This document shows positions 1 to 64,000 of a stretch of 64,000 bases of DNA, in pieces (positions within the stretch are counted from its first letter, which is position 1; each line of letters starts with the position of its first letter). The translations under genes and the position numbers were made by a program. This DNA comes from Candidatus Aenigmatarchaeota archaeon (lineage in GTDB: Archaea > Aenigmatarchaeota > Aenigmatarchaeia > Aenigmatarchaeales > JACQIB01), in the NCBI GenBank assembly GCA_016198755.1, contig JACQIB010000005.1:191271-255270 (forward strand). Reading direction: 5' to 3'. The notes under the pieces were generated by a model that was given only the letters and a program-made list of their open reading frames with translations, was not told the origin of the DNA and did not search any database.

Positions 1-265
1 GTAAGGTTGCAGCTGCTTTAACTGTTATTGGACCGCGCTCCAGCTTGTAAAGCTTGAACTGTGCTTTTAGCAAACGAACCATTGCAAGTGCATCCCCAAC
101 AGAACCTGCTATTGTCAAAGCCAAGTGATCATCCAGTGGGTAAACCTTTCTAGCTAGTTTTGAGTCTACCATGTACCCCATTGTACTTTTCTTCTCTGCT
201 GCAACAATAACAGCATCCTTGGCTATAATCCCGACTGTTGTTGTTCCTGTCTCTTTTGTTTCCAT
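1..265 (-). CDS. psmB: Proteasome subunit beta (5' part; runs off window)
   Basis: Manual translation METKETG|TTTVGIIAKDAVIVAAEKKSTMG...TIAGSVGDA; propeptide followed by catalytic Thr; GAGTGA RBS. Confidence 0.95.
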   Translation of the reverse strand, partial: METKETGTTTVGIIAKDAVIVAAEKKSTMGYMVDSKLARKVYPLDDHLALTIAGSVGDALAMVRLLKAQFKLYKLERGPITVKAAATL

Positions 266-345
266 TAAATCACTCAGAAGTTCTTTTTTACTTTATCCCC
301 AGACCTATTTAAAGCTTTCCCAAAAGAGGAGCTATCTTTGGTGGT

Positions 346-1056
346 TTATGCTGAGTTGGAAGGTGGGGATGTGTTGAGAGGCGGATCCAGGTCTACCACA
401 TCTGCCACAACCGCACGGGCTGTTATTGGTATGTATCCGGCAGGCCATCTTTCATAAACTTCCATTCTGCCTTTTGGGTCAATAATTATGTTAAGGGGCT
501 GGTTGTCTTCTATAACGCGGTCAGGCTCCTCTTGCACTCTTACATATCCCATCATATTGTCATATTCTGTTTGTACAGCAGCTCTGGGATCTTGATCTGT
601 AAACCTGTATACATAATAGGATGGTTCCCCGTTTGTATTGAGAACATAGCATCCTAAAATAGATCCAGCTGTGATAATTTCATCAGCTCCCTTTTTAGTT
701 TGACCAAATATTCTCCTCCAGCCCTGCTGCGCGCGCTGCCTGCTTGTTGCAAATCGTTTTAAAACTTCAGCAACATCCTGCGAAACAAACAGTCTTGGTT
801 CCAGCTGTGAAAGATGTTGAGGCGGCCGCCAGTTTTTGCTGCCACCGCCCAGTTCAGCAATAGCCTGCTCTATTGCTTCGTTGGATTCATACGCAAGCTT
901 CTTCTGAAGTTCTCTCTGTCTCACAACTTCTGGAGACGCAAATATTGCCTCACGGAGTGTGAGAGCTGCATCAAAATAAGTTACTCTGGGCGGTGCAAAG
1001 GCTCCTGTGATTTCCTCAAATACAAAATCTCCGCTTGAAGCTTCCATGCAAATCAT
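346..1056 (-). CDS. Hypothetical protein
   Basis: 236-aa ORF, no recognised motif. Confidence 0.6.
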   Translation of the reverse strand: MICMEASSGDFVFEEITGAFAPPRVTYFDAALTLREAIFASPEVVRQRELQKKLAYESNEAIEQAIAELGGGSKNWRPPQHLSQLEPRLFVSQDVAEVLKRFATSRQRAQQGWRRIFGQTKKGADEIITAGSILGCYVLNTNGEPSYYVYRFTDQDPRAAVQTEYDNMMGYVRVQEEPDRVIEDNQPLNIIIDPKGRMEVYERWPAGYIPITARAVVADVVDLDPPLNTSPPSNSA

Positions 1057-1136
1057 AGGGTATTAAAGAATTAAATAGTTGAGGGAGACGATATCACGAA
1101 CAACTTAATAGGCAATTTTATTCTGTTTAAAAAACA

Positions 1137-1973
1137 TTAAACCCATGTAAAGGAAAGCGGGGAATTGCCTGAGGAAATAGTGAGCTTTACCTGTCCGGTT
1201 TCTCCTTTAATCTCGGGGAAGAAAAGTTTTCCAGTTATGTGATGGCCTCCTGGTGGGGAACCTTCCCAGCGCAGAGGTGTATATTTATTCCCTTTATTGT
1301 CCTCAAGAACAGAATTTTTAGAAAAGTCTGAATCAAGGGAACCTGAGTGTGTGTTTACTGAAACTGAAAACACGGGGGGTTCAAGAGAAATAGGTGTGAT
1401 ATCATAGGATATGCTGTTTTGGCTTTCTGTAATGGTTTTAAAGGATGTTGTGGATGGGACAAAAGTGAGTAAAATAAAGGATAGGACAATAACTGCTGGC
1501 GAGAGCATTAAAATATGGTCTCTTACAGCTTTTATGTTGTATTTTGATATAGGTTTGATAAAATCTGGAAGGGAAGAATGTTTCTTAGCTATGCTTAGGA
1601 AATGCATTATTCCGACTGCATTGGAAAGTATTCCTATTATAAGGAAAAGGGGCTGATAGTTTGAAAAAAACAGAGTTGCACCGGAAAGTCCGGCTATTGG
1701 AAGAACATCAGCAATATGATGAGCGCAGCAGGCTGCCATTGAACCTGTTGAGACTCCTCCGGTAGCTGCAATGCCTGCAACCGCTTTTTGTCTAATATAG
1801 GAAAACAAGTAGACTTGAAAGCCAAAACCTGTGATAAGAGGGAGCATAAGGTACCACAGGGAAAGGAAGCTTTCTAGAGCATGTTCAAAGCCCTGTGCTA
1901 TCGAAACAATTAAAAAATAGCTGCCTATAAGGGATAGGCTGGCCACAACTCCGTAAACCTGCTCTTTTCTCAT
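1137..1973 (-). CDS. Membrane protein with CCAHH motif and C-terminal His-containing soluble domain (putative metal transport/binding)
   Basis: Several TM segments; STGSMAACCAHH; NTHSG...WEGSPPGGHH. Confidence 0.65.
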   Translation of the reverse strand: MRKEQVYGVVASLSLIGSYFLIVSIAQGFEHALESFLSLWYLMLPLITGFGFQVYLFSYIRQKAVAGIAATGGVSTGSMAACCAHHIADVLPIAGLSGATLFFSNYQPLFLIIGILSNAVGIMHFLSIAKKHSSLPDFIKPISKYNIKAVRDHILMLSPAVIVLSFILLTFVPSTTSFKTITESQNSISYDITPISLEPPVFSVSVNTHSGSLDSDFSKNSVLEDNKGNKYTPLRWEGSPPGGHHITGKLFFPEIKGETGQVKLTISSGNSPLSFTWV

Positions 1974-2197
1974 TATCTCCCCTTTTTCTTTATATTGTCT
2001 ACAAGGTTGCTGTGCATTGCATAGATCAGGAAAAATATTGCAAAAATTCCTGCTACCATTGCATCATAAAGGAATAACTCAGGCTGGATTAGGAATGGCT
2101 TTGTGCCTGTTGCCATAGCTGTCCATGCAAAACCATATGCTATCAAACCACAGATTACAAATATCCAAGATATTATGCCCCATAAATTGGCTTTCAT
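1973..2197 (-). CDS. Small 2-TM membrane protein
   Basis: GGAGGTGA RBS; stop/start overlap with downstream gene. Confidence 0.75.
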   Translation of the reverse strand: MKANLWGIISWIFVICGLIAYGFAWTAMATGTKPFLIQPELFLYDAMVAGIFAIFFLIYAMHSNLVDNIKKKGR

Positions 2198-2208
2198 TTT
2201 ATCACCTC

Positions 2209-2691
2209 CTATTCTTTGCAGCAGTCAACTATTTTTTTTACTATTTCAGAAAACTTGCCAAGTTTACTCCCCTCCAAATCATCTCCTTTAAGCTCTTTCA
2301 TTTCCACAATTTTCATGTTTATTGCAAAAAACAGGGAAAATAAATTGAAAGCAAAAGAAAACATTCTTTCAGCCTCAGCCCTGTTTTTTTGTAACTCCTT
2401 TGTGCCAACTTCCACCAACCTCATGGAAGCTGCAAGCAGGTGTTTGGAAATGCACCACTCCTCACCCTTTGGGTCGGAAACTATCTTTTTCATCAGGGTT
2501 TTCCTCATTTCCCTTGTTGAGTAAAGCATATCCAGATAAGACTGGTTTTGTGTTTTCATTGCAGTAAAATAGAAATGCTCCTCCAGACTAATCAAATTCA
2601 TTAAGGCTATGCTTAGGTCCTCGTCTCTCGAGAGATCTGCGGAACCTTTTTTTGTTTCTTCTATTTTATTTAGCCAAAGGTTCTCGTCCAA
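2209..2691 (-). CDS. Helical hypothetical protein with C-terminal CC motif
   Basis: TTG start after GGGGTGA; LEEH, WCISKH, ends VDCCKE. Confidence 0.7.
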   Translation of the reverse strand: MDENLWLNKIEETKKGSADLSRDEDLSIALMNLISLEEHFYFTAMKTQNQSYLDMLYSTREMRKTLMKKIVSDPKGEEWCISKHLLAASMRLVEVGTKELQKNRAEAERMFSFAFNLFSLFFAINMKIVEMKELKGDDLEGSKLGKFSEIVKKIVDCCKE

Positions 2692-2695
2692 AATA

Positions 2696-3241
2696 TCACC
2701 CCAGTGCAAGCTGGAAAACAACGCTTGCAGCCGCTAATACTCCAACAGTAAGCAAAACTCCCTGGAAAGGGAATAAAACCTTTCCATATAGCTCCTTTAT
2801 TTTTAAGTGGAGCTTGAAAGCAAACAATGTTATTCCTACTCCAAAAACAGAACCGAAAAGGAGCTTGTCTACCCAGTAAATTTTGTTGAATACAGAACCT
2901 ATTTCTCCGAAAAGCTTTACTGGTATGTAAACATTCTCCTGCACACCAACAAGCAGGATAGAAGGTATGACTGTCAGTGCATAGGAAAGTATAAGTATAA
3001 TCGGGAGCTGATATCTGAAATATTCTTTTTTTATCAATCTTGCAACCCATAAACCTGAGGAAATTGCAAGCGCACCTGCCAATAAACCAACAATAGTTAT
3101 ATCAAATCCGAAAATCTTCGCAGAAGCTACAGCCATTCCTACTGCACCAACGCATAGTGGGCAGTGTGCAAAAGCTGGTGCACCTGAAAGAATAAAAGCT
3201 AAAAAAGCTGGAATTGCAATAAGCATTTTCCTCATGTTCAC
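2696..3241 (-). CDS. Membrane protein with N-terminal HCPLC motif after signal peptide
   Basis: AFA|HCPLC followed by ~5 hydrophobic segments. Confidence 0.75.
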   Translation of the reverse strand: MNMRKMLIAIPAFLAFILSGAPAFAHCPLCVGAVGMAVASAKIFGFDITIVGLLAGALAISSGLWVARLIKKEYFRYQLPIILILSYALTVIPSILLVGVQENVYIPVKLFGEIGSVFNKIYWVDKLLFGSVFGVGITLFAFKLHLKIKELYGKVLFPFQGVLLTVGVLAAASVVFQLALG

Positions 3242-3723
3242 AGCCTCATAAACAAGCCCTGAACCTGCCCATCTGAAACAGAATAAATTTCAAGGGGCTG
3301 GCTCTTGTAACCTGGCATTCCAGGAGAACCCGAAGGCATTCCGGGAAGGGCTATACCGTCTATTTTTGGCTTTTCTTCCAGCAGTTTCTTTATTGCCTCT
3401 GCAGGAATATGTCCTTCAATAAAATAACCTCCTATCTTTGTTGTATGGCAGGTGCGGAGGTTGGATGGTATGTTTAGCTCATTGTTTATCTGGTCTGTGG
3501 TTTGAACCTGTACAGGTTTAACTGGCACTCCAGAATCCCTTAGGTAGCCAATATAGTTACCGCAGCAACCGCAGCTCTGTGAATAATAGACCTCGGCAGG
3601 GTTGCCCGCAAAAACAGACTGAGTTGCAGTTGCTTGGGCCGTTGAATTAGAGAAGGAAAAGGCAAAAAACAGACCTGCACCAACCAGCACCACTAATGTT
3701 ACTATAGCCCACAGCCACTTCAT
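3238..3723 (-). CDS. DUF411 (CopG-like) metal-binding protein
   Basis: SCGCC...CHT...YFIEGHIP...LPGMPSGSPGM signature. Confidence 0.9.
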   Translation of the reverse strand: MKWLWAIVTLVVLVGAGLFFAFSFSNSTAQATATQSVFAGNPAEVYYSQSCGCCGNYIGYLRDSGVPVKPVQVQTTDQINNELNIPSNLRTCHTTKIGGYFIEGHIPAEAIKKLLEEKPKIDGIALPGMPSGSPGMPGYKSQPLEIYSVSDGQVQGLFMRL

Positions 3724-3724
3724 T

Positions 3725-3985
3725 TTAACATCCCCCAACCATTTGTGAACCTGTACCCTGAGACTGTGCAGCAACCTGATCTGGATGCATTCTTGCCATC
3801 ATATCAGTGTAACTTTCTGCTCCAGCAGACTGTACAGAACTTCCAGCTAAAACATTGCCTGTTGGACCAGATTTCTTCAGCTCAATTATTTGAAAGGATT
3901 GGAACATTGATATAACTAAAAGGAGTACAACCATTGAAAGGGTTATGTAAATCTTCCAGTTAGCTTTTGATAATTCCTCTCCCAT
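3725..3985 (-). CDS. Membrane-anchored small protein ending MVGGC
   Basis: N-terminal TM; MMARMHP; C-terminal MVGGC. Confidence 0.75.
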   Translation of the reverse strand: MGEELSKANWKIYITLSMVVLLLVISMFQSFQIIELKKSGPTGNVLAGSSVQSAGAESYTDMMARMHPDQVAAQSQGTGSQMVGGC

Positions 3986-3987
3986 TT

Positions 3988-4689
3988 TTAACACCCCCCC
4001 ACCATGCTTGAACCACCAGTGCCTTTCTCTATTCCCCTATACTTGTTAGAAGCAAGGTTAATGTAATTTAGCTCAATTCCCTTGTCTTTCAGTATTTTTG
4101 CCTTTGCAGCTGTTGGTCCTGGGAAAAACAGAGTTTTCCACTTTCCTAACTCATCAAGTATCTGGTCATTTGTATACTCGCTCCCGTGATTCTTTAACAG
4201 GTATTTTGCCAACCCTCTCATAGCATAGCTGTGTGCGCATCCGCAAGCTGCATTACCGTTTGGAAAAATAATGGAAGCTGCTCCACAACAATATTCACAG
4301 CTTATCCTGCCTGCGATGTCTATATACCTTGTCATTTCTTCTGCACTGAGCGTTATCTGATCATCAAGAACACCAAGCTTGTTTATTGTTGCATCGGCCT
4401 TTTGGGGGTTTGTTACAGAAACATCATCAAAGCTCACCTTCAGCTCTTCTCCATATATAGAAGGAACCCCTTTTGGAGCTACATCTATTCCAGATACTTG
4501 GGACTGCTGTATTTGGGTAGTTGAAACTACCGAAGATATTACATTTCCTGTAACCGTATTAGATACGGAAGCTGTAGCCAAGCTGTTCTTTTCTCCTACA
4601 AGGCTGTTTATTTGCATGGTGTTGAACCCAACTATAAACAGGGCAGCTATCATAAGCCCAAAGCTTATCCTTTCCAATTCTTCTGACAT
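3988..4689 (-). CDS. Membrane-anchored Cys-rich protein (CEYCC/CGCxH) ending MVGGC
   Basis: ISCEYCCG...AACGCAHS; resembles PCYCGC-type proteins. Confidence 0.75.
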   Translation of the reverse strand: MSEELERISFGLMIAALFIVGFNTMQINSLVGEKNSLATASVSNTVTGNVISSVVSTTQIQQSQVSGIDVAPKGVPSIYGEELKVSFDDVSVTNPQKADATINKLGVLDDQITLSAEEMTRYIDIAGRISCEYCCGAASIIFPNGNAACGCAHSYAMRGLAKYLLKNHGSEYTNDQILDELGKWKTLFFPGPTAAKAKILKDKGIELNYINLASNKYRGIEKGTGGSSMVGGC

Positions 4690-4745
4690 GAAACCCTATG
4701 AAAAGAAACAGTGTATATACCTACTACTGAAACTGGTTTCATTAC

Positions 4746-5237
4746 CTATTTCAGTACAATAATGTTAGTCATTCCCCTTCTCTTTCTCTCTAAAATATCC
4801 TTTAGCTCAAGCCTGTCAAGTATCCTTGTGACTTTTACCTTGCCAAACCCTGTATCAGCTATTATATCTGTCTGGAAGGCTGAACCGCCTTTATTTTTTA
4901 TAGTGTTATATACCTTTTTTTCCTCGTCTGCAAGTATAGAAAGGTCAAATAGTTTGAATTCTTTCTTCTCTGAGCCAATAGAAATTTTTGGCATAAATAC
5001 CATATAACCTCCTAAACCGAGCACAAGAAAACCAACACCAAATGAAGAAAGTATAAACCATGAGGCATTGCTTGTATGCACTGGGCAAGTTTTCATATCT
5101 AGGTTGTTCTTCTGGTACTGATCACACAAGAGTCCTGACTGGAAGTCATAGTCAAGCTTTACAAATGTAAGTACAAAGAGCAGGATTATGGAAAATCCTA
5201 TAAGCAACGATCCCAGAGTTTTGGAGTTTACATCCAT
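4746..5237 (-). CDS. Membrane-tethered winged-HTH transcriptional regulator (COG2512-like)
   Basis: 2 TM flanking a C-x11-CPVH loop; C-terminal FQTDI...GFGKVKVTRILDRLE...ERKRRGMTN. Confidence 0.85.
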   Translation of the reverse strand: MDVNSKTLGSLLIGFSIILLFVLTFVKLDYDFQSGLLCDQYQKNNLDMKTCPVHTSNASWFILSSFGVGFLVLGLGGYMVFMPKISIGSEKKEFKLFDLSILADEEKKVYNTIKNKGGSAFQTDIIADTGFGKVKVTRILDRLELKDILERKRRGMTNIIVLK

Positions 5238-5244
5238 GGTTCTT

Positions 5245-5282
5245 AGTGTATATAGAATGCTTTTAAAGGTATAGTATACACT
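5245..5282. promoter_or_regulatory. Inverted repeat AGTGTATA-N22-TATACACT around regulator promoter
   Basis: Seen directly; AGTGTATATA also at 4710-4719. Confidence 0.45.
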
Positions 5283-5331
5283 TGGGAAGTGGCCTTATAA
5301 TTTGGACCTTAAGTGTCGAAATACTTGCTGT

Positions 5332-6774
5332 TTAGTAAGAACGCGCAACATAAACCTTTTGAACTGCCTTTTTTCCGCATACAGCACACTCACCCTTTGC
5401 AGGTTCTTTCTTTCCTACTATAGTTCCTCTTACCTCAGCACCTGCATCTTCCTTTATTTTCTTTGCACAGCTCTCATTACCGCAGAAGTCTATATGCACA
5501 AACCCGCCTTTCTCTTCCAGAGCTTTTTTCAGTTCTTTCAATGTCTTTGCTGGTGTAATCTTTAGCAGTGCGTCAGCCCTTTTCTTGAGCTGGAAACCAA
5601 TACTATCCAAAACTTCCAATGCCTGCTCTTCCAGCTTTTCTTCTGCTATTGATGTTCTCTCTAAAAAGTCCCTGCGCGTTAGAACCACCTGTCCCTTTTC
5701 CAGATCCCTAGGTCCAATCTCTATTCTCAATGGAACTCCTTTCAGCTCCCATTCATGGAACTTGAACCCAGGAGTTTTCCCTTCCCTATCATCCAGAATA
5801 ACCCTGAGGTTCTTCCCCTCTAATCTACCTAAAATCTCTCCAGCTTTCTCCATAACCTTTGTTTTAGTCTCTGCTGTGTAAATTGGAACAATAACAATCT
5901 GTGTTGGAGCAACTGCAGGAGGCAAAATCAACCCTTTGTCATCCCCGTGTATTGCAACCAAAGCTCCCATTATTCTGGAAATTCCAATACCGAATGTGGT
6001 TTGGTTTACATAGATTTTCTTTCCGTTCTGGTCCATATACTTTATATCAAAAGGCTTTGAGAATTTCTCACCTAAATTATGCGTTGTGCCTATCTGCAAT
6101 ACTTTCCCATCAGGCAGTACCACATCATATGCAGATGTCTTCTCTGCACCTGCAAACTTATCCCATTCAGGGCGCTGGCAAAGAAGGAAAGGTAAACAGA
6201 GAGAACTTAGCCCTTTTTCAAAAATACCCATATCTTCTTCCACCTGCTTATCAGCATCATCGAATGTCTTCTGGGCTGTGTGCGCTTCTATCCAGAAAAA
6301 CTCTCTTCCCCTTATAAGGGGTTTTGTCATTTTAGTTTCAGCCCTATAGACAGAGACAGCTTGGTAAAGCTTGAAAGGAAGCTGGGTATGGGAACGGAGC
6401 CAGACAGAATACATGGGATAGAACGCTGTTTCTGACGTCGGGCGAAGACAGAGCCTTTCTTCCAGCTTGTGTTTTCCCCCATGGGTAACCCAGAAAACCT
6501 CATCCTCAAATCCTTTTATATGCTCGGCTTCCTTGTTTAAGTTCTTCTCAGGTATAACAACAGGAAAAATCACTGCTTTGTGCCCTGTTTTTTGCAGCCC
6601 TTCCTCAAAGATATCCTGCATCCTGCGCAGCAAGAATGTTCCTGTTGGCATGTAAATTACAAACCCTTTTACTCCATACCTTTCATCTAAAACCTCTGAT
6701 TTCTGCAACACTTCCAAGTACCATTTACTAAAGTCATCTGCTTTCTTAACCGTTAAACCCATTTCTTCGCTCAT
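5332..6774 (-). CDS. proS: Prolyl-tRNA synthetase (archaeal/eukaryotic type)
   Basis: LRPTSET, REFFWIEAHT, QIGTTHNLG, C-terminal ARSY. Confidence 0.97.
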   Translation of the reverse strand: MSEEMGLTVKKADDFSKWYLEVLQKSEVLDERYGVKGFVIYMPTGTFLLRRMQDIFEEGLQKTGHKAVIFPVVIPEKNLNKEAEHIKGFEDEVFWVTHGGKHKLEERLCLRPTSETAFYPMYSVWLRSHTQLPFKLYQAVSVYRAETKMTKPLIRGREFFWIEAHTAQKTFDDADKQVEEDMGIFEKGLSSLCLPFLLCQRPEWDKFAGAEKTSAYDVVLPDGKVLQIGTTHNLGEKFSKPFDIKYMDQNGKKIYVNQTTFGIGISRIMGALVAIHGDDKGLILPPAVAPTQIVIVPIYTAETKTKVMEKAGEILGRLEGKNLRVILDDREGKTPGFKFHEWELKGVPLRIEIGPRDLEKGQVVLTRRDFLERTSIAEEKLEEQALEVLDSIGFQLKKRADALLKITPAKTLKELKKALEEKGGFVHIDFCGNESCAKKIKEDAGAEVRGTIVGKKEPAKGECAVCGKKAVQKVYVARSY

Positions 6775-7628
6775 GTTTTCTCACATCTTATTTCTAGGGG
6801 CTGGTTTATATTCATACCGCTTAAGCCCAGTTCTCTTGACCTCTTGGCTGCAGCATCTATTATTCCTGAAATTCCTTCCTTTATTCCATTGGTTTTGGCA
6901 AAAGAAATGCCAGCTTCTGTAGTGCCCCCCTTTGAGGCCACCTTATCTATAAATTCCGTGTAAGACAGACCATTAGCTTTCAAAAACTCTGCAGTACCTT
7001 CTACGGTCTTCGTCAATAAACTATGTGCTACCCTCTCTTGCAACCCCATCTTTATGGCTTTTTCTTCCATGCAGGAAAGGAAATAAGAAAAGAATGCTGG
7101 ACCTGAACCACTAAGGGCTGTTACAACATCCATATCACTCTCGTTAACTCTGTATGTTGGACCGCCAGCTTCAAGTATGTATCTTGCATTTTTCTCTTCA
7201 TTTTCACTACAATTTCCATTCAGGTAGTATGCACTAACTCCACATCCGTAAAAGAAGCCTATGTTAGGCATTGCTCTGCAAATTCTTGTTTGACTTCCAA
7301 GTTTCTGTTCAAAATAACTTGTCCTCTTTCCGGCAGCTATAGACAACACTAGCCTTTCTCCTAAATGAATTCCCGCTAAGCCTTCCATAACAGTATCCAG
7401 ACTCTGGGGTTTAACAGAAAAAACAACTACATCTGACTGTTCTGCAACCTTCCTGTTATCTGTAGTTGTTTCTATTTCATAGGTTTTATTAAGCCTTTCT
7501 AGCTGTTCAACACTCCTCCTACTAGCTACTATGTTACCATTGTAGCCGCGTACAAGCAGGGATTTTATCATGGCTTCTGCCATATTTCCCGCTCCTATGA
7601 ACCCTATAGTGCCTATACTACTTTCCAT
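6771..7628 (-). CDS. proC: Pyrroline-5-carboxylate reductase
   Basis: GFIGAGNMA, VKPQ, RAMPN, TALSGSGPA, SKGGTT. Confidence 0.95.
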   Translation of the reverse strand: MESSIGTIGFIGAGNMAEAMIKSLLVRGYNGNIVASRRSVEQLERLNKTYEIETTTDNRKVAEQSDVVVFSVKPQSLDTVMEGLAGIHLGERLVLSIAAGKRTSYFEQKLGSQTRICRAMPNIGFFYGCGVSAYYLNGNCSENEEKNARYILEAGGPTYRVNESDMDVVTALSGSGPAFFSYFLSCMEEKAIKMGLQERVAHSLLTKTVEGTAEFLKANGLSYTEFIDKVASKGGTTEAGISFAKTNGIKEGISGIIDAAAKRSRELGLSGMNINQPLEIRCEKT

Positions 7629-7935
7629 ATTTGTCACCCAGTAGAGCTATATAGAAACTGCCAAATTTGGTCAGGCTCGCTATAGAACCGTTGCCAAATT
7701 CTATCAGACCCAGATTACGCAGGATTTTGGAGTTATGTTTTAGAGTGGATAGGGAAATTCCATTTTCCTTCTCTGTTTTCCTGAGAAGGGAGCTTATTGT
7801 AAGGCTGTTGTTCAGGGAAACAGCAGAAAGTATAAGCTTTTGGTTGGTGTTTAGAGAACGGGCTAATAAAATCTTTAGCCCTGCATTGGTTGGCTGTGTA
7901 CCACCTTTAACACCTTTTAACAGTAGGAGAGTGAT
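7618..7935 (-). CDS. Winged-HTH protein lacking an in-frame ATG/GTG/TTG (frameshifted or non-canonical start)
   Basis: Manual translation ...LKILLARSLNTNQKLIL...TISSLLRKTEKENGISLSTLKHNSKILRNLGLIEF...SLTKFG; 3' end overlaps proC start. Confidence 0.65.
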   Translation of the reverse strand: MTLLLLKGVKGGTQPTNAGLKILLARSLNTNQKLILSAVSLNNSLTISSLLRKTEKENGISLSTLKHNSKILRNLGLIEFGNGSIASLTKFGSFYIALLGDKYGK

Positions 7936-7974
7936 TTATTTAAAAGCACTGGTCAGGTTAGATTGGCCAGAAAA

Positions 7975-8187
7975 TTATTTAGCCTTAAGCGGAAGCCTTA
8001 CGCTTACATCGGAAAGCTCTTTTGCAGGGATCCTTTTTGAAACATTGAGCATTTCTATCCCTAAAATTCTCCCCTTCGAATCCAAATCTATTAGTGTGTC
8101 GTCGTCTATTTTTTTGTTCTGGGCAAATTTGCCTTCTTGAAACTTTATGTATAGTGCATCTGCCTGTAGGTCAACGCTAATTTCCAT
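7975..8187 (-). CDS. DUF2283 family protein (putative antitoxin)
   Basis: D..ADALYIKF...DLD..GRILGIEML. Confidence 0.9.
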   Translation of the reverse strand: MEISVDLQADALYIKFQEGKFAQNKKIDDDTLIDLDSKGRILGIEMLNVSKRIPAKELSDVSVRLPLKAK

Positions 8188-8188
8188 T

Positions 8189-8410
8189 TCATTCACCCCA
8201 ATAAACAGTTATAACAACCACGTTATCATGTACCATTGTGTATACCACACTTATTACTTTATTGTTTTCCACCCTTTTAATAGCTTGCTTTCTGCCTTCT
8301 GTTAGCCCCATTATTTTGTCCGGGCTTTTAATAGCCTCTTCTATCCACACCTTCTTTATACCACGTTCTAAAGCCCTATACTCTGCATGCATAGAATAAA
8401 TGATTCCCAT
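8189..8410 (-). CDS. DUF4258 family protein (putative RelE-fold toxin)
   Basis: YSMHA..R..ERGI...VVVITVY; paired with DUF2283. Confidence 0.85.
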   Translation of the reverse strand: MGIIYSMHAEYRALERGIKKVWIEEAIKSPDKIMGLTEGRKQAIKRVENNKVISVVYTMVHDNVVVITVYWGE

Positions 8411-8488
8411 AAGGTTATTTTGTATAGTTTGTTAATAAACATTCCTCATTTCCATAGAGATTAATACTTTCTTGTCTATAGTTTCAGA

Positions 8489-9685
8489 ATGAAAATAGCC
8501 ATATTCTCAGATTGCCATATGGGTTTTGATTATGGGGGACCAAGGGGAGAAGATAGTTTTTCCGCCTTTGAAGAAGCTTTGGAAAAGAGCAAAGATGCGG
8601 ACATGATTCTTGTTGCAGGAGACTTATTTGATATGAGAGTTCCTAGGCAGGAGGTTTTTGCGCGCGGTGCAAGAATACTTAGTAGGGTCAGGGAATGGGA
8701 CGGAGGGGCAAAATTTGAGAGTATTATAGGGAAGAAAGCGGAAGATGTTTCGCCGCTTAGCCTGAAAGGGAAGCCTATGGTTGTTATAAGCGGAAACCAT
8801 GATCGCAGGTCTCCACATTTAACAAATCCTGTTCAGGCACTGGAGCATGCTGGTTTACTTCTACATTTGCACTGTTCCACGGCTGTGTTTGATATAGAAG
8901 GTAGGAAAGTTGCTGTTCATGGAATGAGCGCTGTGCCTGAAAGGTATGCGAAGGAAGTTTTGCTGTCTTGGAACCCCAAGCCACTGGAAGGGGCTGTAAA
9001 TATTTTCCTTATACACCAGAATATTGACCCCTATATTTTTAACCCATTGGAGCCGCCTTCTCTAAAACTTGAGGATTTGCCTATAGGTTTTGATTTGTAT
9101 GTCATGGGTCACCTGCATTGGAATGATACGCAGAGATTCAGGGGCAAGAATCTTCTGGTAGCTGGTTCGACAACTCCAACAGGGCTGCACAAGATTGAGG
9201 CTGAGCAGAAAAAGGGAGTTTTCTTTTTCAACGGAGAATATCTGGATTTTTCACCTTTGATAAAGCAGAGAAAAATTTTCTGGGAAGATGCTTACCTTTC
9301 ACCGACAATTAAGGAAGATATGGATAGAACTATAGGAAAGATTGTTTCTGCTGAAACCGGAAAGCCCATTATTGTAATTAAGGTAAAGGGAAAGCTGCCT
9401 ATTGGTGCCCATGTTCCAAGTTTCAGGGATATAGAATTAAAGTATGATGAAAAAGCGTTGCTGTATATTTACACAAACTTGGAAGGGCAGGAATTTGAAA
9501 GCCAGCTTGATCTCATTAAATCCCTTAGGGAACAGAGACTTTCCCCCGAAGAGTATGGTTTGCAATTGTTAAAGGAAAATCTAATGCAGGCGAAGTGCGG
9601 TATAAAGGTGGAGGATATTTTTGAACTGCTAGTGGAAGGACAGACAGAAGAGATTTATAGCGGTATTGTGGGTGGGAACAAATGA
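8489..9685 (+). CDS. mre11: DNA double-strand break repair nuclease Mre11
   Basis: SDCH, GDLFD, GNHD, GHLH motifs; upstream of rad50. Confidence 0.93.
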   Translation: MKIAIFSDCHMGFDYGGPRGEDSFSAFEEALEKSKDADMILVAGDLFDMRVPRQEVFARGARILSRVREWDGGAKFESIIGKKAEDVSPLSLKGKPMVVISGNHDRRSPHLTNPVQALEHAGLLLHLHCSTAVFDIEGRKVAVHGMSAVPERYAKEVLLSWNPKPLEGAVNIFLIHQNIDPYIFNPLEPPSLKLEDLPIGFDLYVMGHLHWNDTQRFRGKNLLVAGSTTPTGLHKIEAEQKKGVFFFNGEYLDFSPLIKQRKIFWEDAYLSPTIKEDMDRTIGKIVSAETGKPIIVIKVKGKLPIGAHVPSFRDIELKYDEKALLYIYTNLEGQEFESQLDLIKSLREQRLSPEEYGLQLLKENLMQAKCGIKVEDIFELLVEGQTEEIYSGIVGGNK

Positions 9686-12054
9686 TAAAGAAAATATCGC
9701 TAAAAAACTGGAGGTCTCATTCTGATACTGAGCTGGTTTTTTCAGATGGAACAAATGCGCTTATTGGGCTTATGGGAGGCGGGAAGAGCTCTGTGCTTTC
9801 CGGCATATGCTTTGGGTTGTTTGGAACTTTTCCGGAGCTGCAGAGCAGGAAAGTAAAGCTGGAAGATGTTATAATGAAAAAGCCAAAAGAACAGAAACAG
9901 GCTGAAATTTCCGTGGTCTTTGATTTGGGAGATGGCATTGACTGGACTGTTAAGAGGGTTATTTCAAAGGGAAAAAGTACGGAAGCTGAGCTTAGGAAAA
10001 ACGGACAGATAGTAGAAGCACAGGTACAGAAAGTAAACGAAGATGTGGAACGATTATTGAAAATAAATTATGACCTGTTTACCAGGGCAATATACAGCGA
10101 ACAGAACCAGATAGATATGTTTCTTACAATACCAAAAGGACAGAGAATGAAAAAGATTGATGAAATTCTGGCTATAGACAGGTTTGAAAAAGCTAGGACA
10201 AGCACAAAAACTCTGGGTGGAAGAGTCAGGCTGTCTGCCGATGAAAAGAAGACCATTATACAGGAACTTGAGAAGGATTCTGCTGTTCAGATGTTATCCG
10301 GATTAAAGAGTTCTATTGAAACTCTCAGGAAAGAAAAGGAAAGAATAGAGCAACAGCTGAAAACAGCCAAGAACAGGAGAGCGGATTTGGAAAGGGGTAT
10401 AGATGAAGTTAGGAGAAGAGAAAAGGAAAGGAGAGAAATAGAGGACGGAATGAAAAGTTTTACGGCTCTTATAGAAGCTGTGGAAGAGGAAATAGACAAA
10501 CTAAAAGAAGATCTTATGGATTTTGTTGAGAAAACTGATGAAGAGATTGGAGAAGGGTTTCAGGAAAAGAAAAAAGAATTAGAAGGGTTGGAAAGGGAGG
10601 TGGAGGATGAAAACAGAAAGTTGTTGTCATTAAAAGAAATGCTGGGAAATAAACAGGGAAAATTGGCTGGTATGGAAGAGAAAATACCTGAAACGAGGAA
10701 AAAAATAAAAGAAAAGGAAGAATTGGAAAAAATACTGAAAAGGGGTGGGGTAAAGAAGGTTCTTGGAGAAATAGAAAAGAAGAGGGGAGAACTTGAGAAA
10801 TCTGCAGCAGCTGTTCAGGCAGGCATAGAAAGAATTGCTGAAGCTGAAGAAGGTCTGAGAGAAATAAAGCGGGTTGAAAGCATTTGCCCTATATGTGATA
10901 ATCCTCTGGGTGATAAGAAGAAAGAAAATATAATAGAAAGGAAAGAAAAACTTATATCAAAATTAAAGCTGGATGTAGAACATGGTGGGGATAGGGCTGA
11001 AAAGTTGAGGGTTGAAATAAAAGATCTGGAGAAAGAACTAAAAGAAGTTGAAAATATTGAGTTTAAGCTTTCGCAGCTGGAAACTGTTGGAGCTGAGTTA
11101 AAGTTTTTGGTGGACGCTGTTAAACAGTTCAAATTGGATATACAGCAGATTAATACAGAAGTTAAGATGGCTGAAAAAGCGCAGGGATTGTTTAAAGGGA
11201 GGTATGAAACTCTGAGAAATGAGTATGATAATATAAAGAGGGTTCTGGAAAAGAGAGCTGAACTTTCAGGAAGGGTTAAGAGGAGAAAGGAAATAGAAAC
11301 AAATATTATAGGTTTGCAGGAAAAATCACAGAGGCTTGGCCCTCTTGGCTCGCTGAGCGCAGAAAGCATGGAAAGGGAATTACAAACTGCTATTGGATTT
11401 GAGAGCGCCGCTTCTGTAAGAATAGAAACATTGGGGGACAATATAAAAGAAAAAGAAACGATTTTGGTTGAAACTGAAAAGAAAATGGAAACAATAGAGA
11501 AGATAAGGGCTGAAAGCATTAAGATGGAAACTATAGCTGAACAGCTTGTTCTTTTGGAAAGTTCCCTGCTTGCAACACAGGAGCAGCTAAGAAGGTATTT
11601 TGTTTCTGCTGTGAATCAGGCTATGGGCCTTGTTTGGCAGAACCTTTATCCTTATGGGGATTTCAAATCCTGCAGGCTTGGGATAGAGGAGGGGGATTAT
11701 ATTTTGCAGTTACAAGATTCAACTGGATGGATTCCTGTGGATGGTGTAGCCTCTGGAGGAGAAAGATCTATAGCTGCTTTGGCACTGAGGATTGCTTTCG
11801 CCCTTGTTCTGGCTCCGCAGCTGCGCTGGCTTATTTTAGATGAACCAACCCATAATCTGGATGAAAAGGCAACGCAGGAACTGGCTGCTGTATTGAGAGA
11901 TAGGATTTCAGAGTTTGTGGAACAGGTTTTCCTTGTAACACATAACCCTGAAATGGAGAATGCTGTTTCAGGATATTTGTATAGGTTTGAGAGAGCTAAA
12001 GAAAAGGACGAACCCTCGCGTGTTACAATGATAAGCGGGCCGCAGCTCACATGA
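9682..12054 (+). CDS. rad50: Rad50 ATPase
   Basis: Walker A GLMGGGKSS, coiled coil, CPIC hook, SGGE, LILDEPT. Confidence 0.95.
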   Translation: MIKKISLKNWRSHSDTELVFSDGTNALIGLMGGGKSSVLSGICFGLFGTFPELQSRKVKLEDVIMKKPKEQKQAEISVVFDLGDGIDWTVKRVISKGKSTEAELRKNGQIVEAQVQKVNEDVERLLKINYDLFTRAIYSEQNQIDMFLTIPKGQRMKKIDEILAIDRFEKARTSTKTLGGRVRLSADEKKTIIQELEKDSAVQMLSGLKSSIETLRKEKERIEQQLKTAKNRRADLERGIDEVRRREKERREIEDGMKSFTALIEAVEEEIDKLKEDLMDFVEKTDEEIGEGFQEKKKELEGLEREVEDENRKLLSLKEMLGNKQGKLAGMEEKIPETRKKIKEKEELEKILKRGGVKKVLGEIEKKRGELEKSAAAVQAGIERIAEAEEGLREIKRVESICPICDNPLGDKKKENIIERKEKLISKLKLDVEHGGDRAEKLRVEIKDLEKELKEVENIEFKLSQLETVGAELKFLVDAVKQFKLDIQQINTEVKMAEKAQGLFKGRYETLRNEYDNIKRVLEKRAELSGRVKRRKEIETNIIGLQEKSQRLGPLGSLSAESMERELQTAIGFESAASVRIETLGDNIKEKETILVETEKKMETIEKIRAESIKMETIAEQLVLLESSLLATQEQLRRYFVSAVNQAMGLVWQNLYPYGDFKSCRLGIEEGDYILQLQDSTGWIPVDGVASGGERSIAALALRIAFALVLAPQLRWLILDEPTHNLDEKATQELAAVLRDRISEFVEQVFLVTHNPEMENAVSGYLYRFERAKEKDEPSRVTMISGPQLT

Positions 12055-13558
12055 AAGCCTTTGCATCTTTCATTTTTTCTGAATGGTTTCCAGAGAACTC
12101 CAAACAGGCTTCCTCAAGAGGAATTCCTTTGTCTGTTTTCTTGCTTCTCCTCTCCCTTATCTTTAGAAACAGTGGGTAATTAACAGCCTCCCCCACAATC
12201 AGAGCTTCGCCAACTCTGAGAGAGGAAATTGTTTTTAAAACATCAGCTGTTAGGCCTTCGGAACTTTTCCCTATATGGTCCAAATCATAGGGGTTTGTTA
12301 CTCTCAAAATCATGTGGGAGTTGCACTGGCTGAGAGCTGTGGTAGAGAGCTGGATAGGACGCTGGGAAATTAGGCAGAGGCAAGCGTGGAATTTTCTGCC
12401 TTCGCGCGCTATTCTCTCAATAATGTTCCTGCTTATTGCACCTTCTCTATGAACTCCTTCAGGAGCAAACTGATGCGCTTCCTCCACAATCAAAAGGAAG
12501 GGGGGTATTGCAGAAACCATTCTGGCTTGGAACAATTTTCTTGCCAAGTAAGTTACAACAATCTGCTTTTCCTTCTGGTTTGTCATATCTGAAATATCTA
12601 TAACAGTAAAATGCCCTGGACGGGCAAGTTTATCCAGAGAAGGGTTATCATAGCTTGCGAACAAATTTGTGCTGTCCAGATCGTAAATATAGGTATAAAG
12701 TATATTGCGTGTATCTGATTTTTTTATTATTTCATCTGTTTCAAGTTTTTGCAAAACATCCCTGAAATCGAAAGGCTTTCCCCTGCGTTCCTCGTTTATA
12801 AGGGATAAGAGCCTGTTAAGTTCCCTCTTTTGAACAGCACTCATGTCTGGAACAAGCTCAGCAACCATTGCTGCTGTTATCCCAGGTACTCCTATCCTAA
12901 AATCTTTTCCTTCTATGACATCAGCTTTATCAGAGTAGCGCTTGTCCTCTGAAAAGCCTGTATATTCCCCGTGGGTATCTATTGCAATAACAGCAATCTG
13001 CCCGTTTTCAGGGCTTCTGTCCAAAAGTTCCTCTATAAACACAGAAACTCCATAGGATTTTCCGGAACCGCTTATACCGAGTATTGCTGTGTGTTTCTGC
13101 AGCAAACGGGTCATGTTAAGCCTTACAGGTAGAGAGTGGTGCTCTACTGTTCCCAGCTCAAGTCCTTTCTCTAAGTCCAGCCCAAAGAATTTTGACAAAA
13201 GATCGTTCTCAGCCATAAAAACCTTTGATCCAGGAGAAGGTGGAAAAGCTGAGCGCTGCAGCCTGCCTTCATTATAAACCCCTAGGGAAAGAGCCTCTGC
13301 AACAAGATACTCCCAGCGCTCTGCAGGAAACATTTCTGCTAAAGGCCTTCCGGAACGCTCAAATTCCCTGACACTTTCTGCACGCTCAAAGTACCTGTTA
13401 GTTTTTATTATGTCTGCTATTCTTGCCACAACCTTTCCCTCAGCTGTATCAACAGTAACAAACTGACCCTTTCTGGCAGATGAAGAAACAATAAATGCAA
13501 ACTCAGAGGAGTTTGGATTGCCTTCTGTTGAAATAACTGTTCCTAAAGGTTCTGGCAT
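12047..13558 (-). CDS. herA: HerA helicase/translocase
   Basis: HAS-barrel N-terminus, GISGSGKS, DTHGEY, EEAH, REGRKF, SQRP. Confidence 0.93.
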   Translation of the reverse strand: MPEPLGTVISTEGNPNSSEFAFIVSSSARKGQFVTVDTAEGKVVARIADIIKTNRYFERAESVREFERSGRPLAEMFPAERWEYLVAEALSLGVYNEGRLQRSAFPPSPGSKVFMAENDLLSKFFGLDLEKGLELGTVEHHSLPVRLNMTRLLQKHTAILGISGSGKSYGVSVFIEELLDRSPENGQIAVIAIDTHGEYTGFSEDKRYSDKADVIEGKDFRIGVPGITAAMVAELVPDMSAVQKRELNRLLSLINEERRGKPFDFRDVLQKLETDEIIKKSDTRNILYTYIYDLDSTNLFASYDNPSLDKLARPGHFTVIDISDMTNQKEKQIVVTYLARKLFQARMVSAIPPFLLIVEEAHQFAPEGVHREGAISRNIIERIAREGRKFHACLCLISQRPIQLSTTALSQCNSHMILRVTNPYDLDHIGKSSEGLTADVLKTISSLRVGEALIVGEAVNYPLFLKIRERRSKKTDKGIPLEEACLEFSGNHSEKMKDAKAFM

Positions 13559-13629
13559 TCCTAAAAAAGTGCAGTGGAAGGATAAATAGATATTTATGTG
13601 CTGACAGCAGATATTCTTGGGGGTTTTCT

Positions 13630-13905
13630 ATGGGTAGATTACAAATAGTAGATTTTGTGCCTGGTCAAACGCCTGTTAATTCTGCTGATCCCCTTAAACT
13701 TCCACGTTACATGAGACTAAAAGATGTACCGATTGAATTGGCAGACAAAGCTCTTGTAGGAGGTGTTGTATATAGGAATAATGGGGATGTTTTTTATGCA
13801 GATAAAAATGGAAACGGATTTAGGGTTCCGCAGGATGTTTTTGTTGTTGGGATGAGCAGGGGATATGAATGGTGGAAAGATACACCTGATAGACCAGCAA
13901 GTTAA
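13630..13905 (+). CDS. Hypothetical protein
   Basis: 91-aa ORF after TATA-like element. Confidence 0.6.
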   Translation: MGRLQIVDFVPGQTPVNSADPLKLPRYMRLKDVPIELADKALVGGVVYRNNGDVFYADKNGNGFRVPQDVFVVGMSRGYEWWKDTPDRPAS

Positions 13906-13940
13906 GCATTGTTTTTAAGTGTTCTGCAATAACCTTTTAT

Positions 13941-14669
13941 ATGAAGTTCCTGCTAGACAATGCACTGCTAATTGGAAAAACACTGGCTATAGCTGATTTG
14001 CATTTGGGTTTGGAGAGATCTCTGGGAGAGAAAGGAATAAGCATACCACCACAGACAAAAAAACTGGAAGCAAGAATAGAAAAGATTGTCAGAGAAACAA
14101 AAGCCAAAAAGATTGTTTTTGTTGGGGATTTCAAGGACAAAGTTATGGGTATAAGTCTGCAGGAAAGGAGGGAGATACCTGAGTTTTTAAAATATTTTCA
14201 GAAAAAGCTGAAGATTGCAATTGTAAAGGGAAATCATGATGGGAATCTGGAGTTCATAGTACCAAATGGAATTAAAATTTATGGGAGTGAAGGATTTAGG
14301 GATGGAAAAACAGGATTTGCACACGGGCATGCTTGGCTTTCAAAAGATATACTGAAAGCTGAGAGGGTTGTGCTGGGAGATTTGCATCCTGCAGTTGAGT
14401 TTGTTTCCGGAAGGTCGAGAGCTGTGGAACAGATATGGATACGTTGTCCTGTTAACAGACAGTTTTTAGAGAAAAAGTTTAAGGTAAAAGTTAATCTGAA
14501 GGAGGCTGTTATAGTTCCTGCATTTAACAGGTTAACTGGCTCTGCTCCAATAAACAGGAAAGGGTTTAAGATGAATGGGCCTATAGGAAAATTTTTAGAC
14601 TGGAAAAACGGGGATATTTTTCTTACTGACGGAACATTATTGGGAAAGCTGAAAGAATTTAAAAATTAG
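13941..14669 (+). CDS. Metallophosphoesterase (COG1407-like)
   Basis: ADLHLG, GD, GNHD, HGH, PAFN. Confidence 0.9.
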   Translation: MKFLLDNALLIGKTLAIADLHLGLERSLGEKGISIPPQTKKLEARIEKIVRETKAKKIVFVGDFKDKVMGISLQERREIPEFLKYFQKKLKIAIVKGNHDGNLEFIVPNGIKIYGSEGFRDGKTGFAHGHAWLSKDILKAERVVLGDLHPAVEFVSGRSRAVEQIWIRCPVNRQFLEKKFKVKVNLKEAVIVPAFNRLTGSAPINRKGFKMNGPIGKFLDWKNGDIFLTDGTLLGKLKEFKN

Positions 14670-14727
14670 AATTATTTTTATCTAGCCCAAGCTAACCATA
14701 AGCAATACCCATAGCAAGATTAGTATG

Positions 14728-15018
14728 CTAGAGGACTGTTAGTTTTCCCTGTTTCCCTACTCCCAACTGTAGTTCTCCCTTAAACTCTTTTGTAAAGCCG
14801 CCGGCTATTTCTACTTTCTTGCCTTCTGATATGCCTTCTGCCTGATTGCCCCAAAGAGTCAGCTTTATGGTTTTTCCAGAACCGTCATCTAAAGTGGCTT
14901 CAGTAAGTGTAGTCTGGGAACCAAATTTAGTGTTAACAGAGCGCGGCTCTGAAACACTTGAAACAGTTGCTTGTAGGTTCACATTATTTTGGCCTGAGGT
15001 TAGTTCTGAAATTTTCAT
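14728..15018 (-). CDS. ssb: Single-OB-fold ssDNA-binding protein
   Basis: MKISEL...LDDGSG.IKLTLW...FKGELQL. Confidence 0.85.
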   Translation of the reverse strand: MKISELTSGQNNVNLQATVSSVSEPRSVNTKFGSQTTLTEATLDDGSGKTIKLTLWGNQAEGISEGKKVEIAGGFTKEFKGELQLGVGKQGKLTVL

Positions 15019-15464
15019 GCAGCTACTCCCCCTTCATCATCTTCTGTAGATTCTGTCTCTTCTGTTTCTTCTACACTTGCTTCAGACTCTCCGCCTTCAG
15101 CTGGTGTTGCCCCCTCTGTTTCCTCTTCTCCCTCTCCCTCAGATGCTGGTGCTGACCCGCCAGAAACAACCTCTGCAACCGCATGGCGACCGCGTACTTC
15201 TTTTATCTTTATTTTTACGTTGTCTCCTTTTTGTGTTCCGGGCACGAAAATAACAAAGTTGTTTATCCTTGTTATACCATCTCCCTTGCTTCCGGTTTCA
15301 GTTATCTGGACCTCGTATTCGTCCCCTTCCTTCACCGGCTTTTCTCGTGTGTCTTCTTCTCTACTAAATCTTGGCCTTCCTCCGCCAAATCCTCTGCTGC
15401 CTCCTCCACGGAAGCCTCCTCTATCTCCTCCTCTATCTCCTCCTCTTCTACCAAAGTCTCTCAT
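15015..15464 (-). CDS. TRAM-domain RNA-binding protein with RGG N-terminus and acidic tail
   Basis: PVKEGDEY.V.I...GSKGDGI....FVIFVPG; GGAGG RBS. Confidence 0.9.
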   Translation of the reverse strand: MRDFGRRGGDRGGDRGGFRGGGSRGFGGGRPRFSREEDTREKPVKEGDEYEVQITETGSKGDGITRINNFVIFVPGTQKGDNVKIKIKEVRGRHAVAEVVSGGSAPASEGEGEEETEGATPAEGGESEASVEETEETESTEDDEGGVAA

Positions 15465-15595
15465 TCAATTCAACCTCCTTTATTTTTTTATGCCTCAGTT
15501 CAGTAAGAAATAGACCTTTTTTGTGTTCTCGGTCACACCTTACCTACCTTTTAGGCTTCTTTTTATTATGCGATAAAGGTTTATAAAGTTGTGCA

Positions 15596-16228
15596 TTATA
15601 CGCTTTCCGAACCCGATAAAAGCCCCCTTTCCTTAAGAACAGCTTCGACAATGGGTTTTGTACCAGTGTGTACTGTTAACTGCTTGCTGTTTGAAGGTGG
15701 GGCAGATTCAACTGCAAAGAGGTAGGGACACTCACCCTCCCTCTCAGCACCCCTGTTTACAACAGCTATAGAAACTGGAATTCCAGCTAAATTTTTCGGG
15801 GGTTTCGGAAGTTGTTCTATGCTATTTACCCTTTCAATTTCCTTTCCATCTGGAGAACCTGTTAAAAAGTAAATTTCCAAAGCATGATGTGGAGGGTGTA
15901 GATAGTATCTTGTTAAAGCAGCGCCTCTTTCTATGAATTCTGCTGGCAGGTCAACCCTGTCTCTACACCAAGGTTTATTGTGCCCTGGTCCACTACCTTG
16001 ACCTGGTGTATCATAAAAGAAACCAACTGAATTTACTATAGTCTCTTTTCCTGCTGGCTCTGGTTTTATAGAAAAGAGGGGAGTATAGGTTATACCTGGT
16101 GGTGCATACCCTGAAAAAAGCCAAACTCCCCTGCCTTCTATTGTCCTTGTATTTACTTTCCATCCATCCAATTCCTGTGGATGGGACACTGTACAATGCC
16201 TTCCCAGATTAAACCTTACTCTGCTCAT
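15596..16228 (-). CDS. Hypothetical protein
   Basis: Long ORF, probable start MSRVRF. Confidence 0.6.
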   Translation of the reverse strand: MSRVRFNLGRHCTVSHPQELDGWKVNTRTIEGRGVWLFSGYAPPGITYTPLFSIKPEPAGKETIVNSVGFFYDTPGQGSGPGHNKPWCRDRVDLPAEFIERGAALTRYYLHPPHHALEIYFLTGSPDGKEIERVNSIEQLPKPPKNLAGIPVSIAVVNRGAEREGECPYLFAVESAPPSNSKQLTVHTGTKPIVEAVLKERGLLSGSESV

Positions 16229-16279
16229 CAAAACAGATTGTGTGGATAGAAATAAGAATATGCTGCACAAAGCTTTTCT

Positions 16280-16423
16280 ATGGGTTTGTTGGAGAGTTTG
16301 ATTGGTATAGGAGCTGTTATTGCTGTTGTACTTATTGTATGGAAAATTTTTAAGAAAGTGCTGGGTGCTGCTATATTGCTTATAATATTGCTCGTGGTTC
16401 TAAAGCTTGCTGGATTTTTTTAG
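16280..16423 (+). CDS. 47-aa 2-TM membrane protein
   Basis: Manual: MGLLESLIGIGAVIAVVLIVWKIFKKVLGAAILLIILLVVLKLAGFF. Confidence 0.7.
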   Translation: MGLLESLIGIGAVIAVVLIVWKIFKKVLGAAILLIILLVVLKLAGFF

Positions 16424-16819
16424 ATTTTTATACTGCTTGTACAGGGCTTCCACTGTTTTGCTGTCTATCCTTTTCCTCTCCAACCCTCCCTTTCCATCAA
16501 ACTGAACCCTGTTATGGGAGAGTAAAGCCCCTGAAAAAGATTTGGGTATATGGATAAGCTCGTGCAGCAGAACCTTTTCCTTTTCTTCTTTTTCCAGCTT
16601 GTCAAAAGCTTCTGAAACAACTTCTATTATATAATGTGCTTCTATGCCCATTGCAGCCTGCCATATTTTAGGAAAATTCCATATTCTGGCTATTGCCCTG
16701 CTTTTGCTTCCATGGGAACGGAAAAAACGCAGCCTGTTTGTTTTAATGTGGGAAAACTGCAGAGTTTTAACTAGGTCAGAAACAGTCTCTTCCAGATCTG
16801 GAGCAGGCTCAAAGCGCAT
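16400..16819 (-). CDS. Putative metallopeptidase (phage-type, HExxH)
   Basis: Start MRFEPAPD; RAIARIW, LLHELIHIP. Confidence 0.85.
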   Translation of the reverse strand: MRFEPAPDLEETVSDLVKTLQFSHIKTNRLRFFRSHGSKSRAIARIWNFPKIWQAAMGIEAHYIIEVVSEAFDKLEKEEKEKVLLHELIHIPKSFSGALLSHNRVQFDGKGGLERKRIDSKTVEALYKQYKNLKKSSKL

Positions 16820-16852
16820 CCATTTATTAAGTTTACTAAGCAGTTTAAAGTT

Positions 16853-17278
16853 ATGGTTGCTGAGGATTATGTGGAAGAGACTCTGGAAGAGCCTAAAAGG
16901 AACAGCAGTGTGAAGTACTCTTTCTTTCCTGATGATGCAAAGTATAATAGAGAAAACAGAACAGTTGGGCTTTATCTTGCTCCACCTTTGGTTTTGCCTG
17001 AGTCTAGTATAGAATTTGACCAAAAGGTTGCTGCAGACAGGACTTTGTATGCAAATGGAAAGGATTTGATGGTTTTGGATCACAGCCTTCCGCGCACATG
17101 GGGATTTACTGACAGGGAAAATGTAGTGGGCATAAATCCAAACCATCCTTCGCGCGCAGACAGGGAAGATACATGGATGCATGAGATTAGGTGGCATGTA
17201 TGGATGGGAAAGGGGGATGATTATGATACTGGTTTCTGGGTGGAAAAGGAAAGAGAACGGGGGAAAAGTTATACATAA
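16853..17278 (+). CDS. Hypothetical protein with HEIRWH (metallopeptidase-like) motif
   Basis: 141-aa ORF divergent from metallopeptidase. Confidence 0.55.
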   Translation: MVAEDYVEETLEEPKRNSSVKYSFFPDDAKYNRENRTVGLYLAPPLVLPESSIEFDQKVAADRTLYANGKDLMVLDHSLPRTWGFTDRENVVGINPNHPSRADREDTWMHEIRWHVWMGKGDDYDTGFWVEKERERGKSYT

Positions 17279-17281
17279 TAG

Positions 17282-18376
17282 TTAGAATGGACGTTGTTCT
17301 CTCCTAAGTTTCATTAAGCTGGGGGTTATTCCAACCCTGTCAACTAATTGATCGTGCAAAGAATTTACATCGTTTTCCTGAAGCTTGGCTCGGAAATCTG
17401 CCTCAATCAATGGAGCTGGGAACCCATAGCTGTTATGTGGAGAAAGGCTTAGAACTATACTGGCGATTTTGTTTGCTGTTTCTATTGGATTGCCTAAAGA
17501 GAAAAAGTCTATGCGGACAGGCCTGTCAAACTCTGCTGTTTTCAAATAAAAGGAAAATATTTTCTCCCCATAAGGCTGCAAATCTGAAAGGATTGGATGA
17601 TCGGAAGGGTTTTTTGAGTAGCGGAAAACTGCTGTGCGCTCCCCTTTTCTTAGTGTATAATAAAGCAGATTTGTATCGCGTGTGCTTGCTAAAATCCTCC
17701 TTAGCTCCTCTGCTTTTGGGTTATTCAGCGCTGATAAAATACTGCTGGATACAATTTCACAAAAGCTTCTGCCTCTGCTGTCCTCAACGCAACCAGCTAA
17801 CAAACTTCCTGAAGAGGATTTGTAAAGGGAAATAAAGCTGCGCAGCACAGATTCATACCTTTCCCAGGCTGCGCTTGTTTTTGCTGGTTTATCCTTCCCA
17901 TGCGGAACAACAGAACCATCCAATAAAAGTAGTTGAGGAGGGAATTTTGAAAAACATTCTGCAGCAAGCTCTATCTCTCCTCTTTCCCTTTCAAGGCTGC
18001 TGGATAAGAAAAACTCTTCCTCTGAATAAGGATCTGATATTATTGTTAAGGTCGGAGTAACAATTGAGTGAGGGTGGTAATCTACTTTATCCAGCTTTCC
18101 CCCCAAGTAATCAAAAACGACAGCAACCGCTCTTGTCAGTATAAGGTCGATACCGTGATAAGAATGCTGAGAAAGTCCCCCGTCAATTGCAATAACTTTT
18201 TTTCCATCTAAAAGATCCGGAGTGGCTGTGTAAATCAGGTTTGGTTCCAGTACATCTCCGGACAGCTCAACTTTTTCAGAAACTTCGCGAAGGAAATGCC
18301 CTAATTTCTCGCGGTTTGTTTCAAGCGTGCGAATCTTTTCAGCTATCTCTGGAAGCTTTGAAAGAAGTTCATGCAT
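17282..18376 (-). CDS. nurA: NurA 5'-3' nuclease
   Basis: AIDGG, LLDGS, YGFPAPLIEAD. Confidence 0.9.
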   Translation of the reverse strand: MHELLSKLPEIAEKIRTLETNREKLGHFLREVSEKVELSGDVLEPNLIYTATPDLLDGKKVIAIDGGLSQHSYHGIDLILTRAVAVVFDYLGGKLDKVDYHPHSIVTPTLTIISDPYSEEEFFLSSSLERERGEIELAAECFSKFPPQLLLLDGSVVPHGKDKPAKTSAAWERYESVLRSFISLYKSSSGSLLAGCVEDSRGRSFCEIVSSSILSALNNPKAEELRRILASTRDTNLLYYTLRKGERTAVFRYSKNPSDHPILSDLQPYGEKIFSFYLKTAEFDRPVRIDFFSLGNPIETANKIASIVLSLSPHNSYGFPAPLIEADFRAKLQENDVNSLHDQLVDRVGITPSLMKLRREQRPF

Positions 18377-18426
18377 GCTGGGAGTTGGTGCGGAAAATAC
18401 TTAAAGGTGCTTTGCTAAGAGAAAGT

Positions 18427-19023
18427 ATGGAAGAGATAGCGCGCGGGGCTGAGGCTGTTATTTATAGGGAGGGAAATGAGCTGGTAAAGGATAGGATAAA
18501 GAAAGGGTATAGGATTCCTGAGCTGGATACAAAATTAAGGAAAGAGAGAACCAGAGCTGAAGCTAGGCTACTTACAGAAGCGCGCAGTGTGGGGGTTTCA
18601 ACACCGAAAGTTCTGGAGGTTTCTGAAACAAAAGTCAGAATGGAACTTATTGAAGGGGAAAAATTGAGAGACATTTTAAATATTAGGCCTGAGCTAGCGG
18701 AAGATATTGGAACTGCTATAGGCAGGCTGCACGCGGCAGGTATTGTTCATGGGGATTTAACTACAAGCAACATGATTCTGTCAGAGGGAAAAATATTCCT
18801 GATAGATTTTGGGCTTGGGTTTTTTTCAAAAAAACCAGAGGATCTGGCAACAGACTTAACTGTGTTTAAAGAAGCGCTGCGTTCTGTGCACTTTGCAGTT
18901 CTCGAAAAGGTTTGGGTAGAATTTTGCTCATCTTATGGAAAGGAATTCTCGGGTGCTGGAAAGGTATTTAAAGCTCTCGAAAGCATAGAGAAGAGAGGAA
19001 GATATATATTCAGGGGAGATTGA
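18427..19023 (+). CDS. bud32: KEOPS kinase Bud32
   Basis: RGAEA, HGDLTTSNM, IDFGL, RGRY. Confidence 0.95.
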   Translation: MEEIARGAEAVIYREGNELVKDRIKKGYRIPELDTKLRKERTRAEARLLTEARSVGVSTPKVLEVSETKVRMELIEGEKLRDILNIRPELAEDIGTAIGRLHAAGIVHGDLTTSNMILSEGKIFLIDFGLGFFSKKPEDLATDLTVFKEALRSVHFAVLEKVWVEFCSSYGKEFSGAGKVFKALESIEKRGRYIFRGD

Positions 19024-19263
19024 ATGAAAATTATTAATCCGCTGGTTTGGTTTAAAGAGGCTGAAGGGACAGCAGAAAAGCTGTTTAGGTTCAGCCTTAT
19101 TTTAGCTGGCTTTGCAACTGTTTTGCTGTTTTTCGGCATTCTTCTTGGCAGCTTTATTCAATATTCAATTTTGCTGGGTATGATTGGAGCTGTGCTGTAT
19201 ATACCTGCTGTTGTTCTGTTCTTGCTTTCTGAGGTAATGAGAACGGAAGCACATGGTGTCTGA
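19024..19263 (+). CDS. Small membrane protein
   Basis: Two hydrophobic segments; abuts bud32. Confidence 0.65.
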   Translation: MKIINPLVWFKEAEGTAEKLFRFSLILAGFATVLLFFGILLGSFIQYSILLGMIGAVLYIPAVVLFLLSEVMRTEAHGV

Positions 19264-19420
19264 AGGTTGGGAAAAGGTTTAAATACCTTCTTGAGGCAAT
19301 AAAAGGAGACTGCTGGGGCGATGCTCTGACAGCTCTTACGGGTGTACAAATGAAGAATGAAAATAAAAATAGGAAAATCTCTTTCTTTACTTATAAAAAT
19401 GTTTCTTCTGTGTGGTTTTG

Positions 19421-19879
19421 ATGGCAAGAATATATGCTAAAAAAAGTGGAAAATCTGGAAGTAAAAAGCCATTGATACCTGCACAATGGGTTACCTATAC
19501 TGGGGATGAGGTTGAGAGACTTGTTGTTAAGCTTGGGAAGGATGGGGTGCAGGCTGCACAAATTGGACTGACTTTAAGGGATCAGTATGGAATTCCTTCT
19601 GTACGCGCTGTTACCAAAAAAACAATAATGGGAATTTTGGAAGGAAATGGGATGAAAAAAGCTGTGCCTGATGAGTTGTTTAATTTGCTAAAAAGGGCTG
19701 TAAACCTGAGAAAACATTTGGGAAACAACAAAAGAGATTCTCATTCTAAAAGGGCTTTGGAACTGCTGGAAAGCAGGATCAGAAGGGTTGCAAAATACTA
19801 TATAGCCAACGAAAGGCTGCCTGAAAGCTGGAAGTATAATGCTGAGCAGGCAAAGCTGTTGGTAGAGAAGGGTGCATAA
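19421..19879 (+). CDS. rps15: 30S ribosomal protein S15 (uS15)
   Basis: MARIY..KSGKSGS, LRDQYGIP, ESRIRR..KYY. Confidence 0.97.
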   Translation: MARIYAKKSGKSGSKKPLIPAQWVTYTGDEVERLVVKLGKDGVQAAQIGLTLRDQYGIPSVRAVTKKTIMGILEGNGMKKAVPDELFNLLKRAVNLRKHLGNNKRDSHSKRALELLESRIRRVAKYYIANERLPESWKYNAEQAKLLVEKGA

Positions 19880-19881
19880 TT

Positions 19882-20445
19882 ATGGAAAAACCAACTTTAA
19901 CAAAAGCACTGAAAGGAAAGCAATGGATACCTGTTTTTGCACCGGCATTCTTTGAAAGTGTACAATTGGGGGAAGTTTTGGCTTCTGATCCTTCTTTACT
20001 TGTTGGCAGAACTATTTCAGCAAGCTTAACTGATTTAACTGGGGATCCTGGCAGATATTATGTAAAGCTGTTTTTCAGAATTTCCAGTGTTCAGGGAAAC
20101 AGGGCAGAAACCGTGTTTTTTGGACATGATTGCACAATGGATTTTATTTCAAGGATTGTACAGCTAAGAACACAGAGAATTGATACAAATGAAGTTATTC
20201 AGTTAAAAGATGGAAAAGTAAGGATTAAAACTATAACAGTAACGAACGGGAAAGTTTCCGGGCAGCTTGATAAATTAATAAGAAAAACTGCAGCAGATAT
20301 GATTAGGGAAGAACTTTCTAAATTAACTATAGAAGAATTTATTAAAAAGTTTTCTTCGGGTGAAGTGCAGGGAATTATTAGGGATGCTCTAAACAAACTC
20401 TATCCTACCCGTGCGTTTGAGATTAGAAAAAGCAGGGTTCTCTAG
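19882..20445 (+). CDS. rps3ae: 30S ribosomal protein S3Ae (eS1)
   Basis: KQW..V.AP.FF, GRT...L.DLTGD, YP...EIRK. Confidence 0.93.
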   Translation: MEKPTLTKALKGKQWIPVFAPAFFESVQLGEVLASDPSLLVGRTISASLTDLTGDPGRYYVKLFFRISSVQGNRAETVFFGHDCTMDFISRIVQLRTQRIDTNEVIQLKDGKVRIKTITVTNGKVSGQLDKLIRKTAADMIREELSKLTIEEFIKKFSSGEVQGIIRDALNKLYPTRAFEIRKSRVL

Positions 20446-20633
20446 TCTATATGAGCTGTGCTTATCCAGAGCATTCCTGCTATTAGGATAAGGACAAACC
20501 CAAAAATTAGAGCTATCAAAACTGTTCCTGGGTTGTTTCCTAAAGCTGCAGGGTCTGCACTGCTCGTTATTAACACTCCAAAAAATAGACAAAAAGAACC
20601 AAGCACCCAGAAGACAGCAGACTTTGTGCGCAT
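20442..20633 (-). CDS. Small 2-TM membrane protein
   Basis: Hydrophobic 63-aa ORF. Confidence 0.65.
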   Translation of the reverse strand: MRTKSAVFWVLGSFCLFFGVLITSSADPAALGNNPGTVLIALIFGFVLILIAGMLWISTAHID

Positions 20634-20665
20634 GAGATTTCTTAGGAAAGAAAGGATTTAAACAC

Positions 20666-21472
20666 CTATTTCTCGAGCAGATAATCAACAGCTTCGTCTA
20701 TATTGGAAACTTCTTTTATATCTATTCCAAGGCTTTCCCCGACACTGACAGTTATTTTCTTGTAGGTTGTTTCGCAAATTAGCAAACCTAGCTGGCGTGT
20801 GCAGTTTTCCTCAGGTTTTACATAAGTCTGTATACCCTCCCCCTTTGGAACCAAAAATAATTTTGCACCCACAGCCTTTGCGGCTCCTGCTTTTTCCAGA
20901 ATTCCACCAACCCTTCCTACAGAACCGTCAGTTTCTATTGTACCTGTTATTATTATATCCTTTTTCAACTGTTTTCCTTCCAGTGCTGCTATTGTGGCTA
21001 CTGTTAAAGCTGCACCTGCTGATGGACCGCCAACAACAGTTGCTTTGTCTGTGCGCAGCCCATAAACAATATCCAGCTTACTCAGGTCTGCTCCTGTTTT
21101 CTTTGCTGCAACATCCCTTGCTGTTTGTATTGATTGCTGTGTATCTGTCCAAAATAAAAGTTTATCTATATCTGTTAAAACCTTTCCTGAACCTGTTTTA
21201 ACTTCAACGACAAGAGCTGATACAACACCGTTGCCTGCATTATCCACTGCCGGAAGGTTTATTGTGGCTGTGCCGCGGGGAGATTCAGTTGAAATAAGCG
21301 GAAGGTCCCTGTCAGGAAAATTCAACTGGTTTTGATTTATTGTTTTTGTGCCTGAAAATTGTGTTCCAACAAAAAATGCAATAGCTGCAACAAACAATAT
21401 AACTATTATAAGCTCTATATCTTCTCTTGAGCTTTTTTGTTTTCTCATAGGTTTCTGCTTTCCCATAAACAT
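20666..21472 (-). CDS. Membrane-anchored Lon-like S16 serine protease domain protein
   Basis: GGPSAGAA, ITGTI..DG.VG.VGGI.EK (Ser-Lys dyad). Confidence 0.9.
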   Translation of the reverse strand: MFMGKQKPMRKQKSSREDIELIIVILFVAAIAFFVGTQFSGTKTINQNQLNFPDRDLPLISTESPRGTATINLPAVDNAGNGVVSALVVEVKTGSGKVLTDIDKLLFWTDTQQSIQTARDVAAKKTGADLSKLDIVYGLRTDKATVVGGPSAGAALTVATIAALEGKQLKKDIIITGTIETDGSVGRVGGILEKAGAAKAVGAKLFLVPKGEGIQTYVKPEENCTRQLGLLICETTYKKITVSVGESLGIDIKEVSNIDEAVDYLLEK

Positions 21473-21512
21473 CCTATTCTATCAGGCCCTTTTTAAAGAT
21501 TATGAACAAAAC

Positions 21513-21785
21513 GGCAGGGTATGCCCCTGGTTGATGGGAAAGACCTGATAGGTAACCCAACTACCCCTCTCCACACAGCTTCCCCACAAACGCTTCCACA
21601 AAGGTTTATGCTTGCTTCCTTCCGGACCTGGGCAGGTTCGCCCCTGCAGCTGCTCTGCAGGACCATGCTTCTCAGAGGAAACAGCTGGACCTTGTCAGAC
21701 CTTATCACCGCCCAAAGACTCAGGCTCCGCCATAATGTCCGTTTGCGGTTACAGGTTAGGACAAGCTCCCCGGCCATCCCCTGCC
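21513..21785 (-). ncRNA. ffs: Signal recognition particle (7S) RNA
   Basis: Helix 8 CCCAGGTCCGGAAGGAAGCA; terminal helix GGCAGGG/CCCTGCC; TATA ~23 nt upstream. Confidence 0.93.
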
Positions 21786-21984
21786 AGTTTCTAGTTGGTC
21801 TGCACCCTTTAAATTGCTTTACCCGAGACAGCTTGAGCTAGTTGTAGTATAGTAGAGAAATAAATTGTTAGAAAAGGAAGAAAAGTAAAAGAAAAACAAT
21901 AATAGCAACTGCAAGCCCCAAAGCCAGGCATTTGCCTATCATACCAAATAATGGGCAAAGAAGCTATAAAAAACGTGTGGTTTA

Positions 21985-22131
21985 CTATGCTTTGCCTATG
22001 ATTTTGAACATCTTTGTGCCGCACTTTGTACAAAGACCTGACATAGCTTTCATGCCGTTCTTCATTATAACTTCTTTCTCATCTTTCATTGTCCTTGTTT
22101 CCCTGCATTTCATGCATCTTCCATCTGTCAT
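21985..22131 (-). CDS. DUF5679-type small zinc-ribbon protein
   Basis: Manual: MTDGRCMKCR...KNGMKAMSGLCTKCGTKMFKIIGKA; AGGTGA RBS. Confidence 0.85.
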   Translation of the reverse strand: MTDGRCMKCRETRTMKDEKEVIMKNGMKAMSGLCTKCGTKMFKIIGKA

Positions 22132-22303
22132 AAAATTCACCTGCTTTCTAAGGGGGAAATAAGTATATAAAACTGCCTGCCCTTGAATTTAGGCTTGGAA
22201 ACCCCTTATTATATAGGCGTACTCATGCACTTATTGTTAGGATTTTCCTGCGAAGTTCTGATTAAGAAGGGTAGAACGGTAGGAGAAAGCCTTTCCCTGC
22301 GCT

Positions 22304-25300
22304 TTACTCTGGAGAAGGTTCAAAGCCGCCTGAGGTTGTCGGTGGGAGGGTTGTAGGGGCTGCTGGAGCTGGGGGTGCGCCTCCGAACAACATAGCTAGG
22401 AAGCCGCCTGCGAATTTGTCTTTATCGCCAGCCTGCTTGTCCAGAAGGTCAGCCTGAACATTCAGCTCCTGTATTTGAGCCTGTAAAGCAGCCTTGGCAT
22501 CTAAGTTTGTGGATGCATCAAGCACAAGGTTTAAGCTGGATCCAATATCCCTTAGCTTCTGTGCACGCTCCTTCAATAATAGAGCATCTTTCTTTTCCTG
22601 ATCAGCAACCATTCCAAAGAACTGCTGTATTGCATAGCCTATGTCCTTTGACTTGTTCTGTACTTCCTCTATATCAGCAGTTGTCTGTATAATATCCCTT
22701 TCGTTCTCTGTTACGTGTGCATCAAGTGAATCTGGTATTTTATCCAAATCTTTTAATGCTTCCAGCCTCTGTAGGTAACGATCCTTGTCTGTAATTTTTC
22801 CTGAAGCTCCCTCATCAGGTCCTGCAAGGCTCATATGATCTACTGTAACATCATCTACAAACTCAAGCCTCCTTAGGTTTGCTAAGTTTGCTGCTTTTGC
22901 AGTTGCCCTGTAAATATAGGTTGTTGAAACCTTTAGAGGAGCATCATCAAACTTTATCGTCAAAGCCCTTATCTTTGAGAGCTCATCTGATTTTAGCTTG
23001 GCAGAGCTTGCTATAACAACTGGCAGGTTATCTCCAACAGACTTTGCATCCCTTATTTTTGGCTTGTAAGCCTTTAGGTCGCACAAGTTCTTTACAACAT
23101 TATCTGAAACTTTCTCAGCAATAAGTTCTGGTTTGAACTTCTCTGGATCGCAGCTTGCAGCCTTTTCCTTGACTTTAACACAGAACTTTGGAAGTTGATC
23201 ACAAATAAAACCTTTCTGCTTTGTCAGGGATTCACAAAGTTGAGCTGGTGTTGGACCTCCAAACCCTCCTCCTGAACCTCCATAACCGAAGCTGCCTCCT
23301 CCATAACCGCCTCCTGATGGTGGAGCAAAGCCTCCTCTTTCATATCCGCCCTGATAACCCTGTGGTGGACCTCCTGAACTACCTGGTGGATATCCGCCCT
23401 GTCCTCCTGGACCGCCAAATCCTCCTTGGCCACCGAAGTCACCACCTGGTGGGAATCCTCCTGGACCTGGCTGGCCTCCAAACCCTCCCTGTCCGCCTGG
23501 ACCGCCTGGACCTCCGAAGTCACGACCCTGATCACCGAAACCGCCTGGAGGTGGACCAAATCCTCCTTGTCCTCCAAATCCTCCTTGGCCACTGCCGCCT
23601 TGTCCACCACTACCCTGTCCGCCTGGACCGCCTATCTGCTGCCCTGTTGGACCGCCAGAACTTGGGAAAGAAGGATATTTGCCTGCACAAGCCTCAGAAG
23701 CAGCTTTTGTTATTTCTGAACAGCCTCTAACAAGTTCGCTTGAACATTTCTCAGCCCCATTCTTTAACTCATCGCACATGTTCTGTATTCCTGGACCCTG
23801 TGAAAATTCAAATACTGCCCTTTCCTTTACTTTTTCTTTGAAATCATCTGGATGTGCACAAACATAATTAACAGCATCTGGAGGCATTTCTGACTTTATG
23901 CCGCGTAGTGCCTCTTCTGACATAAATTGAACTGGATCTGATAATAGTAGTTCAGGAGGCAGTTGAGGTTCTCCAAACCCTCCTCCAATTGTTGGAGGTC
24001 CAAATCCTGGTTTGTTTGGTCCGCCTGTAAAGTCTGTTGTTCTTGGAGTGCTGCAGCCTGTAAGCTTTTCAAGTTCATCTGTGCTGAATATCTTCTCGTA
24101 TCTTTGCCCACCTATGAACCATGTTGGACTGCCTGTTCCTTCATTTGGTCTAGTAGAACCATAACAGCATGTCTTTATCTGCTTTGCAGCGCAGCTCGCC
24201 TCATCAACATTGCAATTTACAGCAAAACCAAGGTTCCTCATTATTTCAAACCCAGGTCCTAGCATATCTATCTGTTTCCTGCTCTCATCATTGGAAGTGT
24301 AATAAAACTCTACCTGAGCCTTCTTTATACAGGAAGAAATCCTGTTTATCTCCTGTGGAGGCAATGGCGCTGAACAAGCTCCTGGCCTTGCACCGCCAAC
24401 ATCACCACAGCACCAAGTTCTTGCTGCAGGGTCAAAAGTAGGCTTATCCAAACCTGTTGCAGCTGGACAGAAAAACCCTGGTGGAGGCTTTATCTTGTCA
24501 GGTCTTTCTGAGAAGCAGTCTGACTGACATGACCTTTCCTCTCCTGGCTCACACTTGTTATTTCCACAGACAGAATATCCCTTACAATCCTGTTGACAAT
24601 TGTATGGACCTTCTCCCTCTCCACATACTCCATCACCGCACTTTATTGTGTTTTCAAAGCCACCATTATCCCCCCCTCTTCTACCAAAGTCTTTTGTACA
24701 GTCCTTTGGACATGAAAAATCATTTTCATTTGGATATTCGCATATAGCATTGCCGCAGAATGATTGAGGCTTTTCCTGGATTGTAGGACATGGACTACTT
24801 GTACAATATCCATTTCCTGATGAAGGACACCAATTTGCACCCCTTACACCGCTGCATTCTGCTTGGCTGTGACAGTTCCATGGCTGCTCGCTTGTACACT
24901 GATTATATGATGTAATTGATGGGCTTCCTCCACCAGAGGTTCCACATTCATTTTGACTATAATATTGATTATATTGACCTGATCCTGTACTTGAACAACA
25001 ATAACCAGCATCTGTTACAAATCCGCCTCCGCAATTGCATTTGGAAGTTATTTTACCTATAGAACAGATTGGATATTGACCAGATGTTGTGCTTGGATAT
25101 CCCGGTGTACCAGGACCTGAACAAATTCCGCCTGAACAAAAGCCAGATGAGCACTCGTTATTTAGGGAACAGCTTTGTCCATTTGATTTGGGTCCTGTGC
25201 CACCGCCGCAATAGGTTGTGCTTTCGCAGCCATTATCATGCCTCTGATCACAGTTGTAATAGCCTGCGTTGCAATAGTTTACAATACATACCCCATTTTG

Positions 25301-25873
25301 CATCATCCCCTTTGCATTTGGAACTGAACATTCACCCCCGCCTCCTGCTGTGCCTGTGCCGCATGCTGTAGTTTGATAAATATTAGAACAGCAGTAACCT
25401 GAGGCATATGTTGTTCCGCCGCAGGAACAGCTGGCAGATATTGGACCTGAACTGCAGAAGTTTCCAGTTGTTGTAGTTGAGCTGGAAGTTGGTGAGGTTC
25501 CGCCGGCACATACTCCATTTGAACAAGTTCCGGAATAACATTGTGAATTAGAAGCACACTGAGCTCCTTCAGTTCTTAGTTGAGATGTACTGGTTGTGCT
25601 AGAAGAAGTTGTGGATGAGGATGTAGTTGAGCTGGATGTAGAAGTGGAGGTTGAAGTGGATGTAGAGGTTGAAGAAGAGGTTGTGGATGAGGAAGTTGGC
25701 TGGCCTCCACTGGAAACGCAAACTCCACCTGAACAGCTGTTTGATAAGCATTCTGAGTTTTGGATACATGTTTGACCTTCTGATTTTTGTTGGGCAAAAG
25801 CAACCGCAGACATTGAAAATGAAACTACAAAGAAAACTGCTATGGCAATAAGTGCAAAATTCCTACAGCCCAT
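22304..25873 (-). CDS. Giant secreted Cys-rich protein with S/T linkers and G/P/Q-rich tract (paralog of 44240-48439)
   Basis: Signal peptide, CGNxxCE..E..SC..DC repeats, C-terminal coiled coil. Confidence 0.85.
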   Translation of the reverse strand: MGCRNFALIAIAVFFVVSFSMSAVAFAQQKSEGQTCIQNSECLSNSCSGGVCVSSGGQPTSSSTTSSSTSTSTSTSTSTSSSTTSSSTTSSSTTSTSQLRTEGAQCASNSQCYSGTCSNGVCAGGTSPTSSSTTTTGNFCSSGPISASCSCGGTTYASGYCCSNIYQTTACGTGTAGGGGECSVPNAKGMMQNGVCIVNYCNAGYYNCDQRHDNGCESTTYCGGGTGPKSNGQSCSLNNECSSGFCSGGICSGPGTPGYPSTTSGQYPICSIGKITSKCNCGGGFVTDAGYCCSSTGSGQYNQYYSQNECGTSGGGSPSITSYNQCTSEQPWNCHSQAECSGVRGANWCPSSGNGYCTSSPCPTIQEKPQSFCGNAICEYPNENDFSCPKDCTKDFGRRGGDNGGFENTIKCGDGVCGEGEGPYNCQQDCKGYSVCGNNKCEPGEERSCQSDCFSERPDKIKPPPGFFCPAATGLDKPTFDPAARTWCCGDVGGARPGACSAPLPPQEINRISSCIKKAQVEFYYTSNDESRKQIDMLGPGFEIMRNLGFAVNCNVDEASCAAKQIKTCCYGSTRPNEGTGSPTWFIGGQRYEKIFSTDELEKLTGCSTPRTTDFTGGPNKPGFGPPTIGGGFGEPQLPPELLLSDPVQFMSEEALRGIKSEMPPDAVNYVCAHPDDFKEKVKERAVFEFSQGPGIQNMCDELKNGAEKCSSELVRGCSEITKAASEACAGKYPSFPSSGGPTGQQIGGPGGQGSGGQGGSGQGGFGGQGGFGPPPGGFGDQGRDFGGPGGPGGQGGFGGQPGPGGFPPGGDFGGQGGFGGPGGQGGYPPGSSGGPPQGYQGGYERGGFAPPSGGGYGGGSFGYGGSGGGFGGPTPAQLCESLTKQKGFICDQLPKFCVKVKEKAASCDPEKFKPELIAEKVSDNVVKNLCDLKAYKPKIRDAKSVGDNLPVVIASSAKLKSDELSKIRALTIKFDDAPLKVSTTYIYRATAKAANLANLRRLEFVDDVTVDHMSLAGPDEGASGKITDKDRYLQRLEALKDLDKIPDSLDAHVTENERDIIQTTADIEEVQNKSKDIGYAIQQFFGMVADQEKKDALLLKERAQKLRDIGSSLNLVLDASTNLDAKAALQAQIQELNVQADLLDKQAGDKDKFAGGFLAMLFGGAPPAPAAPTTLPPTTSGGFEPSPE

Positions 25874-26000
25874 AGGTTTCTATTTATTAAGGGTAGTATA
25901 TAAATATTTAGTCAGTTGAGTTTTGACACATAAACCAGTATTTTGTCAATAAATTTGGGAGTAAAGCCGTGTTTTTAAATGTTCTATACTATTTTATAGT

Positions 26001-26963
26001 ATGCCTTTGGAATCAAACCAGCTGAAAAAGCTGCAGGGAGCTGGGTACAAAGTTATTGGACCCTCTAAACACTCTGCTGTAAAGCTCTGCCACTATACAA
26101 AAGAGTCAATAAAAACTGGAGAGAAGAAGAACTGCTATAAACAAAGGTTTTACGGGATTAGAAGCCACCGCTGCCTTCAAATGACTCCCTCCCTCACAGT
26201 CTGTAATTTGCGCTGTTCCTACTGCTGGAGAGACTTTAGGTACTTTAGGGATAAGGAAAAGGATTTAGTGGACGATCCAAAAGTTTTGGTTGAAGAGGCT
26301 ATAAAAGCGCAGCTTTCTCTTTTGTCTGGTTTGGGGGGTGTTGAACATTCTGCGAAACATTTGAAGGAAGCAAAAGAACCTGCGCATGTTGCAATTTCAT
26401 TGGATGGGGAGCCTACAAGCTATACGCATTTGGGGAAAATGATTGAAGATTTCCATTCCAGAAACTTCACAACATTCTTGGTTACAAACGGTACAAAACC
26501 GGATATATTAAGTAAACTAAATCCTTTACCCACCCAACTCTATACCTCTTTATCTGCTTTTTCTGAAGAGATGTTTTTGTTAACCCAACACCCGACTGAA
26601 GGGAAACAACTCTGGCAGAATATCCTGAAAACTCTTGATTTATTACCAAGTCTTAACTGCAGGAAAGTTATCAGGCTTACAATGGTTAAAGGTTTGAACA
26701 TGGAAAAACCTGAAGAATATGCAAAACTGATTTTGAAGGCAAAGCCGCACTTTATTGAAGTTAAGGGCTGGAGCGCGGTTGGACAATCTAGGCAGAGAAT
26801 GCCTACAACCAGAATGCCAACTCATGAAGAAATAAAGAAATTTTCACAGGAGTTAGTTGGGTTTTTACCTGGCTATTCTTATGCTGATGAACAGCCTGAC
26901 AGCAGGGTGGCTTTGATAAAGGTTGCAGGAAAGATACCGGGGCTTTATGAAAAGTTCTCCTGA
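26001..26963 (+). CDS. taw1: 4-demethylwyosine synthase (radical SAM)
   Basis: CYKQRFYGIRSHRCLQMTP, CNLRCSYCWR. Confidence 0.96.
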   Translation: MPLESNQLKKLQGAGYKVIGPSKHSAVKLCHYTKESIKTGEKKNCYKQRFYGIRSHRCLQMTPSLTVCNLRCSYCWRDFRYFRDKEKDLVDDPKVLVEEAIKAQLSLLSGLGGVEHSAKHLKEAKEPAHVAISLDGEPTSYTHLGKMIEDFHSRNFTTFLVTNGTKPDILSKLNPLPTQLYTSLSAFSEEMFLLTQHPTEGKQLWQNILKTLDLLPSLNCRKVIRLTMVKGLNMEKPEEYAKLILKAKPHFIEVKGWSAVGQSRQRMPTTRMPTHEEIKKFSQELVGFLPGYSYADEQPDSRVALIKVAGKIPGLYEKFS

Positions 26964-27004
26964 GAGCCATATTGCTTTTTATTCCTTTCTTTACCAGTTC
27001 CCGT

Positions 27005-28585
27005 ATGCAATACACTATAGCCATAATTGGCTCTGGTCCAATGGGCTTTACAAGCGGTGTAGCTTTTGCAAGCTGGGGGAATAAAGTAAGGTTTTTGGAC
27101 CTTAACCAAAAGATAGTTGAAAAAATAAACTCTGGAATTTCCCCTTTCTATGAGCCTGGATTGCAGGAGCTTTTCCTTTCTTCCAGAAACAACATTACTG
27201 CAACTTCTGATTATTCCGAAGCTTTGAAGTGGGCTGATATCGCTTTCATCTGCGTTGGCACTCCTGAGAAGGAAGATGGAAGTGTTGATTTAAAGTACGT
27301 AGAATCTGCTGCAGCTTCCCTTGGACAGAACCTGCCAAATGCCCCTGGTTTAACAATAATAAACAAGAGCACTGTTCCCCCAGGCACTGTTTCCGGCTTG
27401 ATTAAGGAAACTTTGGAAAAGATTTCTGGGGGGAAAGCTGGAAAGGATTTTTATATAGGCTCTAATCCTGAATTTTTAGCTGAAGGGAAAGCTGTTGAGG
27501 ATGCTCTGAGACCTGACAAAATTGTTATCGGGGTTTCAAATGACCGCGCTAAAGAAGTTTTACTATCCCTCTATTCCCACCCTTCCCTTTCAAACTCGAA
27601 AATTGTTGTTACAGATACTAACACAGCAGAAGCTGTCAAATACGGGAACAATAACTGGCTCCCCTCTAAAGTTTGCTTTGTGAACGAGGTTGGAAGGATT
27701 TTGCTAAAGCAGGGTATTGATGTTTATGATATTGTTAAAAGGGCAAAAGAGCTTGGGATGGAGGATTTTCTTGCTGAAAACTTTGAAAGGGAAGTTCCTG
27801 TTACTGGGAAAGAGGTTTTGATATTGAAAAAACTTGGGGAGAAAACTGGAGTTAAAACTCCTATATTAGACTCTATTATAGAATCCCTAAATCCTTCTGA
27901 GCCAGCGGAGATGGACTGGCCAGAACTGTTTAAAGGAGCTCTTTATAGTTTGCATCAGGTATTTTTGAAAGAATATTCTGCACTTGGAAAACTGTTGAAC
28001 TTTAATTCAGCTGAAGTTGTGCATGCTGTTTCCCTTGATAAAAGGGCTGCACATGGGTTTTTGGATGCAGGTCCGGGAATAGGAGGGAGCTGTTTTGTAA
28101 AGGATTTGAAAGGTATGGCTGCTGTAGCCAAAATTAAGGGGTATGAAGCAAAGCTGCTTTTGGCTGATGTTGAATCAGATAAAATACAAAAATCCTATGC
28201 TTTTGAAAGGCTGAAAGAACAGATCGCAGAATTAAAGGGGAGAAAGATTGCTGTTCTTGGTTTGGCTTTCAAGCCTGACACAGACGATATACGGGAATCT
28301 GCTGCAATTTCTGTTATAAATAAACTGTTAGAAGCAGGCGCTGAAGTGCACGCATGGGACCCGAAAGCTGCAGAGAACATGAAACGAATCTATCCTAACA
28401 TAACTTACTTTAATCATGTGAACGCTGCTTTGGCAGGAACTGACGCTGCAATTGTTCTTACACATTGGAAGGAAGTGAAAGAAGCTGATTTTTCAGGCAT
28501 GAATGGAAATCTGATTGTGGATGCAAGGAGAACAGTGGAGAAGGGAACTGCTGGAAAAACTGTTATTGGTATTTGCTGGCCCTGA
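27005..28585 (+). CDS. ugd: UDP-glucose/GDP-mannose dehydrogenase family, with internal duplication
   Basis: GSGPMG, ICVGTP, KSTVPPGT, NPEFL, GGSCF.KD, GLAFKPDTDD.RES. Confidence 0.9.
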   Translation: MQYTIAIIGSGPMGFTSGVAFASWGNKVRFLDLNQKIVEKINSGISPFYEPGLQELFLSSRNNITATSDYSEALKWADIAFICVGTPEKEDGSVDLKYVESAAASLGQNLPNAPGLTIINKSTVPPGTVSGLIKETLEKISGGKAGKDFYIGSNPEFLAEGKAVEDALRPDKIVIGVSNDRAKEVLLSLYSHPSLSNSKIVVTDTNTAEAVKYGNNNWLPSKVCFVNEVGRILLKQGIDVYDIVKRAKELGMEDFLAENFEREVPVTGKEVLILKKLGEKTGVKTPILDSIIESLNPSEPAEMDWPELFKGALYSLHQVFLKEYSALGKLLNFNSAEVVHAVSLDKRAAHGFLDAGPGIGGSCFVKDLKGMAAVAKIKGYEAKLLLADVESDKIQKSYAFERLKEQIAELKGRKIAVLGLAFKPDTDDIRESAAISVINKLLEAGAEVHAWDPKAAENMKRIYPNITYFNHVNAALAGTDAAIVLTHWKEVKEADFSGMNGNLIVDARRTVEKGTAGKTVIGICWP

Positions 28586-28590
28586 GCTTA

Positions 28591-29811
28591 TTATGTTTTA
28601 GCTGGAAGTAAAGAAACGGTCCCATTAAATTCACCGCCGCCAAGCCTTGACTGGACTTCTCTCACTGCACTTGCAAGTTCACTGTCATCATCTATTCCAT
28701 AAACAAATGTTTTATTCAATTCACCCATTCTTATGGTTAGGTCTGCAGAATGCTGAAGTTCCAAATCCTTATAGGGAGCAACTTTTCTTCCTTCCAGAAC
28801 TGGAGTTTCAATTGCAGGGTTAGGGGGCTTGTGTTTTTTTACCTCAAACGGGCTTTTTGTTAGTCTTTCCAATTCTTTCACAACAACTTCAGGCTCAGCT
28901 TTAACTGTTCCATAAGATTGAAAACCATCCATACTGAAAATCCTTTCTGCAAGCTCCCCTGTTTTTCTGGCAAGCCATTCAAATTCCATATCCACCATCT
29001 GGAAAAGGTTTTGCATGTTAACAAATCCTCTCTTATGCAGCTCCTTTGCTACTCTTCCGACAAAAGCTTCCTTTGCCATAAGCCCAGGATCCCTGTAAAA
29101 CTTTTCGTACATCTTTGTACGCGCTTCCAAAAACTCCCCAACAACATGGGAATCTCCAAAAACAATCCTTCCATTAACTATAGAAACAGATTCGAATGGA
29201 TCTGGCATATATCTATCAGTCCATGTAAATGGTAGTTGGCCTAATTTGCATGCATCCAAAGCAACGTAACTCCACCTGTCCACATCTATCGAATTTTGAC
29301 TGTTAACCAGCTGCCCAAGAGGTGAGCTATCTTTCCCGCGCACAAGGTTTACAACCCTCTCTTTCTCTATCCCGTGCCTTCTAAGGTATTCTAAAGCTTT
29401 CGGGGAACTGTTAAGTACTTTTTCAAAGAGATCCTCATCACTTATCCCTAATGCTTTTGCAACAGAATCTGAAAGAGGAGGGGATGCTATATCATGCAGC
29501 ATTGCCACTGTTACTGCAAGTTTTCTATCCAACCCAAGTGTTTGAGCTATATAATCTATCTGCGTTGCAAAAACCAATGAGTGGAGATAGCGTGTGTGTT
29601 CTGCGGGAATGCCTTTTGCAGTCTGGCTAACCAGCCCAAGTTGTTTTACACGACTCAGTCTAGCTACTGCTGGAATAACACCCAATTCCCTGTAAAGGCT
29701 GCGTCCATAGTTTATTATAGTACTTGTTTGCGGAACAACAACTGGATCATCAATCCTATCCATTAATCGCATCCATTGTCTTGTGTTGCTGTATCGTGTA
29801 ATTTCTCTCAT
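28591..29811 (-). CDS. HD-domain phosphohydrolase (dNTP triphosphohydrolase-like)
   Basis: RL..VKQLG, HTRYLHSL, LHD, DVDR. Confidence 0.85.
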   Translation of the reverse strand: MREITRYSNTRQWMRLMDRIDDPVVVPQTSTIINYGRSLYRELGVIPAVARLSRVKQLGLVSQTAKGIPAEHTRYLHSLVFATQIDYIAQTLGLDRKLAVTVAMLHDIASPPLSDSVAKALGISDEDLFEKVLNSSPKALEYLRRHGIEKERVVNLVRGKDSSPLGQLVNSQNSIDVDRWSYVALDACKLGQLPFTWTDRYMPDPFESVSIVNGRIVFGDSHVVGEFLEARTKMYEKFYRDPGLMAKEAFVGRVAKELHKRGFVNMQNLFQMVDMEFEWLARKTGELAERIFSMDGFQSYGTVKAEPEVVVKELERLTKSPFEVKKHKPPNPAIETPVLEGRKVAPYKDLELQHSADLTIRMGELNKTFVYGIDDDSELASAVREVQSRLGGGEFNGTVSLLPAKT

Positions 29812-29844
29812 AATTCTACATGGATGCAAAAGCTTAAGTGCACA

Positions 29845-29974
29845 TGGTGGGCCCGCTGTGATTTGAAATCCTGCTTTGCAGACACAGGTCGCCAGCATTT
29901 CGGCTTCTCTTAAGCTTGAGTGTCCCCAAGCTGGTATCCTACCATTCTAGCGCATGTAGCTAGACTACGGGCCC
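29845..29974 (-). tRNA. tRNA-Pro(GGG) with three introns (29945-29957 D-loop; 29898-29923 at 37/38; 29868-29882 at 53/54)
   Basis: Removing three BHB-flanked inserts gives a 76-nt cloverleaf with encoded CCA. Confidence 0.9.
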
Positions 29975-30027
29975 AGATATATTCTACTTAAAGTAGGTTT
30001 AAATATGAAAACATTCATATCACTACA

Positions 30028-30726
30028 ATGAAAATAATTTTGGTGATGCTCTCTTTGGTGGTGGTAGCTGGCTGTACAATAGGTAGCAAATCTGTCGGCA
30101 ATGTTCCTGAAGAGGTTTTTAAGAACTGGCTAGTTAGCTCCGGGCTTTTTACTACCGATTATGTGAATCAGCACTTTACAAATTTTATTGTAACTGGTGA
30201 AGTGAAGGTGGAAGATAAGTGTCCTTCAAGTAAAATACAAACAAAAAAGAATGTTGTAGAAAATATAATAACGTTGGAATGCAAAGAACCAAACGAAAAT
30301 ACATTTAATATATATAAAATAGATAAAAGGTTTTTGGGCTATTCTGTTGTGTCTGTGAGATATTCTGTTGTTGTGGATGGGATAGATTTATGCTCTGCCA
30401 TAGAATGCAGTGCAGACATTTACAAATCTCCGGATGGTAATATGACGGATATCAAATATGTATATGGAGTGCTGCGGGAATACCCAGTTAAAGTTTCCAG
30501 GGAACAGGCTATTGAAATAATGAAAAGAGACGCTGATTGTAAATATGCAAATCCTTCACTATCTTTGGGGGGTCCTAATGACAGGTATACTATCAATAAA
30601 GGGTTGGAACTCAGCAGCTATCCTTTCCTTTGGTCTGGTGCTGTAGCTGTGAATGGTTTTTGTAGCTTCAGTTGTACGGTAGATATAAATAGCGGTGCTT
30701 TCTATAAAGAAAAGGCTTGCATATAG
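30028..30726 (+). CDS. Putative lipoprotein
   Basis: VVAGC lipobox-like; Cys pairs. Confidence 0.7.
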   Translation: MKIILVMLSLVVVAGCTIGSKSVGNVPEEVFKNWLVSSGLFTTDYVNQHFTNFIVTGEVKVEDKCPSSKIQTKKNVVENIITLECKEPNENTFNIYKIDKRFLGYSVVSVRYSVVVDGIDLCSAIECSADIYKSPDGNMTDIKYVYGVLREYPVKVSREQAIEIMKRDADCKYANPSLSLGGPNDRYTINKGLELSSYPFLWSGAVAVNGFCSFSCTVDINSGAFYKEKACI

Positions 30727-30793
30727 GTTTGTTATTACTCTATCTTTCTCTTTATTTCTTCAATGTTATTAATACATATCAATATGCACAAAA

Positions 30794-31258
30794 TCACTGC
30801 TTCTTTTTCATGAATTTGTAAGCCATAATAATGTGGTTTTTAACCTGCGGCGGAAAGTCAAAGTTTTTCAGCTCTTTAATATCCACCCATTTGCAGCTTA
30901 TAGTGTCGTCAAGCGGCCTTGCTTTTCCTGACTTGTACCTGCATGCAAAAACAAGCTCAACCACATGCTCACCTGTTGAGCGGATAAATGTATTATTAAC
31001 AACTAAATGAACATTATTTTTAATAGCCACTCCAACCTCTTCCTTAATCTCCTTTCTCAGAGTTTTTTCAATGACTCCATATACACCACCTTTGGTTTTT
31101 TCAACCTTTCCCCCAGGTATTGTCCACTTGCCAGGCATGTGAGTTTCCTTCCAGCTCCTCTGGGAAATTAGAACTTTATCTCCCCTGAAAACTGCGCCGT
31201 TTACAAGAAGTACATGCAGTTTATTTTTTGCTGAATCATATACTTTTCCTTTATTCAC
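30794..31258 (-). CDS. NUDIX hydrolase
   Basis: PGGKVE...L.KEIKEEVGV. Confidence 0.9.
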   Translation of the reverse strand: MNKGKVYDSAKNKLHVLLVNGAVFRGDKVLISQRSWKETHMPGKWTIPGGKVEKTKGGVYGVIEKTLRKEIKEEVGVAIKNNVHLVVNNTFIRSTGEHVVELVFACRYKSGKARPLDDTISCKWVDIKELKNFDFPPQVKNHIIMAYKFMKKKQ

Positions 31259-31336
31259 AATAAACTGTTTCGCAAAGCCTGCTTAAATACAAAGCTATTT
31301 ATTAATTAGCGAATCAAAAATGTGGCTGGGAATAAA

Positions 31337-32053
31337 ATGGATTATTTGATTTTTGCACTGGCGGGTGTAACATTCCTGTCAACACTGGCTGGAGGAGCTC
31401 TGGCTTTAAAGAATAGAAAAATGCTTCCTTACCTGTTTGCATTTGCTGCAGGGAGTTTAATTGCGGTTTCTATGCTTGATCTGCTTCCTGAAAGCCTTTC
31501 TCTCGCCTCCTCAATAAACATGCCAATAAGGTATCCGCTGATAGCTGTTGTTGTTTCCTTTCTTGTCTACAGCCTTTTGGAAAGGTTTTTCCTTACACAC
31601 CACCATGATGATGAACATCCGCACATAATGGGACCTGTTGGGGCTGGGGGGCTTGTTTTGCATAGTTTTCTGGACGGTGCAGCAATAGGCGCAGCCTACC
31701 AGATAAACCCTTCTATAGGTCTGGTAGTGGCATTGGCAGTGATTTTCCATGATTTTACTGATGGAGTAAACACTGTAACTTTAATGCTGAAAAATAAGCA
31801 TTCAATTAAAAATTCCATGTTGTTTTTGGGCGCAGATGCTTTAGCTCCTGTTATTGGAGTTTTGTTTACATCCTTTGTTTCAATAAGCCAGAATTGGCTC
31901 TCTCTTTTACTTGCATTCTTTGTAGGTGAGTTCCTGTATATAGGGGCAGCTAACCTTTTACCAGAAACATACAAACATGGACAGGCAAAAGAAATGATGC
32001 TTGCTATGGGGCTGGGAATAGGTATAATTTTAGTTCTTACTTCTTTGGTTTGA
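31337..32053 (+). CDS. ZIP family metal transporter
   Basis: HHHDDEHPH loop, LHSFLDG, HDFTDG. Confidence 0.92.
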   Translation: MDYLIFALAGVTFLSTLAGGALALKNRKMLPYLFAFAAGSLIAVSMLDLLPESLSLASSINMPIRYPLIAVVVSFLVYSLLERFFLTHHHDDEHPHIMGPVGAGGLVLHSFLDGAAIGAAYQINPSIGLVVALAVIFHDFTDGVNTVTLMLKNKHSIKNSMLFLGADALAPVIGVLFTSFVSISQNWLSLLLAFFVGEFLYIGAANLLPETYKHGQAKEMMLAMGLGIGIILVLTSLV

Positions 32054-32059
32054 ACTGTT

Positions 32060-32590
32060 TTAAGAAACATAGATTATTGTTGTAAACTTGTTGTTTCCTT
32101 CATTAGACTCTGCAATCCTGTTGTCTGGATCAACAAAAGCAATAACCTCGTAGTTGCCGGGTATTTTTGCAGAAACATTGCATGAAGCCTGATATATTTT
32201 CCCTGGCATAGTCTCAAAATAGCCTGTTGGACCTGGGTATACACAAGCATATTTAGCGCTTGAGTTTGTTGGCAAAGAATAATCTACTCTTACACGCACA
32301 CCGGTAACATTTACTTCCCCTGTATTCAGCACATACATTAGAGGTTTTCTGTTTCCATCCTCAAAACTCACTATCTCAACAGTAAGGTCTGGCTTTGGCT
32401 GGATTGTAGTAGTGGTTGTGGTTTTTGCTGTAGTTGCAGTTTCATTGACTATAGTTGCTGTCGTAGTTGTAGGTGAGGCTGCTGTTGTAGTTGTTGTGGT
32501 TGTGTCTGCTACCGCATTCCCGGTTGCTTGTGAAGTGCAGCCTGCTGCCAGCGCAACTAAAATTAAGGCAGTGACAATTAACTTTACCAT
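32060..32590 (-). CDS. Lipoprotein with Thr-rich linker and CARDB domain
   Basis: AAGC; KPDL...VDPDNRIAESNEGNN. Confidence 0.85.
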   Translation of the reverse strand: MVKLIVTALILVALAAGCTSQATGNAVADTTTTTTTAASPTTTTATIVNETATTAKTTTTTTIQPKPDLTVEIVSFEDGNRKPLMYVLNTGEVNVTGVRVRVDYSLPTNSSAKYACVYPGPTGYFETMPGKIYQASCNVSAKIPGNYEVIAFVDPDNRIAESNEGNNKFTTIIYVS

Positions 32591-32623
32591 GCTTTTCCTT
32601 CGTTAGAAATCCTTATAAGCTTA

Positions 32624-32819
32624 TCAGCGCCTGAATTTTGACATCTGCTGAAGCAGGTCTACATGCGTTAAGAAAAGTGAGCGGCAGCAAAATCTTTTCA
32701 CTCCTAAATCATCCATAACTTTCTTTGCCTCCTCTCCGGACTCTACCCTCTTCTGGTAGCCCTCCCAGAGCTGTGCTACTGGCTTCCCGCAGCTAAAGAC
32801 AGCGGATTGGTATCAACAT
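32624..32819 (-). CDS. rpoN: RNA polymerase subunit N (Rpo10), interrupted by a +1 frameshift after codon 7-8
   Basis: ATG TTG ATA CCA ATC CGC TGT C TTT AGC TGC GGG AAG...; +1 frame gives SCGKPVAQLW...LGVKRFCCRSLFLTHVDL; span 196 nt. Confidence 0.9.
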
Positions 32820-32820
32820 T

Positions 32821-34161
32821 CTATCCTTCCCTCCTTAATTCTGTTATTCCTTTTGGTGTCATATAAACTCTCTTTGGATAGTCAGTACACTCAACGTATT
32901 TAAACCTTTCCAAAAATTTAATTTGAGCATATAATTTTCTCCTGTTTATAATTTTAGCCAATTCTGTTATTCTCTTTCCTTCATTATTTTTTACTATATA
33001 TAATATATTGGTGAATTTTTTATCCAAGTGTCCGTCGCCTAAACAAAGCAGTCTTGCTTTGTTTTTTTTATCTTCCTGCTTAAGGAAAGGCAATATTAAA
33101 GTTGAGACTGCTAATGTATTGTTTGTTATCAAAGAACCACCATCATATCTATTAAACATATTATATTTTTTTAAATATTTCTCATAAATCTTTACTTTTT
33201 CCATGTTTTGACAAGCCCATCTAAAATAATTATCCTCGAACGATACATTGCCTTCTGCATCAAATAAACCCGCAAAGAAAATGTTTCTATATGGCAACAG
33301 CCTTAATACTGTATCTAGATTCTTATTAAGGTAGTCGAAAAACTTTTTAAGTATGCCATTTACTGAATATACGCAAACAACCCAATCCCCTTTTGGTAGA
33401 TTTACTCTGGATACTTTACAAAATTTAAAGTGAAAATTAGGTATTTTTAGTTTTTTGGGATTTTTATAAAGGTACAGTTCGTATTTAGGTTTTTGATAAA
33501 TATTATGTTCCAAATATTTATGTGACCAATTAAGTAATGACATAGACTTATTAATTATACCTACTCTTCCACCTCCCACTCTATCGCCACACCAAAGACC
33601 AAAAAAGTAGTGAAAATTAGAATCTAACGATACTTTTCTTGGCAATGTTATAGTAAAATGGTGCTTCTTTCCTTTTGTATAAATTGTGTGTTTTATTGTT
33701 AATTTGTTACCATCTTTTTTTATATTTTCTAAAGTTTTGGTTCCAAAATATACAAGCTTTTTATAAGAATTAAACCATTTCTCTAAATCTATAAAATCTC
33801 CATCTATAACGTCTTCTATGTGGGGTATTTCTGATCTCCATTTTTTAAGTTGTTCTCTTCTGCATGCTCTCCCTATAATTAGACCTTTATGCCTAAGTTC
33901 TTTTGGCTTGTAATATATTACTATATTATTTTGTAATGCATCTTCATTTATTTTGAGTAGTCTTATACATAATTTTAATACTTGTAATGAAATGGCGACA
34001 TTTTGTTTATTTTTATAGGAGTATAGTGATGGACTCGAAATTTTTAATTTCCTTAATAGAAATTTGCGTCCGTATAGATTGATTAATTTGCTGAACAATG
34101 TTGCTCTAAAATCATTTTTAAGAACTATCATTTCATCATTTTCATGATATTTATTTATCAT
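32821..34161 (-). mobile_element. Free-standing LAGLIDADG endonuclease-like gene
   Basis: YFFGLWCGD and FFAGLFDAEG motifs, C-terminal wHTH-like segment; visibly AT-richer than flanks; splits rps9-rpoN. Confidence 0.8.
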
Positions 34162-34236
34162 ATAATTACCTTAATACTTACATCTTATAGGTATTAGAAT
34201 ACTGACTTAAATATATTAATATATTGTAAAGTATAT

Positions 34237-34677
34237 TTAGCGCTTACTGCGTTGTTTATGCCTGCGTGGCCCGGCTTTTGACCTTGAAGGCTTGTGAGGC
34301 TCGTTTCTTCTGAAATCTGAAACTAAAAGTGTTCTGTCATACTGTAAAAAGGGCTGTTTAAGATCCTTATGAAAACCTAACAAAGAAAGTGCGATTGCCT
34401 GCCTTACTGCTTCAGCCTGGCCAATAATTCCCCCGCCTGAAACATTAACTGAAATGTCAACATCTTTTCCCTTTTCACCAGCCAAAATCAATGGCTCGCT
34501 CATCATTAACCTTGGAAGCTCTGGAAAAACTTCAAGTGGAGCAGAGTTCACAACAACCTTTCCTGTCCCAATCCTTGCAACCGCGCGTGCAATAGCAGCC
34601 CTTCTTGCACCGGTAACCAAAACCCTTTTCTCAGGCTTTTTTTTCTGCTCTTTTTTCTCTGTTTGCTGATTTTCCAT
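34237..34677 (-). CDS. rps9: 30S ribosomal protein S9
   Basis: GGGIIGQAEAVRQAIA, YDRTLLV.D.R, QRSKR. Confidence 0.97.
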   Translation of the reverse strand: MENQQTEKKEQKKKPEKRVLVTGARRAAIARAVARIGTGKVVVNSAPLEVFPELPRLMMSEPLILAGEKGKDVDISVNVSGGGIIGQAEAVRQAIALSLLGFHKDLKQPFLQYDRTLLVSDFRRNEPHKPSRSKAGPRRHKQRSKR

Positions 34678-35109
34678 TTATTCCCACCTTGGCTTTGCGC
34701 CCAGTGATTTTGAAAGATCACCGATAGTAATATACTTGCTCTCTATATCCTCAATAGTTTTGGCATTTATTTTCACTGCTTTTTCTTTTAGATTATCAGG
34801 GTCTCCCATGAAAACCTTTAGCCTTTTCAGTGCTGTTTCTCCCCTTGATTGCTTATATGGCAGCATTCCCCTCACAACTCTTTTCAGTATCATGTCAGGA
34901 TAGCGCGGGTAGAAAGGTCCTTTAATCCTGTCTCCCCTTTCCCTTTTATCATAAAACCTGTTTTCTATAACGCCTTTTTCCCCTGTTATAATTGCATTTT
35001 CAGCGTTTATCACAACAATAGTTTCCCCTTCCAAAAGCCTTTTAGCTAAAACAGTTGCAAGCCTTCCCATAACAGCTCCGTCTGCATTTACAACAATCAT
35101 TTTTCTCAC
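34678..35109 (-). CDS. rpl13: 50S ribosomal protein L13
   Basis: GRLA...AK.LL.G, VRGMLP. Confidence 0.97.
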   Translation of the reverse strand: MRKMIVVNADGAVMGRLATVLAKRLLEGETIVVINAENAIITGEKGVIENRFYDKRERGDRIKGPFYPRYPDMILKRVVRGMLPYKQSRGETALKRLKVFMGDPDNLKEKAVKINAKTIEDIESKYITIGDLSKSLGAKPRWE

Positions 35110-35459
35110 TTTAAAATCCTGATTTTTGCCTTTGATTTTTTAACTTCCTCTATTCCCAAAGCCTTTCCGCCTGCCTTTTCTATTGCTTTGCGCGCGGAAG
35201 CTGAAAAGCCTGAAGCATAAACAGTAAGTTTTTTGCTAATAGAACCTGGACCCAGAACCTTTCCTGGCACAGCAACAGTCTCTCCCTCTTCTGCTATCCT
35301 TTCCAGTCTGGAAACAGAAAGCTCAGGCTTCTGGTTCTCTGGCCTGTTTAGCTCCTTTCCTAGGGCAAGCAAAAACTTATCTCCTTTAAACCCTTCCTGC
35401 TTTAGCTCTCTTATTGTTTCCTGAAGCAAAGGGTTTGTAGGCCCTGTTGGCTTTGGCAT
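35106..35459 (-). CDS. rpl18e: 50S ribosomal protein L18e
   Basis: TNP.L, VPGKVLG.G, FSASA..AI..AGG. Confidence 0.95.
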   Translation of the reverse strand: MPKPTGPTNPLLQETIRELKQEGFKGDKFLLALGKELNRPENQKPELSVSRLERIAEEGETVAVPGKVLGPGSISKKLTVYASGFSASARKAIEKAGGKALGIEEVKKSKAKIRILK

Positions 35460-35522
35460 AGGCTATAGAAGGTTTATGAAGGTTTATATAGGTTTCTGCA
35501 CTGCCCGAGAAGTAAGCTGCAA

Positions 35523-36794
35523 CTACCTTATCCATGCCTCGTTGGCTGCAGGTGGTGTTAATGGACACTCTCTTACTCCTGTGGCAAGGCTTATTTCTGT
35601 GTCTGACAACAATCTTAGAAATATATGGATATTCTGTTCGCGGTCATAATAACAAACAGTATTTCCGGCTGTTACCTTTTCAGGCTTGACAACGCCTGCG
35701 TTTGCATCGCGGATGAAAAATCTGGGCTGGTTATCCCTGACAATTTCCAAATCAACCATATCTGCAAAGCTGGCAACAGCCAGCCTGGAACCCTGCACTT
35801 CAGTTGAATTTCCCTGAAACCATCCGCCAGAAAGTGTTCCAGGAATGTCCCTGGAAACTGTGCGGCAACTGGGCTTGTCACTGTCCCTTGATTTTAACAG
35901 TAAAGAATAATATTCACTTTTCAGATTATCTGTATAGTAGTCATATGGACAAACGCCATGTTTTGAATGATCAGAAGTCCATCTGGAAGGGTTGATAAAA
36001 GTTTCATTGTGTGCAGTGTTCAGAACAAAGAAGTCCCAATTTCCATTAATAAAATTCCTGTCCGTATATCCGACCAATTCACCTGCAGTCACAGGAATGG
36101 AAACCATGGCCCCTGTTCCTGTATTGTTGGCTGGAGTAGCAGGTGAAACTCCCTTAAACCTATCAGCAATAGCTGCCAAATGATCGAACGCGTAGGTTAC
36201 TTCACAGCTTACTTGAAAATCAAGGCGATATTCAGCACGTACCATCTGGTCGCGAAGGGTGCGGTTAGAATATGTTATTTTTTTCAGTGTGGAATTAATT
36301 GGAGCGTATACAGGAACCAGAACAGTGCTATTTTCCTGTTTCATATTTATATAGGTGCGCACCTGTGTTCCGGGGTTCCCAAATGGGAGGTTGCCAACAG
36401 GGAAAATGTTCAGGATTTTTGAATTGTCTGTAAAAGCTGCTGTAAATGTTGGGTTTGGGTTGCTTGTGCATGTTTCTTTTATTGGTTCTATCTTTAATGT
36501 GGTTCCTGTCTGGTTGTTTTGCTGTGGCTGGATGGAAGTCTGTGATTGTATGACTATTTCACACAGTGCATTGTTTTTATTTTGCTCACAGTAGGAAATA
36601 CAGCGTCCCATGTTTGACAGGCAGAAATATGCGCACTCAGCCTCCCCAGAGCAGAGGCTGCCTAATGAGAGGGTGGATGTATTGGATCCTTTTTCTGCTT
36701 GCCCTTTTCCAGCAAGCTGCTGTGTGCATCCGCTGGCCAGGACTATAAAAACAACTGAAACAACCAGTATCAGCAATCCTGTGTTTGTTTTCAT
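35523..36794 (-). CDS. Putative lipoprotein with Cys-rich segment and M23-like hybrid fold
   Basis: LASGC; VPVYAP...FDHL...VTAGELVGY. Confidence 0.6.
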   Translation of the reverse strand: MKTNTGLLILVVSVVFIVLASGCTQQLAGKGQAEKGSNTSTLSLGSLCSGEAECAYFCLSNMGRCISYCEQNKNNALCEIVIQSQTSIQPQQNNQTGTTLKIEPIKETCTSNPNPTFTAAFTDNSKILNIFPVGNLPFGNPGTQVRTYINMKQENSTVLVPVYAPINSTLKKITYSNRTLRDQMVRAEYRLDFQVSCEVTYAFDHLAAIADRFKGVSPATPANNTGTGAMVSIPVTAGELVGYTDRNFINGNWDFFVLNTAHNETFINPSRWTSDHSKHGVCPYDYYTDNLKSEYYSLLLKSRDSDKPSCRTVSRDIPGTLSGGWFQGNSTEVQGSRLAVASFADMVDLEIVRDNQPRFFIRDANAGVVKPEKVTAGNTVCYYDREQNIHIFLRLLSDTEISLATGVRECPLTPPAANEAWIR

Positions 36795-36870
36795 TTTAGA
36801 ACATTGTTTTTCCTACTATAATAATCTTCTAAGAATGAAGCCTTATAAAGTTTCAATGTTAATCCGTGAC

Positions 36871-37434
36871 ATGGTAAGGATAAACAAACCTGTTCCTGAG
36901 ATGGAATTTGAAGCTTTTCAGGATAATGATACAAAGAAGTTAAATTTTTCAGGTTTTAAGGGAAAGTGGATTGTGCTTGTTTTCTATCCTGCAGACTTTA
37001 CATTTATCTGCCCAACTGAACTGGAAGAAGCTGCCAATCTATATAAAGATTTTCAGGCGTTGGGCGCTGAAATTCTTTCAGTAAGCACAGACACTGTTTT
37101 TGTGCACAAGGCATGGCATGACTCTTCTCCTGCAATAAAAAAGGTTAATTTCCCGATGGTAGCTGATCCAACAGGAAAGATTTGTAGGGAATTTGGAACC
37201 TATATTGAGGATGAGGGGCTTTCCCTGAGAGCCAGTTTTATTATAGATCCTGACGGAGTTTTAAAATCCATGGAAATGCACTCAAACAATGTTGGACGGA
37301 GTGTAAAGGAAATTTTAAGGAAACTTACTGCTTTGACTTATGTACGCGAAAATAAAGGGGAAGTTTGTCCTGTTAACTGGGAACCTGGGAAAAAGACACT
37401 GAAACCTGGATTGGATTTGGTTGGTAAAATCTAA
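36871..37434 (+). CDS. ahpC: 2-Cys peroxiredoxin
   Basis: FYPADFTFICPTE, GEVCPVNW. Confidence 0.96.
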   Translation: MVRINKPVPEMEFEAFQDNDTKKLNFSGFKGKWIVLVFYPADFTFICPTELEEAANLYKDFQALGAEILSVSTDTVFVHKAWHDSSPAIKKVNFPMVADPTGKICREFGTYIEDEGLSLRASFIIDPDGVLKSMEMHSNNVGRSVKEILRKLTALTYVRENKGEVCPVNWEPGKKTLKPGLDLVGKI

Positions 37435-37491
37435 GGCGTGGTATAAAGCTTTATATTGGTTGGGTGCAAAAACTATAACGGTGTTATAATT

Positions 37492-38073
37492 ATGGCATTT
37501 GTTGCGCAAAACTTTGATATGTTGCTGGGAACAGCTGGTTTTAGCGAAACCCTTCTGAAAAACCACTTTACTTTGTATCAGGGATATGTAACAAATTCTA
37601 ACAAACTTTCAGATATTCTTGCTGTAATGGCAAAGGAAGGGAAGACTGGACCAGAGTTTGCTGAGTTAAAAAGAAGGTTTGGTTGGGAGTTTAATGGGAT
37701 GAGATTACACGAGCTTTATTTTGGGAATATGGTTAAAGAAGGAAAGGCTGTTAATCAGAACTCTGCTTTGTACAAGAAAATTATTGAAGATTTTGGCTCA
37801 TGGGAAAACTGGGAAAAGGATTTTAAATCTCTTGGAGCAATGAGGGGAATAGGCTGGGCAATACTTTATTATGACCCGCAGAGCAAAAGGCTTTTTAATG
37901 TCTGGATAAATGAGCATGATGTTGGGCACTTGTCTGGAGCTGTTCCCTTGCTGGTGCTGGATATTTTCGAGCATGCCTATATGCTGGATTATGGGTTAAA
38001 AAGAACTGACTATATTGAAGCTTTTTTTAAGGCTGTTGACTGGGCTGTTGTAGAGAGAAGGTTTTTAGAGTGA
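37492..38073 (+). CDS. sod: Fe/Mn superoxide dismutase
   Basis: HFTLYQGYV, LHELYF, DIFEHAY. Confidence 0.93.
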   Translation: MAFVAQNFDMLLGTAGFSETLLKNHFTLYQGYVTNSNKLSDILAVMAKEGKTGPEFAELKRRFGWEFNGMRLHELYFGNMVKEGKAVNQNSALYKKIIEDFGSWENWEKDFKSLGAMRGIGWAILYYDPQSKRLFNVWINEHDVGHLSGAVPLLVLDIFEHAYMLDYGLKRTDYIEAFFKAVDWAVVERRFLE

Positions 38074-38077
38074 TTTG

Positions 38078-38641
38078 ATGGGTTTGGAATATGGCAGCCC
38101 GGCAGCCAGAAAATTTATCACAACTATTGGGCTGATAACTTCTGATGGTCCATGGGGGCCGAACATAATGGCTGCAGAGTGGACTCACCATATCTCTTAT
38201 AACCCGGGATTAATTGCTGTTTTTCCAAGGCCCTCGAGAGCCACTACAGAAAACATAAAGAAAACAAAAGTTTTTGGGGTTAACATTGCTGCTATAGATC
38301 AAAATGTTATTTCCAGCATAGCTGGAGGGAACACTGGGAAAGAAATTGATAAAATTGCTGTCCTGAAGGAGTTGGGGTTTGAATTCTACCCTGCCAAAAA
38401 AATAAAGGTTTTAATGGTTAAAGGAGCTGCAGCCAATATAGAGTGCAAGCTTGTTAAAACAGTAAAGCTGGGGGACCACACAATGTTTGTTGGGAAAGCT
38501 TTAGAAGTTTCCTCTATAGAGAAAGAGTCCATAGCCTACAATGGAGGCAAATACTATAGGCTTGGTGAAAAGATAGAGAAGCCCCCGCAAGAGGTGCTGG
38601 ACAAGATTGCAATAACTCTTGAGAGGCATAAAAAGAAATAG
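38078..38641 (+). CDS. Flavin reductase-like protein
   Basis: NIMAAEW, IECK, GDHTMFVG. Confidence 0.88.
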   Translation: MGLEYGSPAARKFITTIGLITSDGPWGPNIMAAEWTHHISYNPGLIAVFPRPSRATTENIKKTKVFGVNIAAIDQNVISSIAGGNTGKEIDKIAVLKELGFEFYPAKKIKVLMVKGAAANIECKLVKTVKLGDHTMFVGKALEVSSIEKESIAYNGGKYYRLGEKIEKPPQEVLDKIAITLERHKKK

Positions 38642-38823
38642 AAACGGTGTATATGATACGCGAGGGTATGAGGCAGGCTGAGGGGCCTTTGGATGAAACT
38701 CCAACTGTAGGGGTTGGAGCGACTTCTGCTTAATTAGGCTTTAACGGATTTTTAGAAGGGTTTGATATTGTTTCTATATAGCTTCGGAAAGTATTATAAG
38801 CTGGTATAAGTAATTTTGTTTAG

Positions 38824-39714
38824 GTGTTATTTGTGAACTGGAAAATTAAGGGGGGGGATTTGATTAGATTTTGTGCAGAAGATGGCACAGTACTGTTTGG
38901 CTTCCTTATGAAGCCGAAAAGAGAAACAAAAAAAGTTCTTGTACATATACATGGCATGGTGGATGATTTTTACAGCTATCCGTTCTTTTCAGAATTTGCA
39001 AAAGCTGCCCTGAAAAATGGTTTTGCGTTCTTTTCTGTTGAAAATAGGGGAAGAGGTGTTGTATCTCTGTTTGAAAGGGAGAAAAAAAACTTTATGGCTG
39101 GAACAGCATTTGAGAGATTTGAGGACTGCCTTTATGATATAGGCGGGACACTGAAGGCTCTTAGAAAGCTTGGTTTTAAGGAATTTGTTCTGTCCGGACA
39201 CAGCACTGGCTGCCAGAAGGCAACCTATTATCTCTCTAAGAGAAGGGTAGATGATATTGGGGGGCTTTTGTTGCTTGGTCCAGCAGATGACAGGAATTGT
39301 ATGAAAAAGGATATGGGAAAGAATTCTGCAAAAGCAATTGGAATTTCAAAGAAAATGGTACGGTCTGGGAGGGGGGGAGAATTTGTACCTAAAAGCTATT
39401 TTGAATCCCCAATATCTGCCAGCCGCTTTTACTCTATTTTAAAGAAGCCTAGCAATGAGGGAGATGTGTTTGATTATACACTGAAAAAGTTGAAAGCTTT
39501 TGGGAAAATAAGGACAAACATACTTGTTGTTTTCGGCTCAAAAGACAGGTATTTAACTATGAGCCTGGGAAAAATGGAGAGAAAATTAAAGGAAAGCTCG
39601 AAAAATGCAAAAAGCTTTCAGTTTCTGACTATACAGGGAAGCACTCATTCCTTCCATAGCAGGGAGAAGCAGCTTGGGAAAGCTGTAGGGAAATGGCTGC
39701 AGAAGATTGGGTAG
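38824..39714 (+). CDS. Alpha/beta hydrolase (DUF1749-like)
   Basis: HIHG, GHSTGCQ; start uncertain. Confidence 0.85.
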   Translation: MLFVNWKIKGGDLIRFCAEDGTVLFGFLMKPKRETKKVLVHIHGMVDDFYSYPFFSEFAKAALKNGFAFFSVENRGRGVVSLFEREKKNFMAGTAFERFEDCLYDIGGTLKALRKLGFKEFVLSGHSTGCQKATYYLSKRRVDDIGGLLLLGPADDRNCMKKDMGKNSAKAIGISKKMVRSGRGGEFVPKSYFESPISASRFYSILKKPSNEGDVFDYTLKKLKAFGKIRTNILVVFGSKDRYLTMSLGKMERKLKESSKNAKSFQFLTIQGSTHSFHSREKQLGKAVGKWLQKIG

Positions 39715-39767
39715 TAAATTATAGCCTAAAAGAAGTGTTTAAATAAGTTACTATTATATGGTATTAC

Positions 39768-40859
39768 ATGAAAACTACAGTTGCAAACCAACTTGGTGGC
39801 GCTAGGGCGTATGCTAAGCGTGGCGCTGTTTCTCATGCTGGTAGTGCAGATATTGGGGATCTTGAGCAGGCATTGGGATACAGGACTGGGATAGCTTTTC
39901 CGGGGGGACTTGATTCCGGAAGTGTTTTTTACAGAGAGCAGAAAAATACAAGGGTAACAACACCAGAATTAAATGAAAGAATTGCTCGTTTATGGAAAGA
40001 CGCTGAAGACCAGGCAAAAGCCAAGGTAAAACCTGGTGAAAGACCGAGAATTTTTGATGCAGACAGGATAAGATACGAAGGTGCAAATTTTGATCCAGAA
40101 TATGGAACGTTAACAATATCGTGGAGTCGAGACAAGTATAGCAACCACTTTGGCCTGAAGGAGATGAAAGATCCAAAAACTGGAGAATATTTGCCCCTTC
40201 CATTTCATGTAAATCCGCTCTCAATTAATGGTATAGTAGTCACAGAAGATGGAAAAATTCCTCTTGTACAGAGAAATCCAAATAAAACAGACCAAGGACG
40301 TATCTGGCATATAGTGCCTCAGGGGTTTATAGACATAAAAACTGTAGGCGGCATAAGAGACATTACTGTTGAATCCCTTAAGAAAAAGGGTGTAATTCCA
40401 GATGGAATTGATGAAACTACAGTAAAAACACTTTTAAGGGAACTTAAAGTGCCAGATGCATATTATATTGAATCAGTTTCAGATGCTTCAGCCAGAGAGC
40501 TTAGTGAAGAGCTAAGAGTAACAACTGCACCAATGCCAAATGTATTGGCTAAAGATAATTTAGTTCTTGGTCTTATAAGGAATACTAGAAGAAATTTTGA
40601 TACCACAATACCAACTCTTATGAAAGTAGGCTGCTCTCATGCAGATATTGGTCTAAATGGCGATGAAGCTACAAAAATTGAATGGGTTGATATAGATCAG
40701 GGCGCATTAACAGGAAAGGTAGTGGAATTATCTAAGGATTTGGACAGGGCTTCTGGGCATTTACGTGGGGATTTGGGTCTTCTTGTATATCATTTGTATG
40801 GGGAAGCTGCGTACAGAGACACTTTAACAGAAGCAGCAAGAGCCAGAATTCCTGAATAA
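39768..40859 (+). CDS. Divergent NUDIX-fold protein
   Basis: IVVTEDGKI, PQGFID, ARELSEE. Confidence 0.6.
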   Translation: MKTTVANQLGGARAYAKRGAVSHAGSADIGDLEQALGYRTGIAFPGGLDSGSVFYREQKNTRVTTPELNERIARLWKDAEDQAKAKVKPGERPRIFDADRIRYEGANFDPEYGTLTISWSRDKYSNHFGLKEMKDPKTGEYLPLPFHVNPLSINGIVVTEDGKIPLVQRNPNKTDQGRIWHIVPQGFIDIKTVGGIRDITVESLKKKGVIPDGIDETTVKTLLRELKVPDAYYIESVSDASARELSEELRVTTAPMPNVLAKDNLVLGLIRNTRRNFDTTIPTLMKVGCSHADIGLNGDEATKIEWVDIDQGALTGKVVELSKDLDRASGHLRGDLGLLVYHLYGEAAYRDTLTEAARARIPE

Positions 40860-40869
40860 ATGTGGTGTT

Positions 40870-41655
40870 ATGGGAGCTAAGGTTTTGGAAGCAAGACATG
40901 TAGCATTTGATTGGGGCAACTGCTTAATACCAGACCCGAGATATGTTGTTATCCCGCAGATAGCAGGATTAGTTTCTGAAACTATAAAAGGTTCTACAGG
41001 GCGCTATGTTGAACCAGCTTCTGTTGTTAGTGTGTTTTATGATGTAGATGGACTTAAAAGGAATACTTGGGTTGGGGTCACACACTTTGGTCAGGAAGAC
41101 CCTATATTTGGAGACTTGCTGATGCAGCTTAATGTTTCTCCGGGTGATGCTGCATTATTGGCGCCCAATATTCTTTCCGCCTATAGGGCTAAGTGGATGG
41201 AATTTGTGAAGGGAAGTAAAGATTGGAATAATGAAAGGGTAGAAACACTGAAGGCACTGAAAGAGGGTGGAGCAGCTCTTTCTATCCTAAGCAACGATAG
41301 AATGCACACATGCAGAGCTGCATTAGAGTGGGCTGGAATGCTGGATTTTTTTGGTTATATTGCAACAGCGCACGAATATGGGCTTGAAAAGCACCCAAAT
41401 GTTCCAGAGAGCAGAGACCGCTTTTTGAGAGAAACTGGTTTTAGACCTCAGGAAACTGTTTATGTAGGTGACGACTCTGTGAGGGACATTAAATGGGCTA
41501 AGGGTGGCGGAATGAACGCTGTTCTTTATGTTCCTCCTCCAGAGTTCAGGAAGGGAGGAGCAGCTGTCTGGAGAGCAGAGTCTGGGGACACTGAACCAGA
41601 TTTGGTGATTAACAACTTTTCTGAGCTTAAAAACAGCATTAGAACTGTTGCATAA
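40870..41655 (+). CDS. HAD-superfamily hydrolase
   Basis: FDWGNCL, LSN, K.P, YVGDDSVRDI. Confidence 0.85.
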   Translation: MGAKVLEARHVAFDWGNCLIPDPRYVVIPQIAGLVSETIKGSTGRYVEPASVVSVFYDVDGLKRNTWVGVTHFGQEDPIFGDLLMQLNVSPGDAALLAPNILSAYRAKWMEFVKGSKDWNNERVETLKALKEGGAALSILSNDRMHTCRAALEWAGMLDFFGYIATAHEYGLEKHPNVPESRDRFLRETGFRPQETVYVGDDSVRDIKWAKGGGMNAVLYVPPPEFRKGGAAVWRAESGDTEPDLVINNFSELKNSIRTVA

Positions 41656-41714
41656 TTAGTTCTGTTTCTGTAAACATTATAAGCATGTGTAAACAACTAC
41701 TGGGGGGCTGTATA

Positions 41715-42557
41715 ATGGTAGAAATGTTTGGAATATTGGCAGCTGTAATTTCCATAGTTGGGTGGGGATCGTATTTTGTTCCAATGAAAAGGCTGCAAAA
41801 ATATGATATTTTTTATTTTCAGGCTTTAATGGCATCAGGAATTTTTCTTTCTAGTTTGGTCTTTGTTGCATTGACAGGAAAGTTTGTTATAAGTGGTTTT
41901 GGCTTCTTGTCAGGTGTCCTATGGGCTATTGCGAATATTATTGCTGCTATTGCAGTTCAAAGGTCTGGACTATCCAAATCTATGCCTATATGGGCTAGCA
42001 TAGCTATGCTGCTCTCATTTTTCATAGGTTTGGGACTCGGGGAGGGGTTGAATGTATTTGGTTTAGCTGTTGCTGGAATTGTACTTTCTATAGCAGGAAT
42101 AAACATAATATCGTTTTCGGGCTCAACTGCTGGGTCTTCTGATAAAACTGGTCTAGTGCTTGCGGTGATAGCAGGCCTTATTTTCGGTAGCTACCTTTTG
42201 CCGCTGAAGCTATCAGGAATTGCACCAGCAGACTTCCTATTTTCCATGTCCTTGGGCATTCTTGCTTTTGGTTGGCTGGCTTTTATTATAAAGAGACCAA
42301 AAATTGATAAATCATATATAGGAAATGGGCTGCTATCAGGCATTATATGGAATGTTGCAAACTTCAGCAGCTTGTTTGTTGTTGTTCTCTTAGGTATTTC
42401 TATAGGATTCCCAATTACTCAAACTTCTCTATTGGTAGCAGTTTTGTGGGGTGTTTTATACTTCAAAGAGATTAAGGAAAGTAATTCTATTGTGAAGATT
42501 ATAATAGGAGCCATTTTATTGATTATTGGAGCATTTCTTTTAGGATTTTCCAAATAA
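41715..42557 (+). CDS. DMT/GRP-family sugar transporter
   Basis: ~10 TM; WGSYFVP, SGVLWA.AN, WGVLYFKE. Confidence 0.85.
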   Translation: MVEMFGILAAVISIVGWGSYFVPMKRLQKYDIFYFQALMASGIFLSSLVFVALTGKFVISGFGFLSGVLWAIANIIAAIAVQRSGLSKSMPIWASIAMLLSFFIGLGLGEGLNVFGLAVAGIVLSIAGINIISFSGSTAGSSDKTGLVLAVIAGLIFGSYLLPLKLSGIAPADFLFSMSLGILAFGWLAFIIKRPKIDKSYIGNGLLSGIIWNVANFSSLFVVVLLGISIGFPITQTSLLVAVLWGVLYFKEIKESNSIVKIIIGAILLIIGAFLLGFSK

Positions 42558-42558
42558 C

Positions 42559-42744
42559 TGGTGCGGGGGAAGAGAGTTTCACTGCGCTTTGAACTCTTGA
42601 AGGGCCTGCGCCCACAGGATTTCTTTCATTGCGCGGCTTTCGGCCGCAGCTCTGAACTTAGGGCATGCCTTAAGTGTCGCAGACCGTTGTCTCCTGCGCA
42701 TTTTCTGCTCGCGCGCAGCGCGCACCGAGCTTTGCTACCCCCGC
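42559..42744 (-). tRNA. tRNA-Leu(TAA) with four introns (~42705-42724 D-loop; 42676-42692 at 30/31; 42621-42668 at 37/38; 42576-42587 at 59/60)
   Basis: GCGGGGG/CCCCCGC acceptor, A73, CCA, long variable arm; splicing gives ~89 nt; conserved position after rpoD. Confidence 0.85.
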
Positions 42745-42837
42745 ACAATTTAGTTGTACAGAACATTATATATAGTCTTCTCTTGAGCATGTTGCTGGAA
42801 GGGAGAGGTTGGAAGGAGATACGCAGTTTCTCCCCCA

Positions 42838-43623
42838 TTAGAGCTTGCCAACAGCCTTTCCAAAATCCTTTGATTTTTTCCTTAGAATTCCTAGAGCTGA
42901 GAGGAAAATTTCCTGTGATGAAAGTGCAGAAATGCTCTCTATATTAAATATAAAGCGGGTTGGGTCACCTGAAAGCTTTAGGGAACCCTCTGGTTTTGCT
43001 ATTTTGTCTGCTCTGCATGAAAGATCACACTCAAAGCCTATGCGGGCTTTCCCATCCTCGAAAACTATTCCCCTCTGAGGGCAGGCTTTCATAACTTCCT
43101 CTGGATTTTCAATTTTTCCTTTCTGTTCTAGAACAGGATAATAGCGGTAGAAAGAACGTGCAGCCTGATATTTTGCATGTCTCCCTCCAAACCCAAGTAC
43201 AGCAACAGCTTCAAATTTTAGCCTTTGTCCCTCGAAAAGCTCCACAATTGGGGTTTCAGGATATAAAGGAGAAGCTGCTTTTGAATCAGCAGATTTCAGG
43301 TCTTTTGCATAGACCATGCAGGGTCCTTTCTTGTCCAGAACAAAAACAATCTGGCAGTTTGAGCATCCCTTTCCCTCACATGTGCATTCTGAAGTAAGGT
43401 TAAAGGCCTTTGAATCAAACTTTAAAGGAAGCAAACCAAGCCTGTGTGCCAAAATCTCATCATACATTACAGAATCATTTGAATTGAAATCTACTGTGTC
43501 TATTGCAAGAATAGGTATTTCGTTCATCATTATTCTGCGCAAAGCGTTGGCAAACTGGGGTGTAAGACTGTCTGCAACCATCCTTATTTCCCCTTCTGTA
43601 GAAGCAAGAATTTGTATGTTCAT
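42838..43623 (-). CDS. rpoD: RNA polymerase subunit D (Rpo3)
   Basis: FANALRR, NDSVMYDEILAHRLGLLP, HAKY. Confidence 0.97.
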   Translation of the reverse strand: MNIQILASTEGEIRMVADSLTPQFANALRRIMMNEIPILAIDTVDFNSNDSVMYDEILAHRLGLLPLKFDSKAFNLTSECTCEGKGCSNCQIVFVLDKKGPCMVYAKDLKSADSKAASPLYPETPIVELFEGQRLKFEAVAVLGFGGRHAKYQAARSFYRYYPVLEQKGKIENPEEVMKACPQRGIVFEDGKARIGFECDLSCRADKIAKPEGSLKLSGDPTRFIFNIESISALSSQEIFLSALGILRKKSKDFGKAVGKL

Positions 43624-43725
43624 ACCTGCTCTATGTGCAGAAAAGGTTTATAAAAGTATCTGTTATGGGAACTTCCAGTTAATCTTTTTCAAAAGTTTTA
43701 TAAATGCTGTAATTACAATATAATT

Positions 43726-44217
43726 ATGGTAAACGTTCCTCATATAAAAATACAAATTTTTCACCACAAAAGCCATAGATTCATGTTTATTGACGATTAT
43801 TTGTGGATGTGGGATACACCTCAGGAGATTGAACTTCAACAAGATATGGCTAAAAGAGCATTTGGAAATGTTCTAGTTGCTGGTTATGGTTTTGGGATAC
43901 TTCAAAAATTTTTGATTAAAAATCCAAAAGTAAAATCGGTTACAACGGTTGAGAAATATAAAGAAGTTATTGAACAAATTGGGGGGGGGAATTTACACGG
44001 TAAAATTATCATATCGGATTTTTATGATTTGCCAGAAAATAAAAAATTTGACTGCATAATAGGAGATATTTGGCCGGATATAGATGTGAAATTTCTGCAA
44101 GATTATATAAAATTCCGAAATAAATCTAAGAAACTCTTGAAGAAAAATGGCAAGATTTTAGCTTGGGGTAAGGATTATTTTGAATTTTTACTGAAAAGGA
44201 AACAATCCTCTCACTGA
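43726..44217 (+). CDS. SAM-dependent methyltransferase (spermidine synthase-like fold)
   Basis: VLVAGYGFG, TTVE, FDCIIGDIW; AT-rich. Confidence 0.8.
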   Translation: MVNVPHIKIQIFHHKSHRFMFIDDYLWMWDTPQEIELQQDMAKRAFGNVLVAGYGFGILQKFLIKNPKVKSVTTVEKYKEVIEQIGGGNLHGKIIISDFYDLPENKKFDCIIGDIWPDIDVKFLQDYIKFRNKSKKLLKKNGKILAWGKDYFEFLLKRKQSSH

Positions 44218-44239
44218 TTTGTTTCTTTACGGCTCACTG

Positions 44240-47200
44240 TTATGTGAATGTTGTGGTTGTTGTAGTGGTTGTTGCAGACCCGCCAGAAAATAGTTGGGAG
44301 AAATAAGATAGAATTCCGCCTGACCATGCCTCTTTTGCATTGGCATCTTTATCATATTGGTCTGCCTGCTCCTTCAGGAAGCTTATCTGCTCTGATAAGG
44401 AAGCACGTGCATCCACATTTCCAACAGAATCTGCTATAAGCTGTAAGTTAGTTGCAATTTCCCTTAGCTTCTCAGCCTTTTCTCTTAAGAAAATAGAATC
44501 CTTCCTCTCCTGTTCAGCTACCATTCCAAAGAACTGCTGCAAAGCATATCCAACATCAGCACTCTTGTTCTTTACCTGTTCCACACCGGCTGAAACCTCC
44601 AGTATATCATTCTGGGATTCGCTTACGCGTGGCTGTAAAGAAGTTGGTATTTTCTCCAGTTCCTTCATTGTTTCCAGCTTCCCTACAAAATTCTTAAGTT
44701 CACTTCCCTTTTCAGCAGGGGCTGAAGAAAGCTCTACATGATCCACATCCACATCTGACAGGAATTCTAACCTTCTCAAATCCCCGAGCCTGTTAGGAGC
44801 TGCAGTTCCCCTGTAAATATAGACTCCTGCTAAGTTAAGCGGAGCATCATCAAACTTTATTGTCAATCCCCTGACTTTGGTTATCTGGTCTGATGTTAAT
44901 TTTTTGTCGCTTGATAGAACAACAGGCAGGACTGAAATCTGGCTTACATCTTTCACTATTTTGTAGTCTTTGAATTTGCACAGGTCAGATGTGACCCTGT
45001 CAGCTACCTTCTCTGCAACAAGCTCTGGCTTGAATTTATCTGGATCGCAGTTTGCAGCCCTTTCCTTTACTGCTTTGCACTGCCTTGGAAGTTCGTTGCA
45101 TACAAATCTTGCCTTTTCCATGAAAGTACTGCAAAGAGAAGTCCTGTCGAATGTTTCCACAGAGGTTGGTTCAGCTGTCTGTAAACCTGTGGCAACATTT
45201 AGAACCTCACCGTTTCTAAGCACAAATGCACCTGACACTGGAGTAGCTGGAATGCCTTTCTCCGTGGATTGTTGGCACCTTGGTATATTTGCGCACCCTG
45301 TTTGGTCTTTCTCAACTACAAAAGAACCTCCGCTATTTTTACAGGCGTCTATCATGGATTCAGTTGGAACAAAAGGTCTGCACTCCTCTCTTCCTGAACA
45401 AAACTCATCAGACTTTTTCTTCATATCTTTACATCTGAATTCAATTTCCCTGTCGCACTGTACTGCACCTTTCTGCAGCTCTGTACACATATCTGTTATA
45501 CTGCCGCGCACAGAAAGCTCATATAAGGTTCTGCGTTTTATCTCTTCCTTTATGTCATTTGGATTTTTGCATATGCTGTCTATAAACGCTGGCGGGAGCT
45601 CAGATTTTATATGACGAAGGGCTTCTGCTGAAAGGAACTCGATAGGATCTGTTGTAAACATGAAAGACGGTGTATCTGACGGTGGTGGAGCTGGACCTGT
45701 ACCGCCCGGTCCCCCAAACTGGGAACAACCAGTTAAAGTCCCGAGTTCCTGCTGCTCAATTATCCTTCCATATGGTATGTTGTAAATTACCCATGTTGGA
45801 TAGTTCTTTATGCCTTTCTGGGCACAAACATTAGGTTGCTCATAACAGTTTACAACCCTTCCAAGATCCTTTAGTACATTAAAACTGTTTCCAAGCAGTG
45901 TTGCTTGCTTTACACTTGGGTGGTTGCCTGCTTCATCTTCCTGTTGGCTTGTTGGGGATGGATTAGTATAAACATAAAGTTCTAGTCCTGAGTTCTTTAC
46001 GCAGCGCTCCAAAATTGCCCTGTCAGTGCCCTGTACAGAACCTGAACAGGCTCCAACAGCTTTTCCTCCCTTCTCAGTACAGCACCATGCCCCTGATGCA
46101 ATATCCCATGTGGGTTTGGAATATTCTTTGGCTTGAGCCGGACAGTAAAAGCCTGGAGGAGGATCTATTGCCTTGCAGTCACCTGGACAGGATCTCTCTT
46201 CTCCTGATTCGCAAATTAAATTCCCGCAGAAAGAAATTTGAGTACAGTCAGCAGGACAGGAGAAACTTGTTTCCCCCTGTTCACAGCGGTTGTTTCCGCA
46301 GACAAAACCGCCTACAGGTTTACCGCAGTCCTGTGCACAAGTCCCTGTTGTCTCCCCGAATTCACAAATATTATTGCCGCAGACTGAGCAGGTAGGCTGT
46401 GGTGAACAGTAACTCCCTGGAGCTGGCGGAGGTGTTACAAGAGTTCCTCCATTGGCAGAGCACTTTCTCTTTAAATCATCGGTATATGAAACAGCAGGAC
46501 AGACATTGCGCTTGCAGTCTGAGCTGCAGCTGTCTGGAGTTTCCCCATATTCACAAAATCCATTGCCGCAGAATGATGGTGTTATTGTTGTTGGTGGCCC
46601 GGTAACAGGACAGCTGGCTGTTGTACAATATCCAGATCCACCTCCAGATGGATAACACCAATTTGACTTCCCAATTTCTTTACAGTCTTTTTCATTATAA
46701 CAGTTCCATGATTGAGCTGACTGACAATAAGGACAGGATTCTCTTGTGCAGTAACCACCTCCTGAATTAGTGCACCAGTTATTCCCTGCGCCCTTACATT
46801 GATCAGGACTATTGCAATAGGAAGGGTATGTACTGGAACATGCCATTGTTGTGGCTGTATAGTAAGTTGTTGTGGTTCCTGAGGGGCAGGTTGGAATGTA
46901 ACAATCTGTCCTGCAGGCATTTGTTGCAGTGTCCTTTGAATTGGAACATGTGACTCTTGTTCCATCAGGACAGGTTTTTGAGCTGGCTGGACAGCCTGAA
47001 TAACCGCAGTAGCCGTTAGAACAATAATTACTTGTACATTCGCTGGGTGATGTGCAGGCTTCTCCATCATACTTCTTTTGTGCTGTGGTTGTAGTAGTGG
47101 TTGCAGGAGCAGGTAAACATACTCCGTTGTTGCAGCCGTATGAACATTGATAACCAAAGGAAGAAAGCTTTCCATTTGAATCACAGAAACCTTCGTTCAA

Positions 47201-48439
47201 CTGTGTTGAAGTTGCACAATAATCATAATAGGTTGAATAGGAGTTTGTTGTGGATTTTGGAGTGTTTGGATTTGGTTCCTGCCCATAAATTGCATTATAG
47301 CCTGCCGCTGCACCTCCATAGATACCAACTGCAACACCGTTTGTATTCGAGTTAATGCCCCCATCAGAATCTGTGCATGCACCGCTGTATGGAGGGGTGG
47401 TGGTTGTTGTGGTTGATTGTGCAATGCAATGCCCATCAGAACAACTGTAACCAGAAGCACATGTCTGAGTCTGAGATGAAGCTGAAGTAGCTTGGCTGGA
47501 ACCGCAATAATATTCTATAACACTGTTACCTGAACAATAGTCTGTATATGTGGCATAATTTACTGTAACGGTGCCCTTTGTGTTTATATCATTCCCATTG
47601 TCAGAATCAATGCAAGCTGAAGGTTTTATTTCCAAGAGCCCATCACTCGTGTCCTTTACGCTCTTTGAATTCTCATAGCAGCTGTTTCTGTCTGCTATGG
47701 TTGGACAGGTTGAAACTCTTACCTTATAACTACCGAGAGAAACATACTCAGGAATAGTCCAAGAAGTTGTGCCTGGATTTCCATTAACATTCACAAGGTT
47801 GCTGACTTTAATAGTTCCAGAAGAGTCCAGCAAATCTATATAGACATAATTTACACCTGAAGATGTCCATGAAATTGTTACAGTGTCTTTAAGTCTCCAT
47901 GTTTCTCCACCGTTTGGGGAAGTTACAGTAATGCTGGCTGGACCAGTTGTGGTTGTTGTGCTGGTTGTAGTTGTGGCTAGAGTTGTAGTTGTTGTGGTGG
48001 TTGTGGTTGTAGCACAGTTTGTAGCTGCGGAGCAGTCAGAATCAGAGCAATCTATTGTACCGTCATAATCATCGTCTTTACCATCAGCGCAGGATGTTTC
48101 TGTTGCAGGCTTCTGAACACTGGCACCGTTGGCACATGTATATGATGCATCATTGGCAGTCGCTGAGCTCAGAACGCAATATTTTGTATAAAGGTCGTTT
48201 GAAACCACATGGTCTGAACAATGGTAATTATTTACACGCCAGCTTTCGCCAACAATACAGTAGTTTCTTCCAGAAGGTTCTGCACCATTGCAAGTGCAGT
48301 AGTATGCACCACTCTTATAACAATCTGCTGCTGTAGTGCACTTGTCTAATGCAAAAGATATTGAGCCAATAGAAGAGAACGCTAGTACAAACGATAATAC
48401 CAAGACAGCAAAAATAAGGGTTTTCCTTGAACCAAGCAT
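44240..48439 (-). CDS. Giant secreted Cys-rich protein (paralog of 22304-25873)
   Basis: Signal peptide, CxDGxDxDxDGxxDC, Ig-like SPNGGE domain, CxDSDxG repeats, CGN repeats, shared C-terminal region. Confidence 0.85.
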   Translation of the reverse strand: MLGSRKTLIFAVLVLSFVLAFSSIGSISFALDKCTTAADCYKSGAYYCTCNGAEPSGRNYCIVGESWRVNNYHCSDHVVSNDLYTKYCVLSSATANDASYTCANGASVQKPATETSCADGKDDDYDGTIDCSDSDCSAATNCATTTTTTTTTTLATTTTSTTTTTGPASITVTSPNGGETWRLKDTVTISWTSSGVNYVYIDLLDSSGTIKVSNLVNVNGNPGTTSWTIPEYVSLGSYKVRVSTCPTIADRNSCYENSKSVKDTSDGLLEIKPSACIDSDNGNDINTKGTVTVNYATYTDYCSGNSVIEYYCGSSQATSASSQTQTCASGYSCSDGHCIAQSTTTTTTPPYSGACTDSDGGINSNTNGVAVGIYGGAAAGYNAIYGQEPNPNTPKSTTNSYSTYYDYCATSTQLNEGFCDSNGKLSSFGYQCSYGCNNGVCLPAPATTTTTTAQKKYDGEACTSPSECTSNYCSNGYCGYSGCPASSKTCPDGTRVTCSNSKDTATNACRTDCYIPTCPSGTTTTYYTATTMACSSTYPSYCNSPDQCKGAGNNWCTNSGGGYCTRESCPYCQSAQSWNCYNEKDCKEIGKSNWCYPSGGGSGYCTTASCPVTGPPTTITPSFCGNGFCEYGETPDSCSSDCKRNVCPAVSYTDDLKRKCSANGGTLVTPPPAPGSYCSPQPTCSVCGNNICEFGETTGTCAQDCGKPVGGFVCGNNRCEQGETSFSCPADCTQISFCGNLICESGEERSCPGDCKAIDPPPGFYCPAQAKEYSKPTWDIASGAWCCTEKGGKAVGACSGSVQGTDRAILERCVKNSGLELYVYTNPSPTSQQEDEAGNHPSVKQATLLGNSFNVLKDLGRVVNCYEQPNVCAQKGIKNYPTWVIYNIPYGRIIEQQELGTLTGCSQFGGPGGTGPAPPPSDTPSFMFTTDPIEFLSAEALRHIKSELPPAFIDSICKNPNDIKEEIKRRTLYELSVRGSITDMCTELQKGAVQCDREIEFRCKDMKKKSDEFCSGREECRPFVPTESMIDACKNSGGSFVVEKDQTGCANIPRCQQSTEKGIPATPVSGAFVLRNGEVLNVATGLQTAEPTSVETFDRTSLCSTFMEKARFVCNELPRQCKAVKERAANCDPDKFKPELVAEKVADRVTSDLCKFKDYKIVKDVSQISVLPVVLSSDKKLTSDQITKVRGLTIKFDDAPLNLAGVYIYRGTAAPNRLGDLRRLEFLSDVDVDHVELSSAPAEKGSELKNFVGKLETMKELEKIPTSLQPRVSESQNDILEVSAGVEQVKNKSADVGYALQQFFGMVAEQERKDSIFLREKAEKLREIATNLQLIADSVGNVDARASLSEQISFLKEQADQYDKDANAKEAWSGGILSYFSQLFSGGSATTTTTTTTFT

Positions 48440-48501
48440 TTAAAAGTTGTGTTTTGCCTGCATAAAAGCTTTCTGTTTTTAACTATTTTAATATAACAGT
48501 G

Positions 48502-48867
48502 TTATATTTTCTTCTCTATGGCTTCCAGCCGCTTTTCTATTTTATCCAGCCTCTTTCCAATATCTTCCCAAGCTTCCAGAACAAGCTCGTGCGGCGGTTT
48601 GTGTAAGTGTTCCGGTGGAAGAGGCCTGCCGCTTTTCAAATGCTCAAGAATTTTCCTGTCTTTCAGGAAATAGTACTTTTTCCCTTCTCTTAATTCCGTC
48701 CCTACTACACCGAGCTCCACCATCATCTGTAAATGGAAATCCACGGTCTGTGGAGCCATTTTCATTTCCTCAGCAATCTGGCTCAGGTATTTTTCTTTTT
48801 CCTTTAAGAGAAGAAGTATCTTTTGCCTTACTTCTGAAGCTAAAACCTTGTGTATCATTTCTGGCAT
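48502..48867 (-). CDS. ArsR-family transcriptional regulator with C-terminal coiled coil
   Basis: LASEVRQKIL..L...LSQIA......TVDFHL..M...G; KPPHELV...RLDKIEKRL. Confidence 0.9.
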   Translation of the reverse strand: MPEMIHKVLASEVRQKILLLLKEKEKYLSQIAEEMKMAPQTVDFHLQMMVELGVVGTELREGKKYYFLKDRKILEHLKSGRPLPPEHLHKPPHELVLEAWEDIGKRLDKIEKRLEAIEKKI

Positions 48868-48981
48868 ACTATTATAGGTGGGTAATATAGTATATAAAGT
48901 TTCCAGTTTTCTATAAAAACAGAAAGCTTTAAATACTTGCAGGTATCATATAACTATATGAAACACGAAAGAGGTGATGTA

Positions 48982-49164
48982 ATGGGAAGTAAAATAGGGC
49001 ATCTCAGAACTGCAGGGACAGGCTTTGCTGCTTCCAGTGCTATAACAGCTGTTTTCGCAGCAGGGCTGCTGCAGGCAGGAATACCTTTGAACGTTGTCCT
49101 TCCAACTTCAGCCCCTGTTTGGATGGGCTTTGGAACCACGCTGTTCATGGTCCTTAAGGACTGA
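48982..49164 (+). CDS. 60-aa hydrophobic Ala/Gly-rich peptide
   Basis: GAGGTGA RBS; MGSKIGHLRTAGTGFAASSAITAVFAAGLL... Confidence 0.75.
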   Translation: MGSKIGHLRTAGTGFAASSAITAVFAAGLLQAGIPLNVVLPTSAPVWMGFGTTLFMVLKD

Positions 49165-49183
49165 AAAAAAGGAGGTGAGAAAA

Positions 49184-49288
49184 ATGCCATTCGAAAGAAA
49201 ACCGCATGAAGAGGTTTTGGAACTTGTGGAGAGAAAATTTGAGGAATTAAACCGCAGGCTGGACAGGATAGAAGAGAAGCTGAGATAG
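49184..49288 (+). CDS. 34-aa coiled-coil microprotein
   Basis: GGAGGTGA RBS; MPFERKPHEEVLELVERKFEELNRRLDRIEEKLR. Confidence 0.75.
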   Translation: MPFERKPHEEVLELVERKFEELNRRLDRIEEKLR

Positions 49289-49357
49289 GAAAGCTGGAAA
49301 TGATGCTGCAGCAGATCCTAAGGCCGGCCAATATATAGAACCTTGATTTGGAAGACT

Positions 49358-49930
49358 CTACAAATAACTAATTAATAGTTGATAAATCCTTTTGATTTCC
49401 GGATCGGTTATTATCCTTTCTGTTCTACCGGTAAAGAATGGTTGCAGAGCAGCTTTCTTTTCTGGCTGCTCTTTCCCATATTCATAAGCCTGCATAAGCA
49501 TTTCTAGAGTTTCTACTTGCTTCAGAAACTTTGCCTCCTCGCTTTCCAGTTTCTCATACTCTTCAAAAAGCCCCAATAACTCCTCTCCTTCTTTATTCCC
49601 AATAATGCTGCATATTTTTTCCATTGCTTCTATTCCACGCTTATTGTATGTTTCTTTATCTGCTTCCTTTACCATTGCTATTATATCGCCTGTTATAGCT
49701 TCCTCTAAATCATGTACAACCGCCATTTTAACCAGCTTATTATTGTCCAGGTAAGGCTTTGCTAGAACCAGAGATAGAACCGCAGTCCTCCATGAGTGCT
49801 CTGCAACACTCTCAGGATTGTTTATTTTCTCTTTTACCCACCCCGTTCTTGGAGTTCTCTTTAGCTTTCCTATAGTTTCTATAAATTCTATTAAAGCTTT
49901 ATCTTCCATAGAAAACAAATTAACATCCAA
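49358..49930 (-). CDS. HD-domain 5'-deoxynucleotidase-like (YfbR/HDDC2)
   Basis: RTGW, ESVAEHSW, HDLEEAITGD. Confidence 0.9.
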   Translation of the reverse strand: MDVNLFSMEDKALIEFIETIGKLKRTPRTGWVKEKINNPESVAEHSWRTAVLSLVLAKPYLDNNKLVKMAVVHDLEEAITGDIIAMVKEADKETYNKRGIEAMEKICSIIGNKEGEELLGLFEEYEKLESEEAKFLKQVETLEMLMQAYEYGKEQPEKKAALQPFFTGRTERIITDPEIKRIYQLLISYL

Positions 49931-49942
49931 TCTTAAATATAG

Positions 49943-50752
49943 TTACTGAGAGCCTGTAAATTCCAGCACAGGCTCCAAAATACGCTCTTTCATTAAGGAA
50001 GATAAGATTTCCGGATCGTGGTGTTCCCATCTCCCTCTTGGTTCAGATACAAGGACAATATCACTCACATATCGCATTGCACCAATAGGTTTCCTATGAA
50101 ATTCTGCACATGCAAAAAGTGCTGCAGTTTCCATATCAAACGCCAGAGCACCCTTTCCAATGGCATCCCTGATTAATGCAGACGTTTCCCTGTAAATTGC
50201 ATCTGTTGTAGCTATTCTTCCTGCTCTGAAAGGCACGCGTCTATGTTTAAGAATTCTTTTTAATTCATTTGTTACATCCCTATCGGCTTTCGGAACCTGC
50301 TCGGGGGGCAAATAATGCCTTGTTGTTCCATCATAACTTATTGAATCTTCTACTAAAATCACATCACCAACATTCATAGTTGGCCTGTCTTCAGCAATAT
50401 GTCCAGTAATACCAAAAGACAAAAAACGTTGGAATCCCATGGATATTAGTTCCTCCAGAAGTGTGGCTGCCATGGGAGCTCCGTATTGGGGGCTTACCAT
50501 CCCAAACCTATTCCCATTAGGCAAACGAAAGAAGTATAGATCTGTTCGTTTCCTAATGCCTATATTTACAGGTGTATTAGAAAACCTACTCTTGGTAGCA
50601 TCCAACAGGTCATCCGAATAAGAGATTAAGCATGTGGATGGAATATCTGGAATATCAACGCCTTCTCTTTGCCTAATATCTCTAATATATCTAACAGTAT
50701 CATCCGGAGTTGTTATTCCTTTCTGAGTTAGATGCCCTATAGGAAGATTCAT
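49943..50752 (-). CDS. Nucleoside phosphorylase
   Basis: GAP.AA..LEEL, TTDAIYRET, DMETAA. Confidence 0.9.
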   Translation of the reverse strand: MNLPIGHLTQKGITTPDDTVRYIRDIRQREGVDIPDIPSTCLISYSDDLLDATKSRFSNTPVNIGIRKRTDLYFFRLPNGNRFGMVSPQYGAPMAATLLEELISMGFQRFLSFGITGHIAEDRPTMNVGDVILVEDSISYDGTTRHYLPPEQVPKADRDVTNELKRILKHRRVPFRAGRIATTDAIYRETSALIRDAIGKGALAFDMETAALFACAEFHRKPIGAMRYVSDIVLVSEPRGRWEHHDPEILSSLMKERILEPVLEFTGSQ

Positions 50753-50790
50753 AATCCAGTTGTGGTAGAAAAGCTTAAAAATAGCAAAAA

Positions 50791-51186
50791 TTACACGCGT
50801 CTTCCTCTGCGCCCGCCTTTCTTCCTGCAGGAATCAGTTGGAAGAGGAGTTGTATCTTCAATCTTTCCAATCCTTAAGCCTGAACGGGCTAAAGCGCGGA
50901 TAGCAGGCTGCGCTCCGGCTCCGGGGCTTTTGTTTTTATTACCTCCCTGAGCGCGGATGTTTATATGAACTCCGCTCAACCCCTTTGTTAATGCAGATTC
51001 TGCTGCTTTCTGTGCAGCTAACATTGCTGGAAAGGGAGAACCACCCTCCCTTGCTTTATCTGTCATCATTCCAGCTGAAAAGCGGGAAATTGTTTCTGCA
51101 CCAGAAAGATCAGTAATATGGACTATAGTATTGTTTGGAGAACTGAAAATATTGGCAACCCCCCAGCGTATTGTCTTATGCTCCAT
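50791..51186 (-). CDS. rps11: 30S ribosomal protein S11
   Basis: [29 protein letters not shown]. Confidence 0.97.
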
Positions 51187-51706
51187 TTGCCCCACCCTTT
51201 GCAGCAATTTCTGCCTTTACTGGCTCTTTCTCCTTAGCTGCTGTCTTTAGCTCTTTTTTGTAAAAACTTATATTTGTCTCATCTGCTGTAGGTACAATAT
51301 AGGAAGGCCACTTTAACTTTGAACCTGAAACAGAAACATGCCCATGAACAATAAACTGCCTTGCCTGTTTAGGAGTGTTTGCAAGTCCTTTCTTGAAAAC
51401 CAGTGTCTGGAGCCTTCTGTCTAGAATATTTTTCAGTGTTAAAGCTAAAACATCATCAATTTTTGCTCCTGAACCTACAAGCCCAAGCCTGACAGCCCTT
51501 TCTATAAGAACTTTTTCCTGAGATTTATCCTTTTTAGCCACAGACTCTCTTCCTCTCCTTCTCAATTCCCTTAGAATTTCCTGAGCCCTCCATATTTCCT
51601 TTTTCCTTCTCAACCCATACTCATTAATAACTTCCCTCTCTACCTCTATCCTTCCCCTGTCCCATGGCCTCAATGGACTTGAAAATTTCTTTTTTTGCCT
51701 TTTCAT
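51176..51706 (-). CDS. rps4: 30S ribosomal protein S4
   Basis: [24 protein letters not shown]. Confidence 0.97.
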
Positions 51707-51711
51707 TTAAA

Positions 51712-52383
51712 TCACTTTTTCTTTTCCTCAACTTTTGCAGGTGCTGCTTTTGCTGGTGCTGCCCCTTTTGCTGGCGCTGCTCCAGGAGCTGCGGCTGCTG
51801 GTGCTGCTCCCGGCTTTCCTCCCGTAGCCGGCGGTGCTCCTTTTGCTGCCTGTTTTATAGCACCTTTCATAACACCTGCAGTTACTCCAGTCCTAAAGTT
51901 TCCTCTTGTCCTTTGTCCCCTCACAGGCTGACCAATCTCATGTCTAACTCCCTTATAGCTCCTCATTTTTTTCATAAGGTCTATATCAGATTTTTTTGTA
52001 AATGCTAATTCTGAGCTTAGAAGGTTCTTTTTCTCCCCTGTAAAAGGGTCTGAAACCCTGTTAAGGAAATAAGCTGGTATTCCAAACTTTCCGGGTTCCA
52101 AAGATATGCCTTCAAGCTTTTCTATTTCCTGTTCTGTAAGGGAACCTAAAAGCTTTTTTCCATCCATGCCAGAAACCTTTACAATTGCACATGCCAGAGT
52201 ATACCCTATACCCTTTACTTTTGCAAGTGACTCTACAAGCCTTCTGTTTCCATCCAAATCTGTTTCAGCAAACCTGACTATTCCCCTTACTCCCTCTATC
52301 ATTTTCTTTTTTACAGGCTGCGGTGCCTTTTTCTGGTCTTTTCCTTCCTTTTGTTTTTCCTTCTGTTCATGCTTTTCTGCCAT
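51712..52383 (-). CDS. rps13: 30S ribosomal protein S13 with Ala/Pro/Lys-rich tail
   Basis: KGIG, YKGVRH..GQPVRGQRT. Confidence 0.97.
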   Translation of the reverse strand: MAEKHEQKEKQKEGKDQKKAPQPVKKKMIEGVRGIVRFAETDLDGNRRLVESLAKVKGIGYTLACAIVKVSGMDGKKLLGSLTEQEIEKLEGISLEPGKFGIPAYFLNRVSDPFTGEKKNLLSSELAFTKKSDIDLMKKMRSYKGVRHEIGQPVRGQRTRGNFRTGVTAGVMKGAIKQAAKGAPPATGGKPGAAPAAAAPGAAPAKGAAPAKAAPAKVEEKKK

Positions 52384-52444
52384 TAGCTCACGTCCTGCTA
52401 ATATCTCTCAAAGGTTTATAAATACCTGCTCTTAGGCAGGAAAA

Positions 52445-52600
52445 CTAACTCTTGCTTTCACTAACTATATAGGAAAGTGATGTTAAGCCCACCCCAAGCT
52501 TTTGATGGGAAAATATGGTTTCCTTTGAAATTATAAGCCGTAATCAACCCAGACCCCAGAAAATCATTGCCAACAGGGCTGCAATCAAGCCTATTTCCAT
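52445..52600 (-). pseudogene. Remnant of an EamA-type transporter
   Basis: MEIGLIAALLAMIFWGLG* then HQKLGVGL; resembles both ends of an EamA protein with the middle deleted. Confidence 0.45.
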
Positions 52601-52732
52601 ATTGTTAAAATGTAGCTATACTATAAATTGGCCTTATTTTCATGCCGTGTCACTACAATTGTTGTATTTTCAGATTATTGTGTAAATGTAGTGGTAATAG
52701 TGGTACCGGCGGCATGCAAAAATAATATAAAA

Positions 52733-53413
52733 TTAATATACACATCTCTCTTCCATTGGTATGGTTTCATTCATTTTATATATACTTCTAGCATCAAATC
52801 TTTCAATATCGCCATTTTCCTTGACAAGATATCTTATTTCTTCAGAGTGTGGATAGCAATAGCCACCATCTTCAAACATGTTCACAAGATAACCATCGCT
52901 AGTTTTTTCGGCATGAGTAAGAGTAACGTTTGAAGCTACAAGCACCTCGCCCTTGAAAAAATCCTCTTCCTTATATATTGGGCGGGAATAGTTTGCTTTT
53001 GCCACAGCAAATGCTATTGATTCTTCTTCATTATCAACTGGCGAAAAAAATCTTTTGAAATCTTCCCAAGTTCTTATTTCAGTTCCGTTGTCTAATATGT
53101 ACCATCCTATAATTATAGGTCCTGGATGATATTGAACCCATGTTATGTAAGATAAATTTTTTTGTCTAGTTTCGCTTTCATACCAACTTTCACTCACCTT
53201 TAAAAGACCTAGCTTGGGTTTTATAAATTTTGATTCTGAAAAATTTTCTTTGCATGCAGTATTAGTATTGTTTTCACCGCAATAGTTTATAGATTTTGTG
53301 CCAGTAGTGTTGTTAGGAGTTGTTGTGATATTGCCTCCAATTTTGTCTTGTTGAGTAATGCACGCACTTGCAAAGATTAACAAAATTAGAGGAACATAAA
53401 AATACCTTTTCAT
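52733..53413 (-). CDS. Putative lipoprotein
   Basis: ASAC lipobox-like. Confidence 0.7.
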   Translation of the reverse strand: MKRYFYVPLILLIFASACITQQDKIGGNITTTPNNTTGTKSINYCGENNTNTACKENFSESKFIKPKLGLLKVSESWYESETRQKNLSYITWVQYHPGPIIIGWYILDNGTEIRTWEDFKRFFSPVDNEEESIAFAVAKANYSRPIYKEEDFFKGEVLVASNVTLTHAEKTSDGYLVNMFEDGGYCYPHSEEIRYLVKENGDIERFDARSIYKMNETIPMEERCVY

Positions 53414-53436
53414 ATTTTTTCACTCGCTTTAATTTG

Positions 53437-54381
53437 TTACGCTACTGTAACTTGACCTGTGTTATCTTCATTATTATTTTCGTTGCTTTCACTTATAGAG
53501 TTATAAAGATCTGCAACAAGTCTTATGTTGTATGTTCCGGCGGCAATTCCCGTATTTGAGCAATTGCTTTGGACACTTGAACCAAAGAATTGCAAAACCT
53601 TACTACAACCTGAAAATTGTGTAATAAAAGCATCCACTCTAACAGCGCCACTATACGCATTACCGCTATTTGTGACAGTAAATACTATAGTAACTTTTTT
53701 TCCGCTTTCTGTATTTTCTACAACATTGTTGTTGTAAGATATTGTAAAATCCGGACGATTGGCGGTTGTTGTAGTTGTTGAAGATGATGTCGTGGAACTC
53801 GCCGTAGTTGTTGGGGTGGATGTCGTGGTCGGCACTGCAGTAGTCGTTGTTGTAGCCACCGTAGTAGTAGTGGTTACTACAACATTAGTTGTTGTCGTTG
53901 CAGAAACGGTCGTAGTTGTTGGTTTTATTGTTGTAGTTGTTGGAACTGCAATATTTGTAGAAGTAGTTGGCTGCTCAAGAGCATTCGTTGTTGTGGTGCT
54001 CGGCGTACTTATTATCGGTGAATCTGCGTTGACATGTGTTTTTACGCCGTTTTTTTCTAAAACAACGCAGACAGTTTTCTGAGTTTTCTCATCTGTCCAG
54101 ACGGTTAGAAATGTTCCAGAACCGTCATCAACAACAGTTTTGTAATAACTTGAAATGGGAAAAACCTGATTATTGCAATCTTTTCTTATGCTGGCTATGC
54201 TTGTGAAAACTGTTTGGTTGTCCAGAAGGTTTGTAGTTATCCTTGCATTTGTATATTGCGATAAAAAGGATTGGACTGCTGGCAGGCCTTTTACTGCAGA
54301 ATCTATTCCAGAGGACTGGCCTGTGCACCCTGCAATAAAAACTACAGAAATCAAAAGCACGCCGAGAGAAGCTATTTTCAT
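53437..54381 (-). CDS. Lipoprotein with Thr-rich stalk and CARDB domain
   Basis: IAGC; RPDF...ADLYNSISESNENNN. Confidence 0.85.
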   Translation of the reverse strand: MKIASLGVLLISVVFIAGCTGQSSGIDSAVKGLPAVQSFLSQYTNARITTNLLDNQTVFTSIASIRKDCNNQVFPISSYYKTVVDDGSGTFLTVWTDEKTQKTVCVVLEKNGVKTHVNADSPIISTPSTTTTNALEQPTTSTNIAVPTTTTIKPTTTTVSATTTTNVVVTTTTTVATTTTTAVPTTTSTPTTTASSTTSSSTTTTTANRPDFTISYNNNVVENTESGKKVTIVFTVTNSGNAYSGAVRVDAFITQFSGCSKVLQFFGSSVQSNCSNTGIAAGTYNIRLVADLYNSISESNENNNEDNTGQVTVA

Positions 54382-54455
54382 ACAAATAATTTGTGTTATT
54401 AGTTTAAAAGCTTTAAAAATCAAACTCAATTCTTCGACCGTAAAACATTTTTGGA

Positions 54456-54485
54456 GCCGTCGGCAGGATTTTCAGCCCTTTTGGG
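54456..54485 (-). repeat. 30-bp duplication of tRNA-Ser 3' end (att-like)
   Basis: GCCGTCGGCAGGATTTTCAGCCCTTTTGGG identical to 55520-55549. Confidence 0.92.
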
Positions 54486-54509
54486 TGACTACAAAAATGT
54501 TGTATGTAG

Positions 54510-55454
54510 TCACCTATTTTGTGTTTTTCTTGTAAAATTTTTATATTCCATCAAAATAAATTCTATCATTGGCCGGATGTTTCCACTTTCCTGATATTCT
54601 CGTATTGCCTTGTAATATCCACTCCTATTCTTGAATTGTATATTTACAGGTGGAAGATTATGTTTTAATAATATGTTATTCAACAGAAGCCGTCCGACCC
54701 TGCCGTTTCCATCACGAAACGGATGTATGGTTTCAAATTGATTATGAACTACTGCTGCAAGCAACAGTGGTGAATATTTCCTCCTGTTTTTACCATACCA
54801 TTTTATAAGTTCTTTTAGCATTTTTTCAACCAAAATAGAAGGGACTCCACTATGAATTATATTTCCCAATCCATCCACAACCACAACTTCTTCTCCTTTC
54901 TTTCTCAATTGTCCGGCATATGGTTTTGAATTTTGAAAAACTAATCTATGGAACTCCATAATTAAACTCAAAGAAATATGTTCTCTTGTTTTCTTCAAAA
55001 ATTCAACTGCCTCAGAAAGACCATACGTTTCTGATATTTCCCATTTTTCTCTTTCTTTTGGCCATTGCCTTTTTTCAAGAATCTGCTCAACTTCAGTCAT
55101 GGTGACTGTAGAGCCTTCAATAGCATTGGTATCATAAGTAAATTCTTGTTTGAATTTTTTCCATTCCAATTCACTTAAATGAGTTATTTTTATTCTGCCC
55201 TTTGCTTCTAGCGTTTTTATTTGATTTAATTCTTCAGTAGATAATATTGTACGTAATGGGTCACGGATAACTCTATATATTTTTATTCTCTCTTTGATTT
55301 TATTTTCTGCTTCCTTCAGTTTTTCTTTGATTTTATTTTTTGGCAAATTTTGCCCCAGATAAATTCGTATCTTTCTTATTTTATTTTTATCTCTAAAAGA
55401 ATGTGCTAAATAATATTTAGTGTTACTTTTGTGTGTTCTGACTTCTAAATGCAT
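54510..55454 (-). CDS. Fic-domain protein
   Basis: HPFRDGNGRVGR; TNAIEGS inhibitory-type helix. Confidence 0.95.
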   Translation of the reverse strand: MHLEVRTHKSNTKYYLAHSFRDKNKIRKIRIYLGQNLPKNKIKEKLKEAENKIKERIKIYRVIRDPLRTILSTEELNQIKTLEAKGRIKITHLSELEWKKFKQEFTYDTNAIEGSTVTMTEVEQILEKRQWPKEREKWEISETYGLSEAVEFLKKTREHISLSLIMEFHRLVFQNSKPYAGQLRKKGEEVVVVDGLGNIIHSGVPSILVEKMLKELIKWYGKNRRKYSPLLLAAVVHNQFETIHPFRDGNGRVGRLLLNNILLKHNLPPVNIQFKNRSGYYKAIREYQESGNIRPMIEFILMEYKNFTRKTQNR

Positions 55455-55515
55455 AGAAGCATTAGGTGACTACAATATATAAAGATTTGTATATAGGTGA
55501 CTACAAAAATAAAGG

Positions 55516-55754
55516 TGGCGCCGTCGGCAGGATTTTCAGCCCTTTTGGGGTTTGCAAAGACCTTTTCGTAAAAGGGATTTGCTTTGAACCTGCGCATCCT
55601 TGCGGATACCAGATCTCTTTATTAAGGTACTCCTCATTTCCGCCGCACCGCGCGCTAACGCGGGTTTGATCGGAGTCAAGCCTTTACAATCATCTGCTGG
55701 ATCCTAAGATCCGGTGCTCAAGTCTGGCGCATTACCGAGCTGTGCTACGACGGC
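55516..55754 (-). tRNA. tRNA-Ser(TGA) with two introns (55615-55716, 102 nt at 37/38; 55533-55582, 50 nt at 59/60)
   Basis: GCCGTCG/CGACGGC acceptor, G73, CCA, long variable arm; mature 87 nt. Confidence 0.88.
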
Positions 55755-55798
55755 ACTAGAAGTTTCACTGCAGCTTATTTAAGTTTACGCTAAACGAG

Positions 55799-56155
55799 CT
55801 ATTTTTTCCTATATCCAAAAAGCTTGTCATATCTCTTATGGTCAAATATCCTTAGTATAAAACAGAGTATCTCTATTTCCTACACCCTTAAAGTATAAAG
55901 CATTCTCCAATAGCCTGTCAAATCCACAACCCAAAGATTGTCTACAGGAAGCTCTTTGGGTATTAATTTTTTGGAAACGGGTGCCCCGTATTGCGGGTCG
56001 ATTTTTATTAGTTCCATCCTTTGCTTTATAGATTTTAACAGCTGCTGGTTTTCAGAATTTCCGATTCCCTTTGATCTTTCCTCAACTACTATCTTGTTTA
56101 GATGTTTCCATTCTTCAGCGGCTTCATCAATAAAAGTTATTCTTACAGGCTTCAC
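55799..56155 (-). pseudogene. RelE-like toxin with in-frame TAG at 55880-55882
   Basis: NLWVVDLTGYWRMLYTLRV*EIEILCFILRIFDHKRYDKLFGY continues in frame. Confidence 0.7.
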
Positions 56156-56157
56156 GT

Positions 56158-56460
56158 TTATATCGCCTTTGATTTCTTTATCATTTCCAGAAATTTTGGA
56201 TTGTCATTTACTATCCAGCTTATCCCTTTTGTTCCTATTATGATAAATCCTTTATTTTCCAGATAGGCAAGTATTATTCTGAGGGACTGATCCATTATTT
56301 TTTTGGGGAGTGCTCTTTTTAGAGCCTCTATAGAAACAGGACCATCTTGTTTCTTTAATGTATCCTCTACAATCAAAACAGTTTTCAGGGTGGGAAAGTG
56401 CATGACGCTATTTAAGCTGAGATGTATTCTGGGTTCTTGTTTGTGTATTAATTGTTGCAT
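56158..56460 (-). CDS. Winged-helix protein, probable antitoxin/regulator
   Basis: PTLKTVL.VE..L...LK..LPK......IILAYLE..G; directly upstream of RelE-like gene. Confidence 0.7.
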   Translation of the reverse strand: MQQLIHKQEPRIHLSLNSVMHFPTLKTVLIVEDTLKKQDGPVSIEALKRALPKKIMDQSLRIILAYLENKGFIIIGTKGISWIVNDNPKFLEMIKKSKAI

Positions 56461-56535
56461 ATAAATCTATATACATATATGTTTATATCATATTTAAATC
56501 TATTGTATTAGAGATGTAAAATGAAAATAAGAGGT

Positions 56536-56706
56536 CTAAAACCGCTCAGCATCCTTCAAAAGCATGTTTGGTATAGAACCCTCGATAACAGAAAAGCGCA
56601 GCCTGCATTTCCCGCAAGTTAATTTCTCCTCTTTCTGTCCGTAGACAAGATCTCCCTTACACTTGGGACAGGCTAAAACATCCAGCAATTCTTTGCTTAA
56701 GACCAT
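56536..56706 (-). CDS. trm112: Trm112 family protein
   Basis: LLDVLACPKCKGDL...C..C...F.V....IPNML. Confidence 0.9.
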   Translation of the reverse strand: MVLSKELLDVLACPKCKGDLVYGQKEEKLTCGKCRLRFSVIEGSIPNMLLKDAERF

Positions 56707-56737
56707 TATAGGGATTTGAAACAGAAAGAATAAAAAC

Positions 56738-57604
56738 CTATCCCAGAAGGTAAATTGTTGCAACGCCCAAAATCATTATAAAGATTCCTACTATCCTTTC
56801 CCTCCAGCCCTCTTCTTTCAGTACGGAAAATCCTAACAATGAGCCAAATAAAACGCTCAGCCTTTTAACAGATACCACAAAAGGAGCCAAAGTTAGTGTA
56901 ATGGCTGTCATAAAAGAAAGCTCGTTTATTGTGGTTATTATTCCTATTAGGAATAAGCTGGGAAAATTTTTCCTTACAATACCGAGATCAAGCTTTTTCC
57001 TTGACAAAAGCCATGCGCTGGAAAAAATTGCCATTATTGAATAAATAAAGAAAATTGAGAATGTTACAGAAGAATGTTGCACAACGATTTTCCATGTGTT
57101 CCCTGTTATGCTCCATATGAATGCAACAATAAGCATTAGCATGGGGCCCCTCTCCTTTATCAGAGCTTTAAAGGGCTGTAAAAGCCCGTGTTTACTTTCC
57201 TTTATTTTTAGGAAATATGCGCCGAATACTATCATGACTATGCCCAATATGCCAAATATACCTGGAAACTCTCCTAATATTATTGGACTTGTCAACAGCA
57301 TGAAAACAGGCGTAAAAGCCACCATTGGCAGTGTTACTGAAAGGTCTGAAAGCTCTATTGCTTTCATGTAAATAAAAACAGATAAAAAGAATACAAATGC
57401 TGTAAAAATAGAATAAATGAAAAATGTCTGATCAAGATATGGAATGCCAAAAATAAATTGTAGGGGAGCTGTTATAAGAGCTGTAAAAACTGAGAATGAC
57501 CAGGCAACCATTCTATACGGAACTTTTTGTATATTCTTCTTGCTTACAAAATCTTTAAACGACTCCATTACAGCTGATAAAAGAGCATATAAAATCCACA
57601 TCAT
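56738..57604 (-). CDS. EamA/DMT transporter
   Basis: ~10 TM, two repeats, ILGE. Confidence 0.88.
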   Translation of the reverse strand: MMWILYALLSAVMESFKDFVSKKNIQKVPYRMVAWSFSVFTALITAPLQFIFGIPYLDQTFFIYSIFTAFVFFLSVFIYMKAIELSDLSVTLPMVAFTPVFMLLTSPIILGEFPGIFGILGIVMIVFGAYFLKIKESKHGLLQPFKALIKERGPMLMLIVAFIWSITGNTWKIVVQHSSVTFSIFFIYSIMAIFSSAWLLSRKKLDLGIVRKNFPSLFLIGIITTINELSFMTAITLTLAPFVVSVKRLSVLFGSLLGFSVLKEEGWRERIVGIFIMILGVATIYLLG

Positions 57605-57610
57605 AAAAAA

Positions 57611-58567
57611 TCACTTCCACTTTTCAGGGTATGTTCCTTTCTTTATTAAAACCTTATCTGTTTTAACAGCTAATCCAGCTTTCTTTTTTAGAATATCCTC
57701 CGAATTCATTAAAGCTGGACCAAAGCAGACAAATTCCCCCTTCAGGCTTAAAACAGCAACCAGATTCCCTCTTTCTATTCCCCTTTCAGCTCTTGAAATT
57801 CCCTGCACAGCTAACGGAGCCCCATTAGCTAAAGCTCCCACAGCTGAATCCTTTACAATAACAACTTTCATACCATCTGCTACCCGTTCCATTGGCAAAA
57901 CAATCTTTCTCAGGTTCTCTTCATTCCCGTCTTTCCATTCAGCAAAAGCATCAGCAAGTTCCTGCAAAGTATGAACTTCACTCTCAGGGAAAATGCCTGA
58001 CTTTACCCTTCTCAGTTCCTGCATATGTGCACCTGTACCTAAAAGTTTTCCGAAATCATCAGCAAGCCTTCTAATATAGGTGCCTGCCTCGCACTCAACC
58101 TCGCAGAGCAGGTTCCTGCTGTCTGCTTCAATAATTTTTATACTGTAAATCTCCCTTTCCCTGACCCTTCTGGCCACAGCAGACTTTACTGGGGGAAGCT
58201 GCTTTATTTTTCCTGTAAATGCTGCAACAGCTTCCCTTATTTGGGCCTCAGAAACTTCCTTGTGAAAACTAACAAGTGTAACATAAGTTTTCCTGCTTTT
58301 CAAAAGTATTGGCATGAGTTTTGTTGCGTTCTGGAGGGCAATAACCAAAACTCCGCTCACACGGGGATCCAATGTTCCTCCATGTGAACAGAGTGGAATT
58401 CCCAACAGTTCTTTTATCCATCTGTCTACTTGGTGTGAAGTTGGGCCAGGCGGCTTATCGAGAACAACTATACCGTTCTTTAACAGCTCTTCCGGAGTGC
58501 GTGAAGGTGGATAGAGCCCGTGGTTTGTGGTTGAAAATGCCTTTTCTTTTATAAAAAAATCCTGCAC
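57611..58567 (-). CDS. cbf5: H/ACA pseudouridine synthase Cbf5
   Basis: DKPPGPTSHQV, HGGTLDP, GTYIR, PUA domain. Confidence 0.96.
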   Translation of the reverse strand: MQDFFIKEKAFSTTNHGLYPPSRTPEELLKNGIVVLDKPPGPTSHQVDRWIKELLGIPLCSHGGTLDPRVSGVLVIALQNATKLMPILLKSRKTYVTLVSFHKEVSEAQIREAVAAFTGKIKQLPPVKSAVARRVREREIYSIKIIEADSRNLLCEVECEAGTYIRRLADDFGKLLGTGAHMQELRRVKSGIFPESEVHTLQELADAFAEWKDGNEENLRKIVLPMERVADGMKVVIVKDSAVGALANGAPLAVQGISRAERGIERGNLVAVLSLKGEFVCFGPALMNSEDILKKKAGLAVKTDKVLIKKGTYPEKWK

Positions 58568-59044
58568 TTACTGCACCCCTAGCAGCTTTCTAAATAACTG
58601 GGAAAATGGGATGGAAACAAGCACATACCATTTAAGCCAGCCCAAATAATTCCCTATAAACGGAAGTTCAAAAGGCAGCTTTACAATACTTTTTCCAATA
58701 AATGTGTAGGAAAGCCATGGCAAAATAACTACTGCAAGCAAAAGTGTTGCAAACATTGGCTTCATATTAAGTTTCATCATTTTGTTTGATAGCTTAAGGC
58801 TTTCTGTGGAAAGCTTGTTTGCCTCCTCTGGGTTTGTTTTCCTCAGCTCCTGCGACTTCTTTTGTAATGCAGCCTGCTCTTCTTTCAGCTTTTTAACTTC
58901 CTCCTGATTTGCAAGGAATCTGGAAAAAATAGTATAAATAAATACCAAAATTAGTGCAATTAAAAATTCTCCAAGAACCGGAGGTAGCAGAAGAAACGGA
59001 GAAAACAAAGTGTTCAGAACCCAGAAATAAAACTGTTCGGCCAT
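58568..59044 (-). CDS. EMC3/TMCO1 (DUF106) membrane insertase family
   Basis: TM-coiled coil-TM, GWL.WY...S; conserved position after adk. Confidence 0.9.
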   Translation of the reverse strand: MAEQFYFWVLNTLFSPFLLLPPVLGEFLIALILVFIYTIFSRFLANQEEVKKLKEEQAALQKKSQELRKTNPEEANKLSTESLKLSNKMMKLNMKPMFATLLLAVVILPWLSYTFIGKSIVKLPFELPFIGNYLGWLKWYVLVSIPFSQLFRKLLGVQ

Positions 59045-59689
59045 TTACTTCAAACTCTCCAACACTTTTAATATTTTAGCAACGATCTCTTCCGGAGGTA
59101 TGTCTATCCTGTCACAGGTTACATCATATGAAATTCCCTTCTTCCTGTAGTAATCTACCAACGGCATAGTCTGCCTTCTATATACTTCCAGCCTGTTCTT
59201 TATTTGCTCAGGCTTATCATCATCCCTTAGGAAAAGTTCACCCCCGCACTTGTCACATTTCCCCTCAATCTTTGGTTTCAGTGTAAGTGTATTGAAAATT
59301 GTTTTGCACTCTTTACAGGACAAGCGCGAACTTAATCTCTTTATTATTATTTCATCAGGCACAACAAGATTTACAATAACATCCACTTTTTCCATTTTAT
59401 CAAACATTTCTGCCTGCGGAATTGTTCTTGGAAACCCATCAAGTATAAACCCATTTTTACAGTCTGCCTGAGAAAGCCTGTCTTTTACTACATCCATTGT
59501 TAAATCATCCGGAACAAGGTTGCCAGACTTCATTACATCCTCAATCTTTTTTCCAAGTTCTGTTTTCTGAGCTAAATGCCCGCGGAAAATATCCCCTGTA
59601 GAGATATGCGGAATTTTATATATTGGAGCTATCCTGCTTGCATATGTTCCCTTCCCAGAACCCGGAGGCCCAAATAAAACTATTTTCAT
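59045..59689 (-). CDS. adk: Adenylate kinase (bacterial-type, Zn-LID)
   Basis: GPPGSGKGT, HISTGD, LDGFPR, CxxC...CxxC. Confidence 0.96.
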   Translation of the reverse strand: MKIVLFGPPGSGKGTYASRIAPIYKIPHISTGDIFRGHLAQKTELGKKIEDVMKSGNLVPDDLTMDVVKDRLSQADCKNGFILDGFPRTIPQAEMFDKMEKVDVIVNLVVPDEIIIKRLSSRLSCKECKTIFNTLTLKPKIEGKCDKCGGELFLRDDDKPEQIKNRLEVYRRQTMPLVDYYRKKGISYDVTCDRIDIPPEEIVAKILKVLESLK

Positions 59690-59699
59690 TTTTATCACT

Positions 59700-61346
59700 C
59701 TATTGTTGGCTTCCTCCCTTTATGAACTTTCTTGCCCATTCCGGCAAATCCTCATAGTGCTGGTTTACTATCGTTTCATACAGCTGGTAAACTATCATTA
59801 CAGTAAGCAGTATACCTGTTCCTGTTCCTAAAGCATGTGTAACATCAGCAAATCCTGCTAACAGTCCAATGAAAGCTCCGCCCAATACAGTTAATGCAGG
59901 TATATACTTCTGAAGAACATTCTCTATTATTCTTGGGTCCCTGCGGAATCCTGGTATCATTAAAGCTGAGGATTCAAACTGCTTTGCAACGCTCTGCGCA
60001 TCCATTCCTGCAGTATTAACCCAGAAAATTGAGAAAATTATAGAACCAATAGTAAGTACAGAGATATAGGTTATTGTTCTCAATACCTCTCTTGGAACAT
60101 CAGTTAAACCTAAACTGCCTAACTCTCCCAGAGCAGCTATAATTCCTACACCAACCAGAAGACCTATTATTCCGCCCAGAACTGCAAATCTGGCTATATA
60201 TTTTTTGAAAACTGTAGAAGCAAGGAAAATAAACAGAAGAGTAAAAATACCAATAAAAATTGCTATCGTGGGTATTGGTGAGAATGTTCCTTTGCCTGGG
60301 AGTGTTAAATAGTAAATAAGCCCTCCGATTGGAACTGGAGCAGAATTTGCGCTTGGTGGGGAAAATACACCAAGTAAATTTATTCCCTTGTCAGCCAGCG
60401 CTCTTGCAACTACCTGTACATTAGCTAAAACAGCTGCCATTAGAATAACAGGAATATTGGATGTATACAAAAATTTTAATGGCCAGCGCCGCGAAGCAAA
60501 CTTTCCAAATGGCAGTGAAAATGCAAGAGGTATCTCTACTTTTATTCCCTGTACAAAGAAAACTATTGCAAAAACCACTGCTGTTGCTATCAATGGAAGC
60601 AAAGTTTCGAAAGCTATGTTAGGCTGCCCTATAGCTAAGCTGTTTACAAATCCCCATAAAAGCCCTCCTGAAGCTGTACCTTTCAGCGCATCAGTAAACG
60701 GCGGGGAAAACAATCCAACTATTATTGTTTTTGAAACTCCTGCTGCAATAAAGAGAGAAACTCCAGACCCTATACCCCACTTGCTTACAACCTCATCCAT
60801 GAACAATATTACAATACCTCCCAAAGCAAGCTGTACTACAAGGCCTATTGTTAAAAGGGAAACTGTAAATCCTGGTAGAGCCTGTGCCCCGGGCACAGCT
60901 GAAGCTACAAGGTTGTGTGTAACAGGATCAAAATGCGTTGAAACAGGCACAGCACCAGCCATAACATAGGCTGCTGCCTCTATGAAGCAGAAAGATATTG
61001 CTAATAGCTTTTGCATACCCATGAACTTTGCTTTCCCTTCAGGAGTCTGAGTGTTCCAGCTAAGTACTTTTGAACCAACTAACAGCTGTAAAATAATGGA
61101 AGCTGTTACTATTGGCCCAATACCAAGTGTTATTATAGATCCAAACTTAGAGCCGAAAACAATTTCATAAAACTCAAACTGCAGCACATTCTGCTTGTTC
61201 AGACCAAAAACAAACACGCTTCCAAGAAAATAAAATAATATAAGCATTAATCCTGTCCAGAAAATCTTTTCCTTGAAAGCAGGTTTTATCTCTGGTTTAC
61301 TTACAGCAGGCAAAAGATTTGCAAAGCTTTCAATTGAAAACTGCAA
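59700..61346 (-). CDS. secY: Protein translocase subunit SecY
   Basis: LGIGPIVTASII.QLL, KWGIGSG.SLFI, YTSNIP, IPGFR. Confidence 0.96.
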   Translation of the reverse strand: MQFSIESFANLLPAVSKPEIKPAFKEKIFWTGLMLILFYFLGSVFVFGLNKQNVLQFEFYEIVFGSKFGSIITLGIGPIVTASIILQLLVGSKVLSWNTQTPEGKAKFMGMQKLLAISFCFIEAAAYVMAGAVPVSTHFDPVTHNLVASAVPGAQALPGFTVSLLTIGLVVQLALGGIVILFMDEVVSKWGIGSGVSLFIAAGVSKTIIVGLFSPPFTDALKGTASGGLLWGFVNSLAIGQPNIAFETLLPLIATAVVFAIVFFVQGIKVEIPLAFSLPFGKFASRRWPLKFLYTSNIPVILMAAVLANVQVVARALADKGINLLGVFSPPSANSAPVPIGGLIYYLTLPGKGTFSPIPTIAIFIGIFTLLFIFLASTVFKKYIARFAVLGGIIGLLVGVGIIAALGELGSLGLTDVPREVLRTITYISVLTIGSIIFSIFWVNTAGMDAQSVAKQFESSALMIPGFRRDPRIIENVLQKYIPALTVLGGAFIGLLAGFADVTHALGTGTGILLTVMIVYQLYETIVNQHYEDLPEWARKFIKGGSQQ

Positions 61347-61721
61347 CTAAAGCACCTCTGCTTTTCCCCCTGCCTTTTCTATTTTTTCCTTTGCAGAAGC
61401 TGAGAAAGCAGAAGCTTTTACTGTTACAGCCCTATCCAGCTTCCCTGAACCCAAAACTTTTATTCCCTTTAACACAAAATCATTCCTCCCAACTTCCAGA
61501 TTCCTAAGGTTTATGGTTTTAAGATGTTCACGCGGTGCAAAATCCTCGCGCCCAAAATGCTCAGGATCAAACCTAATTCTCCAGCTTTTCTTCTGCTTAA
61601 GCATTCCAGCCTGTCCCTTTCCTCCCTGCGAACCTCCTCCCCTGTGTTTTTTCTTTCCTCCCCAGCCATGGCTTCCAGAACCGCGCTGCCTTGAAAATTT
61701 ACTTCTGAATTTTGATGTCAT
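61347..61721 (-). CDS. rpl15: 50S ribosomal protein L15
   Basis: [15 protein letters not shown]. Confidence 0.95.
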
Positions 61722-62149
61722 TAAATCATCCTCTCAAGTAAGTCGTTTATTTTTTCCTTCCTGTTTCCAAGCTCCCCGTTAGGAAATGCCTGTTTCTTTT
61801 CCTTGTAAAATCCTCCTGAAGGCGGAGTTAACCTGAACACAGGTTTTATTCCAATATCACTTAATTTTTTGCCGGCCTTTAATGCAGTAATAATCTCAGA
61901 AACCTCACTCTCTGTTAACCTCTTATCCCCAGCTTTTCTCCCCCTTTTCAGAAGCAACATTTTAAGAAGTTCATCAGAAATAGCTCCCCATGTTATATAG
62001 TTATTTGCCATTCTCAGCATTCCAATGTTTGAAGGTGTTTCTGCAAGCAAAATACAGTGATGTATCCTGTTCAATCTAAGAAGCTTCATAGTCTCCCTTA
62101 AAGCAGGCTTCGAATGTATTATTGAACGCAACCTGATAACAGCCAGCAT
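61721..62149 (-). CDS. rpl30: 50S ribosomal protein L30
   Basis: [21 protein letters not shown]. Confidence 0.95.
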
Positions 62150-62869
62150 TTACATCCCCTTTACTCCGGCTGAAGCTCTAAATTCATCCCTCAGCCTGTA
62201 TCTGTTTAAATTGTTTAAAGCATTTACAACAGCCATAACCGTGTTTATTCTTGAGGCTGTCTGTCCTTCGCTCTTTGACCAAACATCATGTATACCTGCA
62301 AGTTTCAATATTTTCTTTACCTCATCATTTACAGCAAGCCCCAAACCTTTTGGTGCTGGTATAAGCTTCATTCTTACAGAACCAGCTTTCCCCGTAACTG
62401 AAAAAGGTATAGAATGAGGAGACTTGCATCCACACTCCCAGCTTCCGCATCCAAGCCTTATTGGGAAAATAGCAAGCTTTGCCATCCTTATTGCTTTATT
62501 CACAGCTTCCCTATGCATCCCTGGAGGCCCACCTGCAAGCCCATATCCTATATACCCATCTTCATTTCCTATAACAACCATTACAGAAACTCTGAATCTT
62601 CTACCTGACTTGTGCATACGTGCAGTCCTTTTTGATGGGGTCCTTCTTATCCCTCCCCCCTTCCCCCCGCTTCCTCCAATCAAAATAACATCATTCTTCA
62701 GGTTTGGCAAAAAGTGATCTATAATTTCAGCTTCCCTTATTTTAATTCCAGCCTCAAACAACTGGTCCAGAGAACTATATTTTCCTGCAGCAACATCCTT
62801 TCCAACTCCGGTTTTCGGAATCCATCCAGTCTGTTTCTTTTCACTCTGCACTTCTTCTTTGTTGTCCAT
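62150..62869 (-). CDS. rps5: 30S ribosomal protein S5
   Basis: W.PKT..G, GCGSWEC.C, PAPKGLGL. Confidence 0.97.
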   Translation of the reverse strand: MDNKEEVQSEKKQTGWIPKTGVGKDVAAGKYSSLDQLFEAGIKIREAEIIDHFLPNLKNDVILIGGSGGKGGGIRRTPSKRTARMHKSGRRFRVSVMVVIGNEDGYIGYGLAGGPPGMHREAVNKAIRMAKLAIFPIRLGCGSWECGCKSPHSIPFSVTGKAGSVRMKLIPAPKGLGLAVNDEVKKILKLAGIHDVWSKSEGQTASRINTVMAVVNALNNLNRYRLRDEFRASAGVKGM

Positions 62870-62880
62870 TTTTACACCTA

Positions 62881-63408
62881 TTATTTGTTGTTTCCAGCTA
62901 TTTTTTGTTTTATACTCTCAAACAGTTTTGGAATCTCTGAAGGCTTTGTTTTATAGTCCTTCCAGCTTGAGTATGATGCTATATGCTCTCCTCTTACTCT
63001 ATCTTCCGAGGGCAGTATTTCCTTTGAGTGGCTTATTTCTATTCCAGAATTTATAGCACCCATTAATGCTGAATAAAGTCTTGAACCTTTTGTTGATGTC
63101 TGCAATCCCAAATCAGCTGTTGCTTTCTTAACTCCTGCTTTCAAAGCCCTTGAACCTGCAAGATATCCAGTAAGATAAGCTGCAGGCAAATTTCCCATTG
63201 GAGCATCCCATCCAAGTTCCTTTAACTCTGATGTTTTGGCTGATGCCAAAATCCTGTCTCCATTGTTCCCAACATCCACAAACTGAACTGAAATGTGCTT
63301 GTTGCTCTTCCTTATAACAGCCCTTACAAGCCCTGATTTTAGAAGGGCAAGCCTGAGTCCATAGTTTGTCTTTTCTTCCAGTCTCCTGCGGAAAGCTTTT
63401 TTAAACAT
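62881..63408 (-). CDS. rpl18: 50S ribosomal protein L18
   Basis: RRR.E.KTNY..RL.LL, N.PAAYLTG. Confidence 0.96.
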   Translation of the reverse strand: MFKKAFRRRLEEKTNYGLRLALLKSGLVRAVIRKSNKHISVQFVDVGNNGDRILASAKTSELKELGWDAPMGNLPAAYLTGYLAGSRALKAGVKKATADLGLQTSTKGSRLYSALMGAINSGIEISHSKEILPSEDRVRGEHIASYSSWKDYKTKPSEIPKLFESIKQKIAGNNK

Positions 63409-63412
63409 TTTT

Positions 63413-63823
63413 TCACTCCTTTAATATTTTTTTCTCCTTCAGGTAGTTCATTAAGTGTGCCTTGCTCCTGAATGAATTCCCCTTTATCATAAGGTATATT
63501 TTCCTGTATTCCTTACCAACTTTCTTTTCACTCCTCAGACCATGTAACAAAGCTCTCTGAGGTCTTACAATCTTGAGCCAGTTTGTTTTATTCCCTGTCC
63601 TTGCCTTCTTTGTACCTTTCCTGCTTCCAGCCCCCTGCTTCCTGTGTACTTTATGTTTCGTGGTCTTTTCCTTAATCCTCTTTATTGAACCCGCAGCTAT
63701 CAATCCCCTTATATCAGACCTTGTAATAGCCTGTGCAACTTTTACGGCTGCAGCTGGATCTATCCAGACTCTGCTCTCTCCGCAATCAAGTATCCTTGAT
63801 GCAAGCCTGCGCTGCAAACTCAT
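63413..63823 (-). CDS. rpl19e: 50S ribosomal protein L19e
   Basis: QRRLA..IL.CG..RVWIDP, GSRKG. Confidence 0.96.
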   Translation of the reverse strand: MSLQRRLASRILDCGESRVWIDPAAAVKVAQAITRSDIRGLIAAGSIKRIKEKTTKHKVHRKQGAGSRKGTKKARTGNKTNWLKIVRPQRALLHGLRSEKKVGKEYRKIYLMIKGNSFRSKAHLMNYLKEKKILKE

Positions 63824-63975
63824 GAAAGTTGCACCTCCTGCTCTACTCCGCTCCTTACCAGTCCAAACTCAGAGAATACAGTGGAACAAGTTGGACAGAT
63901 AAATATCTTTGGATCTTTCATGAATACATTCGACTCTATGCCGCAGCTCGGGCATCTGCTCTCATTTATGAACAT
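63820..63975 (-). CDS. 51-aa zinc-ribbon protein
   Basis: GGAGG RBS; MFINESRCPSCG...ICPTCSTVFSEFG; ATGA overlap with rpl19e. Confidence 0.75.
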   Translation of the reverse strand: MFINESRCPSCGIESNVFMKDPKIFICPTCSTVFSEFGLVRSGVEQEVQLS

Positions 63976-64000
63976 TTTTATCTGCCTCCTTTCTGGGGTT
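63962..64000 (-). CDS. 3' end of upstream gene, probably rpl32e
   Basis: NPRKEADKNVHK*; inferred from conserved gene order. Confidence 0.45.
   Translation of the reverse strand, partial: NPRKEADKNVHK

Follow-up and report, generated by a model that had tools for sequence, protein, structure and literature searches.

How does an archaeal cell obtain Rpo10, a core subunit of its RNA polymerase, when the gene for it, rpoN, is closed by a stop codon almost directly after its start? The question is raised by the window, a stretch of 64,000 nucleotides from a Candidatus Aenigmatarchaeota contig, where the rpoN ATG (32819-32817, minus strand) is followed by six codons up to TGT (32801-32799), and then by CTT (32798-32796) and TAG (32795-32793). 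By sequence, codons 1-7 (MLIPIRC; 32799..32819, minus strand) are read in frame 0, with the body of the gene, codons 8-64 plus stop (32624..32797, minus strand), found in the +1 frame. Starting from TTT at 32797, this frame yields FSCGKPVAQLWEG...FRR, 57 residues ending at a stop at 32626-32624, and the piece matches the Pfam family RNA_pol_N (PF01194) with 75.4 bits across model positions 7-57 of 58, the curated cut-off being 26.9 bits. The extra base is a C at 32798, the first position of the candidate +1 shift site CTT TAG (32793..32798, minus strand), and the +1 frame holds no start codon between the upstream TGA and the Phe codon. Cys7 is encoded in frame 0 and Cys10 together with the CC pair in frame +1, so that only a +1 shift can join them in one polypeptide; Cys7, Cys10, Cys44 and Cys45 are the residues that we take to form the zinc motif CxxC...CC of Rpo10. 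Both the coordinates and the Pfam score agree with an initial annotation of this DNA, which had described rpoN as stopping at CTT-TAG after eight codons and continuing intact in the +1 frame. A search for a second rpoN, as suggested there, returned no further copy above the cut-off in the own assembly (890,842 bases, 89% complete), leaving one copy only. Decoding of TAG as an amino acid was considered and rejected, as the codons that follow TAG in frame 0 do not resemble Rpo10 and run into a further stop, and as TAG is an ordinary stop in this genome, terminating 127 of 544 long ORFs; TAG followed by C is the rarest TAG context among these (21 of 127).

A single surplus base in one metagenome-assembled genome (MAG) could reflect a sequencing or assembly error, the main alternative of the initial annotation, and our check was made on contigs. 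Positions 32560-34300 were recovered in the contigs of four out of four runs, one contig in each (depths 64.7, 10.8, 12.6 and 5.78), with no other letters and no gaps; the four per-run assemblies belong to one study, possibly the source of the window itself, and their agreement is weak on its own. Other contigs of the same runs match 32781-32820 with two to four other letters, likewise gap-free. Furthermore, 17 genomes (the window's own and 16 others) and one metagenome contig have one base inserted immediately behind the Cys7 codon, the 17 additional alleles stemming from different families and carrying differing inserted bases at the same place, and none of the 30 intact rpoN alleles examined has it. 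Because the insertion recurs at the same place in independent genomes, we regard an error as refuted, its remaining probability being negligible.

The 18 shifted alleles were assigned to two types. Type A (n=13) reads CGC TGY NTT TAG, with CTT (ten alleles), TTT (two) or ATT (one) in front of the TAG, and the CTT TAG C of the window is shared by ten of the 13 in all; a conserved site in related MAGs was among the checks that the initial annotation proposed. Type B (n=5) reads TGC TTT followed by CAG, CTC or CAC, and has no stop codon at the site. These alleles derive from a phylum sample of 371 genomes, 338 of them with rpoN, where the rpoN 5' ends were inspected in part of the 338; the genomes compared are MAGs, 65-97% complete. 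A pattern scan that tolerated one mismatch matched 71 of the 371 genomes and was mostly noise, with the reversed control often matching too, and six inspected one-mismatch places (L065, L072, L073, L087, L088 and L089) lay off rpoN; only the exact matches were followed, ten of the 11 being at rpoN and that of G032 elsewhere. At E <= 0.001 no second rpoN was detected in 16 of the 17 genomes with a shifted allele, all incomplete MAGs, and G117 has one.

Inspection of the surroundings points to the origin of the extra base. Gene order in the window follows that of relatives, rpl13-rps9-rpoN, where genomes without insertion have the rps9 stop and then the rpoN ATG within a few bases. In the window, an endonuclease gene is inserted between rpoN and rps9 (ribosomal protein S9; 34237..34677, minus strand, from the ORF list), the latter being the gene that directly precedes rpoN in insertion-free genomes. 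More precisely, the LAGLIDADG endonuclease gene is located between rpoN codons 7 and 8, and the 3' end of the cassette brings its own Shine-Dalgarno element, ATG and codons 1-7, therefore the host rpoN retains a start. The Shine-Dalgarno GGAGG for this new start (32830..32834, minus strand) sits inside the last codons of the endonuclease gene, whose TAG stop (32823-32821) is found one base ahead of the rpoN ATG. At the other side, upstream of the endonuclease, a decayed copy of codons 1-7 is present (ATT CTA ATA CCT ATA AGA TGT, ILIPIRC; 34180..34200, minus strand), followed by AAG TAT TAA and giving a sub-threshold RNA_pol_N match of 12.4 bits; judged by its sequence, this is where rpoN originally began, now displaced, and it marks the insertion's left border. 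In six of six loci among the full-length ones listed, a comparable remnant is found ahead of the endonuclease ATG; four of these remnants lack an ATG, three lack the Cys codon (TAT, CAT and TAT instead), and one has Arg replaced by Gly. The single extra base falls exactly on the border between cassette and host gene, and the shift site lies 23-28 nt 3' of the endonuclease stop codon in all seven full-length loci. An intron or intein was rejected as a description of the insertion, as the upstream copy runs into stops behind its Cys codon and is mostly without ATG, and as the endonuclease has an ATG of its own. A fusion made by ribosomes that read through the endonuclease stop into rpoN was likewise rejected, since it would lack Cys7 and since the two frames differ in the window, which is the exception in this respect: they coincide in eight of the nine endonuclease-bearing type A loci.

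All shifted alleles found carry the cassette or a relic of it. That the frameshift is confined to such alleles points to a selfish-element origin rather than to host regulation. Seven of the 18 have a full-length endonuclease ORF, four a partial or contig-cut one, and seven have none that is detectable (G117, G184, G233, G235, G207, G176 and G177). The latter retain the junction block, in type A as GGAGGGAAGGAC-A-ATG and in type B as a block of its own, and in G233 and G235, two species of one genus, the shifted allele outlives the endonuclease. In G170 and G181 an endonuclease tail of about 76 residues (an 84-codon open frame) is left, and rpoN is in frame. A shifted allele can thus persist after loss of the endonuclease, and the frame is restored in two genomes.

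The inserted gene (32821..34161, minus strand) encodes a free-standing, double-motif LAGLIDADG homing endonuclease of 446 amino acids, with a G+C content of 28.3% as compared to 40.7% for the window. Its match to Pfam LAGLIDADG_3 reaches 16 bits, under the 22.5 cut-off, and precomputed PF14528 matches are found for seven among the 120 homologues listed. The AlphaFold2 model (mean pLDDT 92.6) has the double alpha-beta-beta-alpha-beta-beta-alpha core fold, with PI-PfuI (E 1.4e-5) and I-DmoI (E about 3e-5) as best Foldseek matches and a TM-score of 0.54-0.60 when normalised to I-DmoI. D193 (in GLWCGD) and E303 (in GLFDAEG) do not vary across the 30 aligned homologues, and by analogy we take them to be the catalytic acidic residues at the end of each LAGLIDADG helix. 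Considering the confidence of the model, the PI-PfuI/I-DmoI fold and these invariant residues, the enzyme looks active. It shares with the archaeal endonucleases I-DmoI and PI-PfuI the fold (Foldseek E 1.4e-5 to 1e-4), two LAGLIDADG helices with an acidic residue on each and a sporadic, site-specific distribution, but is free-standing outside any intron or intein, about 170 residues longer at the N-terminus, equipped with a helix-turn-helix-like C-terminal tail, and under the Pfam cut-off. Distribution is patchy: the gene is present in two of 42 genomes in the order, and in the phylum as a whole in 13 of 371; of its 14 match places, 12 adjoin rpoN at the same codon, and the remaining two are cut by contig ends. 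The endonucleases at the rpoN locus are only 40-53% identical. In total, 180 homologues were recovered at E <= 1e-5, and no relatives were found in viral contigs. By the names among the matches listed, homologues also occur in other DPANN phyla.

We then turned to selection. All 16 shifted rpoN bodies tested are open over 56 codons, with median pN of 0.281, pS of 0.836 and pN/pS of 0.33, as compared to 0.31 in 30 intact genes; to judge from these values, purifying selection on the +1-frame body equals that on intact genes. On the other hand, synonymous variation is suppressed at the 5' end: pS over codons 2-7 is 0.21 in the 13 type A alleles versus 0.78 in the 30 intact ones, and over codons 13-63 it is 0.85 in both alike. 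All 13 type A alleles have CGC as codon 6, compared to two of 30 intact ones, and AGY as codon 9, compared to 12 of 30. Across the same 13 alleles, GGAGGGAAGGA shows little or no variation, and a block of about 45 nt that comprises the Shine-Dalgarno, the ATG, seven codons, the shift site and CTG (32790..32834, minus strand) has nearly invariant nucleotides in type A, while the endonucleases next to it have diverged to 40-53% identity. Residue 8 of the intact alleles is M, I, F, L or P, and Leu, Ile or Phe should therefore be tolerated at the slip.

Does the junction contain known stimulators of frameshifting? The initial annotation was correct in noting that no internal Shine-Dalgarno lies just upstream of the shift site, where the sequence is CCA ATC CGC TGT; the sole such element is at least 31 nt upstream and serves initiation. 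A conserved downstream RNA structure at the site was not found: the only consensus helix returned by RNAalifold pairs the Shine-Dalgarno region with the shift region, is weak (-7.65 kcal/mol), and has one compensatory pair out of 11, and the single-sequence fold of the site has z = -1.8. For the tRNA genes of the own genome, ARAGORN reports nine without introns and 14 with introns allowed, and Rfam 16; a tRNA-Leu for CUN is not among the genes found by either, and none of the tRNA genes lies within the window.

We next weighed how else the split frame might be explained. It is distinctly unlikely, in our view, that the endonuclease or its insertion has turned the shifted rpoN into a damaged pseudogene, with Rpo10 being dispensable or supplied from an unassembled copy. 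The presence of an intact second copy next to the shifted one in G117 would fit this explanation, as would the sole rpoN of G098, which lacks about the first nine codons and hints that broken rpoN genes do occur in MAGs of the clade, and the incompleteness of all genomes compared leaves room for missing copies. Against it, the other 16 genomes have no further copy, the bodies remain open with the pN/pS of intact genes although pS is saturated (0.84), the start, the Shine-Dalgarno and the shift site are conserved far beyond the neutral expectation, and the allele survives endonuclease loss in the two species represented by G233 and G235. Correction at the RNA level, either by removal of an archaeal bulge-helix-bulge or group I intron (with the endonuclease gene inside), which would join the upstream copy of the seven codons to the TTT, or through loss of the extra base in RNA editing or transcriptional slippage, appears very improbable. 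The upstream copy does end exactly where exon 1 would end, and LAGLIDADG-bearing archaeal introns are described for rRNA genes (I-DmoI). Such an exon would however lack its ATG in four and its Cys codon in three of the six upstream copies, and would have Gly for Arg in one, while the conserved Shine-Dalgarno and ATG of the cassette would be needless for an intron, and no Rfam family matches 32300-34500 at E <= 1. The T run is just three bases in 11 of 13 type A alleles, shorter than known cases of polymerase slippage require.

A translational correction other than P-site slippage at a stop codon is also unlikely. Here, a tRNA that reads four bases would be involved, or a Phe-tRNA would bind out of frame to the +1 UUU or UUC with tRNA-Cys in the P site, giving RC-F-SCGK. 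In favour of such a correction, the +1 codon specifies Phe in 18 of 18 alleles (TTT in 13 of type A, TTC in five of type B), Phe is residue 8 in four of the 30 intact alleles, and type B has no stop at the site; the tRNA inventory, moreover, differs between methods (14 in ARAGORN, 16 in Rfam). The skipped base varies (C, A or T), therefore no single four-base codon fits. As for out-of-frame binding, the 0-frame codons CTT and ATT of type A are common codons of this genome (23.5 and 28.2 per thousand), and so no pause favouring it is expected, and the fixed AGY at codon 9 of type A is what creates the TAG.

Slippage at the site is hence the reading that we prefer, and Rpo10 is probably made only if ribosomes slip forward by one base, as suggested by the sequence comparisons. 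Overall, we consider it reasonably likely that the locus is one mobile cassette of endonuclease and recoding site, the extra base breaking the target of the enzyme and an obligatory +1 frameshift (on NUU-UAG or UUU-C) restoring Rpo10. A homing endonuclease cassette would have moved into the 5' end of rpoN in DPANN archaea, leaving one extra base. Ribosomes would initiate at the cassette ATG and read MLIPIRC-L; while the A site holds a UAG that is decoded slowly, the peptidyl-tRNA on NUU (here CUU) may slip +1 onto UUU, and reading would resume at AGC to give MLIPIRC(L)SCGK..., a product that keeps the zinc CxxC. In the second lineage, type B, the slip would be from UUU to UUC without a stop codon; there, sense codons occupy the A site, which counts against the reading, as does the absence of known stimulators, and the two types may differ in mechanism. 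By analogy with phage T4 and from the position of the base, the insertion would be central in the endonuclease target and would block cutting of the site that the duplicated 5' end rebuilds, with frameshifting as the price paid by the host for a protected site.

The chances seem evenly balanced for a broader version, in which selfish DPANN LAGLIDADG cassettes have taken over the start of an essential gene for RNA polymerase, protect themselves by one base, depend on an efficient +1 shift for which the junction of about 45 nt is a new archaeal signal, and leave behind shifted alleles that are kept as endonuclease-resistant. The original 5' end would decay, and therefore the host could not lose the start of the cassette, and shifted alleles that outlive the endonuclease would be retained for their resistance to endonucleases that still circulate in the community. 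If true, rpoN would be the first archaeal case of a core cellular gene with an obligatory +1 frameshift; our literature searches found no earlier description of such an rpoN cassette or frameshift.

If the frameshift is real, it represents a +1 frameshift that occurs naturally and is conserved in a core cellular archaeal gene, with the junction of about 45 nt as a defined candidate signal, and a simple model for how a selfish element locks into an essential gene. The strategy of combining an endonuclease with a recoding insert, so far one of T4-like phages, would then have a second, independent origin in cellular archaea, with a single base as its minimal form. There would be practical consequences too: gene callers would overlook rpoN or annotate it as a pseudogene in 17 or more of the 338 rpoN-bearing genomes of the phylum sample, and rpoN is a small marker gene in archaeal marker sets. 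The endonuclease family would moreover provide new candidate meganucleases with a known target region.

Among the known systems that resemble the locus is bacterial prfB, encoding RF2, with a programmed +1 frameshift at the motif CUU-UGA-C. Both sites have a slippery CUU, an in-frame stop and a C, the movement of tRNA-Leu from CUU to UUU would restore the frame, and the site is conserved across species. In rpoN the stop is UAG rather than UGA, the SD-like stimulator that prfB has 3 nt upstream is missing, and the site is eight codons from the start; unlike in prfB, the P-site codon may also be AUU or UUU, and five alleles are stop-free. Since Rpo10, unlike RF2, does not read the stop codon, an autoregulatory loop is absent. 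This bears on the initial annotation as a whole: the need for a +1 shift at CTT-TAG-C that keeps the zinc CxxC is supported by the comparison of alleles, but the proposed RF2-like link between RNA polymerase supply and termination efficiency is not supported, in view of the nature of the product, the absent stimulator and the five of 18 shifted alleles without any stop at the site, and the cassette context had been missed.

For Archaea, the portions consulted of a review mention few frameshift cases, mostly -1 or viral (PMC5009743). The same portions describe the 'savior indel', an indel that protects from an external threat and is tolerated through compensatory frameshifting, in herpesvirus thymidine kinase (PMC5009743). 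As there, ribosomes at rpoN would frameshift often enough to supply the product; in contrast to that example, protection would be from a homing endonuclease, the gene encodes a core subunit of the polymerase, and many lineages have kept the indel over long evolutionary time. A further precedent is T4 mobA/gene 60, where, in the parts of the sources consulted, the insert disrupts the site of the enzyme and prevents self-cleavage, and where cassettes of this type lose the endonuclease with the bypass kept and later lose the bypass (PMC5009743; bioRxiv 10.1101/2022.08.31.505936). The two loci have in common a free-standing homing endonuclease within an essential, conserved gene, an adjacent non-coding insert that the ribosome must overcome, a stop or 'hungry' codon at the take-off point, and the stages of decay, with the endonuclease lost first and the recoding later. 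They differ in that the rpoN locus is on an archaeal chromosome and the T4 cassette in a phage, in the enzyme (LAGLIDADG versus HNH), and in the insert, 1 nt overcome by a +1 shift as compared to 50 nt bypassed between matched take-off and landing codons. Unlike in T4, rpoN is not split into two proteins, its first seven codons, Shine-Dalgarno and ATG being duplicated and supplied by the cassette. With these differences, the rpoN cassette would be an archaeal counterpart of T4 mobA/gene 60.

The rpoN gene of the window, coding for the RNA polymerase subunit Rpo10, is split between two frames on the minus strand, in full agreement with the initial annotation: an ATG at 32819 opens a short frame 0, MLIPIRCL, which ends at a TAG (32795-32793), and the body of 57 residues (FSCGKPVAQLWEG...FRR) lies in the +1 frame, from a TTT at 32797 to a stop at 32626-32624. 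The body scores 75.4 bits against Pfam RNA_pol_N (cut-off 26.9), covering positions 7-57 of the 58-position model, and its frame has no start codon between the upstream TGA and the Phe codon. It is the only rpoN above the cut-off in the source assembly (890,842 bases, 6 contigs, 89% complete). Directly downstream, on the same strand, a 176-residue ORF (32060-32590) displays a signal-like N terminus up to LAAGC and then a long Thr-rich run (TTTTTTAASPTTTTAT...), and may encode a surface lipoprotein.

A weak second match to the rpoN profile (12.4 bits, model positions 1-25) is located about 1.4 kb upstream in the source assembly. Just downstream of rps9 (34237-34677, minus strand), rpoN codons 1-7 occur a second time, in an A+T-rich version (34200-34180, minus strand) that reads ILIPIRC, ATT replacing ATG, and continues as AAG TAT TAA. 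The interval from this remnant to the rpoN ATG holds an ORF of 446 residues (32821-34161, minus strand), which terminates one base ahead of the ATG and has the GGAGG serving rpoN within its last codons; at 28.3%, its G+C content is below that of the window (40.7%) and of the rpoN body (48.9%). Pfam LAGLIDADG_3 matches the ORF below threshold (16 bits, 22.5 needed), and an AlphaFold2 model built on 30 homologues (mean pLDDT 92.6) is grouped by Foldseek with monomeric double-motif LAGLIDADG enzymes, with matches to PI-PfuI (E 1.4e-5) and I-DmoI (E ~3e-5, TM-score 0.54-0.60 normalised to I-DmoI). All 30 sequences share D193 (in GLWCGD) and E303 (in GLFDAEG). The ORF encodes a free-standing homing endonuclease and interrupts rpoN between codons 7 and 8; the old 5' end of rpoN is displaced upstream, and a replacement SD, ATG and seven codons are provided at the 3' end of the endonuclease gene, forming with the extra base a single cassette. 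One homologue, P0095 (36% identical), carries the source name of a Paceibacterota bacterium (CPR), not of an archaeon, which may reflect mis-binning or cross-domain transfer.

The arrangement is not confined to the source genome. Among the 41 genomes of its order, 39 possess rpoN, and the match starts at model position 7 only in the source genome and in G027 (G-numbers denote the genomes compared, L-numbers individual loci). G027, from another family, carries rpl13, rps9, a remnant IIPVRYK followed by a stop, a 446-residue endonuclease ORF of 53% identity, and the junction ATG ATT ATA CCG GTC CGC TGT ATT TAG, the Rpo10 body continuing in +1. Across the order the endonuclease is present in 2 of 42 genomes, and across the phylum in 13 of 371, with two more loci from genome and metagenome contigs; 12 of the 14 places matched in the phylum scan adjoin rpoN, and two are cut by contig ends. 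Shifted alleles were sought via endonuclease matches, exact junction-motif matches and low-scoring rpoN matches, and rpoN matches were also fully listed for two families, yielding a lower bound of 18 alleles (17 genomes and one metagenome contig). The match starts at position 7 in 8 of the 41 genomes with rpoN in one family and in 3 of 64 in a second, one of these three (G098) being truncated. Phylum-wide, rpoN was detected in 338 of 371 genomes; the best 150 matches all begin at positions 1-3, and the 192 further ones were inspected in part.

All 18 shifted alleles bear the extra base directly after the Cys7 codon, the +1 codon being TTT or TTC, and none of the 30 intact alleles read has it. 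Thirteen, referred to as type A, conform to ATG, NNN NNN CCN NTC, CGC TGY, NTT (C in ten, T in two, A in one) and TAG YTG; the CTT-TAG-like site that the initial annotation proposed to look for in related MAGs thus recurs as NTT TAG in 13 of 18. The five type B alleles read TGC TTT and then CAG, CTC or CAC, without a stop at the site and with the next stop 3-4 codons on. Four of these five (L052, L094, L095, L106) share the block GAGGTG(G/A)T(A/T)ATGTGATCATACCG(A/G)TCCGTTGCTTTC with a GTG start, beside which an ATG-TGA mini-frame is found in the body frame. In 8 of the 9 endonuclease-bearing type A loci (L033, L040, L041, L043, L044, L046, L048, L049) the endonuclease ORF ends on the TGA of an ATGA in which it overlaps the ATG of rpoN, and it shares its reading frame with the rpoN body, from which one or two stops separate it; the window alone departs from this, with a single base between the TAG and the ATG. 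The overlap suggests coupling of rpoN to the endonuclease ORF by termination-reinitiation.

It is this comparative evidence that rules out a one-nucleotide assembly error, previously considered the main alternative. In addition, 32560-34300 is present without a differing letter or gap in one contig of each of four runs (depths 64.7, 10.8, 12.6 and 5.78), evidence that is weak taken alone, as it consists of contigs, not reads, of a single study that is possibly the window's own source. Further contigs of the same runs match 32781-32820 only, gapless and with 2-4 differing letters, and then diverge; other populations therefore share the junction, including the extra base. Within the endonuclease gene, a short stretch close to the second LAGLIDADG motif (33242-33282) has at least 90% identity with contigs of other organisms in these runs, one contig matching both this stretch and the junction block.

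The shifted bodies are open over 56 codons in 16 of 16 cases (G176 and G177, found later, were not counted). Their pairwise medians (pN 0.281, pS 0.836, ratio 0.33) resemble those of 30 intact genes (0.265, 0.855 and 0.31); synonymous sites are saturated, but the protein is no less conserved than in intact genes, unlike what is expected of a pseudogene. No second rpoN was detected at E <= 0.001 in 16 of the 17 genomes with a shifted allele; G117 has an intact second copy. That the shifted gene is nevertheless a pseudogene, as the truncated rpoN of G098 and the incompleteness of all MAGs concerned could indicate, is quite improbable given the selection data, the conserved start and shift site, and the missing second copy. 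Nor is the endonuclease gene likely to reside in an intron: the cassette brings an SD and an ATG of its own, Rfam yields no matching family, and of six upstream copies listed four lack the ATG and three the Cys codon. Removal of the extra base by transcriptional slippage is also unlikely, since the site offers a run of three T only, shorter than is known to support such slippage. A small probability attaches to two other translational events, out-of-frame Phe-tRNA binding and four-base decoding, either of which would place Phe at residue 8.

The junction is constrained at the nucleotide level. Codons 2-7 have a pS of 0.21 in the 13 type A alleles versus 0.78 in 30 intact ones, while pS is 0.85 for codons 9-12, and for codons 13-63 in type A and intact alleles alike. 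Codon 6 is CGC in 13/13 type A versus 2/30 intact alleles, codon 7 TGT in 11/13 versus 12/30, and codon 9 AGY in 13/13 versus 12/30. The conserved block spans from the SD to TAG-CTG and stops at the border of the host sequence. Recent common descent cannot account for this block, since identity among the endonucleases of type A loci is only 40-53%; the block probably has a cis-acting function, as a frameshift signal or in initiation control. A single consensus helix was obtained, between the SD region and GUCCGCUGUCUUU, and it is weak (-7.65 kcal/mol, 1/11 pairs compensatory).

Aggregated, we consider a cassette combined with ribosomal frameshifting the likely reading of the rpoN locus, lending support to the +1 shift originally proposed; from the observed architecture, recurrence, selection on the body and site conservation, we infer the remaining steps of the mechanism. 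TAG is an ordinary stop, ending 127 of 544 ORFs of at least 200 codons in a crude call of the source genome, and C is the rarest base after it (21/127). With NUU in the P-site and UAG-C in the A-site, the peptidyl-tRNA would slip onto UUU. In bacterial prfB, the +1 shift is likewise a slippage of peptidyl-tRNA at a stop, and NUU-to-UUU slippage at the rpoN stop would be the same event. Residue 8 would become Leu (own allele), Ile or Phe, all of which are tolerated, given that M, I, F, L or P occupies this position in intact alleles. In type B, slippage from UUU to UUC would retain full tRNA-Phe pairing without a stop. ARAGORN (introns allowed) recovers 14 tRNA genes in the source MAG and Rfam 16, a set that is either very incomplete or unusual and contains no tRNA-Leu for CUN, the family that includes CUU; an ARAGORN tRNA-Trp with a 2,196-nt intron (G000:C5:146378-148666) is absent from the Rfam list.

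The regulatory rationale initially offered, linking RNA polymerase supply to termination efficiency, found no support, and a selfish-element origin takes its place. The extra base coincides exactly with the point of insertion, which for LAGLIDADG enzymes is the centre of the target. If this base were absent, codons 1-7 in their duplicated form, joined to codon 8 onward, would recreate a full target beside the endonuclease gene.

The loci resemble successive steps of a decay that begins with a complete cassette, proceeds through loss of the endonuclease while the shift persists, and ends when the shift too is lost. The endonuclease is full-length in 7 of 18 shifted alleles (own, G027, G108, L041, G171, G187, G202), partial or truncated at a contig end in four (G195, G284, G105, G163), and not found by tblastn in the available upstream DNA in seven (G117, G184, G233, G235, G207, G176, G177). 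Among the latter, four type A alleles retain the cassette junction GGAGGGAAGGAC-A-ATG and three type B alleles their junction block. In G170 and G181, an endonuclease tail of ~76 residues (84-codon open frame) precedes an in-frame rpoN that departs from the type A block at synonymous sites. These two loci (G170:C20, L050; G181:C65, L051), from different genera, are identical across the tail remnant and rpoN start, as far as the ~120 nt and protein printed reach, which may reflect recent transfer or binning overlap. G098, a congener of G108 and G105, has an rpoN from which roughly the first nine codons are missing, and no second rpoN was found in this 86%-complete MAG; it looks like the whole cassette was deleted and the functional start with it. 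On its contig (G098:C12, L092, minus strand, ~1460-1500 of the reverse complement), rps9 is followed by a remnant-like stretch to AAGTAT that runs straight into GC GGA AAA.

Full-text searches of the literature turned up neither a frameshifted rpoN/Rpo10 nor a LAGLIDADG cassette in the rpoN of DPANN archaea; in the available portion of a 2026 preprint on the phylum, frameshifts are counted only as an assembly-quality measure, and rpoN, Rpo10 and LAGLIDADG do not occur. The closest precedent is phage T4, where a homing endonuclease (mobA) lies beside the translational bypass of gene 60, and where the insert is reported to break up the enzyme's own site and so to avert self-cleavage. According to the accessible parts of two accounts, T4 relatives have lost the endonuclease while keeping the bypass, and later lost the bypass (PMC5009743; bioRxiv 10.1101/2022.08.31.505936), and indels rescued by compensatory frameshifting are termed 'savior' indels (PMC5009743). 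By analogy, the rpoN case fits both ideas, with protection from cleavage as the putative benefit. Homing endonucleases with recoding cassettes and stop-codon-assisted +1 shifts are already known; new here is an archaeal, chromosomal cassette in which the enzyme is of the LAGLIDADG type, the insert is one base, and the start of the host gene has been captured.

Follow-up and report, generated by a model that had tools for sequence, protein, structure and literature searches.

The DNA at one locus of a DPANN archaeon, a member of Candidatus Aenigmatarchaeota, raises the question of whether a single tRNA-Leu(UAA) gene can be interrupted by four or even five introns and still specify a canonical tRNA, and what might keep the largest of these introns in place. 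The locus lies in a window of 64,000 nt (the whole stretch of DNA analysed, G000:C3:191271-255270), within an assembly of 890,842 bases in 6 contigs that has 40% G+C and is 89% complete. ARAGORN and Rfam (gathering threshold), applied to the raw 64-kb window, return zero tRNAs, this locus included, and a permissive Rfam scan of the locus itself gives noise only, in the form of two matches at E about 4. Above threshold, the window yields a single Rfam family, the archaeal SRP RNA (RF01857, 114 bits), on the minus strand at 21513-21785.

The gene, its mature product and its introns

A first-pass annotation had assigned the locus to a tRNA-Leu(TAA) gene with four, possibly five, introns; the gene and four introns are borne out and the coordinates proved exact, the gene being on the minus strand (Table 1). 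Its 5' end is a G+C-rich acceptor strand of 7 nt, and its 3' end consists of the complementary strand followed by an A discriminator and an encoded CCA. Removal of inserts of 20, 17, 48 and 12 nt leaves a product of 89 nt, CCA included, which ARAGORN calls tRNA-Leu(taa). This product was compared with the features of a class II tRNA-Leu, namely a long variable arm, a 3-bp D stem with a 13-22 mismatch, A73 and a leucine anticodon, and it displays a 16-nt variable region with a 4-bp stem, three of four pairs in the D stem, an A discriminator and the anticodon TAA. A strict cloverleaf score (maximum 26), which counts all stems together with U8, A14, GG, U33, R37, the T-loop bases and G53-C61, reaches 25 for this product; this is the best value at the locus and equals that of the other class II tRNAs of the genome, background loci scoring 22 or less. 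The inserts account for 97 of the 186 nt, in keeping with the earlier remark that more than half of the gene is intron. Upstream lies the TATA-box-like element TATATATAA, which we take to be the promoter element of the gene, on the strength of the position rule for archaeal promoters.

Table 1. Positions of the features discussed in the text; coordinates refer to the window unless a contig of the genome (G000) is named, and precursor coordinate 1 is window position 42744.
Feature	Coordinates	Strand	Description
tRNA-Leu(UAA) gene	42559..42744	minus (42744 down to 42559)	186 nt; four introns separating five exons; encoded CCA at 42559-42561
TATA-box-like element TATATATAA	42766..42774	minus	22-30 nt upstream of position 1 (-30 to -22)
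Exon 1	42725..42744	minus	tRNA 1-19: acceptor 5' strand, D stem 5' strand, D loop to G18 G19
Intron 1	42705..42724 (precursor 21-40)	minus	20 nt; D loop, 19/20; type HBh', helix 4/4, h 0, h' 5
Exon 2	42693..42704	minus	remaining D loop, D stem 3' strand, position 26, anticodon stem 27-30
Intron 2	42676..42692 (precursor 53-69)	minus	17 nt; 30/31; helix CGCA/TGCG 4/4, h 1, h' 3
Exon 3	42669..42675	minus	7 nt: position 31 and anticodon loop 32-37, CTTAAG
Intron 3	42621..42668 (precursor 77-124)	minus	48 nt; canonical 37/38; helix 3/4 (A.A mismatch), h' 3
Antisense element CCTAAG	42657..42662	minus	in intron 3; 5/6 bases complementary to anticodon loop 32-37; contains TAAG of the first-pass annotation
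Box D'-like CAGA	42651..42654	minus	separated from the antisense element by 2 nt; the nucleotide five positions upstream is complementary to U34
G+C-rich hairpin	42631..42650	minus	between D'-like and C'-like elements; MFE fold; would be the canonical stem of a K-turn
Box C'-like AAUGAAAG	42623..42630	minus	RUGA core; last four bases are the 3' strand of the splicing helix
Exon 4	42588..42620	minus	position 38, anticodon stem 3' strand, 16-nt variable arm, T stem 5' strand, T loop 54-59
Intron 4	42576..42587 (precursor 158-169)	minus	12 nt; T loop, 59/60; type hBH, helix TTCA/TGAA 4/4, h 5 (T stem), h' 1
Exon 5	42559..42575	minus	position 60, T stem 3' strand, acceptor 3' strand, A73, CCA
Solo 35-nt copy	42799..42833	minus (strand of the gene)	without T-arm flanks; about 55 nt upstream of the Leu(UAA) gene, upstream of the promoter
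35-nt core copies in T-loop introns	C6:104154-104188; C5:115672-115706; C5:136425-136459; C5:140482-140515; C2:242410-242444; C1:55883-55917; C1:69186-69220		in tRNAs Arg-CCU, Leu-GAG, Lys-UUU, Tyr, Ser-CGA, Val-GAC and Gly-CCC (tRNAs and coordinates listed separately)
Two tandem EndA paralogues	C1 ~37750-38800 (locus L047 1462-2521)	minus	PF01974 and PF02778, two matches each
RtcB	C5:42797-45628	plus	PF01139, E 1e-141; single open frame, 1010 aa

The inserts were judged by bulge-helix-bulge (BHB) geometry, in which a 4-bp central helix lies between two 3-nt bulges and the cut falls after the second bulge base. By this measure, and with the orthologues described below, four predicted BHB introns are supported at 19/20, 30/31, 37/38 and 59/60. 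Three of the four junctions (introns 1, 2 and 4) have the full motif, and intron 3 belongs to the relaxed class with three of four central pairs; at least one of the flanking helices h and h' is found at every intron. The motif settles the register of the D-loop insert, previously left ambiguous at 18-20 nt, at 20 nt. The 17-nt insert at 30/31 with its CGCA/TGCG helix and the 12-nt insert at 59/60 with TTCA/TGAA are both present as they had been described, each with all four pairs, and the 48-nt insert at 37/38 is upheld by its geometry, the restored cloverleaf and the orthologues, its helix having three pairs of four.

Placing introns of these four lengths at 567 positions within the precursor yields the full motif, with a 4/4 helix plus a flank of 3 or longer, three times, and these are exactly three of the predicted introns; random placements in the genome give it in 531 of 200,000 cases (0.27%). 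Relaxed BHB rules admit 140 candidates within the 186 nt, so the motif alone is weak evidence for any parse. The intron mode of ARAGORN, with the fewest introns as criterion, returned a false two-intron 'His' tRNA and accepts 76 alternative parses, and the four-intron parse therefore rests on the strict cloverleaf score and on the orthologues.

For the latter, the spliced mature sequence was aligned to loci from 40 relatives, and 16 Leu(UAA) genes, the window gene included, were compared. Orthologues from relatives in Aenigmatarchaeota (DPANN) that lack one or another of the introns confirm the joints. The 5' half of one of them (L032) is uninterrupted and matches the predicted joints of exons 1, 2 and 3 except for two D-loop bases, and the T loops or arms of four others (L020, L025, L041 and L029) are uninterrupted, with compensatory changes in the T stem. 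Removal of the four inserts thus restores a canonical tRNA whose joints are those of genes without the respective introns. Among the 16 genes, the 37/38 intron is present and clearly homologous in all; the 30/31 site is occupied in eight (counting the window gene), with a conserved 3' end; the T-loop intron occurs in nine, with lengths from 11 to 104 nt; and at least one D-arm intron is found in eight. A gene from another family of the order (L034, genome G025) is occupied at the same four sites as the window gene, with a cloverleaf score of 25.

Two further orthologues apparently carry five introns, as judged from their sequences. L018 (G003:C44), from the same family as the window genome, is a Leu(UAA) gene of 296 nt with five inserts, two of them in the D arm, and L026 (G021:C36) is a Leu(UAA) gene of 305 nt whose five inserts include a pair in the D arm and a variable-arm insert. 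The automatic search left both unresolved, and their parses come from reading the sequences followed by boundary refinement, after which the products score 26 and 25, respectively, with the anticodon TAA. Full motifs are found in both at the 30/31, 37/38 and T-loop or variable-arm inserts; the register is uncertain for the first two inserts of L026, which are those of its D arm, and for the second D-arm insert of L018.

tRNA census and splicing enzymes

Rfam (RF00005) or ARAGORN finds 16 tRNAs of the genome directly, 15 of which have an encoded CCA. A census was anchored on an encoded CCA, a 7-bp acceptor stem with at least four G-C pairs and U8, after which motif-bounded inserts were removed; 41 loci then score 23 or more. 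Another device, the use of G+C islands as an RNA-gene finder, proved useless, with 482 islands in this genome of 40% G+C. The UAA anticodon occurs once among the 41 loci, a Leu-type acceptor end is present at three loci only (UAA, GAG and CAA), and a whole-gene DNA search of the genome detected no second anticodon arm. The check for another Leu(TAA) gene, which had been proposed with the original description, thus found none in the 89%-complete assembly by census, acceptor-end and whole-gene DNA searches; a divergent second gene could have been missed, because the census criteria (acceptor, U8, CCA) are strict and the assembly is incomplete to that extent. Several expected anticodons, such as Glu, Gln-UUG and Ser-GGA, did not appear in the census.

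By the same census, five genes have no intron, 11 have one, 20 have two, four have three and one has four, the last being the Leu(UAA) gene, the only four-intron gene found in this genome. These figures are minimal estimates, and three loci with A34 anticodons are probably mis-resolved; they amount to about 67 introns in 41 genes (about 1.6 per gene), with 36 of the 41 genes interrupted and 25 having two or more introns. Standard tools therefore miss the Leu(UAA) gene and most tRNAs of this genome (16 found directly, about 41 after intron removal), and other DPANN genomes reported to lack tRNAs may hide them behind introns.

A gene more than half of which is inserted sequence, with one mismatched splicing helix and invisible to standard tools, might be a decaying pseudogene or an artefact of assembly. 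This is very improbable given that all stems of the product are intact at a score of 25/26, that it is the sole Leu(UAA) gene found, that the interrupted design is retained in orthologues of several families, and that introns are common in this genome. The DNA of the locus is moreover identical in contigs of all four groundwater metagenome runs, with no intron-less variant among them; these runs are not independent support, because they belong to one study, which may be the source of the assembly. The sequencing runs in which the locus was found include no RNA run.

The genome encodes both the endonuclease and the RtcB ligase expected of an organism with BHB introns. Two EndA paralogues stand in tandem next to a tRNA gene. 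The longer one (178 aa) is closest to NEQ205, the catalytic subunit of N. equitans (E 9e-29), retains the Tyr and His residues and bears an insert rich in Lys immediately ahead of the catalytic His, and the 173-aa paralogue has Glu at the His position. Aligned with NEQ205 and M. jannaschii EndA, the 178-aa protein has Ala and the 173-aa protein Ser where the M. jannaschii enzyme has its catalytic Lys156. These sequences point to a two-subunit enzyme of the Nanoarchaeum type, which would be the assembly state of the pair. Two-subunit EndA is described, in the pertinent passages of PMC5829648, as a kind known to cut relaxed motifs. As a separate observation, the RtcB frame aligns to Pfam positions 1-50 and 48-426 in two parts about 1.4 kb apart, which suggests a large insertion such as an intein.

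In the proposed course of events, a precursor of 186 nt would be transcribed from the gene, the two-subunit EndA would cut in the 3-nt bulges, and RtcB would join the five exons. Intron 2 splits the anticodon stem, which is also the outer helix of intron 3, and holds base 31 in its 3' bulge, so that this outer helix is complete only after intron 2 is gone: h has 1 pair in the primary transcript and 7 once precursor positions 53-69 are removed. Intron 2 would therefore probably leave before intron 3. Sequential splicing of close or neighbouring introns has been described, according to the sections of PMC8450103 concerned with it.

One intron at 37/38 and the module within it

The possible fifth intron of the first-pass annotation lay in the 48-nt insert, which was proposed to be a 14-nt and a 34-nt unit stacked at 37/38 and removed in turn. 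The pairing behind this proposal is present: TAAG (precursor 85-88) is perfectly complementary to CTTA of the anticodon loop (71-74). With positions 91-124 gone first, the 14-nt unit would also have a perfect hBH motif, and the sequential removal of adjacent introns has the precedent just mentioned (PMC8450103). All two-step removals giving the same product were enumerated and scored, and the weaker step of the best split reaches 11 against 14 for one-step removal, a value of 11 being common by chance in this sequence. The 34-nt unit (precursor 91-124) has no motif with three or more central pairs, and in the primary transcript both flanking helices of the 14-nt unit are missing. A fifth, stacked intron is thus unsupported, because no two-step split has two usable motifs.

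The comparison of orthologues offers another account of the TAAG. The loop hexamer CTTAAG (32-37) is followed at once by the intron, which runs for 4-13 nt to an internal CTTAAG and continues with 2 nt, NNGA, a variable hairpin or loop, RUGA with a few further bases, and the 3' splice site. The internal CTTAAG, the reverse complement of the palindromic loop hexamer, is present in all 15 orthologues read, and exactly 2 nt and NNGA follow it in 13 of the 15, as read by eye. The window copy has one substitution (CCTAAG) at unchanged spacing. NNGA is mostly UUGA or CUGA in the relatives and CAGA in the window gene; the C'-like box ranges from AUGAAAG in the window gene up to GUGAUGA in L023. The spacing of antisense, 2 nt and NNGA has no role in the splicing motif, and a splice site explains neither this fixed arrangement nor its co-variation with other anticodons (below). 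Two introns stacked at 37/38 are accordingly a very unlikely reading; on the sequence evidence, the 48-nt insert is a single intron, and TAAG is part of a conserved intron module.

The same module is found in Leu(CAA), one tRNA-Met, Trp and Arg(UCU) of this genome, where the antisense element changes with the anticodon loop: each of the four has an exact complement of positions 32-37, then 2 nt, NNGA, a short hairpin and RUGA. The exact pattern occurs in four of 41 cognate precursors (Arg-UCU, Met, Trp and Leu-CAA), as against five of 1638 non-cognate combinations of loop and precursor; allowing one mismatch adds Leu(UAA) and Gln(CUG) and raises the background to as many as 96 of 1638. Across 41 genomes of the order, the pattern matches in 36 for Met, 32 for Leu(UAA), 31 for Arg(UCU), 15 for Trp and 13 for Leu(CAA), counts that are upper bounds because reversed-pattern controls find matches in several genomes too; for the palindromic Leu pattern the number is about 13 of 41. 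The genomes are related and hence not independent, and most of the matches listed have short loops and a tRNA-like context. The exact patterns miss the Leu(UAA) and Trp genes of the window genome itself, because of a mismatch in Leu and a longer gap in Trp.

The arrangement resembles one half of a box C/D guide RNA. A stem lies between its two GA dinucleotides, the 3' GA being preceded by a bulge of 3 nt, and this layout fits a box D'/C' pair in K-turn or K-loop form. Five nucleotides upstream of NNGA stands the base that faces position 34, in each of the five tRNAs of this genome. By the box sequences and the fifth-nucleotide (N+5) rule of box C/D guides (PMC2584109), this would select the wobble nucleotide, a site of guided Cm34 methylation in tRNA-Trp and tRNA-Met of other archaea (PMC2584109, PMC7668247); C34 of Leu(CAA) is also a predicted guide target in P. 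furiosus (PMC7668247). Fibrillarin, Nop5 and L7Ae are all encoded in the genome. The most likely role of the module, by analogy with these systems, would be that of a guide aimed at nucleotide 34. The antisense element and the K-turn-like D'/C' pair would recruit L7Ae, Nop5 and fibrillarin before splicing, and these would 2'-O-methylate U34, as happens with the intron of euryarchaeal pre-tRNA-Trp. The literature consulted yielded no documentation of Um34 in archaeal Leu(UAA). The guide and splicing conformations would be mutually exclusive, because the C'-like element overlaps the splicing helix, its final four bases doubling as the 3' strand of that helix.

The module is not a full member of the box C/D guide family. 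A complete set would comprise C (RUGAUGA), D' (CUGA), C' (UGAUGA) and D (CUGA), of which only D'-like and C'-like elements are present; terminal C and D boxes were not seen when the intron and its flanks were read by eye. Known guides have 8-12 nt of antisense (PMC2584109) ending directly upstream of D or D'; the duplex here has 6-7 bp in the relatives and five of six pairs in the window gene, and it ends 2 nt before NNGA. Both boxes are degenerate in this gene, with CAGA against CUGA for D' and UGAAAG against UGAUGA for C', so that the window copy would be weak as a guide.

These departures give a non-catalytic role a serious claim. In such a role, the module would be real and would serve folding or protection, whether by masking the anticodon, by acting with L7Ae as a chaperone or by timing the formation of the splicing motif. 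That only half of a guide is present, that its duplex is shorter than those of known guides, and that the antisense and splicing helices compete for the same loop bases all favour it. Against it stand the spacing that puts the fifth nucleotide opposite 34 in each of the five tRNAs, the status of that position as a guided site in Trp and Met and a predicted one in Leu(CAA) of other archaea, and the presence of fibrillarin and Nop5; it is judged rather unlikely, the guide role being preferred. Taken as a whole, it is held with high confidence that this is the sole detectable Leu(UAA) gene, that it has four BHB introns which would be spliced by EndA and RtcB, and that the 48-nt insert is one intron with a probable guide for U34.

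Known systems and the spread of introns

Whether four introns are exceptional depends on the literature taken as the standard. The statement that three per tRNA is the usual reported maximum holds for two reviews, whose passages on the subject give three introns per archaeal tRNA gene (PMC4033280, 2014; PMC8450103, 2021), and is exceeded in a preprint of October 2026, which reports up to five intervening sequences in one gene of Asgard archaea (10.64898/2026.10.13.758758). The word DPANN occurs nowhere in the text of that preprint, and searches of the open-access literature returned no report of a four-intron tRNA gene design in DPANN, nor of intron-borne guides for position 34 outside Trp in this group. 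What is new here is the presence of four introns in a lineage not previously described with such genes, together with a canonical intron that carries a guide-like module. The gene exceeds the reviewed maximum of three and carries the Asgard finding over to a distant lineage, one with a reduced genome and an endonuclease resembling that of Nanoarchaeum.

A close parallel in design comes from the Thermoproteales (Sugahara et al. 2008, per PMC4033280; PMC8450103), for which the relevant parts of these reviews describe short BHB introns at the D loop, anticodon stem and T loop beside that at 37/38, as found here. In both, one intron must leave before the motif of its neighbour is complete, similar introns occur across different tRNAs, and the endonuclease has, or here would have, two subunits. 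The maximum given for Thermoproteales is three introns per gene, compared with four in the window gene and apparently five in two of its orthologues; the host here is a DPANN archaeon with a genome below 1 Mb (about 0.9 Mb) and an EndA whose closest counterpart is the N. equitans enzyme, in contrast to the crenarchaeal-type EndA of Thermoproteales. For Pyrobaculum calidifontis, 71 introns in 46 tRNA genes are cited in the same account (PMC8450103).

Asgard archaea are also a match in intron load. In the portions of PMC11291895 and 10.64898/2026.10.13.758758 that treat tRNA genes, most of these genes are interrupted and standard annotation misses many of the D-arm insertions, as is the case here. 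A majority of tRNA genes in three Asgard genomes have several introns (PMC11291895, 2024), and the average is about 1.5-2.4 introns per gene, with 2.2 in some families (10.64898/2026.10.13.758758, PMC11291895), compared with about 1.6 here; most interrupted genes have more than one intron in both groups. Asgard archaea constitute a different superphylum, and no intron-borne antisense module is described in those portions of the Asgard work. A eukaryotic tRNA gene is likewise interrupted by BHB introns at 37/38, within the D arm and within the T loop, with an order of removal established by RT-PCR; it has three introns rather than four and lacks one at 30/31.

For the module, the reference system is the box C/D intron of archaeal pre-tRNA-Trp (Clouet d'Orval et al. 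2001 and Singh et al. 2004, per PMC2584109), in which an antisense element in the 37/38 intron also lies upstream of a D'-type box, position 34 is addressed by the fifth-nucleotide rule, and the guide and splicing conformations exclude each other (PMC2584109). The Trp intron has four boxes and two guides (Cm34 and Um39) and acts before splicing, as opposed to the D'/C'-like half with a single antisense of 6-7 nt found here (PMC2584109). Beyond Trp, the module here is also found in Arg(UCU), Met and two Leu tRNAs (UAA and CAA). For Met, PMC2584109 describes the guide as 'always exonic', a separate RNA, among the genomes of its survey; it is intronic in most of those searched here. The combination of antisense and K-turn-like module offers a testable reason for the persistence of 37/38 introns and would widen the pre-tRNA-Trp paradigm to Leu, Met and Arg.

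A broader reading, which falls a little short of even probability, holds that the canonical introns of five tRNAs are kept because each would provide in cis a minimal half box C/D guide that methylates the tRNA's own wobble position ahead of splicing, that these genes gained up to four or five BHB introns, some of them from a family that spread through T loops, and that a DPANN lineage would be a third independent centre of intron proliferation beside Thermoproteales and Asgard archaea. If true, it would supply a functional reason for the retention of canonical tRNA introns.

Material for studying how introns spread is provided by a group of T-loop introns in the same genome. A 35-nt core, with copies 91-97% identical, lies within the 59/60 introns (about 45-55 nt) of seven tRNA genes, and a solo copy lies upstream of the Leu(UAA) gene itself (Table 1). 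From their similarity, these introns look like one family dispersed among different tRNAs. In the Leu(UAA) gene, the T-loop intron of 12 nt ends in GTGAAAC, much as the family ends in CTGAAAA, and may be a member shortened by deletion.

Follow-up and report, generated by a model that had tools for sequence, protein, structure and literature searches.

In DPANN archaea, a regulator of the ArsR/SmtB fold is repeatedly accompanied by a divergently encoded microprotein, here called M, which shares with the C-terminal helix of the regulator a specific motif in a common heptad register, and recurrent operator-like sites lie upstream of the regulator gene. The best reading of these sequences is that the genes form a self-contained regulatory unit with a patchy distribution in DPANN archaea, a cassette that is conserved and apparently undescribed. 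The arrangement was noticed in a 64,000-nucleotide stretch of DNA from a Candidatus Aenigmatarchaeota archaeon (the window), for which an initial annotation had proposed that a 34-residue peptide mimics the oligomerisation helix of the neighbouring regulator; this observation was confirmed and extended by the present analysis. As to function, M is plausibly an antagonist of the regulator that pairs with its tail helix, in the manner of SinI and SinR. This is the best single reading, ahead of a shared ligand site and of common descent without present interaction, and it is held tentatively, at somewhat below even probability.

The host genome spans 0.89 Mb (890,842 bases) in six contigs and is estimated to be 89% complete, in keeping with a DPANN-type archaeon; the public sequencing runs that contain the stretch are four DNA runs (metagenomes) of one groundwater study, and a search for RNA runs gave none. 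Within the window, the regulator gene occupies positions 48502-48867 of the minus strand and encodes 121 residues. A two-gene operon runs divergently from it on the plus strand. The first gene, T (48982-49164, with an alternative in-frame ATG at 48958), encodes a hydrophobic peptide of 60 residues with two putative membrane helices, and the second, M (49184-49288), begins 19 nt after the T gene and encodes 34 residues, comprising a Pro-rich N-terminus followed by His8 and an amphipathic helix. The strong ribosome-binding site that had been ascribed to the M reading frame is present as the Shine-Dalgarno site GGAGGTGA (49171-49178, plus strand), read in the sequence 5 nt before the ATG, and the gene coordinates, the frames and the sequences of the ArsR C-terminus and of the 34-residue peptide were exact on re-reading. 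On the other side of the regulator gene, a minus-strand reading frame (44240-48439) encodes a Cys- and Thr-rich, secreted or surface protein of 1399 residues.

The regulator can be assigned to the ArsR/SmtB family by two Pfam helix-turn-helix models that score above their curated cut-offs, HTH_5 (40.5 bits, cut-off 22) and HTH_20 (38.4 bits, cut-off 27). In its chain, residues 1-78 form the winged helix and residues 79-92 a Pro/His linker; an amphipathic helix of 29 residues (93-121; nucleotides 48505-48591), referred to below as the tail, makes up the C-terminus. The AlphaFold model (mean pLDDT 83.5) contains the helices, recognition helix, beta wing and following helix of the ArsR/SmtB fold, a low-confidence linker and a single helix at residues 92-120. 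Foldseek superimposed this model on SmtB of M. smegmatis with an rmsd of 1.1 over 76 columns and also matched CzrA, HlyU and CadC, all with a probability of 1.00, the matches being confined to the approximately 76 columns of the winged helix. In sequence searches of solved structures, the winged helix aligned best with PH1932 (1uly; E 7e-9) and Phr (2p4w; E 1.5e-8), and the nearest solved relatives include the metal sensors SmtB, CzrA and CmtR. The tail was unmatched by any related ArsR/SmtB structure in the Foldseek and sequence searches. The best NCBIfam model was that of an ArsR/SmtB metalloregulator subfamily, which scored below its cut-off (41.1 bits vs 55). An equivalog relationship with the heat-shock regulator Phr was rejected, given that the NCBIfam Phr_regulator model reached 24.2 bits against a cut-off of 320 and aligned only with residues 7-72. 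In PADLOC, the only matches were with the winged helix of Csa3-like proteins, and a comparison with viral contigs, which bears on a viral origin, returned one weak winged-helix match (32% identity).

Relatives of the regulator formed 47 clusters at E <= 0.001 in a word-indexed search, the best 45 of them at 50-100% identity, and their source names include Nanoarchaeota, Woesearchaeota, Pacearchaeota and Aenigmarchaeota. In an alignment of 46 regulators, H6, H45, P92 and H93 are invariant, no other His is, and the tail is nearly invariant. In ArsR/SmtB metal sensors, the canonical site is formed either by Cys pairs located within helix 3 or ahead of it, or by clustered His, Asp and Glu residues of the helix at the dimer interface. 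Cys is absent from 44 of the 46 aligned regulators, and no conserved His/Asp/Glu cluster was seen by eye in the short helix that follows the wing (residues 73-78); measured by these canonical sites, the family falls outside the metal-sensing subset.

The distribution of the cassette was examined by scanning genomes, one per species, which yielded 78 loci, 74 of them (L039-L112) with a regulator that keeps at least part of the winged helix. The record titles of these 74 loci name Woesearchaeota, Aenigmatarchaeota, Micrarchaeota, Iainarchaeota/Diapherotrites, Nanoarchaeota and Pacearchaeota. M was sought as a small reading frame encoded in the opposite orientation no more than 1.2 kb upstream of the regulator and was scored at 47 of the 74 loci; one candidate (L084, E 1.6e-5) was seen by eye to be a different protein of 71 residues and was removed. 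M is thus divergent from the regulator at 46 of the 74 genome loci and is the last gene at 45 of these 46. A scan of metagenome contigs gave 19 further loci, three of which duplicate earlier ones; M is present at 12 of the other 16 (two pairs among the 12 being mutually identical) and T at six. The co-conservation of microprotein and regulator in other genomes, which the initial annotation had singled out for searching, is therefore seen in both sets. Within the order to which the window belongs, the cassette is rare: a true orthologue occurs in one of 40 relatives (G030, with loci L007 and L055), with 55% identity and the same T-M operon.

Gene order in the cassette varies. M alone is found at 14 of the 74 loci, K-M at ten, T alone at nine, Y-T-M at seven, T-M (the type of the window) at seven, Y-M at three and Y alone at three, six further orders occur once each, and 15 loci have none of M, T, K and Y, including three with less than 320 nt of upstream sequence. 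The K family (~60 residues, 13 loci) and the Y family (~100 residues, 15 loci) are further small proteins of the same operon. Antisense artefacts aside, no other neighbour recurs in more than five loci, and no transporter or other metal gene was found in the cassette. None of the M, T, K and Y families has a match above a curated cut-off in Pfam, and the members tested in NCBIfam and PADLOC returned no match.

The 46 aligned M proteins measure 33-85 residues (median 45.5), and their start Met and one His are invariant. At 20-68% identity, start, frame and stop position are preserved among these credible homologues, as are the Shine-Dalgarno site and the heptad pattern, and in 41 of the 46 a Shine-Dalgarno-like match of at least 5 nt lies 3-10 nt before the chosen ATG. 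A profile of the family, searched against a library of 1.84 billion proteins, gave 59 matches at E <= 0.001, of which 58 are free-standing proteins of 35-72 residues matched end to end and the remaining one is a repetitive coiled coil of 361 residues; no fusion of M to another domain was found. The copy in the window has no Pfam match, in keeping with the earlier remark that the peptide lacks a DNA-binding domain, and the HSBP1 and DUF7310 matches of two of the 46 members are at chance level (E ~0.04). M is thus, as far as sequence can tell, a real gene and a stand-alone microprotein family.

That the 34-residue frame arose by chance, or is a decaying duplicate fragment devoid of function, is accordingly very improbable. 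Such a view could appeal to its shortness, to the absence of a Pfam match, to the lack of any RNA run among those listed and to a close relative (L124) in which only the last codons of M are left; against it stand the 46 credible homologues with their conserved features and the 58 small free-standing relatives in the protein library. The initial annotation had named missing co-conservation and a decaying fragment as outcomes that would undo its proposal, and neither was observed. In the close relative, the regulator is 95% identical over residues 1-84 and the first operator-like site (site A, below) is kept together with a TATA-like element; the sequence then passes directly to the final 25 nt of M and on into the gene for ribosomal protein S11. 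The HD and phosphorylase genes are missing along with T and almost the whole of M, and the junction points correspond to ~48935, 49268-49292 and 50791 in the window, on a contig of 1229 nt only, where an assembly artefact is possible. The initial annotation had further suggested that the peptide may originally have been longer. The shifted frame on which this was based does exist, running for 17 codons to 49338, but the longer ancestor was rejected: in all 46 homologues the chain stops only a few residues away from the last core position, and the copy in the window does likewise.

The likeness between the tail and M was evident in a single BLASTP comparison of ArsR residues 88-114 with M residues 3-33 (13 of 31 positions identical, one 4-residue gap, E 5e-6). 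Given the ease with which heptad helices resemble each other, a profile control was added, in which the M profile was trained only on the upstream-divergent small reading frames of related loci. Searched against 12,480 six-frame reading frames of at least 20 residues from the loci, this profile found 49 upstream-divergent frames, 55 regulator tails and no others at E <= 0.01. Against 25,223 such frames of the window's own genome, it retrieved M (4e-7) and the ArsR tail (1.3e-4), with the next frame at 1.3. Since a profile built from M alone finds M and regulator tails and nothing else, the likeness can be called specific; judged by these searches, it exceeds generic coiled-coil resemblance and is family-wide.

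The two helices also share a register. The His that begins it is invariant in both, being H93 in 46 of 46 regulators and H8 in 46 of 46 M proteins. Counted from this His, 45 regulator tails have strong hydrophobic residues at positions 4, 8, 11, 15, 18, 22 and 25 in 100% of cases, and 32 M proteins of a short type have hydrophobic residues at positions 4, 8 and 15 in 100%, at 11 in 91%, at 18 in 80% and at 22 in 71%. This is one continuous 3-4 heptad pattern in tail and M alike, and the spacing suggests that the His itself occupies a core position. Ten M proteins of a long type, including that of the window, have four additional residues behind position 8, and these account for the 4-residue gap in the BLASTP alignment. 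Mimicry of the regulator tail by the 34-residue peptide, as originally proposed, is therefore borne out by the BLASTP score, by the specificity of the profile and by the common register. In column counts, the regulator helix is rich in Lys and Arg in its second half and the M helix is Glu-rich and acidic; a basic regulator helix and an acidic M helix would favour a mixed pair.

The hetero-oligomerisation claimed in the initial annotation was addressed by the complex prediction that it had suggested. Two regulator chains and one M chain were modelled in three runs with scores of 0.46, 0.42 and 0.34, as against 0.00 for the best of three controls; at least 55% of the contacts are common to the runs, the partner has a pLDDT of at least 65, and no interface was reported. 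In calibration, 116 of 157 solved complexes and two of 215 mismatched pairs attained the mark for a pass, and scores of 0.60 or less belonged to 18 of those 157 solved complexes and to both passing mismatches; the present job differs from the calibration in using own alignments for both proteins and 2+1 chains. The median of 0.42 amounts to weak support for the heteromer and falls in a range in which a pass is wrong more often than not, except where the pairing was probable from the outset.

At the 28 of 74 loci where M was not detected, the tail is as well conserved as elsewhere, so it must have a job of its own for which M is optional. When five genomes lacking M were searched as a whole with the M profile, four returned the regulator tail itself, as a comparison of coordinates with the loci confirmed, and the fifth returned nothing; two further weak frames (E 0.003 and 0.07) also came up in that search. 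Mean column identity in M is 19%, and the tail hardly changes. Furthermore, across 37 pairs, a sample too small to count against binding, covariation with M (mean normalised mutual information) was 0.302 for tail columns and 0.302 for winged-helix columns, with no signal beyond that of shared ancestry.

An alternative is common descent, according to which M arose by duplication of the tail, or the tail from M, and is now a homo-oligomer that acts elsewhere, for example with T or other small proteins of the operon, with the regulator merely controlling its expression. The lack of excess covariation between M and tail fits this scheme, as does the finding that M shares its operon with T, K or Y at 32 of the 46 M loci. 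In addition, tail-only reading frames lacking the winged helix are present at three loci (L113-L115), which indicates that tails can become separate reading frames. However, M is the sole detected family beside the regulator at 14 of the 74 loci, so that T, K and Y are not needed, and retention of the invariant His and of the register in both lineages across several DPANN phyla is hard to understand without a shared constraint; the complex prediction, a weak pass with controls at 0.00, also speaks against this account. Common descent without present interaction is considered unlikely, and a little more so than the ligand-based explanation discussed next.

The composition of M points to features that go beyond a copied helix. 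Ahead of the invariant His, the family contains 25.5% Pro, 17.8% His, 15.2% Glu and 12.4% Arg, and this N-terminal region often consists of repeated Pro-Pro-His-Glu-Arg-like units. The number of His per protein has a median of four and a range of one to nine, with at least three in 37 of the 46, and the copy in the window is minimal with one; Cys is not a feature of the family. The initial annotation had overlooked the His/Pro repeats and the invariant His, along with two further small-protein families and the paired operator-like sites. T homologues occur at 28 of the 74 loci (E <= 1e-3), and a P-x(0,1)-H motif lies within the first 25 residues of 23 of these 28 peptides. T probably has two membrane helices, judging by hydrophobicity, and its loop and second helix hold a strongly conserved stretch. 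A search of the ESM Atlas with T gave a best value of 0.83 ('Holin'), which is below the 0.9 level and serves as a lead only.

Simple mimicry leaves the His/Pro repeats of M and the similar N-terminal repeats of T unexplained, and a second explanation starts from them. In that account, regulator and M share a ligand site without binding each other directly: the His at the start of the helix and the His/Pro repeats of M, of the T N-terminus and of the regulator linker would bind a metal or titrate with pH, the regulator would be a sensor, and M (and T) would be buffer or handling proteins under its control, as in SmtB-smtA, with the resemblance of tail and M reflecting a common binding module and not a heteromer. 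The fold and the nearest solved relatives of the regulator, which are those of ArsR/SmtB metal sensors, agree with this, as does the metalloregulator subfamily model, albeit below its cut-off; so do the Pro and His content of the M N-termini, the motif of the T peptides and the invariant core His, which a parallel bundle would bring together with those of the other chains. Nevertheless, the regulators lack canonical sensing sites, the M of the window has a single His and its T few, the cassette contains no transporter or other metal gene, and a common heptad register extending over 22 residues is more than a ligand site by itself can account for. The shared-ligand explanation is a contender, albeit an unlikely one.

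The organisation of the promoter region is relevant to how the regulator might act. The layout of the 160 nt upstream of the regulator gene is strikingly conserved. A motif of ~26-30 nt, TTTC-N3-TT(T/A)(T/C)(C/A)TA and, 5-7 nt further on, T(A/G)GAA, occurs in at least one copy in 65 of 73 regulator upstream regions and in at least two copies in 34 of them; its density is 8.3 per kb upstream of the regulator and 0.042 per kb in flanking sequence. Copies are concentrated around ~-111 and ~-66 relative to the regulator ATG, with a TATA-like run after each. A weight matrix derived from 96 such sites, none of them from the window, was scanned over the whole 890,842-base genome. Site A (48898-48927), a near-perfect 30-bp palindrome without strand assignment, accounts for the two best scores in the genome (plus strand, 29.2 bits; minus strand, 26.5 bits). 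Site B (48943-48972, minus strand), 45 bp from site A, gave the third best score (17.6) and matches the family copy at ~-111. Sites A and B are the only ones in this genome above 17 bits, and no regulon elsewhere was apparent from the scan: the next scores, 16.1 and 15.4 bits (contig C5), lie below the weakest training site (20.6).

Site A is situated between divergent TATA-like elements (~48891-48899 and 48928-48935), and site B, downstream of the TATA-like element of the operon, probably overlaps the putative transcript start, as estimated from TATA spacing. This is the layout expected of a local repressor of both promoters, and sites A and B are candidate binding sites of the regulator. A repeat search found, at 48465-48481 (plus strand), 17 nt that repeat the outer half of site A in inverted orientation, 26-42 nt upstream of the start of the surface-protein gene (48439); the two arms, 48465-48481 and 48914-48930, are 100% complementary. 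The 17-nt pattern has two matches in the window vs 0.11 expected and, scored as a full site, remains under 12 matrix bits. The initial annotation had placed the surface protein under the control of the switch. As a conserved target it was rejected, since no gene recurs downstream of the regulator among 75 loci, and it has no Pfam match; the half-site copy upstream of its gene is specific to the window and indicates that the protein is possibly a window-specific target outside the conserved cassette.

We infer from this arrangement a model in which M antagonises the regulator. A dimeric ArsR-fold repressor would occupy two palindromic operators ~45 bp apart, one located between the divergent promoters and the other over the start of the small-protein operon. 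The four-heptad helix at the C-terminus of the repressor would link or stabilise bound dimers, and the last gene of the repressed operon, M, would supply a free copy of that helix. M would pair in register with the repressor tail, the invariant His of both chains facing each other in the first core layer, and the pairing would alter the oligomeric state of the repressor and thereby feed back on the operon from which M is made. The core His and the His/Pro repeats that precede it probably make the pairing dependent on a signal, for example a metal ion or pH. M does have what marks a SinI/SinR-type antagonist, being a small protein that resembles the putative oligomerisation region of a repressor and has no DNA-binding domain. 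Several observations count against the antagonist reading: the equal conservation of the tail at loci without M, the lack of excess covariation between tail and M, the 4-residue insertion in the M of the window relative to the tail register, the loss of T and most of M in the close relative that keeps the regulator and site A, and the wide divergence of M beside a near-constant tail.

A more elaborate version of the antagonist model makes the cassette a histidine-gated coiled-coil switch specific to DPANN archaea, with the gate in the His of the first core layer, a Pro-His relay from membrane to promoter and M as a signal-dependent anti-repressor. In this version, a divalent metal or the pH of the cytoplasm would govern the pairing of regulator with regulator as well as that of regulator with M. 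The Pro-His repeats of M, T and the regulator linker would constitute one relay that carries the signal from the membrane to the promoter, and the outcome would be bistable expression of four undescribed small-protein families. Taken as a whole, this scheme is improbable.

Titration by a copied oligomerisation domain is well known in plants and animals, and there are few bacterial cases, such as SinI/SinR. In the literature searched, no factor-titrating mimic was found for archaea or for the ArsR family, and nothing on the regulator or M family. The cassette lies in DPANN genomes, where most small genes lack an explanation, and it provides a setting for the M, T, K and Y families of small proteins. 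If the antagonist reading is true, it would offer a compact and testable archaeal example, consisting of a 121-residue repressor, two 30-bp sites and a 34-residue partner, and if the core His is a metal or pH gate, it would be a natural model of signal-dependent coiled-coil pairing.

Among known systems, the eukaryotic microProteins to which the initial annotation had appealed include Id, which acts on bHLH factors, and LITTLE ZIPPER, which acts on HD-ZIPIII. M resembles them as a one-domain relative of the oligomerisation domain of a transcription factor, proposed to titrate that factor; it differs in belonging to another domain of life and to other folds, and a dominant-negative M is hypothetical. 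HSBP1 is a small coiled-coil protein that binds the heptad region of HSF1, and with no significant similarity to M it provides an analogy only. Phr of Pyrococcus furiosus (2p4w) and PH1932 (1uly) are, like the regulator, archaeal ArsR-type proteins with a C-terminal extension. However, only the winged helix aligns, the tail of the regulator is far shorter, and the operator motif of Phr differs from the operator-like motif described here.

The SmtB/SmtA system of Synechococcus resembles the cassette in that an ArsR/SmtB-fold repressor is encoded divergently from a very small protein rich in metal ligands; smtB and smtA are divergently arranged, and the SmtB structures matched by the regulator bear the title of cyanobacterial metallothionein repressor. 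In contrast, M is rich in His and Pro and lacks Cys, the regulator has no canonical sites, and M resembles its regulator, which SmtA does not.

The closest parallel in kind to the proposed role of M is SinI/SinR of Bacillus subtilis. The DNA-binding domain of SinR is phage-repressor-like, and a helical hook is a detail of SinR/SinI. Descent of the archaeal pair from SinR/SinI finds no footing in the profile searches, where M had no Pfam or NCBIfam match above cut-off and the regulator matched ArsR-type and other winged-helix models. SinI, which has no DNA-binding domain, resembles the multimerisation region of the adjacent repressor SinR, and the two are reported to form a heterodimer through residues conserved between them, which abolishes DNA binding (PMC3163267). 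The archaeal pair differs in its ArsR-type winged helix with a single heptad helix, in the apparent control of M by the repressor itself, in the His/Pro repeats and invariant core His of M, and in a binding that is predicted only. Like SinI, however, M copies the C-terminal oligomerisation-type helix of a repressor and is encoded next to it.

L124 is a metagenome contig whose regulator is 95% identical to the window's ArsR-type regulator over residues 1-84. When positions 880-940 of this contig (minus-strand reading) are set against window 48935-50791, L124 lacks the HD and phosphorylase genes, the 60-aa membrane peptide gene T and most of the 34-aa microprotein gene M, of which the last 25 nt alone are left, fused directly to the S11 gene. 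The operator-like palindrome (site A) and the TATA-like element are both kept. The contig is 1229 nt long, and L124 is either a true deletion variant or an artefact of assembly.

On the minus strand of the window, the putative surface protein gene (44240-48439) encodes 1399 aa, with a hydrophobic segment at the N-terminus, Thr runs and many Cys residues. This protein had no Pfam matches, and no homologue recurring beside the regulator was found at other loci. Two more small-protein families were identified within the divergent operon of other genomes: Y, of ~80-150 aa (L043, L051-L053, L056, L057, L068, L075, L082, L083, L091, L092, L099, L103, L108), and K, of ~50-70 aa (L039, L045, L047, L048, L063, L069, L073, L085, L087, L089, L090, L097). 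A Pfam scan of five members of Y and four of K returned nothing above cut-off, and NCBIfam and PADLOC gave zero matches for the one member of each family tested. At some loci that have no M (L058, L065, L074, L090, L107), Cys-containing small ORFs are present in the divergent operon instead.

Frames resembling the regulator tail, with the winged helix missing in front, were observed at three loci (L113:2971-3120, L114:2238-2387 and L115:3001-3132). These comprise 43-49 aa where a start codon is present, and in L115 the frame is adjoined by a 135-aa ORF on the opposite strand. Such frames are either what is left of regulator genes that were disrupted, or tail peptides that stand on their own. 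A weak, helix-only match to the M profile (G041:C11:2166-2222; E 0.003) lies within a 59-aa open frame away from the M-less cassette of that genome. In the window's own genome, the next-best matches of the operator matrix (~86141 and ~87741; 15.4 and 16.1 bits) are 1.6 kb apart on a different contig, C5, and both score under the weakest training site of the matrix.

Many regulators (A1; loci such as L044, L071, L076 and L081) carry a Pro-Pro-His-type motif directly ahead of helix 1 at the N-terminus, which is the second weak stretch matched by the M profile; the window's regulator does not have this motif. In the tail-coding part of the window's regulator gene, a 13-nt unit occurs three times in direct orientation (48525-48637), its copies starting 21 and 79 nt apart. 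Given that 21 nt corresponds to one heptad, this spacing suggests that the regulator tail helix grew repeat by repeat.

Follow-up and report, generated by a model that had tools for sequence, protein, structure and literature searches.

A tRNA-Ser(UGA) intron that appears to house a box C/D guide for A1408 of 16S rRNA in a DPANN archaeon

Introduction

The locus described here raises the question of whether a 102-nt intron in an archaeal tRNA-Ser gene is an RNA with a role of its own and, if so, which RNA it acts upon. An earlier interpretation of this DNA (the sequence-only reading) proposed that the excised intron works in trans on 16S rRNA, at about nucleotides 951-973. The comparative evidence collected below upholds the general idea of an intron-borne guide acting in trans on 16S rRNA and moves its target, as the guide in relatives matches nucleotides 1405-1414 instead. 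The intron of tRNA-Ser(UGA) is probably itself a small RNA of the box C/D type, directed at A1408.

The window (the whole stretch of DNA analysed, 64,000 nt) belongs to an archaeal genome of 0.89 Mb with a G+C content of 40%, assembled in 6 contigs. This genome is referred to as G000 and its relatives from the same order as G001 and so on; positions are those of the window unless contig C2 is given.

The tRNA-Ser(UGA) gene and its two introns

The gene consists of three exons separated by two introns (Table 1). ARAGORN folds the joined exons into an 87-nt cloverleaf, Ser(tga), whose variable arm is long. In its default mode, ARAGORN reports no tRNAs in the window, and with the intron option it reports none in the tRNA-Ser(UGA) region and only 16 in the whole genome; the gene is called only once both introns have been taken out. 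A TTAAATA word lies approximately 25-31 nt upstream of the gene. Elsewhere in the window, an archaeal signal recognition particle (SRP) RNA is located at 21513-21785.

The sequence-only reading correctly located the first intron, which lies on the minus strand and is inserted directly after tRNA position 37. Its splice points may slide by up to 3 nt while leaving the mature tRNA unchanged, since GAG occurs at both junctions. The second intron, in the T-loop, was absent from that reading. It is a member of a multi-copy intron family, and its exact position is ambiguous by a few nucleotides because of runs of A.

The canonical bulge-helix-bulge motif consists of two 3-nt bulges flanking a 4-bp helix at the splice sites. 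Judged by eye, the corresponding intron of G012 fits this motif, and the central helix in G000 comprises three pairs and a mismatch. Two adjacent reading frames with endonuclease domains are present in the G000 genome. The first intron as a whole folds no better than its shuffled versions (z = -0.96).

Table 1. Features of the tRNA-Ser(UGA) gene and of its first intron, in window coordinates
Feature	Position	Strand	Description
tRNA-Ser(UGA) gene	55516..55754	minus	239 nt including encoded CCA; 3 exons and 2 introns
Exon 1	55717..55754	minus	tRNA positions 1-37, anticodon UGA
Intron 1	55615..55716	minus	102 nt, canonical 37/38 position; box C/D sRNA-like unit
Exon 2	55583..55614	minus	position 38 to T-loop
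Intron 2	55533..55582	minus	50 nt, T-loop
Exon 3	55516..55532	minus	3' T-stem, acceptor strand, G73, CCA
5' hairpin GGAUC-UUAG-GAUCC	55699..55712	minus	between D box and C box if the intron is circularised
C box AUGAUUG	55687..55693	minus	AUGAnnn here in 21/21 orthologous units
D' guide (spacer) UAAAGGCUUGACU	55674..55686	minus	13 nt; core GGCUUGACU
D' box CCGA	55670..55673	minus	CNGA in 21/21 units; N covaries with C' position 5
UUAG-loop hairpin inserted in D'-C' loop	55647..55665	minus	in G000
GCGGCGG word in D'-C' loop	55640..55646	minus	conserved
C' box AUGAGGA	55631..55637	minus	AUGnnGA in 21/21 units
D spacer GUACCUUAAUA	55620..55630	minus	11 nt
D-like box AAGA	55616..55619	minus	a single G separates it from the 3' splice site

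Box C/D layout of the first intron

Several short words in the intron had been described as box-like, namely AGAUGA (55695-55690), CCGA (55673-55670) and AUGA (55693-55690 and 55637-55634). All are present, as are the two hairpins with UUAG loops reported with them (55712-55699 and about 55665-55647), and the words correspond to the C, D' and C' boxes of Table 1. The segment singled out in the sequence-only reading, GGCUUGACUCCGAUCAAACCCGC, is likewise found at 55682-55660. Its 5' part is the core of the D' spacer, and the conserved guide amounts to the 9-11 nt directly upstream of the D' box. Where G000 has its 5' hairpin, the introns of relatives contain a hairpin of other sequence.

The usual consensus is RUGAUGA for box C and CUGA for box D, and in archaeal box C/D sRNAs these terminal boxes form a kink-turn with tandem G·A pairs. 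The C and D boxes of G000 (AUGAUUG and AAGA) keep the GA dinucleotides and otherwise depart from this consensus, and its spacers measure 13 nt (D') and 11 nt (D) as opposed to the usual 12. No Rfam family, including any C/D family, matches at E <= 10 within 55300-56000, a result that weighs little because Rfam seldom covers individual archaeal guides. A loose C/D box pattern is unusable as a detector, since it matches 34 times in the G000 genome and 41 times in the reversed genome. The genes encoding fibrillarin and Nop5 are adjacent in G000, and an L7Ae gene is also encoded. The fibrillarin is closest to those of metagenome-assembled genomes labelled Candidatus Aenigmatarchaeota, with identities of 62, 54 and 50%.

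Conservation and covariation across the order

A DNA search of 40 relatives returned tRNA-Ser genes with similar introns, and a side-by-side comparison of these gave the words that they share. The 13-mer GGCTTGACTCNGA occurs 23 times without a mismatch, in 21 of the order's 42 genomes. Twenty are in tRNA-Ser(UGA) introns at the 37/38 position and one is in an insertion in the 16S gene of G003; the remaining two lie in coding-like sequence and are chance matches. Variants with one mismatch in G004, G010, G016, G017, G018, G021 and G024 also fall in coding-like sequence and have no boxes around them.

The 20 tRNA-borne units and the 16S-borne unit of G003 all have the same order of parts (21/21): box C (AUGAnnn), a spacer, box D' (CNGA), a loop, box C' (AUGnnGA), a second spacer and a D-like NNGA, which in the tRNA-Ser(UGA) introns sits just before the 3' splice site. 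The 9-nt core of the D' spacer is invariant in every unit and across several families, and its flanks vary. This spacer is 12 nt long in 19 units and 13 nt in two, one of them that of G000. The NNGA follows C' by 11-13 nt in 19 of the 21 units (14 have a spacer of 12 nt, 3 have one of 13 nt and 2, G000 among them, have one of 11 nt), and the other two have none at such a distance. The D'-C' loop spans 3-41 nt, and the longer loops contain a hairpin insert. Apart from G000, five units have such an insert, of other sequence (loops of 23-41 nt), and 15 do without it (3-13 nt).

The D' and C' boxes change in concert. In the 18 units that could be aligned, position 2 of D' and position 5 of C' form a standard pair throughout (U-A in 11, C-G in 5, A-U in 1 and U·G in 1), and G000, with CCGA and AUGAGGA, has the C-G version. 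When nine pairs were tested across these units, both sides had changed in 14 cells, compared with 7.7 +/- 1.7 after shuffling, and none of 500 shuffles reached the observed value. The covariation score was 0.178, compared with 0.108 for shuffled units (1 of 500 as high), and it was lower in all slid registers. Position 5 of C and position 2 of D give, in the same 18 units, U-A in 5, A-U in 4 and other combinations, including U·U, in 9.

One conserved element, the GCGGCGG word, is left unexplained by the C/D guide model. The word or a close variant occurs in the aligned tRNA-Ser intron units and also in G021 and G016, whose variants of the intron have neither D' nor C', and it is absent from the 16S-borne unit of G003. 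Inspection by eye for covariation that would accompany pairing with 16S CCGCC (1399-1403) or with the 5' acceptor strand of the tRNA revealed none.

The unit in a 16S insertion of G003

In G003 the tRNA-Ser(UGA) intron is devoid of the unit, and the same D' guide is found in the 16S gene, in an insertion close to its 3' end that is flanked by GGTAGCCGTA and GGGAACGTGCGGCTGGATCACCTCC. This unit is canonical, with a 3-nt D'-C' loop, AUGAUGA as C' and UUGA as D, and it has a 6-bp terminal stem (by eye). By eye, its 12-nt D spacer, GUCGGAGGUGGG, can pair with the anti-Shine-Dalgarno sequence CACCUCC over 8 bp, one of them G·U. That the guide recurs in two kinds of host intron speaks for a module acting in trans. 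The location of an A1408 guide in the tRNA-Ser(UGA) intron of 20 genomes and in a helix-45 insertion of 16S in another might reflect transfer between intron hosts.

The predicted target of the D' guide

Targets were sought by scanning the 16S of each genome with its own D' spacer, with pairing at spacer position 5 required. Sixteen genomes have both a unit and a 16S locus, and in 12 of these the locus includes the helix-44 site. The scans converge on this one site at the top of helix 44, ..ACACACCGCC-U-GUCAAGCCAU-G... In 10 of the 12 genomes that include it (G001, G002, G011, G012, G015, G026, G029, G031, G035 and G041), the spacer matches ..CCGCC-U-GUCAAGCCAU.. in an unbroken run of 10 Watson-Crick pairs, from its position 2 to its position 11; these do not amount to ten independent observations, as relatives share ancestry. 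A run of 10 bp anywhere on either strand of those 16S loci was reached by 51 of 3000 shuffled spacers. The D' guide of G003 forms 8 bp at the site, in one copy.

The 16S gene of G000 is on contig C2, where the Rfam match stops at an insertion of approximately 0.8 kb. Its 3' exon, at about C2:200830-200503 and outside the window, reads GCACACACCGCCTGTCAAGCCATTTGAGTG. Here the D' spacer forms 8 contiguous Watson-Crick pairs (positions 2-9) with UGUCAAGCCAUUU (C2, about 200787), followed by a mismatch and 2 bp. Of 2000 shuffled spacers, 657 attain a run of 8 bp somewhere in the rRNA genes of G000. The same 16S also offers the spacer a second 8-bp site, CAAGCCUU. Because the 8-bp match is not significant by itself, the target assignment for G000 rests on the orthologues.

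The fifth-nucleotide rule, which is stated in a study of Nanoarchaeum equitans (PMC5389701), puts the predicted target on the first A of UCAAGC. This nucleotide is A1408 by the numbering in the same source, in which UC(Am)(Am)G, an RNase T1 fragment of N. equitans 16S, represents nucleotides 1406-1410. Stoichiometric Am1408 and Am1409 are reported there from MALDI-MS, and Am1408 is assigned to the guide sR13, which is complementary to 16S in two places, with its 5' region at 1405-1415 and with its 3' region at 1531-1540 (A1534, in the anti-Shine-Dalgarno sequence) (PMC5389701). Guides for the position equivalent to A1408 of Escherichia coli have been predicted in Sulfolobus acidocaldarius as well as in N. 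equitans (PMC4644070). The predicted target of the D' guide is thus A1408 in the decoding centre of 16S rRNA, which would be a known kind of guide-directed modification.

Several other candidates were discarded. The 5S rRNA of G000 has no match to the D' guide, the anticodon loop of tRNA-Leu(CAA) offers only 5 contiguous pairs (by eye), and GGUUAAGUC, at position 1277 of the organism's own 16S, provides 9 pairs, of which three are G·U, and no extension. Exact complements of the 9-nt core in the G000 genome comprise two matches antisense to coding frames and the intron itself; in 10 relatives, the exact complements have no shared context besides the intron antisense. This type of scan missed the helix-44 site because spacer position 1 is a U opposite a U. 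A scan for targets spanning the rRNA insertions was far too permissive and gave no usable candidate.

The D spacer as a predicted second guide

The D spacer of G001, G011, G012 and G020, GUCCnUUAAGUn, pairs over 10-11 bp with the 16S sequence AACUUAA(G/U)GGAA of the respective genome, which we take to be about nucleotides 908-919, with U912 opposite the fifth base. A compensating change is found in G012: its 16S has U and its guide A, in place of the G in 16S and the C or U in the guide of the other genomes. The D spacer of family f3 is GUGAUAGGCnnn, and its guide would address either 16S 1399-1408, with the fifth base on C1402 and one G·U, or GGCCUAUCA further 5', with 8-9 Watson-Crick pairs. 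The D spacer of most relatives is predicted to be a 16S guide as well.

In G000 the D spacer pairs poorly with the 16S site that its relatives target. Its best Watson-Crick runs in the rRNA genes of G000 are 6 and 7, it is not complementary to the anti-Shine-Dalgarno region (1531-1540), and by eye its pairing with the anticodon loop of the host is limited to 5 pairs (UUGAG). It is probably a decayed guide that serves only in the anticodon-loop pairing for splicing. The CUUAAGU core of the relatives' D spacer can also pair with the host anticodon loop, ACUUGAG, and since the splicing motif needs anticodon-loop pairing, one stretch may serve both as a guide and in splicing.

Proposed model and alternative explanations

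A model in which the intron is a box C/D guide might operate as follows. L7Ae, Nop5 and fibrillarin would bind the two putative kink-turn motifs, C/D and C'/D', during or after transcription, and the splicing endonuclease and a ligase would free the intron, probably as a circle. The freed ribonucleoprotein could then use the spacer that precedes D' (..GGCUUGACU) to base-pair with 16S nucleotides 1405-1414 at the top of helix 44, leading to 2'-O-methylation of A1408, opposite the fifth spacer base. As a broader proposition, it is conceivable, if doubtful, that splicing-endonuclease introns are vehicles for C/D guides, with transfer between intron hosts and with the D guide doing double duty. 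On this reading, the output of a guide for the decoding centre would be coupled one-to-one to that of a tRNA, and the two guides might join the helix-27 and helix-44 regions during 30S assembly. The choice of tRNA-Ser(UGA) as the host could then be explained by the resemblance of its anticodon loop to 16S ACUUAAG.

The target first proposed, helix 30/31 near the 966/967 loop, is scarcely credible as the site at which the segment at 55682-55660 would guide modification or folding. The segment does resemble the complement of the consensus on which that proposal drew, and the general idea of a guide for rRNA is borne out elsewhere in 16S. However, the 16S of G000 itself reads GCGGTTCAATTGGATTTAACACC there, and its pairing with the segment is broken up into short helices (-15.2 kcal/mol). 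For the intron as a whole, pairing with helix 30/31 amounts to -24.9 kcal/mol, compared with -22.8 +/- 3.3 kcal/mol for dinucleotide shuffles, of which 122 of 500 are as good; against the first 1626 nt of the 16S (as defined by Rfam, without the 3' exon that holds helix 44), 53 of 100 shuffles do as well. Only the 5' 13 nt of the segment (GGCUUGACUCNGA) are kept in orthologous introns, its 3' half being the variable hairpin insert that 15 of the 21 units lack, and the CCGA in its middle is a D' box that covaries with C'. There is also very little to commend an ordinary long intron with no function in trans, in which the box-like words are relics or the product of chance. The loose box pattern, which is as common in the reversed genome as in the genome itself, the unexceptional folding of the intron and the short duplex in G000 are what might be cited for it. 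Against it stand the 9-nt core that is invariant across several families amid varying flanks, the covarying box positions, the 10-bp match at one homologous 16S site in ten genomes and the recurrence of the unit in a different host gene in G003.

It could also be that the intron is a guide in cis, which, like that in the tRNA-Trp intron of Euryarchaeota, methylates its own host, here at the wobble nucleotide U34, instead of or besides rRNA. There is precedent in Cm34 and Um39 of tRNA-Trp (PMC7994747, PMC11408192), and by eye the relatives' D spacer (..CUUAAGU.) forms 7-8 bp, including G·U, with ACUUGAG, an arrangement that places U34 opposite the fifth spacer base. This is nevertheless quite unlikely. 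The same spacers pair better with their 16S site, at 10-11 Watson-Crick pairs and with the compensating change of G012; the 5 anticodon-loop pairs kept by G000 are in a register with G35 instead of U34 at the fifth base; the splicing motif leads one to expect an intron to pair with the anticodon loop anyway; and by eye the exon sequences of the host tRNA contain nothing that matches the invariant D' guide. Alternatively, the kink-turns may recruit L7Ae for folding or splicing only, or the ribonucleoprotein may be a folding chaperone for rRNA that does not methylate it, in which case the spacers would be conserved for pairing and not for catalysis. In G008 and G009 the tRNA-Ser introns are short (34-35 nt) and retain words like C and D but no guides, the D-like box is degenerate, and the two guides of relatives address separate regions, about 908-919 and 1405-1414, all of which would suit such a role; dual guides have been proposed as chaperones before (PMC4644070, PMC5389701). 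We nonetheless consider it unlikely, as the 12-nt spacing and the fifth-base register fall on A1408, a site at which methylation has been measured in N. equitans, and the genes encoding fibrillarin and Nop5 are present. A box C/D guide directed at A1408 is our preferred reading of the intron.

Comparison with known systems

The closest counterpart is sR13 of N. equitans, which is known to us by its description only (PMC5389701). Like the present unit, it has a D' guide complementary to 16S 1405-1415 that addresses A1408. Only the unit of G003 shares the second target region as well, the anti-Shine-Dalgarno sequence, such that both of its guides resemble the description of sR13. Unlike sR13, which is not described as intron-borne in that account, the unit found here is housed in the 37/38 intron of tRNA-Ser(UGA), and its second guide is predicted to address 16S at about 908-919 in some relatives and another site in family f3, and is probably decayed in G000. 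A gene for Dim1/RsmA is present in G000, and the 'Dim1-loss' context of Nanoarchaeum is hence inapplicable to this genome. Guides addressing position 1408 have also been predicted or assigned in S. acidocaldarius and Ignicoccus hospitalis (sR56) (PMC4644070, PMC5389701); in contrast to the present unit, those are not described as intronic in these sources, and their second guides differ.

With respect to the host, the nearest parallel is the intron of pre-tRNA-Trp in Euryarchaeota, including Haloferax volcanii and Pyrococcus (sR50), in which a complete C/D guide likewise occupies a tRNA intron at the canonical position; it is released by splicing and can act in trans (PMC7994747, PMC11408192). 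Here, by contrast, the host is tRNA-Ser(UGA), the conserved guide appears to address 16S rRNA rather than C34 and U39 of the host, and the lineage is that of a DPANN archaeon near Aenigmatarchaeota, judging from the similarity of its fibrillarin. Among DPANN archaea, N. equitans also has a C/D-like RNA borne by a tRNA intron, a stable RNA and candidate guide in the 66-nt intron of elongator tRNA-Met (PMC3491384). It differs in its host, and no target is given for it in the text consulted; the target proposed here is supported by comparative data.

The reviews consulted, in the portions available, mention no intron-borne C/D guide other than that of tRNA-Trp (PMC7994747, PMC11408192), and searches of openly available main texts yielded neither a guide in a tRNA-Ser intron nor an rRNA-directed guide in a tRNA intron. 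Confirmation of the present assignment would mean that long 'junk' introns in the tRNA genes of DPANN archaea can double as working genes for sRNAs, that guide modules pass between the introns of tRNA and rRNA genes, and that annotation pipelines overlook both the tRNA and the sRNA at such loci. The ribose methylation of A1408 has already been measured in another DPANN archaeon, and in the present order it is a conserved intron unit that appears to address the same nucleotide. The unit appears, from its sequence and that of its orthologues, to be a guide for A1408 that resembles sR13 and resides in the intron of a tRNA-Ser(UGA) gene.

Introns in the tRNA-Ser genes of related genomes

In two relatives, G008 and G009, the tRNA-Ser(UGA) intron measures only 34-35 nt. 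Both introns retain words resembling a C box (AUGAUGA or GAUGA) and a D box (AAGA or AUGA), and guide spacers are absent from them. Extra introns were read in the tRNA-Ser genes of several relatives at loci L068-L072, L097 and L098: one lies between the anticodon stem and loop in G015, G020, G022, G031, G039, G041 and others, and another lies in the D arm in G002 and G006.

The word GCGGCGG, located in the D'-C' loop, is kept across the tRNA-Ser intron units. It is complementary to the 16S CCGCC directly 5' of the D' guide target, and it also resembles the 3' acceptor strand of the host tRNA. No covariation was seen for either the pairing with CCGCC or the acceptor-strand idea, and nothing tested explains the conservation of this word.

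Interrupted rRNA genes

In G003, another relative, a canonical box C/D unit lies within the 16S gene, in an insertion of roughly 150 nt close to the 3' end of that gene. Its predicted guides are the same A1408 guide as in the tRNA-Ser intron units and an anti-Shine-Dalgarno guide. The 16S gene of the source genome, G000, also has an insertion near its 3' end, of approximately 0.8 kb, at which the Rfam 16S match ends. A reading frame of 262 aa inside this insertion contains an HTH_3 domain (E = 1.7e-5), and the C-terminal part of the frame looks nuclease-like by eye. Judged from flanking sequence, the 530-loop region of this gene looks interrupted too, and the 23S gene spans 4255 nt, versus 2987 positions in the model.

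A possibly spreading intron family, tRNA genes and a putative splicing endonuclease

Five nearly identical copies (89-97% identity) of the T-loop intron of the window tRNA-Ser, that one included, occur in the source genome, each following GGTTCAAA in the T-loop of a different tRNA gene. Copies are also carried by G006 and G002, and the set looks like a spreading intron family. Elsewhere in the window there is an archaeal SRP RNA (114 bits).

Coordinates of the features discussed
Feature	Location	Strand
GCGGCGG word, intron 1	window 55640-55646	minus
T-loop intron, window copy, 50 nt	window 55533-55582	minus
T-loop intron, further G000 copies	C1:68573-68642; C2:223166-223234; C1:47769-47838; C2:195796-195866	
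Short tRNA-Ser(UGA) introns	L014 (G008) 1498-1532; L021 (G009) 1467-1500	
Box C/D unit in 16S insertion	L088 (G003:C56) about 1291-1340	minus
16S insertion, G000, outside window	C2 about 200825-201613 (L001:725-1513)	minus
Endonuclease-domain frames, 185 and 190 aa	G000:C1:37787-38576	minus
SRP RNA	window 21513-21785	minus

With introns allowed, ARAGORN detected only 16 tRNA genes in the whole source genome, and matches to the Rfam tRNA model above threshold likewise numbered 16. Many of the tRNA genes in this genome probably carry several introns or non-canonical ones. Two adjoining reading frames each match the catalytic domain of tRNA-intron endonuclease, which points to an enzyme of the two-unit type; such enzymes are reported to accept introns of non-canonical form (PMC5829648).
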